From a virus (taxonomy: Duplodnaviria > Caudoviricetes): a stretch of DNA of 29,831 bases. A model generated the notes under the pieces. It searched no databases. It was given only the letters and a program-made list of their open reading frames with translations, and was not told the DNA's origin. The stretch lies in IMG/VR virus record IMGVR_UViG_3300025653_000181, positions 1 through 29,831 of that record; one strand, 5' to 3'. Positions 1 through 29,831 of this stretch are shown in pieces. The position numbers were made by a program, and so were the translations under genes. Within the stretch, counting starts at the first letter, position 1. Every line of letters starts with the position of its first letter.

Positions 1-496
1 CCAACTGTATGGCAGTAATTACTGTGGCACTGGTTGGTGCAGAAGTGAAAAGTAATGTTTCACCCGATGTTGTGTAATCAGTTCCATAGATTTGGAAAGT
101 CGAATTCACAAACACAATCATGTTTGTACCATTTCCAACCGATGGAGGACGTGTCATTGTGAAATTTGTGGTGGAACCGTCACCAGTAAATGAATCACTA
201 TGTGGAGAAGAAAGTGCCTGAGTTGGAACCAGCAGCTGTCTGCCCATGTATGTTATAAAAACACGACCATTGGCATCAACTGGTTCTGAGAAATTGATGG
301 TTCCTTGTCCAGCAGTTGTGTATGCTGAATAAGAATATTCAGGCTCCTGAATAATACCATCAAGAGACACCAGAATCTGAGTTGAAGAGGAAACTTGATA
401 GTCTAGATCAAATGTTGTAGTGGATCCATCTCCAATAATAACTTGTCTTTGAAATATTCCGTATGCAGGAGATGCACCTAAATAACTACTTTCCAT
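1..496 (-). CDS. Virion structural protein with tandem 'GDGSTT' beta-rich domains (runs off the left edge, partial)
   Basis: Not in the ORF track. Hand translation from ATG at 496: MESSYLGASPAYGIFQRQVIIGDGSTTTFDLDYQV...LVSLDGIIQEP...SFTGDGSTTNFTMTRPP...VFVNSTFQIYGTDYTTSGETLLFTSAP, open to base 1. Two copies of the GDGSTT..F.L / V.V.G..Q / L.F..AP module common in aquatic T4-like virion proteins; ATAAATA upstream at 547-553. Confidence 0.8.
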   Translation of the reverse strand, partial: MESSYLGASPAYGIFQRQVIIGDGSTTTFDLDYQVSSSTQILVSLDGIIQEPEYSYSAYTTAGQGTINFSEPVDANGRVFITYMGRQLLVPTQALSSPHSDSFTGDGSTTNFTMTRPPSVGNGTNMIVFVNSTFQIYGTDYTTSGETLLFTSAPTSATVITAIQL

Positions 497-546
497 TTAC
501 AGTTGTTCCATAATAGATTGTGTTTCTTTTTATAATTCTTGCAAAA

Positions 547-553
547 TATTTAT
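547..553 (-). promoter_or_regulatory. T4-type late promoter core ATAAATA
   Basis: Intergenic, upstream of the CDS starting at 496; same context as 2579-2585. Confidence 0.6.
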
Positions 554-557
554 CATG

Positions 558-1520
558 TCATCCATAAGATGCAGCAGCAGGACCCCTTCTTGCTGTTCCT
601 GCGGTACCTTCAGAACCTATAATGCTTCCAGTGTTATCAAATCTTGTTATGTTGTCAAAGACTGTAGATGCTGGTCCTTCTCCAAATCCAAAGATTGCCT
701 TATCACCACCATAGGTTGCAGCAGCAAGGTATCTTCTTGCCGTTCCTGCATTTCCTTCAGAACCTATAATGCTTCCAGTGTTATCAAATCTTGTTATGGT
801 GTTTAAATCAGAACCATTATCTCCAAATCCAAAGATAGCCTTGTCTCTACCATAGGATGCAGCAGCAAGAGCATATCTTCCCGTTCCTGCTGTTGTTTCT
901 GGACTTACAAAAGTTCCAGTGTTATCAAACCTTGTTATGGTGTTTACATATGATGAACCATTACGTCCGAATCCAAAAATTGCCTTGTCTCCACCATAAC
1001 TTGCTGCTGCTAGCCCATACCTTGTTGTTCCAGCAGTGTCTTCATTACCTATTTGAGATCCAGTGTTGTCAAATTTGGTTATGGTGTTGTAGGAGGTGTT
1101 GTTGAAATCACCAAATCCAAAGATTGCCTTATCGACACCATAGGTTGCAGCAGCAAGAGCATATCTTGCGGTTCCTGCATTTCCTTCTGAACCTGTAATG
1201 CTTCCAGTGTTATCAAATCTTGTTATGGTGTTTACATATGTAGTTGTATATCCAAATCCAAAGATTGCCTTATCGACACCATAGGATGCAGCAGCAAGAT
1301 ACCATCTTTCGGTTCCTGCTGTTGTTTCTGGACTTATAAAATTTCCAGTGTTATCAAATCTTGTTATGGTGTTTACATATGTAGTTGTAAATCCAAATCC
1401 AAAGATTGCATTTGTACCACTGAATGCTAACCCTGTCCAGTTCTGGCCTTGAATATATTTTGATGTATTTCTTAATTTCCAAATTCCATCTGATGATGTA
1501 ATATTAGGGAAGAATGCCAT
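558..1520 (-). CDS. Six-bladed Kelch-like beta-propeller repeat protein (paralog A), probable virion/receptor-binding protein
   Basis: Six ~47-aa repeats AIFGFG-loop-NTITRFDNTG-x8-AGTARxxLAAAsYG after a short N-terminal FP..S.GIW.L....GQNW leader; located in the tail-fibre region. Confidence 0.8.
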   Translation of the reverse strand: MAFFPNITSSDGIWKLRNTSKYIQGQNWTGLAFSGTNAIFGFGFTTTYVNTITRFDNTGNFISPETTAGTERWYLAAASYGVDKAIFGFGYTTTYVNTITRFDNTGSITGSEGNAGTARYALAAATYGVDKAIFGFGDFNNTSYNTITKFDNTGSQIGNEDTAGTTRYGLAAASYGGDKAIFGFGRNGSSYVNTITRFDNTGTFVSPETTAGTGRYALAAASYGRDKAIFGFGDNGSDLNTITRFDNTGSIIGSEGNAGTARRYLAAATYGGDKAIFGFGEGPASTVFDNITRFDNTGSIIGSEGTAGTARRGPAAASYG

Positions 1521-1536
1521 TTTTATTTTCCTCTAA

Positions 1537-1923
1537 TTATACTATCAATTTCGGAAACTTTTCTTTCACTGCTAAACAAGCATCAATATATTCTTGAACT
1601 TGATCATTATCACCTTTAACAATACCATCCATGTACAAATCAACTGATGGATAATTATCTTTTCTCATTTTATTCCAAACATAATTAACTAATTCTTTTG
1701 TCAATTTTTGTCCAGTATCACAAGGATATGCTACATTATAAACATATGGTATGTTTTCAATATCAAGTAATACTAATTCTGGATATTCTGTTTTTGAAAA
1801 TACAACATATGAAGAAGCATCTTTATTTTGTCCAATAATGTAAACATCAGAAACACCTGTTGGATTTTCAATATCACCAAAAAGTGTAGCCATATCTTCT
1901 GAAGAAAGTGTATAAAGTTTCAC
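1537..1923 (-). CDS. Hypothetical phage protein, possible fibre-associated/chaperone protein
   Basis: 128 aa; C-terminus R...YP....MD....D....I..C.AVKEKFPK resembles small proteins that accompany fibre genes in aquatic phages; start overlaps the stop of the upstream gene. Confidence 0.6.
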   Translation of the reverse strand: MKLYTLSSEDMATLFGDIENPTGVSDVYIIGQNKDASSYVVFSKTEYPELVLLDIENIPYVYNVAYPCDTGQKLTKELVNYVWNKMRKDNYPSVDLYMDGIVKGDNDQVQEYIDACLAVKEKFPKLIV

Positions 1924-2546
1924 TCTAAAAACTCCTTATCGTTTGTAAGTAATGGAAGACCTTCTTTAAGTTCTATTTTGTTGGAAGGATCTGTGTTTGG
2001 TTGAAGAACTTTTAGGTCTTCTGGTATAATACCCACTGATTTAAGCGCATTCCATGTATATGGATTATTCATTGCATTTCTAATCTTGGAAGCACTGGGT
2101 CTTCCGTTTGCAATTATTTCACTCTGAATATCTTTAGCAATCATTGCTGTATATTCATTTGCAGAATTTAATTCAATCATTTCATCATCTGTATAACCTG
2201 GAAGTCTTGTAGGTTCTACAATATCATATAATTCTTTAAGAAGTTTTTCAAGAACTTCTACTTCTTTTTTACATAATTCAATTGCTTCTTTTTCAGTTTC
2301 TTGGTTTGATTCTATTTCATATATATCAAGTTCTAGCTGTAATATTTTATGCTTGGGTTCATTATTTTCTATCGCATATTGATGTTCTGCTTTTTTTATT
2401 TCATATTTTAATTGAGACATTCTTTCGGTAGCAAGTGCTCGCTTTCTATCAGAAAGAAATCCTTTGATTGTTTTAAGTCTCTCCCAAGGTGTATCACCTA
2501 GTACAACATAACGATAATTAAATTCAGTGTTTAATCTTGTAGCCAT
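1920..2546 (-). CDS. Hypothetical coiled-coil phage protein
   Basis: 208 aa, E/K-rich heptad-like central region; AAGGA RBS and ATAAATA at 2579-2585 upstream. Confidence 0.7.
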   Translation of the reverse strand: MATRLNTEFNYRYVVLGDTPWERLKTIKGFLSDRKRALATERMSQLKYEIKKAEHQYAIENNEPKHKILQLELDIYEIESNQETEKEAIELCKKEVEVLEKLLKELYDIVEPTRLPGYTDDEMIELNSANEYTAMIAKDIQSEIIANGRPSASKIRNAMNNPYTWNALKSVGIIPEDLKVLQPNTDPSNKIELKEGLPLLTNDKEFLE

Positions 2547-2578
2547 AATTCCTTCAAATTATAAATTGTTTATAATAT

Positions 2579-2585
2579 TATTTAT
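2579..2585 (-). promoter_or_regulatory. T4-type late promoter core ATAAATA
   Basis: Intergenic, upstream of 1920..2546. Confidence 0.6.
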
Positions 2586-2589
2586 CATG

Positions 2590-3531
2590 TCATCCACAGG
2601 ATGCAGCAGCAAGAGCATTTCTTGCTGTTCCTGCGGTTTCTTCTGAACCCACATAGGTTCCAATGTTGTTGAACCTTGTTATGGTGTTTACATTAGAACC
2701 AACATCTCCAAATCCAAAGATAGCCTTGTCTCCACCATAGGATGCAGCAGCAAGAGCATTTCTTGCTGTTCCTGCTGTTGTTTCTGGACTCACAAAAGTT
2801 CCAGTGTTATCAAATTTTGTTATGGTGTTTAAAACTGAACCAGTAATTCCATATCCAAAGATTGCCTTATCGCCACCATAAGATGCAGCAGCAAGACTCC
2901 TTCTTGCTGTTCCTGCATTTTCTTGTGAACCTACATAGGTTCCAGTGTTATCAAACCTTGTTATGATGTCTAGGTTTTCAGTTTTATATCCAAATCCAAA
3001 GATTGCCTTATCACCACCATAGGATGCAGCAGCAAGTGCATATCTTGCTGTTCCTGCTGTTGTTTCTGGACTCACAAAAGTTCCAGTGTTATCAAATTTT
3101 GTTATGGTGTCAAACCATGAAGTTGTATATCCAAATCCAAAGATTGCCTTGTCTCCACCATAGGTTGCAGCAGCAAGATACGGTCTTGCTGTTCCTGCTG
3201 TTGTTTCTGGACTCACAAAAGTTCCAGTGTTATCAAATTTTGTTATGGTGTTTAGATTTGTTGTGCCACTTACTCCAAATCCAAAGATTGCCTTGTCTCC
3301 ACCATAAGATGCAGCAGCAAGAGCATTTCTTGCTGTTCCTGCATTATACTCTGAACCCACATAGGTTCCAGTGTTATCAAATCTTGTTATGATGTTTAAA
3401 GCTGAACTTGTATATCCAAATCCAAAGATTGCATTTATTGTGACTGGCCAGTTCTGGCCTTGATTTGCTCTTTCTACTTCCTGCATATTCCAGATAAAGG
3501 AAGCGTTTGTTATATTGGGAAATTGTGCCAT
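2590..3531 (-). CDS. Six-bladed Kelch-like beta-propeller repeat protein (paralog B)
   Basis: Six repeats of the same 47-48 aa unit; same FP...IW...GQNW leader. Confidence 0.8.
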   Translation of the reverse strand: MAQFPNITNASFIWNMQEVERANQGQNWPVTINAIFGFGYTSSALNIITRFDNTGTYVGSEYNAGTARNALAAASYGGDKAIFGFGVSGTTNLNTITKFDNTGTFVSPETTAGTARPYLAAATYGGDKAIFGFGYTTSWFDTITKFDNTGTFVSPETTAGTARYALAAASYGGDKAIFGFGYKTENLDIITRFDNTGTYVGSQENAGTARRSLAAASYGGDKAIFGYGITGSVLNTITKFDNTGTFVSPETTAGTARNALAAASYGGDKAIFGFGDVGSNVNTITRFNNIGTYVGSEETAGTARNALAAASCG

Positions 3532-3545
3532 ATTAGTTGTTTCCT

Positions 3546-4502
3546 TTATCCATAAGATGCAGCAGCAAGTTCCCTTCTTTCTGTTCCTGCATTTTCTTGT
3601 GAACCCACATAGGTTCCAGTGTTATCAAATCTTGTTATGGTGTTTACATTTTCAGTTGTATATCCAAATCCAAAGATTGCCTTGTCACCACCATAGGTTG
3701 CAGCAGCAAGATTCCTTCTTGCGGTTCCTGCTGATTCTTCTGAACCTACATAGGTTCCAGTGTTATCAAATCTTGTTATGGTGTTTACATTTGATGAACC
3801 ATTATATCCAAATCCAAAGATTGCCTTGTCTCCACCATAGGATGCAGCAGCAAGATACCTTCTTGCTGTTCCTGCACTTTCTTCTGAACCTACATAGGTT
3901 CCAGTGTTATCAAATCTTGTTATGGTGTCTACAATTGATGAACCATTATATCCAAATCCAAAGATTGCCTTGTCTCCACCATAGGATGCAGCAGCATGTC
4001 CAGTTCTTGCTGTTCCTGCTGATTCTTCTGAACCTACATAGGTTCCAGTGCTATCAAATCTTGTTATGGTGTTTACAGCTGCAGTTGTATATCCAAATCC
4101 AAAGATTGCCTTGTCTCCACCATAGGATGCAGCAGCAAGTCCGTTTCTTGCTGTTCCTGCACTTTCTTCTGAACCCACATAGGTTCCAGTGTTGTCAAAC
4201 CTTGTTATGGTGTCTACAGTTGAACCATTATATCCAAATCCAAAGATTGCCTTGTCTCCACCATAGGATGCAGCAGCAAGTCCGTTTCTTGCTGTTCCTG
4301 CATTTTCTTCTGAACCTACATAGGTTCCAGTGTTATCAAATCTTGTTATGGTGTCTAGAACTGAACCAATTTCTCCATATCCAAAGATTGCATTTGTACC
4401 ACTGAATACTGTTCCAATCCAGTTCTGACCCATAATTTCATTGCGTATCTCCATCAAACTCCATCTTCCTGTGGAGTTTGATGTTGAAGGGAAATATGAC
4501 AT
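3546..4502 (-). CDS. Six-bladed Kelch-like beta-propeller repeat protein (paralog C)
   Basis: Six repeats of the same unit, all with the TYVGS(E/Q)E linker. Confidence 0.8.
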   Translation of the reverse strand: MSYFPSTSNSTGRWSLMEIRNEIMGQNWIGTVFSGTNAIFGYGEIGSVLDTITRFDNTGTYVGSEENAGTARNGLAAASYGGDKAIFGFGYNGSTVDTITRFDNTGTYVGSEESAGTARNGLAAASYGGDKAIFGFGYTTAAVNTITRFDSTGTYVGSEESAGTARTGHAAASYGGDKAIFGFGYNGSSIVDTITRFDNTGTYVGSEESAGTARRYLAAASYGGDKAIFGFGYNGSSNVNTITRFDNTGTYVGSEESAGTARRNLAAATYGGDKAIFGFGYTTENVNTITRFDNTGTYVGSQENAGTERRELAAASYG

Positions 4503-4507
4503 TTTAA

Positions 4508-4900
4508 TTACTCACTAATTTCTTCGTATGAACAAGTAACCTCAATATCTCCGTCTTCTGATGCTGTACAATAAAGTGACCTATCTTCTTCTAAATAAAT
4601 AGAAGTATTTTTGTCAAGAACTACAACTGTAGCATCAGCAGGAACAGTCACAGTAGTACAAATATCACGATTAGTTCCAGAAGAAGCAGTTGCTTCTTCC
4701 CATAGTGTAACGGTAATGGTTGCTGAATTTGAACCATCAATGTTTGCAGCCATAATCGTATTAATTTTTAATACTTTTCCACTGCTTGCTGCATTAGAAA
4801 CTAATTGTGTGCCATTTGTAGCAGTAGCAGTTTTTTGTGCTGCAATCTGTACAGTTTTCCCATAAATGCTTGCGACATTTACAATATTTGGTGCTGCCAT
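4508..4900 (-). CDS. Small beta-rich virion structural protein
   Basis: MAAPNIVNV...KINTIMAANIDG...VPADATVVV...IYLEE...SYEEIS; pattern typical of small beta-sandwich proteins following fibre genes; distantly similar to 5937..6284. Confidence 0.65.
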   Translation of the reverse strand: MAAPNIVNVASIYGKTVQIAAQKTATATNGTQLVSNAASSGKVLKINTIMAANIDGSNSATITVTLWEEATASSGTNRDICTTVTVPADATVVVLDKNTSIYLEEDRSLYCTASEDGDIEVTCSYEEISE

Positions 4901-4923
4901 TTTATTTTATCCTTTTATTTTTA

Positions 4924-5565
4924 TTAACCAAAAACCATTGCCATCGCAATAGATTTACCTGTTGTTGCTAAAGTTGATGTATTAGGAATATCAGAAGTTA
5001 ATGCTATTGTTCCTGTTTCTGCTGGTAATGTCAAAGTCACATTTCCACTAATACTGAGATTAGCGTGATTAGCAGATTTTATTGCTACAAAATGTGAATT
5101 GTTTGATTCACAATACAATCTCACTTCACTTACTTGTGTATTGTCATTTTTAAAATCAACAACTCCTGTTCCATTTGGTTGGAATGTAATATTTCCGTTT
5201 GAAGCAGTAACAATAGAATTTCCATTTACATCAAGATTGCCACCAAGCACAGGACTTGTATCTGCTTGCACATTGGCAATACCTGTATCAGTGTCATTCA
5301 CAAATGAAAGATTTCCACTTCCATCTGTTCTTATAACTTGATTTGGTGTACCATCAGCAGTAGGAAGTGTAAATGTAACATTGGATGAAACTGCACCTGA
5401 TTGAAGAGTTGTAGAAAATGTATTTGCAGCATTGTTCAAAGCCAATGCACCTGCAACTGTACTTCCATCACCTTTCATAGTAACAGTATCACCTGCTGCC
5501 AATTCTCCTAGACTGGTAACAACATTACCATTTTTGATTGCTTTTACTAATTCTACATTTGCCAT
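4924..5565 (-). CDS. Tail-fibre-like protein
   Basis: Fibre motifs TFTLPTADGTPNQVIRTDGSGNLSF, DTSPVLGGNLDVNGNSI, GNITFQPNGTG; hydrophobic C-terminus KSIAMAMVFG. Confidence 0.7.
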   Translation of the reverse strand: MANVELVKAIKNGNVVTSLGELAAGDTVTMKGDGSTVAGALALNNAANTFSTTLQSGAVSSNVTFTLPTADGTPNQVIRTDGSGNLSFVNDTDTGIANVQADTSPVLGGNLDVNGNSIVTASNGNITFQPNGTGVVDFKNDNTQVSEVRLYCESNNSHFVAIKSANHANLSISGNVTLTLPAETGTIALTSDIPNTSTLATTGKSIAMAMVFG

Positions 5566-5566
5566 T

Positions 5567-5935
5567 TTAGTTTACCTTATATTCTATTTCTGTTACTCCA
5601 TCAGCAAGCAAGAAAGGAACTACACCTGCTTTCAAACATATGGGTGAAAAATTGCCATTGGACAAATAGAATGGCAATGCTGATAGATAAATTGTTTGAA
5701 CTGTTGAATTTGCTAAAGTGAATGCGCCTTCAAATCCACCGCCAATACTACCCCATTCAGAACCATCATATCCTTCAAAGGAACTTTCATCTGTATTGAA
5801 CCGAAACATTCCTGCTTCTGCAACTGGAATAGTAGACCTTTGTGCAGTTGTTCCGTTTGGTATTTTGACGTATTGACCTTCAAATTCTAGATTATATGCT
5901 TGGTCAGTAACGTACGGATAACCTATGTATGACAT
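5567..5935 (-). CDS. Short fibre-associated virion protein
   Basis: Motif IPNGTTAQR...GMFRFNTDESSFEGYDGSEW, a recurrent module in phage fibre proteins. Confidence 0.65.
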   Translation of the reverse strand: MSYIGYPYVTDQAYNLEFEGQYVKIPNGTTAQRSTIPVAEAGMFRFNTDESSFEGYDGSEWGSIGGGFEGAFTLANSTVQTIYLSALPFYLSNGNFSPICLKAGVVPFLLADGVTEIEYKVN

Positions 5936-5936
5936 T

Positions 5937-6284
5937 TTAGTTTACACCTTCTAGAATTGATGCTATCACATCAACAGTTGCTGCTGTTGCATACACTCTA
6001 ACTTGATCGCCACCATTTAAAACTATTTTTTGTCCAGAAACTACTTTCATTGTAGATCCAGCTGGAATTGGAGCATTTTTCACAATATGATATGATGTTG
6101 TTAAATCATTGTCATACATAAGAACAGAAGCAGAAACTGCGCTTGTTCCAGTGTTTGCAACATCCAATTCAATTAAAATAGAATTAACATCGACAGATCC
6201 ATCATTTGATGTATAAATTGTAGTTGGTGATGCGCTATTGGTACTTACGCCACTTACACCAGCATTTTTAAAATTATTTGCCAT
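5937..6284 (-). CDS. Small beta-rich virion structural protein
   Basis: MANNFKNAG...TIYT...IELDVAN...HIVKNAPIPAGST...GQKIVL..GD...DVIASILE; preceded by TATAAATA (6309-6316) and AAGGA RBS. Confidence 0.7.
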   Translation of the reverse strand: MANNFKNAGVSGVSTNSASPTTIYTSNDGSVDVNSILIELDVANTGTSAVSASVLMYDNDLTTSYHIVKNAPIPAGSTMKVVSGQKIVLNGGDQVRVYATAATVDVIASILEGVN

Positions 6285-6308
6285 TCTACTATCTTTCCTT
6301 TATAGTTC

Positions 6309-6316
6309 TATTTATA
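6309..6316 (-). promoter_or_regulatory. T4 late promoter TATAAATA (gp55 sigma)
   Basis: Exact consensus in the intergenic gap upstream of 5937..6284. Confidence 0.75.
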
Positions 6317-6323
6317 TAAGACT

Positions 6324-7973
6324 CTAACTTAAAGCTACAGAAATTGCAATAGAAAAACTTTCTGTAGCAACAGGTTCTTGTGTCTGAATAAAAATATTTC
6401 CAGAAGCAACAACATCACCACCAACATATAAATTTTCTGCAATTCCTGCACCACCAGAAACAACCAAAGCGCCTGAAGTTGTATTTGTTGCTCCTGTTGT
6501 TCCTTGTAAAAATGAATTCCTTGTTACATATAAATCTTGTCCAGCTGTTATATCTAAAGTTGAAGAAATGTTTCCTGCAGAAAACGCATCACCAGTTAAA
6601 GAATCAATTGTAAATTTGTTTGTAGCAATTGCAAAATTACCATCAATTCCAGTATCACCTGTAACATCTAATGTGCCAGCAATTGCTGTATTACCTGTTG
6701 AAACATTAACAGTAAAAGTTTCTGCTGCAGCAGCACCAATTAATAAATCAGTGCCATCAAAACGAAAGTTTGCATCATCTTCTAATTCACTATTAGTTCC
6801 AGCAATAACAATTCTATTATCAGACAAATCGCTTACAATGGCAGTGCTTAAAACTACTTCTCCAACACCATCTGGTGTCAAATTAATATTGCCATCAGTA
6901 TCAGTTGATATGATTGTATTACCATTAATGTTAATATTGCCTACATCTAAAATTCCAGATATTGTAACATCATCATCTATTTCAATCGTTCCACCAACAC
7001 TATTAAGTTTTAAATTTCCAGATGTTGTGTCAATTGTGTTGTCATCAGTAATTGCAATTTGAATATTATCAGTAGTAAGACCTGTAAAATAACCATTTCC
7101 AAAAACAACATCTCCAGAAGTTCCAGAAAATACTTCACCAGTATTAGAAGCATTTGGAATAAACGTGAATTTTCCAGAACTATCATCAAATCCAAAAAAT
7201 CCTATTTTTGCAGTAGTAGTAAGTCCATCATACCATTGAAATTCAATACCACGATCTTTATTATCAGCTGAAGTAGGTGCGGTTTCTCCACCTAATGTAA
7301 ATACAGGATCTTCTACTGTTGTTACTGTGCTTCTAACTGTGGTAGTTACCCCATTAACAGTTAAATCACCATCAACAGTTAAATCTCCTCCGACTGATGT
7401 ATTACCAGAAGCAACTGTAACTCTAAATGTCTCATTTCCTGCTGGACCTATGTCAAAATTGGTAGCGTCAAATCTAAAGTTTTCATCATCTTCTAGTTCG
7501 CCAGAAGCTCCAGAAATAACAATTCTATTATCTGTTAAATCTTCTACATTAGCACTAGCTAGAGTTGCTTGTGTTGTTACGAAAAGATTTCTCCATCCTT
7601 TTAATGAAGAACCTATATCAAATGTATTTGTAGAATCAGGAATTATGGAACTGATTAGTTCAGCCCCAAGATTTATCGTATCGGTATCTTGATCACCAAT
7701 GGTAATATTACCTTCTAGAGTTAAATTACCTGTAACATGAACATCTGATTGGAAAGTAATATCGCCTGTAAATTGATGAGTACCATCAATTATTTTATTA
7801 ACATCATCAATTAATTCTAAAACTGTATCTTCTGTTGTTACATGAACATTAGATCCAGAAGGGATACTTCCAGTAATTCCGCTATTAAAATCTCCTAAAT
7901 CATCAGATAAATTATTAAATTCTACACGCCATTGCTCAAAAGTAAAATTTGGTGTTGCGTTACGATTAGCCAT
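6324..7973 (-). CDS. Tail fibre / baseplate-attached fibre protein
   Basis: N-terminal TFEQWRVEFN motif, G/T/D-rich beta repeats (GDLTVDGDLTVNG), DNKDRGIEF motif, internal duplication L(T/S)DNRIVI.G...ELEDD.NFRFD, C-terminus FSIAISVALS. Confidence 0.7.
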   Translation of the reverse strand: MANRNATPNFTFEQWRVEFNNLSDDLGDFNSGITGSIPSGSNVHVTTEDTVLELIDDVNKIIDGTHQFTGDITFQSDVHVTGNLTLEGNITIGDQDTDTINLGAELISSIIPDSTNTFDIGSSLKGWRNLFVTTQATLASANVEDLTDNRIVISGASGELEDDENFRFDATNFDIGPAGNETFRVTVASGNTSVGGDLTVDGDLTVNGVTTTVRSTVTTVEDPVFTLGGETAPTSADNKDRGIEFQWYDGLTTTAKIGFFGFDDSSGKFTFIPNASNTGEVFSGTSGDVVFGNGYFTGLTTDNIQIAITDDNTIDTTSGNLKLNSVGGTIEIDDDVTISGILDVGNININGNTIISTDTDGNINLTPDGVGEVVLSTAIVSDLSDNRIVIAGTNSELEDDANFRFDGTDLLIGAAAAETFTVNVSTGNTAIAGTLDVTGDTGIDGNFAIATNKFTIDSLTGDAFSAGNISSTLDITAGQDLYVTRNSFLQGTTGATNTTSGALVVSGGAGIAENLYVGGDVVASGNIFIQTQEPVATESFSIAISVALS

Positions 7974-8199
7974 TATTTTTATCCAATAATTTTAAAAGCA
8001 TAGATTTAATTTCGCACATTTCATTTTTTATATTATTTATTTCTACTATAGCATTTTTCATATCATCATTATCCCTTTTTCTTTGTTTTGCTCTAGATAT
8101 ATAATCATGATATCCAGTAGAATCTGTATTTAATATTGCTCTTGAATTTGAATCTCTTATTAAAGAAGAAGATCCTTCTACTTTTAAATAATTACTCAT
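7966..8199 (-). CDS. Conserved small T4-like hypothetical protein (C-terminal coiled coil)
   Basis: YLKVEG...LIRD..S.AILNTD...Y..Y...EINNIKNEM.EIKSML pattern; overlaps both neighbours. Confidence 0.75.
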   Translation of the reverse strand: MSNYLKVEGSSSLIRDSNSRAILNTDSTGYHDYISRAKQRKRDNDDMKNAIVEINNIKNEMCEIKSMLLKLLDKNNG

Positions 8200-11100
8200 A
8201 ATGCTAATGCAATTGCCCTTAAATCAGTTATTCTAGGAGGATATGCAGGATTATTACCCTTCATTACAATCTTTATTTGAAATGATGTAAATTCTTGTAA
8301 ACCATCTGCAGAAAATCTATATTCTGAAAAATCTTTTTTATAATTTTCATTATAAGGAGATTGTGATCTATCTTCACTAAATGGTGGAGAATTTAAAGCA
8401 TCAAATTTTACAAAAGGAATTTCAATCAATAATCTGCTATCTTCTGGACCTTTCGTTTTGTGATAAACTTCTACTGATGAAGAAGAAAATATTGATGCAG
8501 ACAATCTCAAATCAATAGCTGTTGATGGGTTGCTTAACAAAATCTCCTTTGTAATATATTTAGCTGCTGCGCTTCCGCCTTGTCCTGCAGTTTCATCAAC
8601 AAATGTATCCAATGGATCGCTTAGATTTGCAGAAGGAATATTAATTCTATTACTGATAGCAAACAAATTTGTTCTTTTTGTATCAATAACAGGTGAGAGA
8701 TTTTTGTTAAATGATACCAAAGAAATTCTATACAATAAAGATTTATTACCACTCAAATAAATTTCTTCATTTACATCAGATAACACTGTACGATTAGTTG
8801 TGAAATAAAAATTATCATTTGGAACAATGGAGCTATATGATGATTCTAATACATAAGGATTTTCAATACCATCAATAGATCTAGCAGATGTTGTTCTTAT
8901 TAAATGATTTACCTTGGTACTATCATATACCATTTCTCCAATTTGTGGCTGCAAAATTTGGAAATTAATATCTTCTGTAGCAGTAACTTGTGATGTTCCT
9001 ATTGCACCTGTTGCAGTTGCAGCTGCAGCTGGATTATTTACCAAATTAAGCTTAATGGTATAAGAATCAAGTGTTACGTTATCAACATCATAATATCCAT
9101 TAGGAACTCCATTAACTTCATAATCAGAATTAATAGCAGCACCATCAATACCATTATAATCAACACCTACTTCAAATCCAGTAATATAAACTTTACTAGG
9201 CTTGGCAGAATTCATTCCATGATTTTTATGTATCACCTTTAAGATACTAGGATTCTCTCCAAAATAAGTTCCATTCCCAGCAGTATCATTTGTAAATACT
9301 GAAATATTATTCAATTTATAAACTGGATTAGAAACATTTTGGAAATCAACATTACCGAAAGTAGATTGAGTAAAGCTGGCATTATACAAAGTAAACGTCA
9401 AATCTTCATATTGATCTTCTGTCCAAAGAGTAGAATTTTGTGATCTAAAAAATGAACCTAAAAGTGGTTGCTGAGTAATTCTATCTGTTGTTCCAATTTT
9501 ATTTTGCCCTAATCTTGATACCCAAACTTCATATTCTTGACTATCTGGACGAAGAACTATAGCATATTCTTTATTTGGTTGTAGATAAACAGGACTTGGG
9601 AATGATACAGTTGTAACAGCTGTAGCATCTTCAGAAACATTAATATCTGAAGGATTAACCACTACTCTACTAAATGGGAGAATAGTTGTAGTAGGTCTTC
9701 CAGTAAGAGTAGATGTCATATAAATTTCAATAGGAATTGTTGAATCTTTTTTCCTGAAATATAAATCCACCTTTGTTACAAAACAACCGCCAGATTTATC
9801 AACAAAAAATGTTTGAGCTAAAGGATCTCTGTAAACCCATCGTTCTAAAGTTGTAATTCGATTATTAGTTTGATTTACCTGAGATTGTATATTATTATTT
9901 TGTTGAGCCAATGAATTAATTTGATTCTGGAAAGCTGTACCTTGAGCTGCTACTTGTGCTCCAACATTAGCAACCATACCTTCTAAATTATTTACATCTG
10001 CTTGTACACTGGTAACAGCAGAACTTACATCAGAAAGTGCTGCACCTTGAATAGCAACAGTATTTTGCACATTTCCGACCAAAGTAGACAATGCTCCAAT
10101 ATCTCCTTGAGCATCGGATAATTGTGATGCTAAATTTTCTGCATTTACAGTATTGGCTTGGATTGCTGCAGCATTTGCATTAATTGCTGCAGCATTTGCA
10201 GCAGCTGCAGCATTTAAATTATTAATATTTGCAGCATTTAAATTAATTGAATCTCTATTTCTGTTAGTAGCATCTTGTATATTTGATATGCTATTCAAAA
10301 TAGCATTAGCTGATGCATTAACACTAACATTATCAATAGTTGTTCTAGATTGAGTTTCTGTAGACGATCTTGTCGTAATTACAGGGACTCTAGTAGATTG
10401 CACTGATTGTTCATTTGTTGTCAACAACCCTCTTGCTGTATATGTAGCTTCAGCAAATGTTGTAATTTCATCATTTGTAACAGCACTTGCCAGAGAGTTA
10501 TTTTGTGAGCTTGTTAATCTAAAAACTCTATCACCAGTTCTAAATCTAACTGTATCAGTATTAGGTATAGCAAATGTTCCCGTAATTTCGCCAGAATTAT
10601 TTGTTATTAAATCACCACCTAAAGTTCCTCCTGTAGGTGTGCAGTATGCTGAAACATCTATATTATCAAAAAAAGCATAAACTCTTGTATTTGGTTTTAA
10701 TCTTGCACCTCTAAAATTAATCGTTCTTTCACGAATAAACGTAATAAAAGAAGTATCAATAACTTTATCACCAAATGAACTACTTTGTACTGTGCTTCCT
10801 GTAAGTTCTCTAGTGCTACCAGTTCTTGTAGATGTTTCTGTTGATCTAGAAATAACAGTATTTACATCAAGTTGCCCAGAAAATGGATTTGTTGTCGAAG
10901 AACCGCTCCAAGAAGTTTGCCAATCATTCCAAACTGTTCCTAATGTATTGTTTACAGAAAAGTCTGAAAATGTATCAAATAAATTATTGTTGTTAACAAT
11001 CAAATCTGGTCTTCTATTAACATCTCTCCATTCATCAATATCTGGGTCCAAAAATATTGTTCCAACATATTGAAACACCATATATGGATTACAGTTTACA

Positions 11101-14100
11101 CTTTTAGAAGCAAATAAATTTTCTGCTAATTTCTCATGTGTGTATGGAAGTGTTATTAAATCGCCAGTTTTAGCATAACCTAATCTATTTCTTCCTTCAT
11201 CAGTGGTTTGTGTTTCTTCTAATTCAATAAGTTGCTGAGAAAAAGATGGTCTCAATTCAGATTCTACCATATCAATTGAGCATAAATTGTCTATAGATGT
11301 TACGTCAGAAATATTATGCCCTTTAAAAGAATCCACCAAAATACCATTTTTAAATCTATCTAATCCAGAAGAATCAGGAATTTGAGTATTAATAGCACTT
11401 TGTTCTAGTAAAGAAAGCTGTGTATAATATTCTAAATTTTTAATTCTTTGCTCTAATTTTCCAATATCACGCATTGTAAATCTGCGATTATCTACTGGAG
11501 TTATTTTAATATCAGATGTTTTAAATGTATATGGAGGCAAATATAAATGATACAATGGCATCATATCAGAAACAATTTCTGGCTTCTGTGGATCTAGTGA
11601 GGCTTCGCCTCTTGCAATTTTAAATTGACCATGAATATTCATTCCTATTGTATCAACTCTAGCAATATAATATTCTAAATCACAAATAAAATCACTTCCA
11701 GGTTTTGGAACTTCTACAGCAGATGCAGTGTTATTTGTAAAATCTTTAGCATTAGATGCATCACCATCATAACCAATAACATTAGAATTATCAGAAACTC
11801 TTGGCCTAAAATCAATACAATCTCTTAAATATAATTTACCCTTTGTAACACTATTAAATACAGGAATTTCAGAATAATCAATATCACCAGTATAACTATC
11901 AACAGAAAAATGGCTTCCTGATCCATGCGTAAAATAATCAAAATTAACTCTTAAACTACCAGTAATTGCTGTAGCACTTGGTTTTTTTATAATTCTTCCC
12001 AAATCATAAAAACTTTCTCTTTGTCCATCATCTAATATAAACCTATCTGTAACATCAATATCGGTATTTGTAGCATTAGACCCAAATCCATTTGCCATAT
12101 AAATTGAATTTATTCTAAATACATCAGCCTTTCCTAAACTAATAACATTAGAAGTAGCATTTTCTAAAGCTGTAATATTTAAATCTACATTAACTAATGC
12201 TTTAGTTTTTTCTGTTGCAGTATTTTTAGTAATAGTAGCAACAAATTTTACCTGCAACCCTCCATAATCAGAACCCAAATTTACAGTAACGCTAGTGTTA
12301 GAAGGATTATAACTTAATAATCCAGATAAATCTACTATATCACCAGAATAATCATTAGCTGTTGATATAATAGAAAGCATAAAATCAGTAGCAGAAAAAG
12401 AATCAAACTGTTCATCAGCTAGTGCAGTAAAGGTAGCAGAACCTCCTGCAGTTAAAGTTTGTGAATATGTTCTTCTTATTTTATGAGAAGTATCTACTAA
12501 ATTATCATTATCATCAGTCTTTAATGTTTTTACTACATTTTGGGGAAGTTTAAATATAGGACATGCATATTCTGTTCCAGATAAAACAGCTTCATTATTT
12601 GAATTTAACACAACATCAGCAGTAAATGGAACATTTCCGCTCATGTATATTTGTTTTATATCTTTTATGGAATAATTATTAACAGCTGTTGTTTGGAATC
12701 TATTTCCTTCATCATCTTCTACTGTTTCATCAACTTGGAATGATCCAGAAACATTAGAAAGAATAAAAGTTCCTGGATTTGTGGCTGAAGTAGTTGTATT
12801 ACTTTCAATAATTCCAGTTGCACCAGATGATATTCCAATAAGTTTTTTACCAGGATTTAATGTATAAGCTGGAGAATTTGCTAAAAAAGTAGGCGCACCA
12901 ACTATTACATGCGTAAAGAATTTAATATCAAACATACCTAATTTATAAATGTCAGTATGTTGTTTAACTTCTATAGTATCTGTATTAGATGGAGTAGCAG
13001 TAACAAAAGTTAAAGTTGTTCCGCTAACAGTATAATCAGTAGTTTCAGATTGCAATGTTCCATTTATTTTTACAGTCAAATCGAAACCATCAGTTACAGA
13101 AGAACCTAAAGTATAAGTTGATCCTCCATCTCCATTTCCAGTAAATAAAGAAGTTCCGCCTATAGTTCCAGATTGATATTCATAAAATCTAGATTTTGCT
13201 CTTCCTATTTCATTATAAGAAGTTCCAGAACCAGTATTCGCAACACTTCTTGTTTCAGTAGCTTCTTTATATAATATTAATTCTCTGTACGCTTCTACAT
13301 TTGTTGCATTTCCTAAATCAGGAGTGCCATAAGAATTAGTGACAGTTAAACTATTATCAATATTCAATCTTGTATATGAATTGTTTTGTACAAGAATTTC
13401 TCTGGCTTTTGATAATGTTATAAATTTTGGATTTGTCAATTCACATCGATAACCTTTGACATAAGCTGTTCCGCCAGACATTTGTATTGATAGCAATGCT
13501 TCTGATTGTTCTTGTGTAAAAACAGTTTCATATTTTTGATTACTATCAGCAAAATAAACACCTCTATTTGTACCTGAATTTAAATGCTCTCTTATATCAA
13601 TATCAAAGTTTTTAACAACATAATTTCCCGACTCATCATAAGTTCTATCAGCAAGAGTATCCTCTAAAATATTATATTCAGATTTATTGAGTACAGTTTC
13701 TTCAACCCCATTAACCATTTCAATCAATTGTACAAAATCTGTAAGATTACTATCATCTAATTCTTTTTTAACTAATGTAACAGAAATAGAATATCTGTCT
13801 GCTCCTGGAGCATTTAAATTTGATGTTCCAGTTGCATTATCATTTAATGATGCATCATTAAATGAATTTAAAAAAGACTGTTGTACTAAAAATCCAACTT
13901 TATAAGAAGGGAAACTAAAATACTTTTCTAAAATCAAAGTTTGTTTATTATTTCTTACAAAATATCCATTTATAAAATAAACACCTTCTTCAATTTCTAC
14001 GCTAGAACCTCTACCACAAACCAAAAGAAAATCATTAAGATGCTGCGCTTCAACTTGACATGCTATCGTAGTATTATTAGAAGAAACACCAATCAAAACT

Positions 14101-14531
14101 TCATCTTGTTCAAATCTGTTCACTCTTTCGTTTGAATCATCTTCAACATCGGATTGTTTTTTATATTGAACAAATATAGTAGCTGGATCAACACCTTCTG
14201 CTTCTACTGCATTTACAATAGTGGCTTCTATTCCAGTAACCATTCCTCTTACAACAGAACCAATTAAATCTGTAACTGTACTTGTTGTAAAACTTCTTAA
14301 CCTCACATATTCATATTCTCTATTAATTGTAATAGATCCAGGAATAACCATAGAACCATCTTTAAAAATATGCTCGCCCAAATGTGTTACTTGTTGTTGC
14401 AAGATACTTTGTATTTGAGTAAGTTCTCTAGCTTGAACTGAATAAGATGGTTTAAATAAAATTTTATAGAAATTTTTATTTACATCAAAATCATCATTAT
14501 ATGGTTCTATGTTAAAATTAGTCAGTGCCAT
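8196..14531 (-). CDS. Large virion structural protein, VrlC/DUF4815-like
   Basis: 2111 aa; N-terminal PYNDDFD..KNFYKILFKP...VQARELTQIQSILQ.Q, RTYDESGNY, RFTMRDIGKLEQRI.NLEYYT.LSLLE, RFKNGILVDSF, DPLAQTF, C-terminal PRITDLRAIAL; directly downstream of gp8 as in cyanophage-like T4 relatives. Confidence 0.85.
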   Translation of the reverse strand: MALTNFNIEPYNDDFDVNKNFYKILFKPSYSVQARELTQIQSILQQQVTHLGEHIFKDGSMVIPGSITINREYEYVRLRSFTTSTVTDLIGSVVRGMVTGIEATIVNAVEAEGVDPATIFVQYKKQSDVEDDSNERVNRFEQDEVLIGVSSNNTTIACQVEAQHLNDFLLVCGRGSSVEIEEGVYFINGYFVRNNKQTLILEKYFSFPSYKVGFLVQQSFLNSFNDASLNDNATGTSNLNAPGADRYSISVTLVKKELDDSNLTDFVQLIEMVNGVEETVLNKSEYNILEDTLADRTYDESGNYVVKNFDIDIREHLNSGTNRGVYFADSNQKYETVFTQEQSEALLSIQMSGGTAYVKGYRCELTNPKFITLSKAREILVQNNSYTRLNIDNSLTVTNSYGTPDLGNATNVEAYRELILYKEATETRSVANTGSGTSYNEIGRAKSRFYEYQSGTIGGTSLFTGNGDGGSTYTLGSSVTDGFDLTVKINGTLQSETTDYTVSGTTLTFVTATPSNTDTIEVKQHTDIYKLGMFDIKFFTHVIVGAPTFLANSPAYTLNPGKKLIGISSGATGIIESNTTTSATNPGTFILSNVSGSFQVDETVEDDEGNRFQTTAVNNYSIKDIKQIYMSGNVPFTADVVLNSNNEAVLSGTEYACPIFKLPQNVVKTLKTDDNDNLVDTSHKIRRTYSQTLTAGGSATFTALADEQFDSFSATDFMLSIISTANDYSGDIVDLSGLLSYNPSNTSVTVNLGSDYGGLQVKFVATITKNTATEKTKALVNVDLNITALENATSNVISLGKADVFRINSIYMANGFGSNATNTDIDVTDRFILDDGQRESFYDLGRIIKKPSATAITGSLRVNFDYFTHGSGSHFSVDSYTGDIDYSEIPVFNSVTKGKLYLRDCIDFRPRVSDNSNVIGYDGDASNAKDFTNNTASAVEVPKPGSDFICDLEYYIARVDTIGMNIHGQFKIARGEASLDPQKPEIVSDMMPLYHLYLPPYTFKTSDIKITPVDNRRFTMRDIGKLEQRIKNLEYYTQLSLLEQSAINTQIPDSSGLDRFKNGILVDSFKGHNISDVTSIDNLCSIDMVESELRPSFSQQLIELEETQTTDEGRNRLGYAKTGDLITLPYTHEKLAENLFASKSVNCNPYMVFQYVGTIFLDPDIDEWRDVNRRPDLIVNNNNLFDTFSDFSVNNTLGTVWNDWQTSWSGSSTTNPFSGQLDVNTVISRSTETSTRTGSTRELTGSTVQSSSFGDKVIDTSFITFIRERTINFRGARLKPNTRVYAFFDNIDVSAYCTPTGGTLGGDLITNNSGEITGTFAIPNTDTVRFRTGDRVFRLTSSQNNSLASAVTNDEITTFAEATYTARGLLTTNEQSVQSTRVPVITTRSSTETQSRTTIDNVSVNASANAILNSISNIQDATNRNRDSINLNAANINNLNAAAAANAAAINANAAAIQANTVNAENLASQLSDAQGDIGALSTLVGNVQNTVAIQGAALSDVSSAVTSVQADVNNLEGMVANVGAQVAAQGTAFQNQINSLAQQNNNIQSQVNQTNNRITTLERWVYRDPLAQTFFVDKSGGCFVTKVDLYFRKKDSTIPIEIYMTSTLTGRPTTTILPFSRVVVNPSDINVSEDATAVTTVSFPSPVYLQPNKEYAIVLRPDSQEYEVWVSRLGQNKIGTTDRITQQPLLGSFFRSQNSTLWTEDQYEDLTFTLYNASFTQSTFGNVDFQNVSNPVYKLNNISVFTNDTAGNGTYFGENPSILKVIHKNHGMNSAKPSKVYITGFEVGVDYNGIDGAAINSDYEVNGVPNGYYDVDNVTLDSYTIKLNLVNNPAAAATATGAIGTSQVTATEDINFQILQPQIGEMVYDSTKVNHLIRTTSARSIDGIENPYVLESSYSSIVPNDNFYFTTNRTVLSDVNEEIYLSGNKSLLYRISLVSFNKNLSPVIDTKRTNLFAISNRINIPSANLSDPLDTFVDETAGQGGSAAAKYITKEILLSNPSTAIDLRLSASIFSSSSVEVYHKTKGPEDSRLLIEIPFVKFDALNSPPFSEDRSQSPYNENYKKDFSEYRFSADGLQEFTSFQIKIVMKGNNPAYPPRITDLRAIALAL

Positions 14532-14555
14532 TATTGATTTTCCGTTAGTTTATAA

Positions 14556-14562
14556 TATTTAT
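14556..14562 (-). promoter_or_regulatory. T4-type late promoter core ATAAATA
   Basis: Gap between gp8 and the VrlC-like gene. Confidence 0.6.
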
Positions 14563-16119
14563 TTAAAATTCAATAGTGATTTTAATATCTTCAGATTGAT
14601 CTGCTGCTCTGGAAATTGGTCTACGATTTTCCAAATATATTATGTTCCCAGAATCTGGTTGCAATTCAGGATATGCATATCCATTAGAGAATACAATAGT
14701 ATTCCCTCCACTTAATGAAATAGAAACCTCTAAAGTAGTGTCAATGGTTCCTGTTGCCCCTGAATCTCCTGATACTATATTGTCTCCAGAAAATGCAACA
14801 TAATTATAATTACTTGTTATACCATAATCATAATGTCTTTCTTGAACAAAATATAATATTTTATTTGTTCTGTCCCATTCAACAACTCTTCCTACTGCAC
14901 CTGTTGTGGCTTGAGTAATTTTTTCATCCACAGCAAAATCTTGTGTACTAATAGCATCAAAATGAATTGCATATGTTTGTCTTCTAGTGGATTCAGTTGA
15001 TATCGTGCTATCATTGTAATTTAAAGGATTAACAACAATTCCTAATTGTCTAAAATCATTTTCTACCGTAATATCATCTCCTTCAAATTGATTTAATTTA
15101 ATATTCATTAAAACATAATGAGCTCCCAATTCAGAAACTACATCATATCCATGTCCACCATTTGGAGAAATAATTGGTTTAACTATAGCTTCTAATGAAG
15201 GTGTTCCTGCTGAAATAGATACTTGATTAGAAAGGTTAGTATCATCATAAACATCATTTAAATTAATATATCCGTATGTATATCCAGAATTAATTACTGT
15301 AATAGATTCGTCAATAACTCCGGAATTTAAAGAAGAACTAGGACCAAATGGTTGAATAACACCATTTGCTGATACAACAATTCTAGCAACAGCACCAACT
15401 CCATCACCCTGTATTCTTGTATAATAAATTCCTTCTGTATAACCACTTCCACCATTTACAACATCAATAACATTTATTTTTCCAGAATCAGAAGGATTAT
15501 TTCTATCGACAGGAACAGGAATAAAATTAGTTGTTAAAAATTTATCTATTTCAGATGCTGTCATTGTATACAAATATTTTATTAAATAATTTCCAGAAAA
15601 AAATGGTTCAACATCTTCATCTGACGGTTCTGTTGTTTCTGTATGGGGATTTCCATTATCATTATATAAAACTTTATAAACTCTATAGGCAGAAGTCATA
15701 AAATAAAAATCTGATTCCCACAAATTATCATAACCATTTGTAGACAAATTTCCGGTAGGATCTAATGATGATGGACCTCTCAAATCATTTCTATACATAT
15801 CATAAGTAGCACCAGTTGTCCAATTTTTTCTATGCACCACATGAGTTATATCAGTAGATGAAATTCTTTTGGCAGCAATCATAGAATCCCAAGCATAATT
15901 CTCAGATGTAACATCATCTTGTGCCAATGGAGGTAAATTATCATTAACTGAATTGGTTATTCCGTAATTGTCACCATCGATATATGATGTTGTTTTCCCG
16001 ATGAAAAAATAATAAAACGAATTTAATGAATTACCCTCATCTGATCCTGTCTCATTAAAACTCTCATAAAATTGTTTAGCATTATGGAGTCTAAATTTTT
16101 CTGTAATAATGGCGGACAT
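14563..16119 (-). CDS. gp8: Baseplate wedge subunit gp8
   Basis: MSAIITEKFRLHNA, YDMYR, FYFMTSAYRVYK, NDFRQLGIVVNP, SGNIIYLENRRPISRAADQSEDIKITIEF; synteny gp6-gp7-gp8. Confidence 0.88.
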   Translation of the reverse strand: MSAIITEKFRLHNAKQFYESFNETGSDEGNSLNSFYYFFIGKTTSYIDGDNYGITNSVNDNLPPLAQDDVTSENYAWDSMIAAKRISSTDITHVVHRKNWTTGATYDMYRNDLRGPSSLDPTGNLSTNGYDNLWESDFYFMTSAYRVYKVLYNDNGNPHTETTEPSDEDVEPFFSGNYLIKYLYTMTASEIDKFLTTNFIPVPVDRNNPSDSGKINVIDVVNGGSGYTEGIYYTRIQGDGVGAVARIVVSANGVIQPFGPSSSLNSGVIDESITVINSGYTYGYINLNDVYDDTNLSNQVSISAGTPSLEAIVKPIISPNGGHGYDVVSELGAHYVLMNIKLNQFEGDDITVENDFRQLGIVVNPLNYNDSTISTESTRRQTYAIHFDAISTQDFAVDEKITQATTGAVGRVVEWDRTNKILYFVQERHYDYGITSNYNYVAFSGDNIVSGDSGATGTIDTTLEVSISLSGGNTIVFSNGYAYPELQPDSGNIIYLENRRPISRAADQSEDIKITIEF

Positions 16120-16150
16120 AAGTATTACCTTTACTTGTCATTTTTAAAAT

Positions 16151-16157
16151 TATTTAT
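16151..16157 (-). promoter_or_regulatory. T4-type late promoter core ATAAATA
   Basis: Gap between gp7 and gp8. Confidence 0.6.
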
Positions 16158-16179
16158 TTGATTTCTAAACAATCTCTTT

Positions 16180-18780
16180 TTAACTTATTAAAGAAATTTC
16201 TGCTGGTGGAGGCACATTAACACTGGTAGAATATGCACTATCTGGTATTATATCATAGTCACTTTGTATATAACCTGATCCATCTTCTAAGGTTACAAAT
16301 TCTTCATCATCCATTATTATATAGAAATAATCAGAAACATCAACTATTCTATAATTAGAAAATTGATTTATGGTATAGTAATCACCATCAACAACAGAAC
16401 TTCCAGAAACTGTTCTAAACATTGTTCTTGCATTTTTAGACAATCTTTCCGTATCATTTATTTGCGGAATAGAAAATGCATATATCGGCAAATTAGCCAA
16501 AGAATTTGGCTTTCTTTTTGTATATAATTTAGGAGTATTATATGGATTAATTTGTACATGACTATGTAATGTTAATTCTCTTTTAGGCTTCTCAAAAAGA
16601 ATTTTGCCAAAATCTTCATATACGATATTTTCTCCACTTTCTGACAAAATAAAATCATATCTTAATTGAGTTGGAGTATTTCTTCCTAGATTAGGATCCG
16701 TGTTTAAAATTCCTTGATAAACAGTTCCCAACCTTCTTCCAAAAACTTTACCCAAAATAATAGGAGAAAATGTAGATTTTAATAATATTTTATCAGAAAT
16801 ACTATTAGAAACAAATTCTTCTAAAACAACAGCACCAAAAACATTCCATCCTGATGGATGAATAGTCAACTTTAATAAATTTCTCCAATTATTAATAGAT
16901 TCACTTGTTTTTATTTGATATGAAAAATCTTGATAAAAATAACTATCTTGTATTTTAACATAATCAGAAGATATTTTACTTCTTTCAGAAATAAATTTTC
17001 CTGAAGTCTGAGCTACACTTCCCAACGCAGATGTAATAGAAGCAGAATTATCTACATAAATGTATAATTGAGCACCAGAATTAGTAGTAATAATATCACC
17101 AACATTAAATGTATCATCACTATTCAATGTCAAAAGATTTAATGAAGAATTATAACTAACAATAGTTCCTGTATGCGACGTCAATGTATCATTAGATAAA
17201 ACATTTCCTGCAATAATTTTTATTAAAAACTTTTTATATAAAGTTACAGATGGAACAGATGAAAAATCTAGTCCATGATTAATAACTTTTACATTTTGTA
17301 TTTCTCCAATTCTTGGTTCATTTATTGATGCTGCAATAATTTTAGCACCTGTCCCATTAGTTGGATTGTCAACTGTACCTACTGTAATTATGGGAAGACT
17401 TGTATAGCCATTTCCTTTATTTGAAAGCAGTACTTTAGTTATTTCTCCTGCTTCATCAGGAACACCCAAATTTGTAAATGTAAATGGTTCTATTATTACT
17501 TCATCACTACCTGCAAGCAATAATTTATTTGGAGAATATTCTGTGGAATCTTCTAAAATAATTGATCCACCAACAATTAAAACTCTACCTTCTGCTCCAG
17601 AACCATTAGTATATGTTTCATCAAAACTTAATTCATCTCCAATCTCATAATCTTTTCCACCTTCTACAATTATCGCTTGATCTACCTTACCAAATCCTAT
17701 ATTAAAAATTGATGCTGTAGCTTCATCTAAACCAATATTTTCAATTTGAAAATAATCATCAAGTGTATAACTTGATCCTTTATTTTCAATATTAACATTT
17801 TTAACAATATTTTTAATTTCTCCTGTTAATAATGCATCATTAACAGGATCAATACAAAATACTTGTGAGCTTTGTTCAAAATCACCTACAATTTTATATT
17901 TCTCTAATTTTATTTCAGTAACAATATTATTACTTCTTATTAAATTAACAACGCTAGAAATATAAGCACTAGATATTTCGTTTCCAAAACTATCAACAGA
18001 ATATATTTTTTGTCCAATACAATTAGAAAATCTGGAAGAATCACTAGTGATAATTCTCATTATTGTATCATATTCCCATTGACCATCAGAGCATTTTAAT
18101 ATTTTTTGATTGGGGAAATCTGTTTCTGCAGTAGTATTAAAAAAAGCATTAAAGAATACTTTATTAGCTTCTGTTGTGCCCTTTAAAGAATTTATTTCTT
18201 TAATTTTTTTAATTACTAATTTTTCATCTATTCCTAATTCTGCAAAATTAGGATAATTTTTGAAATAGTCCTTTTTAATTTCATCAAATAAAATATCTAA
18301 TGTAAAATCTACATCATAATAATTCTCGTAATTAAAAATAGAGGATAAAGGATTTGGTTTGTAATCAACTATAGTAGAAGAAGAATTTGATATGGAACCT
18401 ACAACAGTCTCACCTATAATAAAACTATTATCAGTTGTAATGTATAAAACTTTATTTCTATTAAAATCATTAACTAAAATTTTAGCAACCGCACCAGATT
18501 GAGATCCAACAATATTTTCATTAACAACAAAATCTTTACTAGATGTTTCTAATAAAATAAAATTATTATCTTCATTAATTATATGTTCTGGTGCTAAATA
18601 TTTTTCTTCCAGTATAAAGTCATTATTTCCAGATAATGTAATTATAGAAGATTCTAAAAAAAGATAATATTTTTTTAGAAATTCTAAGAAAACTGGATGA
18701 TGCTCCTGAATAAAACTAGGAGTTTGATTAGATATAACAGAAGATATTCTATTTGCTAATTTATTTCTGCTAATTGACAT
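16180..18780 (-). CDS. gp7: Baseplate wedge initiator gp7-like protein
   Basis: N-terminal Q.PSFIQE.HP.F.EFLK.YY, SLKGT, LKCSDGQW, C-terminal KIQDSYFYQDFSYQIK...W...LK..IHPSG; between gp6 and gp8. Confidence 0.78.
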   Translation of the reverse strand: MSISRNKLANRISSVISNQTPSFIQEHHPVFLEFLKKYYLFLESSIITLSGNNDFILEEKYLAPEHIINEDNNFILLETSSKDFVVNENIVGSQSGAVAKILVNDFNRNKVLYITTDNSFIIGETVVGSISNSSSTIVDYKPNPLSSIFNYENYYDVDFTLDILFDEIKKDYFKNYPNFAELGIDEKLVIKKIKEINSLKGTTEANKVFFNAFFNTTAETDFPNQKILKCSDGQWEYDTIMRIITSDSSRFSNCIGQKIYSVDSFGNEISSAYISSVVNLIRSNNIVTEIKLEKYKIVGDFEQSSQVFCIDPVNDALLTGEIKNIVKNVNIENKGSSYTLDDYFQIENIGLDEATASIFNIGFGKVDQAIIVEGGKDYEIGDELSFDETYTNGSGAEGRVLIVGGSIILEDSTEYSPNKLLLAGSDEVIIEPFTFTNLGVPDEAGEITKVLLSNKGNGYTSLPIITVGTVDNPTNGTGAKIIAASINEPRIGEIQNVKVINHGLDFSSVPSVTLYKKFLIKIIAGNVLSNDTLTSHTGTIVSYNSSLNLLTLNSDDTFNVGDIITTNSGAQLYIYVDNSASITSALGSVAQTSGKFISERSKISSDYVKIQDSYFYQDFSYQIKTSESINNWRNLLKLTIHPSGWNVFGAVVLEEFVSNSISDKILLKSTFSPIILGKVFGRRLGTVYQGILNTDPNLGRNTPTQLRYDFILSESGENIVYEDFGKILFEKPKRELTLHSHVQINPYNTPKLYTKRKPNSLANLPIYAFSIPQINDTERLSKNARTMFRTVSGSSVVDGDYYTINQFSNYRIVDVSDYFYIIMDDEEFVTLEDGSGYIQSDYDIIPDSAYSTSVNVPPPAEISLIS

Positions 18781-18792
18781 TAATTATCCGAT

Positions 18793-20652
18793 TTAAACTT
18801 CTATAAAAGAATCTTGTTTTGTTATATTAAAAGATGAAAACAAACCTAAAGGATTTTCTGAAACAGTATTTACTAGCAAATCTGAAATTCCTGTTACTTC
18901 TATATTCAACATATCTACTGTTAAAATTTGTTGTCTGACGGAATATATGTCTGTATCATTTGGAACAGCAATCAATCTAATACTTCCATCTGTATTAGAA
19001 GTAGATGTAACAATTAATGAATTAATAATTATTTTACCACTGCTATAATCAACAGTTCCTAAATTGTTGTTTATATATATTTTTTGATCATTTAAAATGT
19101 AATATAATCTAAGATTTCCTGCACCATCATCATCAATATAAAAATTTTGAGTATATCCTTCTATAGTAAATTTTGTTGATGTTATTATAGATTCATGTCC
19201 TGTATGAGGATTAAATATAGGATTATAAAAATTAATTACATATTGTTTCTCAGCTGAAATAATAGGTGTGAAACTTTTTGACATATTAAATTTAACACTA
19301 CTAGAAGTAATAAAAGAATCTGAACTATTAATAATATTTGTTAAATTTGTATATCGTAAAAATGAATCAAATTTTTCTAAATCAGTAACTGCATAGTTTT
19401 TAATACTATTCTTTATCAATGTTGATATATCATCTGGTGTTTTGGTAGAACCAACTTCATCATATTTAAAACGAACCTTCATGAACAATGATACAATTTC
19501 TGGATCCACTATTATCTGTGATGTGGAAGCAATCGTATATGGTTTTAATAAATTGATCAATTGATTTTTTTGCGTTTCTGTCAAACTATTTGCACTGTAA
19601 GGTTTAATTGCTATATAAACTCTTCCATAATTTGGAATTTCATTATCTTCTCCACCCCAAACTTTTATAGAACTTGTATTTGTATAAATTTTAGGAATTA
19701 TTGTTTTATAATCATTTACAGTTACTGCTCTATTTTGTGTTGACAAATATAATGGAGCATATCTTTTAATCGAATCTATAGATTCTGCGACATCACCTCC
19801 CAATGCCTCACTTACAGTTGTAATGGTAATATCATTGGTGCCACTAATGTTTCCTTGGATACTAAAAATAGAAGCCTTATTAGCAGCATCTTCATTAGTA
19901 ACAATATAATCCATATTTACAATGTTACCATTTTGAATTGATGAACCAAATGTTCCATCTCCAAAAAATATTTCATATGTTTGATCTTCAACTTCATTTA
20001 AAAAATATATTTTGCTATTACTATCAATATTAGAAATTGATTTAGAAAGTATATAAGAATTTGTAGTAGTATCAGAAGAAGAATTTTGAACGGTAACTTT
20101 CAATGTTTCCGTATCAACTTTATTACTTAATATCAAAAATCTTTGTTCTGCATTTGATGTATCAACAGTATACTGAGTAGTTACAAGTGTGCCTTCATAT
20201 ATTGGAATATTTAAAAATTCTAAAACTCCCAATGTTCTTACTGCTGTATAATCTGATATTGTAACAAATGTATATTCAACTTCATCAACTGTTGTTGTAA
20301 ATAATGTTCCTTTTTCTAATACTGCTTGAGAAATATTTAAATCATTAACAACAATGTTAATATAAGCAACTGGAGATCTAGATGATCTGGGAGTATAACC
20401 TAATGTTTTTGCATGTGATATTACTGATGATCGTAAACTGGCTCGATTTAAAAAAGATTCGTTTACTGCCATATTTAAATTATATGCCAGATAATGAGTA
20501 TTGTATGCCAACAAATCCATCAAAACATTCATTCCAGAACCTTCCAAATCATAATCCGAAAATTCAGACTGTCCCTTTAAAAAAGTTTTAAAATTATTTT
20601 TAATATTGTCAAAGTCTAATTCTGTGACTTGAAGTTTTTTTGTAGTTGCCAT
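18793..20652 (-). CDS. gp6: Baseplate wedge subunit gp6
   Basis: ELDFDNIK..FK.FL..Q.EFSDYDLEGS.MNVLMDLLAYNTHY, NESFL..A.LRSSV.SHAK.LGY.PRS, YEIFFGDG, QNRAVT..DY, VWGGEDN. Confidence 0.93.
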   Translation of the reverse strand: MATTKKLQVTELDFDNIKNNFKTFLKGQSEFSDYDLEGSGMNVLMDLLAYNTHYLAYNLNMAVNESFLNRASLRSSVISHAKTLGYTPRSSRSPVAYINIVVNDLNISQAVLEKGTLFTTTVDEVEYTFVTISDYTAVRTLGVLEFLNIPIYEGTLVTTQYTVDTSNAEQRFLILSNKVDTETLKVTVQNSSSDTTTNSYILSKSISNIDSNSKIYFLNEVEDQTYEIFFGDGTFGSSIQNGNIVNMDYIVTNEDAANKASIFSIQGNISGTNDITITTVSEALGGDVAESIDSIKRYAPLYLSTQNRAVTVNDYKTIIPKIYTNTSSIKVWGGEDNEIPNYGRVYIAIKPYSANSLTETQKNQLINLLKPYTIASTSQIIVDPEIVSLFMKVRFKYDEVGSTKTPDDISTLIKNSIKNYAVTDLEKFDSFLRYTNLTNIINSSDSFITSSSVKFNMSKSFTPIISAEKQYVINFYNPIFNPHTGHESIITSTKFTIEGYTQNFYIDDDGAGNLRLYYILNDQKIYINNNLGTVDYSSGKIIINSLIVTSTSNTDGSIRLIAVPNDTDIYSVRQQILTVDMLNIEVTGISDLLVNTVSENPLGLFSSFNITKQDSFIEV

Positions 20653-20656
20653 TCTG

Positions 20657-21094
20657 TCAACTTCTTTCTAAAATAGTTTCTAAAGTTATTAATTCTGATT
20701 TATAATTGGCAATATAAAATTCTATAGTTATTTTTAATTCATTGTTATCAGAATTATCTTCCACATCTACTGATACTAAATCAACTCTTGGTTCATATAC
20801 CTTTATCGTTGCTTCTATTCTGTTTTTAATAATATCTGAAACGAATGGCGAAAAAGGCTCAAACAAAAATTCACGAATTCCAGAATAAATTTCCGGATGA
20901 AAAGGTTTATCAAATTGATTAAGAAAAACTAAATTTCTTACACTTCTTTTGATAGCTTCAACATCATATAAAATTTGAATATCTTTTTTAACAGGATGCG
21001 CAAGAAAGTTTAAATTTAAATCTTTATAAATTTTTAAACTTCTTTCAGATAAATTAGTAGATTGAGCATCTATGTAGGGATTTGAAACTGCCAT
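20657..21094 (-). CDS. gp25: Baseplate wedge subunit gp25
   Basis: YKDLNLNF..HPV..D.....DVEAIKRSVRNLV......KPF.PE..SGI...LFE...I..YEPRV. Confidence 0.92.
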   Translation of the reverse strand: MAVSNPYIDAQSTNLSERSLKIYKDLNLNFLAHPVKKDIQILYDVEAIKRSVRNLVFLNQFDKPFHPEIYSGIREFLFEPFSPFVSDIIKNRIEATIKVYEPRVDLVSVDVEDNSDNNELKITIEFYIANYKSELITLETILERS

Positions 21095-21112
21095 TTAAAA
21101 TTCTCCTACAAT

Positions 21113-21120
21113 TATTTATA
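21113..21120 (-). promoter_or_regulatory. T4 late promoter TATAAATA
   Basis: Exact consensus followed by AGGAG RBS upstream of gp25. Confidence 0.8.
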
Positions 21121-21123
21121 TCA

Positions 21124-21375
21124 TTACAACCATGTATCTAACATTGTATGTTTATTCAATTCTTCAACTTTATCTTCATAATAAAATTCTTCACCAGTTT
21201 CTCTGTCTATTTCGCCAATAATAATTCCATTAATACAACTGGCCATGAATTCTGCATTTTCATATGACATCGCACGAATCAATCCACCATAACGATTTAC
21301 ATTATAAAGGTCTTGAAATACAACTATGTATTGTGTTCTGTTATCTCTTTTTCTTATTCTTCTTTTTGTTGCCAT
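21124..21375 (-). CDS. Hypothetical protein
   Basis: 83-aa ORF abutting the PAAR stop; GGAGG in the PAAR 3' end can serve as RBS. Confidence 0.6.
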   Translation of the reverse strand: MATKRRIRKRDNRTQYIVVFQDLYNVNRYGGLIRAMSYENAEFMASCINGIIIGEIDRETGEEFYYEDKVEELNKHTMLDTWL

Positions 21376-21723
21376 TTAGCCTCCAGCAAATACGTTTCCT
21401 GATCCAGATAATATAACTGCACCACAAGCATATGTATCGCCTTGTCTTCCTATATTTTTTCCATTCGCAAAAACTGTTCCACTAAATGATGCAAGTGGAG
21501 GTGAATGTACTGCACAATCACATGGAAAAGTGTGAGGTTCTACAGCATCACCTGCTCTTACAACACCTATACTATTAGCAAACACGTTACCTGAACCTGC
21601 TAATGTTCCAACTACAATTGGATCTACATCACATGCGCAATTATCTTTTGGGTCAGCATCTCCAACTGCTGGATGAACAGTATTTACTGGTTCCGTTCCG
21701 TCTTTTCTTGCTACTGGTGGCAT
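21376..21723 (-). CDS. gp5.4: PAAR-repeat spike tip protein (T4 gp5.4-like)
   Basis: MPPVARKD, GSGNVFANSIGVVRAGD, SGTVFANGKNIGRQGD, CGAVILSGSGNVFAG; His/Cys metal ligands; next to gp5. Confidence 0.9.
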   Translation of the reverse strand: MPPVARKDGTEPVNTVHPAVGDADPKDNCACDVDPIVVGTLAGSGNVFANSIGVVRAGDAVEPHTFPCDCAVHSPPLASFSGTVFANGKNIGRQGDTYACGAVILSGSGNVFAGG

Positions 21724-21818
21724 TATTTACATTCCAATCCACAAGGATTTACTTCATCACATGTACAATTATCACCGCATTTACAATTTTTACATTTACA
21801 TTTTGGATTATTACACAT
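21723..21818 (-). CDS. Metallothionein-like Cys-rich microprotein (31 aa, 9 Cys)
   Basis: Hand translation: MCNNPKCKCKNCKCGDNCTCDEVNPCGLECK*. AAGGA RBS ~6 nt upstream, fills the gp5-PAAR gap, and its TAA overlaps the PAAR ATG (TAATG). Below the ORF-track size cutoff. Confidence 0.8.
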   Translation of the reverse strand: MCNNPKCKCKNCKCGDNCTCDEVNPCGLECK

Positions 21819-21827
21819 ATCTTTTCC

Positions 21828-23042
21828 TTAGTTTAGATTAATAATTCCTGCATCCATATCAATTTCTGGACCAGATGTTATTGTTATTTTTCCACTAGCA
21901 TTTGTTGTTTGTGTTGAATTATATGTTTCAGAAACTGCGCCACCAACTGTTTCACTTCTTGTAGAAGAAACATTTGTGGAGTGACTGCTGCTATATGTTT
22001 CTTTTACATAATCTGTAACTTCTTGTTCCATCCACCCTTTAATAATTTCCTTCTTGTTTCCATCGACTTGTATATCCCAATCACCTTTAATGTATGTCTT
22101 ACAATTTGAATCAATAGTTAAATTTACATCACCTTTGACATTTATAAAATCTGTTCCTGCAACAATTGTATAATTATTACCAACTATTCTGGTAACTGAA
22201 TTACCATCAGCATCCCATTCTTGAAAAGTGCCAGTACGATGTTTTCTATACATTCGTTCAGCATATGGTGTATCATCTATTTCAACGATATGCCCTGATT
22301 CTGATTCATACACTCGATTATATGGATATTCAGTCTGTCTTCTTTTATAAGTTGGTGTGCGATCTTCTAAAGTTTCTGGATTCTTTCCGGATGCTTCTTC
22401 TCCCCTTAAAGAAACGTCAAGTGCTTTTGGCTCATTCCAAGATGATGCAGCTGCACTTGTATTGACTGAATCTTTATATGTTCCTGAGAAATCTTCTGTT
22501 CCTGATTTTACTATTCCTTGAGATAATGCTGTAGGAACACCAAGAGTTGCAGCTGCATCTCTTTCTGCGATTTCCTCATGTGGTGTAGTTCTTCCTCTGG
22601 CTAATCGAGAGGTATCTTGTTCACCAACACGAGTTGGATATGGTCCGTAATCAGGAGTATTTTTGTATTTTCCGATCTGAGGATCAGGAGCACTAGGTGA
22701 GTTCGGATCCGAAAATCCTTTTGCAGGATTTGGTCCAGAGGAAGGATATCCTGGAATAGTGCCAATAACAACAGGCTCTTGCATGGATTGAGGATCTCGC
22801 CAGAAACCCATTACCCACATTCCAGGAGTCAAATTGTGGACTGCTCCATATGGAGCAGTTGGAGGAAGAATTACATGAGCCCATGGAAGATCATCAGTGG
22901 CTATTTTTTGAAGATCATCAGTATGATAACCTAAACATCGTACTCGAACACGACCAATTAGATCTGGATCATCTCGATCTTCAACAACACCAATCCACCA
23001 AACAAATCCATCTCGACCCATGAAATAAGAATAGTTGTCCAT
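21828..23042 (-). CDS. gp5: Baseplate hub / central spike gp5 (OB-fold + beta-helix, no evident lysozyme domain)
   Basis: FVWWIGVVEDRDDP..IGRVRVRCLGYH...LPWA, G.WVMGFWRD...QEPVVIGT, YPYNRVYESESGH..EIDDTP..ER....HRTGTF, C-terminal V.G repeats ending IINLN. Confidence 0.93.
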   Translation of the reverse strand: MDNYSYFMGRDGFVWWIGVVEDRDDPDLIGRVRVRCLGYHTDDLQKIATDDLPWAHVILPPTAPYGAVHNLTPGMWVMGFWRDPQSMQEPVVIGTIPGYPSSGPNPAKGFSDPNSPSAPDPQIGKYKNTPDYGPYPTRVGEQDTSRLARGRTTPHEEIAERDAAATLGVPTALSQGIVKSGTEDFSGTYKDSVNTSAAASSWNEPKALDVSLRGEEASGKNPETLEDRTPTYKRRQTEYPYNRVYESESGHIVEIDDTPYAERMYRKHRTGTFQEWDADGNSVTRIVGNNYTIVAGTDFINVKGDVNLTIDSNCKTYIKGDWDIQVDGNKKEIIKGWMEQEVTDYVKETYSSSHSTNVSSTRSETVGGAVSETYNSTQTTNASGKITITSGPEIDMDAGIINLN

Positions 23043-23065
23043 AAAAACTCCGACTTATGAACAAC

Positions 23066-23073
23066 TATTTATA
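23066..23073 (-). promoter_or_regulatory. T4 late promoter TATAAATA
   Basis: Exact consensus followed by GGAG RBS upstream of gp5. Confidence 0.8.
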
Positions 23074-23080
23074 TTGACTA

Positions 23081-23599
23081 TTACAAAGCAGCAACCTTTT
23101 TGAAAATGTCAAGAACATCATCAATGGTCAGCCAACCTTTAACAGTATCACCTTCATCAGTAATTCCATTAACAGAAACCATGTTTCCATCTGGTCCAAA
23201 CAATCCTATTTCGAACCTTCCCTGCTTATGTCCATATGACATGTTGTTTCGAATGACAGATACACAATATCCATTATCAAATTCCTTTTGCCTTCTGACT
23301 GTCATATTGTCTGGCAACATTTGATCTTCAGAAGTTGGTAATTCTGTTCCTAACAAATCTAGATTTTCCATAATGCGTTCATTTTTGGTGTAGTGGCTTC
23401 TTCGTTTGGAATGTTTCAAAACCCCAAATCGATTCTCCATCTCTCGCCATGCAGCGACAGGCAGATCCTCATATTCGGTTGGTGGTAGAGCTTTGTTTCG
23501 AATCCCATACTCATCATTCATCGCACGAAGTGCAGACTTGTATCGAGGATGACGAATCATCTTTTTCAGTGCTCTCGGGTCTCGGTAGGTTCTTGACAT
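23081..23599 (-). CDS. Hypothetical early protein (possibly a two-domain fusion)
   Basis: 172 aa, GGAG RBS, downstream of a sigma70 promoter; basic N-half and acidic C-half (FDNGYCVSVIR...SYG...GRFEI...VKGWLT). Confidence 0.7.
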   Translation of the reverse strand: MSRTYRDPRALKKMIRHPRYKSALRAMNDEYGIRNKALPPTEYEDLPVAAWREMENRFGVLKHSKRRSHYTKNERIMENLDLLGTELPTSEDQMLPDNMTVRRQKEFDNGYCVSVIRNNMSYGHKQGRFEIGLFGPDGNMVSVNGITDEGDTVKGWLTIDDVLDIFKKVAAL

Positions 23600-23642
23600 C
23601 GGTAGTCTCCAAAAAGTTTTGAGAACTAATGATTATGAATAT

Positions 23643-23671
23643 ATTTTATATTATAAAAATAAAAATGTCAA
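23643..23671 (-). promoter_or_regulatory. Sigma70-type early promoter TTGACA-N17-TAAAAT
   Basis: -35 at 23671-23666, -10 at 23648-23643, A-tract upstream. Confidence 0.8.
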
Positions 23672-23683
23672 GTATTTTTTGGA

Positions 23684-23770
23684 TGGTACGGGATGGAGGA
23701 GTTGAACCTCATTGGCACCGCCACTCTGTTTTGCCGCATGCTTATAAGACATGTGAATGGAACATCCCGC
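23684..23770 (-). tRNA. Atypical tRNA-Ile (anticodon UAU), D-arm absent, encoded CCA
   Basis: GCGGGATG/CATCCCGT acceptor helix + A + CCA; T-arm GAGG-TTCAACT-CCTC; anticodon arm CATGT-CTTATAA-GCATG; only 9 nt where the D arm should be; 26-nt variable region. Confidence 0.75.
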
Positions 23771-23777
23771 ATGCGTC

Positions 23778-23978
23778 TTATTGTATTATATTGCTATTGT
23801 AACCAAACTCGTATTGTTTGATTTCAATATCCATCATTCTTTCTGCAGCAAATTTTTTATTAGAAAGTGCCAGAATACTGGGCATATAGTGCGGATTACT
23901 TTTAACACCTTTAAGTGCATCTTGTTTTCCACACCAATATGGTGTTCCTTTAGTAGTCAACACATCTTCAATCTTCAT
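23778..23978 (-). CDS. Hypothetical protein
   Basis: 66-aa ORF packed directly behind 23981..24259. Confidence 0.55.
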   Translation of the reverse strand: MKIEDVLTTKGTPYWCGKQDALKGVKSNPHYMPSILALSNKKFAAERMMDIEIKQYEFGYNSNIIQ

Positions 23979-23980
23979 GA

Positions 23981-24259
23981 TTACCCTTGTCTGTTTGTTG
24001 CTCTTTCAATTTTTCTATCCAACAATTGTTGTAATAGAATGGTATGCTCATTAAATACATTCTTCATATCACCAAGAATCTTATTTGAGTCCATAAGCAA
24101 TTCTCTCAATGCTTTATCAGATTCTGTGTCTTTATCCATCCATAGTTTTCTTTCTACTTCATGTCTCTCCGTCAAAAACTTAATATACCAAAAACATGCG
24201 ATTAGTGCTGCTAGTGTACCACCAACGTCCACTAGAGATTGAATCATTTCAGTATCCAT
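23981..24259 (-). CDS. Small membrane protein, BhlA/UviB holin-like architecture
   Basis: N-terminal hydrophobic helix (VGGTLAALIACFWYIKFL) followed by a charged coiled coil; AAGGAG RBS. The holin assignment is by architecture only. Confidence 0.55.
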   Translation of the reverse strand: MDTEMIQSLVDVGGTLAALIACFWYIKFLTERHEVERKLWMDKDTESDKALRELLMDSNKILGDMKNVFNEHTILLQQLLDRKIERATNRQG

Positions 24260-24279
24260 TTAATGGGTACTCCTTTATT

Positions 24280-24651
24280 TTACCTTCGCATAGTTGCTAG
24301 GTCTTTTGCTACAGTATTATTTATAACAGGAACAAGATTGGATTTATGCATCACACCAATTCCTGTTATCAAATCACCTGTATATTCTCTTTTTGGTTTC
24401 GTTTTCGTTTCAATTGAAACTTTTCCCAATGAATTCATAGAAGATACCTGTTGTTCCTTTTTTCGGAACACAGGCTCTTCTACGATAGAAACATTTCTAG
24501 TTTTTGAAGAAACAACCTTTCCATAACGATATGCTATGAACTCATCAAATGATTTCTGAAGAAAATGACAATGAAGCTGTCGCATTTCTTTATTATATTT
24601 CTTGTGCTCAATTCTCAATTTGTCAAGATCTTTTTGTGAAAACTTTTTCAT
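24280..24651 (-). CDS. Conserved T4-like hypothetical protein
   Basis: C-terminal YTGDLITGIGVMHKSNLVPVI....AKDLATMRR motif recognisable from T4-like phages. Confidence 0.75.
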   Translation of the reverse strand: MKKFSQKDLDKLRIEHKKYNKEMRQLHCHFLQKSFDEFIAYRYGKVVSSKTRNVSIVEEPVFRKKEQQVSSMNSLGKVSIETKTKPKREYTGDLITGIGVMHKSNLVPVINNTVAKDLATMRR

Positions 24652-24668
24652 AATATAACTCTCACTAT

Positions 24669-24869
24669 TCAGGTTCGTTGCAAAGAATACCTATCATTAA
24701 TATCTACAATCTCTCCAACACGCATGTTTCTAACTTCTGGTTTTACTTCGTCATCATATCGATATATTTTACCAACATAATAATTCTCATGACTATGATC
24801 AATCAACCAATACTGTTTACGAATTCTACCATTGATATCATCAATAGATCCTACTGCTGCTGGCATCAT
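24669..24869 (-). CDS. Hypothetical protein
   Basis: 66 aa, GGAG RBS, co-oriented with neighbours. Confidence 0.6.
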   Translation of the reverse strand: MMPAAVGSIDDINGRIRKQYWLIDHSHENYYVGKIYRYDDEVKPEVRNMRVGEIVDINDRYSLQRT

Positions 24870-24902
24870 CGGACAACTCCAAGAAAAAAAGTTAAGAAAG
24901 AA

Positions 24903-25088
24903 CTAGAAACTCATATTTAGAGTACCCTTCAAACGTGACATTTCAAGAGTCTTGTCAATCTTCTCTGCAAACAGATTCTCATATGCATTCCAATCATAAC
25001 GATTCCTTGCCCTTTCTAGTCGCATGTTTAGAGTTTGAATCTGCTCTTGCAATTCCTTGACTTTTTTAATAGTGATATCTTGACTCAT
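24903..25088 (-). CDS. Hypothetical coiled-coil protein
   Basis: 61 aa, ATGA overlap with the upstream ORF. Confidence 0.6.
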   Translation of the reverse strand: MSQDITIKKVKELQEQIQTLNMRLERARNRYDWNAYENLFAEKIDKTLEMSRLKGTLNMSF

Positions 25089-25273
25089 TTTAGAAATCCT
25101 AATGGAATGAATTGTTTTTTCTCGATTTTGCCATACTGAATGACAAACCGATCAAGTCCGGAGAGATCATCTATTTCGATAATTTTGGCAGGAAACCCAA
25201 TCTTGGGTTTGATTTGATTAGCTTCATATTCGGTGAGGATGGAGGCAGAACGAGGCAAGTCTTCCAGAATCAT
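25085..25273 (-). CDS. Hypothetical early protein
   Basis: 62 aa, AGGAG RBS, first gene after a consensus sigma70 promoter. Confidence 0.65.
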   Translation of the reverse strand: MILEDLPRSASILTEYEANQIKPKIGFPAKIIEIDDLSGLDRFVIQYGKIEKKQFIPLGFLK

Positions 25274-25313
25274 AATGAACTCCTGAGGGAGAGTGATTAA
25301 TGAAGAAAAATAT

Positions 25314-25342
25314 ATTATACTAAATTTATTCTAAAATGTCAA
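25314..25342 (-). promoter_or_regulatory. Perfect sigma70 consensus early promoter TTGACA-N17-TATAAT
   Basis: -35 at 25342-25337, -10 at 25319-25314. Confidence 0.88.
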
Positions 25343-25350
25343 GTAAAAAA

Positions 25351-25689
25351 TTAATCCCATTTGACTGGAGTCCAGCCCATTTCTTCTAGAACCAAAACAA
25401 TGTGTGGTGTAAGCACACCTTCTTGTACATATCCTTCTCCGTTGTCTATTGCATCCACGATTCCGCTGCAATACCAATCTAGATAATCACCTTCTTCTCG
25501 AATCTTGGAAATAATCTCTCCTGCATAGCGCCATGAACAACTCCAGAGTTTCTCCAAATTCTCTTCCTCTTTATGCTTCCATCTCATGTTACAGAGTGCT
25601 GCATAAAGATTCTGAGCAAACACATGATCATGTTTGGCATGATCACAGAGTGTTACATTACGATACAAGTCCATCTCTAAACTACGCAT
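25351..25689 (-). CDS. Conserved phage hypothetical protein
   Basis: FAQNLYAALCN..W, WSCSWRYAG.II..IR..GDYLDWYCSG, V.EG motifs. Confidence 0.7.
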   Translation of the reverse strand: MRSLEMDLYRNVTLCDHAKHDHVFAQNLYAALCNMRWKHKEEENLEKLWSCSWRYAGEIISKIREEGDYLDWYCSGIVDAIDNGEGYVQEGVLTPHIVLVLEEMGWTPVKWD

Positions 25690-25691
25690 TT

Positions 25692-26741
25692 TTATTTCTT
25701 GAATCCTTCTAGGAAATTAGGAAGAAGTCGGTATGCCATGTCACCAGAAATAAACTCAACAGGAAATGGGAATCCAGCTTTCTTCTGAACTTCATCCCAA
25801 CTTGGTTCTTCGAAACCATCCTCAAATCGATCCTCATCAGGAATCTTGGCAAACCAATTCACAAACTCGTCATAGTATTCATCATCAACATATACCTTGA
25901 CAATTTCAAAATTACCCATCACCAATTCGTCATACTCATCTGCAACAAAGTTCCAGCTTTTACTCTGTTTCTTAGCCCAGTTGATATACATGCTGGCAAA
26001 TACTTTGCTGTGCTTCTTGAGAATCTTCTCAGTTCCATCAATATACTTCTTGATAAAATCACGCTTGACATTTGGTGGCACATTTGGTGTATCAATTGCT
26101 CGATCAACATATGATTCTACAGGAATGCTTTTCTTGCCAACAGCCAACAACTTCTTGGTGAGACTGTTTCGAAACTTCTTGAGATCCTCCCACATGCTCT
26201 TGTATTCAGGACTTCGCATGACTCCTTTATAGTCATAGCTATGTGCCAGTTCGGTATCTGGTCCAAGATCAACCAGTCTTCGTCCCTGCTTGTCAACAAT
26301 GCTCATGATGTCCATGCTTGCCCCTGCATAGACATTTCCTCGGAGAATCGAATAGACTCCTCCACCTCCCCAGACTCCAGAAGCCAATCGTCCTTCCTCG
26401 TCTGTTGTATAAACAGATATCTGTTTGGCTTTCTTCTTCTGTATCTTTATCAGCTTCTCAAGATTCTCAGCACTGCTTGCATGAATCCCATAGGTGACTA
26501 CAGACCCAACAACTCGTTCAATCATCGATGGAACCAATGATAGTTGGTATCTTCGATCCTCGTCTGGAATCAGATACCTATAGTTGATGACCTCCGGATT
26601 AGTTCTCTCTGCCTTCAGAATTGCTCGAGTCAACAGCTGTTCATTCTTGATCTGACTATACTCTAGTGTAAAGAGATGATCAAACAGACTTTTTGTCCAT
26701 TGAACTTCTTCTTTGATTAAAAAAGATTTAAAAGTTTCCAT
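25692..26741 (-). CDS. Hypothetical protein, candidate internal head protein
   Basis: 349 aa; N-terminus METFKSFLIKEE resembles T4-type capsid-targeting leaders; CTAAATA immediately upstream (26747-26753). Confidence 0.65.
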   Translation of the reverse strand: METFKSFLIKEEVQWTKSLFDHLFTLEYSQIKNEQLLTRAILKAERTNPEVINYRYLIPDEDRRYQLSLVPSMIERVVGSVVTYGIHASSAENLEKLIKIQKKKAKQISVYTTDEEGRLASGVWGGGGVYSILRGNVYAGASMDIMSIVDKQGRRLVDLGPDTELAHSYDYKGVMRSPEYKSMWEDLKKFRNSLTKKLLAVGKKSIPVESYVDRAIDTPNVPPNVKRDFIKKYIDGTEKILKKHSKVFASMYINWAKKQSKSWNFVADEYDELVMGNFEIVKVYVDDEYYDEFVNWFAKIPDEDRFEDGFEEPSWDEVQKKAGFPFPVEFISGDMAYRLLPNFLEGFKK

Positions 26742-26749
26742 ACATTTAT

Positions 26750-27364
26750 TTAGCTAAACAGTGAGAAAAATCTCTCTGTTTCTTTTGCCAACTCCTCTGC
26801 CTGAACTTCGTATTTCTCCATTGCCCAACTATTGCGTGAAAGAAATCTTGCAGGATTTCCTACGTATGTCATTCCAGGTTCGATCCGACTGCTCTTGGTG
26901 ACAATAGTCCCCATGCCAACCATGCTATAGCTTCCCACCACACCATACTGATGCACCATTGCTCCCATTCCCAGATTGGCATACTTCATGACATGCGAAT
27001 GACCAGCCAGCCGAACTCCGCTTGATATCGTAACCCCATCCTCGAGAATACTGTCATGTGCCACATAGCTTCCACTCATTAGAAATCCTCCATTCCCGAT
27101 CACAGTGGGTGTCACCAATCCACTATGAATGACCACATTCTCTCGCACAATTATGTTTGATGCCAGAATGACTCCTTCTTCACCAATTCTGGTTCGATGC
27201 TCAGCATTCTGACCAATACAACTTCCTGCTCCGATCTCCACATTGTCTCCCAGAATCACATTCCCTGAAAGCACAGCATATGGTCCAATCTTTATATGAT
27301 TCCCCTCAAATACAATCTCGCCCTCTAATACTGCTGTCTGATGTATGTCGATACTCATATCCAA
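26750..27364 (-). CDS. LpxA-like left-handed beta-helix acyltransferase
   Basis: Hexapeptide repeats plus LpxA-type motifs VRENVVIHSG, LMSGSYVAHD, LAGHSHV, VHQY..VG..SMVG, GNPAR; shorter C-terminal helical domain. Confidence 0.8.
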   Translation of the reverse strand: MDMSIDIHQTAVLEGEIVFEGNHIKIGPYAVLSGNVILGDNVEIGAGSCIGQNAEHRTRIGEEGVILASNIIVRENVVIHSGLVTPTVIGNGGFLMSGSYVAHDSILEDGVTISSGVRLAGHSHVMKYANLGMGAMVHQYGVVGSYSMVGMGTIVTKSSRIEPGMTYVGNPARFLSRNSWAMEKYEVQAEELAKETERFFSLFS

Positions 27365-28035
27365 TGTTCCAATAACTCTTTCTCTACATTTGGTGGTTTC
27401 GGATTCCCATGAAAGTATACAATCCGAGCATTAATCTTCCGATGAATATCATTCTTACTCCAATGTGCCTTGTAGCTCTGAATCTGATTAGGGAATATTC
27501 TATTTAGCTTTGTACATTCTTCTCCGACTGTCTTACGAAGAAATGCCATCTCGCTGACTGCTCCATTGTACATCAGATCATTCTTGGCAAACAATCGATT
27601 CCGATTCTCCCACAGATGCCAGAGTCTTCCCACACATCTCTGAGAATACATTCCAATCCCATTACAGATCATGCCTTTTGCGAAAGGATCATCCAGCAGT
27701 CCACAGTCTCCATTCCATTCCAGAATAGAATCAATATTTCCCTTGACGATTGTATCCAATCCCAACACCATTCGACTTCCTGAACAGATCTCTGGTCGCA
27801 ATGTCTCCATCATAGGACTCCAACCATCAATCTTTTCCTCAATCATTACAGGAATGACTCGTTCTCGGAATGAATAGTCGGATCGATCGACAAGACAATA
27901 GAAATGATTTCGCTGTCTGCTGTTTCGTTCAATCCCTGCCACCAGTCTGTCTACCCAGACAGGTGAATACCCTGCCTCTGCTGAATAGGCTGGTGTGCCA
28001 TTTCTGTTTGTATATAATACCATGAAGATGTTCAT
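27355..28035 (-). CDS. GT-A fold glycosyltransferase-like protein
   Basis: Y...WVDRL...I.RN, FYCLVD, degenerate DxD (LGLDTIVKGNID), QSYK.H, RIVYFHGNPKP, C-terminal EHW: pattern of small phage glycosyltransferases. Confidence 0.72.
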   Translation of the reverse strand: MNIFMVLYTNRNGTPAYSAEAGYSPVWVDRLVAGIERNSRQRNHFYCLVDRSDYSFRERVIPVMIEEKIDGWSPMMETLRPEICSGSRMVLGLDTIVKGNIDSILEWNGDCGLLDDPFAKGMICNGIGMYSQRCVGRLWHLWENRNRLFAKNDLMYNGAVSEMAFLRKTVGEECTKLNRIFPNQIQSYKAHWSKNDIHRKINARIVYFHGNPKPPNVEKELLEHWI

Positions 28036-28316
28036 GACTCTTTATCATCAAATAGATTACTCCAGATACGAAGTTTTTCTTTTTTGTATGCAGCCCTGTT
28101 CTCAAGTTCTTTTTGTGTGGTGATACCAGCATCAATTAGTAGTTGTAACATGCAATAGACATCACCAGCCTCATTGACAAACTTCTGTCGCTGATCTTCT
28201 TCTATCTCATGCTGATAGGAATACCTTCTTAGAATCTTGGAACATCGTTGGGTAAGCTCACCACATTCTTCTGCGGTGATGAGCATTAGTTGTTGTAGTT
28301 TATTTAATGGGTTCAT
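28032..28316 (-). CDS. MazG-like nucleotide pyrophosphohydrolase domain protein
   Basis: ITAEECGELTQ..SKILR ... EAGDVYCML (EExxE...ExxD metal-binding motif), 94 aa. Confidence 0.75.
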   Translation of the reverse strand: MNPLNKLQQLMLITAEECGELTQRCSKILRRYSYQHEIEEDQRQKFVNEAGDVYCMLQLLIDAGITTQKELENRAAYKKEKLRIWSNLFDDKES

Positions 28317-28362
28317 AGTACTGTAAGGGAAGTTATGTCATAGATTTTGGGGGGAGGGGTAT

Positions 28363-28460
28363 GATGATGTTTCATTGAGATAATGTTTCATTGAGATGAT
28401 CGAGATGATGTTTCATTGAGATGATCGAGATGATGTTTCGAGATGTTTCGAGATAGTTCG
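28363..28460. repeat. Degenerate non-coding tandem repeat
   Basis: ATGTTTCATTGAGATGATCGAGATG twice exactly (28383-28407, 28408-28432) plus partial copies ATGTTTCATTGAGAT and ATGTTTCGAG. Confidence 0.9.
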
Positions 28461-28529
28461 AACTTCCATTATTGCATTTATAGCTTACAATTGCATCTGA
28501 CATTTTTGGGGGAACAGTCCCCAACTGTC

Positions 28530-28772
28530 AAGTTTTAAATTGGAGTGTAGCAATCTTTACTCCATTCCAATATTCGAATCTAGACTGGTATACTCCACTA
28601 GAATATTCTAGTGAATCTGCCTACACTAGAACTAGAGATTGGAGTGTAGCAATCTTTACTCCACTAGAATATTCTAGTGAGAACAGATTAATCTCTGGTC
28701 GAGAATTCTAGTGTAGCAATCTTTACTCCACTAGAATATTGGAGTGAAAGCTGCTACACTCCAATCTCTAGT
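28530..28772. repeat. Palindromic repeat array I (~33-bp period)
   Basis: TGGAGTGTAGCAATCTTTACTCCA at 28541 and 28640 (partial at 28710); perfect 18-bp palindrome CACTAGAATATTCTAGTG at 28596 and 28662; 20-bp inverted repeat 28631-28650/28753-28772. Confidence 0.9.
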
Positions 28773-28941
28773 ATGCCTTTCGCATGCGATCCACCAATTC
28801 CATTTCCATCAGCTGCTCAGGATTCATGCGATGTTCGCTGTAGTTTCTTCGCACCTGCTCCTTGACAAAGTCCACCTGCTTCTTGGCAGGTCGAGAAATA
28901 GCTTTGAACTGATATTGTGCTTTGATCTCTTCCATGACCAT
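28768..28941 (-). CDS. Hypothetical protein (57 aa; start revised from ORF track 29145)
   Basis: MVMEEIKAQYQFKAISRPAKK...; starting at 28941 avoids the overlap with 28952..29200. Confidence 0.5.
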   Translation of the reverse strand: MVMEEIKAQYQFKAISRPAKKQVDFVKEQVRRNYSEHRMNPEQLMEMELVDRMRKAY

Positions 28942-28951
28942 GGTGCGCTTC

Positions 28952-29200
28952 TCAGTTTGAAGGATTGACAATTTGATTATACCATACAGGATCAGCATCA
29001 CGCAGGATTGCCAATGGTGCCTGTCGGCTATCCAGCTTCTCAAAGTATTCTGCTGGAGTATGATTAGCGATAAGCTGCTTGACGAATTTTGCTTTGGTGA
29101 CTGGACCACGATGCTTGAATCGAGCCACAAATTTGCGTTTGCCATTCAGCATGTAGTAGAGGAATCCAGCAGAGGTAACAAACAGGTCTTTTGCAAACAT
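28952..29200 (-). CDS. Hypothetical early protein
   Basis: 82 aa, AGGAG RBS, directly downstream of a sigma70 promoter. Confidence 0.7.
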   Translation of the reverse strand: MFAKDLFVTSAGFLYYMLNGKRKFVARFKHRGPVTKAKFVKQLIANHTPAEYFEKLDSRQAPLAILRDADPVWYNQIVNPSN

Positions 29201-29242
29201 TGGGTTCTCCTAGAGAGTAGTCGTCATCAATCGTATGATTCT

Positions 29243-29271
29243 ATTCTACAGAAATGTTTTCAAAATGTCAA
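29243..29271 (-). promoter_or_regulatory. Sigma70-type early promoter TTGACA-N17-TAGAAT
   Basis: -35 at 29271-29266, -10 at 29248-29243, AAAAA UP-like tract upstream. Confidence 0.8.
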
Positions 29272-29453
29272 GCACTTTTTGCATTGAGAATTCGATAGCC
29301 TTGAAGCTCTGTGCCATCAGATCTGGCATCCATTCTCATGATCTCCTCTGCCTTGGACTTGGACATCTTGGGTAATGTCATCATGTAGTCTCTGCCATTG
29401 GTATACCAGACATGGTAATCAACAGCCAGTTTCGGTGGTGTCTTGCGAGCCAT
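29268..29453 (-). CDS. Hypothetical early protein
   Basis: 61 aa, AGGA RBS; its stop codon lies inside the next promoter's -35 box. Confidence 0.6.
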   Translation of the reverse strand: MARKTPPKLAVDYHVWYTNGRDYMMTLPKMSKSKAEEIMRMDARSDGTELQGYRILNAKSA

Positions 29454-29498
29454 GTTCGAATCCTATTAGAAAATGTTTCAATCAAATTCAACACTGCT

Positions 29499-29527
29499 AT
29501 TCTCTTACATCTCAGAGAAAAAGTCAA
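29499..29527 (-). promoter_or_regulatory. Sigma70-type early promoter TTGACT-N17-GAGAAT
   Basis: Same AAAAA.TGCTTGAC context as the 29271 promoter. Confidence 0.6.
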
Positions 29528-29538
29528 GCATTTTTTGA

Positions 29539-29629
29539 ACACTCTCCAGCCTCACTAGCGGTCGATTTACAGATCTTGAGCTATGGCATTCGCAAAATAA
29601 AATCGACCGCTAGTGAGGCTGGAGAGTGT
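29539..29629. repeat. 30-bp perfect inverted repeat with 31-nt spacer
   Basis: ACACTCTCCAGCCTCACTAGCGGTCGATTT (29539-29568) and its exact reverse complement (29600-29629). Confidence 0.95.
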
Positions 29630-29639
29630 CGAGAGAGGG

Positions 29640-29831
29640 AGTGGAGTCTAGAATGCTTCACTCCTCCATAGGAGTAGAGTGTGGGCTGGTATGCTCCACT
29701 AGAAAATTTGGGTGAAGCAGCCTACACTCCTCTGTTCTAGTGGAGAGAGAACTGGTATACTCCACTCCAATATTGGAGTGTAGCAATCTTTACTCCACCA
29801 GAAAATTGGAGTGAGAACAGATTAATCTCTG
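29640..29831. repeat. Palindromic repeat array II (same family as array I, runs off the right edge)
   Basis: Shares CTGGTATACTCCACT, TGGAGTGTAGCAATCTTTACTCCA (29774-29797) and GAGAACAGATTAATCTCTG with array I; perfect palindrome CACTCCAATATTGGAGTG at 29763-29780. Confidence 0.9.

Follow-up and report, generated by a model that had tools for sequence, protein, structure and literature searches.

The locus analysed here raises the question of what a very short, Cys-rich open reading frame (ORF) does between the genes for the central spike and the spike tip of a phage, and whether its product serves as a metal source for that tip. The initial annotation had described it as an unannotated, metallothionein-like microprotein and had proposed, among other roles, a metal chaperone dedicated to metallating the PAAR tip during assembly. 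The whole stretch of DNA that was analysed, referred to as the window (29,831 nucleotides), is a 29.8 kb viral fragment that is ~17% complete. Its gp6 was closest to those of Melnitz, Mosig, and HTVC008M (44–48% identity, full length), and the sequencing runs containing at least half of the stretch's words (18 rows, seven of them flagged as a possible source) were labelled freshwater metagenome.

The peptide gene and its predicted expression

The gene order around the ORF was gp5, peptide, PAAR, an unknown 83-aa ORF, gp25, and gp6. The gp5 gene (21828-23042, minus strand; PF06714, phrog_430) encodes a 404-aa central spike protein with an OB domain and a C-terminal beta-helix, in which Pfam matched no lysozyme domain. 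The gene for the 115-aa PAAR spike-tip protein is located at 21376-21723 (minus strand; PF05488, phrog_281). The 83-aa ORF (21124-21375, minus strand) directly follows PAAR here and directly follows gp5 in sister phages, and gp25 (20657-21094, minus strand; PF04965, phrog_261) encodes a baseplate wedge subunit. Translation of the minus strand at 21723-21818 gave the same metallothionein-like peptide as the initial annotation, with family searches and selection as further evidence for the gene. It contains nine Cys in 31 residues (positions 2, 7, 9, 12, 14, 18, 20, 26, and 30) and no His or aromatic residues. Its own ribosome-binding site and its overlap with PAAR were also present as described: a Shine-Dalgarno-like AAGGA (21825-21829, minus strand) is located 6 nt before the peptide ATG and overlaps the gp5 stop codon, and the peptide stop TAA and the PAAR ATG have one base in common (TAATG). 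Among the 278 ATG ORFs of 15–60 aa in the window, this one had the highest Cys content, with nine Cys against four in the runner-up by Cys fraction. The label "unannotated" holds in that the peptide is unnamed, but not in the sense of uncalled, since 19 contigs already have the exact peptide recorded among their called proteins.

The ORF was kept between gp5 and PAAR in relatives with 72–100% identical gp5 and 81–100% identical PAAR, together with AAGGA at a spacing of 5–7 nt, and at 71% PAAR identity it persists in the clade as a 20-aa form with seven Cys. Across the six distinct sequences of the window clade, pN/pS was 0.07; five codons changed only synonymously and two changed the residue, all of them outside the searched pattern. 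The ORF is under purifying selection in this clade. The reading-frame relation between peptide and PAAR differed among locus L012, locus L258, and the window, and a frameshift or read-through fusion of the two products was therefore rejected.

The late promoter that had been claimed for gp5 was located at 23066-23073 (minus strand), upstream of gp5, as the T4-type consensus TATAAATA, and a second late promoter consensus precedes gp25 (21113-21120, minus strand). The four copies of this consensus in the window equal the chance expectation, yet all four lie on the coding strand, and the TAAATA core of the gp5 promoter was kept in nine of nine aligned sequences. A 16-pair hairpin (23030-23069, minus strand) encloses the gp5 ribosome-binding site and pairs the start codon. 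Its folding energy was −19.3 kcal/mol (z −5.1), compared to −3.5 kcal/mol without the 5' arm, and both arms were kept in eight of nine aligned sequences. Since the 5' arm starts inside the late promoter, late transcripts would lack the hairpin. Hairpins that hide a ribosome-binding site and are absent from late transcripts are described for T4 e, soc, 49, and I-TevI in the available portion of PMC3014915. The promoter-hairpin fusion at 23030-23073 (minus strand) would be a late-only translation switch of the T4 gene-e type, here on gp5.

The coding strand showed no terminator-like site from gp5 to gp25, and the peptide would be transcribed from the gp5 late promoter. Translation would be late-only and would run from gp5 to the peptide to PAAR by re-initiation at the gp5 stop, with the peptide produced in step with the spike and the tip. 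Contigs from four RNA libraries covered parts of the locus, two of these libraries spanning most of the ORF; strand and level are not readable from them, a DNA origin is possible, and they do not count toward transcription of the ORF. TAAATA-type sites were also present shortly upstream of family members in several gene contexts, and no metal-sensor regulator was seen among the scanned neighbours of family members. The late-promoter context suggests developmental rather than metal-sensed control of the peptide.

Two Cys-rich micro-protein families in phages

IMG/VR was searched with a pattern that fixed only the first nine codons of the peptide, yielding 107 matches and 55 distinct peptides. 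Closed ORFs of at most 40 aa accounted for 103 of the 107 matches. A Shine-Dalgarno sequence preceded 100 of the 107, compared to 8.7% of random positions, and 102 carried at least four further Cys past the pattern, compared to 4 of 36 cellular matches. Family members are 19–38 aa long, and the 55 distinct peptides averaged 29.9% Cys, 0.4% His, and 0.4% Phe, Trp, and Tyr together. Nine Cys were present in 39 of the 55 and seven in nine truncated members, which also occur inside the gp5-PAAR clade (L012, L258). The core spacing of the family is C-x4-CxC-x2-CxC-x2/3-CxC-x5-CxC, most commonly C-x4-CxC-x2-CxC-x2-CxC-x5-CxC (30/55 distinct peptides). The window member differs slightly (4-1-2-1-3-1-5-3 against 4-1-2-1-2-1-5-1 in the family) and ends in C-x3-C where the family has CxC. 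In the main group (35 sequences) pN/pS was 0.20, a value to which the search pattern contributes by lowering pN where it fixes part of the first nine codons; the same pattern biases the family toward this N-terminus. All nine Cys sites in this group use both TGT and TGC. The Cys spacing was maintained while spacer residues vary, and the net charge ranged from −10 to +8, which fits selection on the thiols rather than on a fixed protein-binding surface.

The possibility that the ORF is a chance reading or a non-coding spacer was weighed against these data. Its very short length and the fact that its translation is a prediction from sequence would allow this reading. The synonymous bias in both the clade and the main-group sequences, the frequency of Shine-Dalgarno sequences, and the excess of further Cys in viral over cellular matches all argue against it, and it is effectively refuted. 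The peptide ORF is confirmed as a real, conserved, and selected gene, and its coupling to gp5 and PAAR extends across the whole clade.

A second pattern gave 33 matches, and a 36-member profile run against 1.84 billion representatives found at least 49 clusters at 50% identity. The 33 profile-matched clusters that were inspected were nearly all of the same type as the family, with a variable N-terminus, and ten family clusters checked for names were called "hypothetical protein" only. None of the 36 members matched a Pfam or NCBIfam model at E ≤ 1, and a Pfam and PHROGs profile scan of the window peptide gave no match. Cultured phages yielded no member in a tblastn search with the peptide or a blastn search with a consensus-like member, which is a weak test with such short, low-complexity queries. 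When 596 Gb of cellular genomes (GTDB) were searched with a slightly looser pattern, nearly all of the 36 matches were attributable to chance, with one family member on a contig that has the gene order of a viral context (L216) and is therefore likely a binned phage. In 401 genomes from the phylum to which a Halieaceae MAG belongs, the family profile had no match. To the extent that the searched N-terminus is informative, the family looks phage-borne, and from these searches it appears to be an uncatalogued family found in many T4-like aquatic phages. Metallothioneins are mentioned as viral auxiliary genes in single sentences of the available parts of two papers (PMC13436329, PMC12917443). A described phage metallothionein family was not found in the literature searched; article supplements and other small-gene catalogues may list one. 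Two longer proteins were noted in passing. P0133 (213 aa) matches the family profile in six tandem Cys-rich repeats and has a hydrophobic C-terminus, and a 135-aa protein in a Planctomycetaceae MAG (L233:2620-3027, minus strand) has a similar Cys-rich start and a good Shine-Dalgarno sequence.

A second phage family was characterised by the motif CxxCGHxCHC, a length of 30–70 aa, 7–12 Cys, and His ligands, with about 720 IMG/VR stretches estimated. Examples are Mosig_00110 (QOI69074.1) and YP_007517915.1 of HTVC008M, both named "hypothetical protein"; further loci of this larger, uncatalogued family include L361:2366-2485, L261:1399-1518, L539:1876-2013, and L541:3777-3899. Homology with the window family was considered and rejected, as the two were not alignable (hhalign probability 4.9%). 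Like the window family, it is phage-borne; it is often near PAAR-gp25 in T4-like phages, and many of its copies lie beside other genes. It was near PAAR in 16 of 80 loci, in some directly after it, and two to three genes upstream of PAAR in the cultured pelagiphages Mosig and HTVC008M. In Melnitz, neither this family nor a similar Cys-rich micro-ORF was present from gp5 to gp25.

The PAAR tip and the probable role of the peptide

Membership of the downstream gene in the PAAR (gp5.4) family was supported by PF05488, the PAAR fold, and a His/Cys metal site. Its model (pLDDT 94) matches 4jiv, 4jiw, and 4ku0, and its likely canonical ligands H17, H64, H73, and C100 are kept in the clade, the last three aligning with His, His, and Cys of 4jiv/4jiw. 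The protein also contains two extra CxC pairs, C29/C31 and C68/C70, at loops where the nearest peptide-less relatives have a single Cys each and therefore two Cys fewer in total. The window gene (21376-21723, minus strand) thus encodes eight candidate ligands (H17, C29, C31, H64, C68, C70, H73, and C100), of which C29 and C68 are conserved in this clade only, whereas conservation of C31 and C70 extends to the wider subfamily. The protein possibly has a second metal site or disulfides. The peptide was directly coupled to nine of ten distinct two-CxC PAARs with full flanks. The two-CxC PAAR of locus L259 (75% identical) had no peptide in 650 nt upstream and 2 kb downstream. The link between the two-CxC PAAR and the peptide in this clade is one evolutionary event. 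Co-folding of PAAR, peptide, and Zn scored 0.00 and carries no weight for or against binding.

Gene contexts were defined by grouping 193 loci with wide flanks by shared neighbours, the 67 loci with 300-nt flanks being excluded. The window family occupied 18 contexts, four of them single-locus ones that are distant or doubtful, and PAAR was located within 1.4 kb in three of the 18 (24 of 80 loci). These three comprise the window clade and two contexts that probably represent one lineage and in which a small ORF separates PAAR from the peptide. In a lineage with PAAR away from the baseplate genes, the peptide is still two genes from PAAR. Elsewhere, family members follow Hsp20 (23 loci), a cytidylyltransferase-like gene (17), IscA-IscA-IscU (7), a small terminase (6), gp8, or a cell-wall hydrolase before a terminase. 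From the side of the tip, 13 of 102 distinct PAARs with 600-nt flanks on both sides had a nearby candidate, of which one was false, nine belonged to the window clade, and three to the second family; outside the clade, 89 of 92 distinct PAARs had no genuine Cys-rich micro-ORF within 600 nt. A consistent two-way linkage was therefore not observed, with nine of the twelve genuine PAAR-near cases coming from one clade. In sister phages with 54–70% identical gp5, a different PAAR gene immediately precedes gp5, and the 4.5–7 kb examined of these genome fragments contained no Cys-rich micro-ORF. The initial annotation had named homologs that lack linkage to spike genes as evidence against its proposal, and this is largely what the contexts and loci show. 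The wording "dedicated to metallating the spike tip" is not supported as a generalisation, given the few contexts near PAAR and the sister PAARs without the peptide.

Some association with PAAR was nonetheless detected, and the idea of a dedicated chaperone was therefore demoted. Outside the clade (114 PAARs), the 130 kb lying no more than 600 nt from PAAR held three genuine micro-ORFs and the 270 kb farther away none, which corresponds to about p 0.03 if the cases are independent and about 0.1 if they count as two events. PAARs with a Cys-rich micro-ORF within 600 nt fell into seven groups in a FastTree of 115 PAARs, a short and weakly supported tree from which one false match was dropped. 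With both Cys-rich families taken together, PAAR was the commonest neighbour (7 of 45 contexts), followed by gp6 (5), gp25 (4), and Hsp20 (4). This enrichment of Cys-rich micro-genes is suggestive; as the other neighbours are nearly as frequent, the signal may reflect a mere late-gene hot spot for small genes.

Several further features of these neighbourhoods were observed. The sister-phage PAARs of L049-L059, upstream of gp5, have a single Cys, with the tip gene exchanged and moved between close relatives. Locus L106 appears to carry both Cys-rich kinds after PAAR. Family members adjoin phage tmRNA genes at L064:1500-2520, L106:1625-1994, and L118:1670-2018 (by ARAGORN in L106 and L118, by eye in L064), and these members cluster with nrdB-like, glutaredoxin-like, Hc1-like, and PAAR genes. 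At L216:1721-3114, a phage-like contig in a bacterial MAG, and in L082 and L085, phage IscA-IscA-IscU is directly followed by a family member. A very basic ORF of 43–47 aa with a GQGK-like ending lies next to PAAR at L477:1301-1438, L541:4172-4315, and L064:2050-2181, and in several lineages it is often located between PAAR and the Cys-rich peptide. Elsewhere in the window, three ORFs of 313–320 aa gave Kelch-like repeat matches (558-4502, minus strand; PF24681 below the cut-off); two of them are adjacent, and their products are probably paralogs that function in the tail or in adhesion. A glycosyltransferase-like gene (phrog_1962), a hexapeptide-repeat transferase, and a weakly alpha-glucosyltransferase-like ORF (25692-28035, minus strand) form a possible glycosylation module.

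The reading that we favour, with a probability of roughly 0.55, is that the gene product is a late-made, single-domain, metallothionein-like peptide that would serve the infected cell as a general metal buffer. The family is mostly located away from spike genes, which makes such a late-infection buffer likelier than a dedicated supplier of the tip. In the reducing cytoplasm, the peptide would fold around a three-metal, nine-thiolate cluster, as nine-Cys beta-type metallothionein domains do; by analogy, about three divalent ions per nine Cys are predicted, most likely zinc. During synthesis of the late metalloproteins in a host short of metal, it would store and exchange Zn and sequester Cu or Cd, and PAAR would be one of several clients. 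A fixed three-metal cluster would not be universal, given the truncated seven-Cys members (9/55). The location of the gene between the spike and tip genes most plausibly reflects its insertion into a late operon, with retention in the clade. The buffer role alone does not predict PAAR as the most frequent neighbour.

In a different proposal, the peptide is co-translated with PAAR and passes Zn or Fe to the tip during folding, and unrelated micro-proteins were recruited to this task several times. It draws on the direct coupling in nine of ten two-CxC PAARs, down to 71% identity, on the two additional Cys of the clade PAAR, on the seven tree groups and the three-against-zero proximity count, on the second family upstream of PAAR in Mosig and HTVC008M, and on the lineage in which the peptide stays two genes from a displaced PAAR. 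The metal site of T4 gp5.4, which binds Fe, is needed for folding according to the available text of PMC12407873. The opposing evidence is as follows: 15 of 18 family contexts have no PAAR within 1.4 kb, neither the sister phages, the L259 PAAR, nor Melnitz between gp5 and gp25 has such an ORF at the places examined, gp6, gp25, and Hsp20 are nearly equal neighbours, and the clade link counts once. In addition, a T6SS PAAR made in E. coli without such a peptide was 74% Zn-loaded (PMC10715212, available part). We consider donation to PAAR unlikely, and we are equally doubtful of its evolutionary form, in which T4-like aquatic phages repeatedly recruited unrelated metal-thiolate peptides to the PAAR locus as tip metal donors, here coupled to a PAAR that gained two Cys and may carry a second metal site.

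Two other roles were considered. Fe-S proteins generally use Cys spacings other than the CxC-rich nine-Cys type. The peptide could serve as an iron, Fe-S, or thiol-redox reservoir instead of binding Zn/Cu, and thereby support phage Fe-S assembly or Fe-loaded tail parts; this would accord with the iron bound by T4 gp5.4 (PMC12407873, in the text available), with the context after IscA-IscA-IscU (7 loci), and with another that has IscU/NifU a few genes downstream. IscU occurs in only 2 of the 18 contexts, and the available part of PMC7826182 gives CxC-rich nine-Cys spacing as typical of Zn/Cd/Cu thiolate clusters; an iron role is accordingly the least probable of the functional alternatives. A small structural or host-interacting protein, in which the Cys only stabilise the fold as virion disulfides or a zinc knuckle and which binds a virion or host protein, seems marginally less improbable than donation to PAAR. 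The late operon beside virion genes fits it, as does conservation outside the Cys, in the N-terminal CNN segment and, in some members, a hydrophobic C-terminal tail. However, the search pattern itself accounts for part of the N-terminal conservation, and profile matches vary there; moreover, the Cys number is odd (nine or seven in 48 of 55), there is no signal peptide and almost no hydrophobic core, and the charge varies across the whole range given above. Neither role displaces a general metal buffer as the preferred reading.

Known metallothioneins come chiefly from eukaryotes and from a small number of bacterial families, and the phage reports found were passing mentions of auxiliary genes. 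A single-domain phage family of 19–38 residues, comprising at least 49 clusters and lacking a profile, would represent a natural metal-thiolate cluster of minimal size. It would also point to trace-metal management by lytic aquatic phages in the late phase of infection. If recruitment as PAAR donors were true, no earlier metallochaperone would be known for the tip of a contractile injection system, and phages would have a way to manage scarce host Zn or Fe. The partial recurrence of two unrelated Cys-rich families near PAAR makes it testable how spike tips obtain their metal, and Mosig and HTVC008M are cultured pelagiphages that carry the second family.

Comparison with known metal-binding systems

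Metallothioneins hold several d10 metal ions in a metal-thiolate cluster and serve metal homeostasis or detoxification. Metallothioneins contain few or no aromatic residues, as do the window peptide (none) and its family (0.4%). They are defined in the available text of PMC7826182 as proteins of <100 aa with ~15–30% Cys in CxC/CC motifs, and the window peptide fits this definition in size and Cys content (31 aa, 29% Cys, three CxC). The predicted peptide thus has the composition of a metallothionein and probably works like one, although it falls outside any catalogued family. The 36 members gave no significant match to a curated metallothionein profile or structure. The sole PDB sequence match of the peptide and of the profile was 1QJL, a 28-aa metallothionein chain with nine Cys, at E-values of 0.5 and 1.8, below significance. 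We take 1QJL to be the sea urchin MTA beta-domain. It resembles the phage peptides in length (28 against 28–31 residues), in its nine Cys, and in the order of a lone C followed by four CxC (C-x4-CxC-x3-CxC-x3-CxC-x4-CxC, compared to C-x4-CxC-x2-CxC-x2/3-CxC-x5-CxC in the family); unlike it, the phage peptide is a stand-alone single domain. ESM Atlas neighbours of the peptide include a PF02067 metallothionein cluster (0.87), taken as a lead only. The metal-free AlphaFold model (pLDDT 70, pTM 0.30) had no fold match by Foldseek and VIA-align and is too poorly determined to inform on the fold.

The initial annotation had likened the peptide to the vertebrate metallothionein beta-domain, a comparison that is borne out for Cys count and size but not for Cys order. 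Vertebrate beta-domains and mollusc beta1, beta2, and beta3 domains also have nine Cys, CxC motifs, and ~30 residues (PMC8476144, PMC7826182, as far as available). Vertebrate beta and mollusc beta2 have four CxC and then C, where the family has C and then four CxC; mollusc beta1 is [CxC]2-C-[CxC]2 and beta3 is C-C-[CxC]3-C, neither of which equals the family order. All of these domains sit in two-domain proteins, unlike the phage peptide. Membership among vertebrate beta-domains was rejected, as the spacing [CxC]x5[CxC]x3[CxC]x2[CxC]x2C given in the accessible part of PMC8476144 is matched neither by the window peptide nor by the family. Convergence, which the initial annotation had allowed for, is now the safer reading, with homology indistinguishable from it. 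Among prokaryotic proteins, SmtA/BmtA and MymT are likewise small, Cys-rich, metal-sequestering, and often missed by annotation. BmtA adopts a zinc-finger fold with His ligands and also carries a conserved Tyr (both statements from the available text of PMC3323870), whereas the window peptide has no His and no aromatic residues. Membership in BmtA/SmtA was rejected for a peptide that has neither His nor Tyr and no Pfam or NCBIfam match.

The gp5-gp5.4 locus of T4 provides the closest counterpart in gene organisation. It likewise has the order gp5, PAAR, gp25, and gp6 and a metal-stabilised tip, and the available account in PMC12407873 includes no metal-delivery protein at that locus. The window differs from it in carrying a Cys-rich micro-gene between spike and tip, and in a PAAR that bears two extra CxC pairs.
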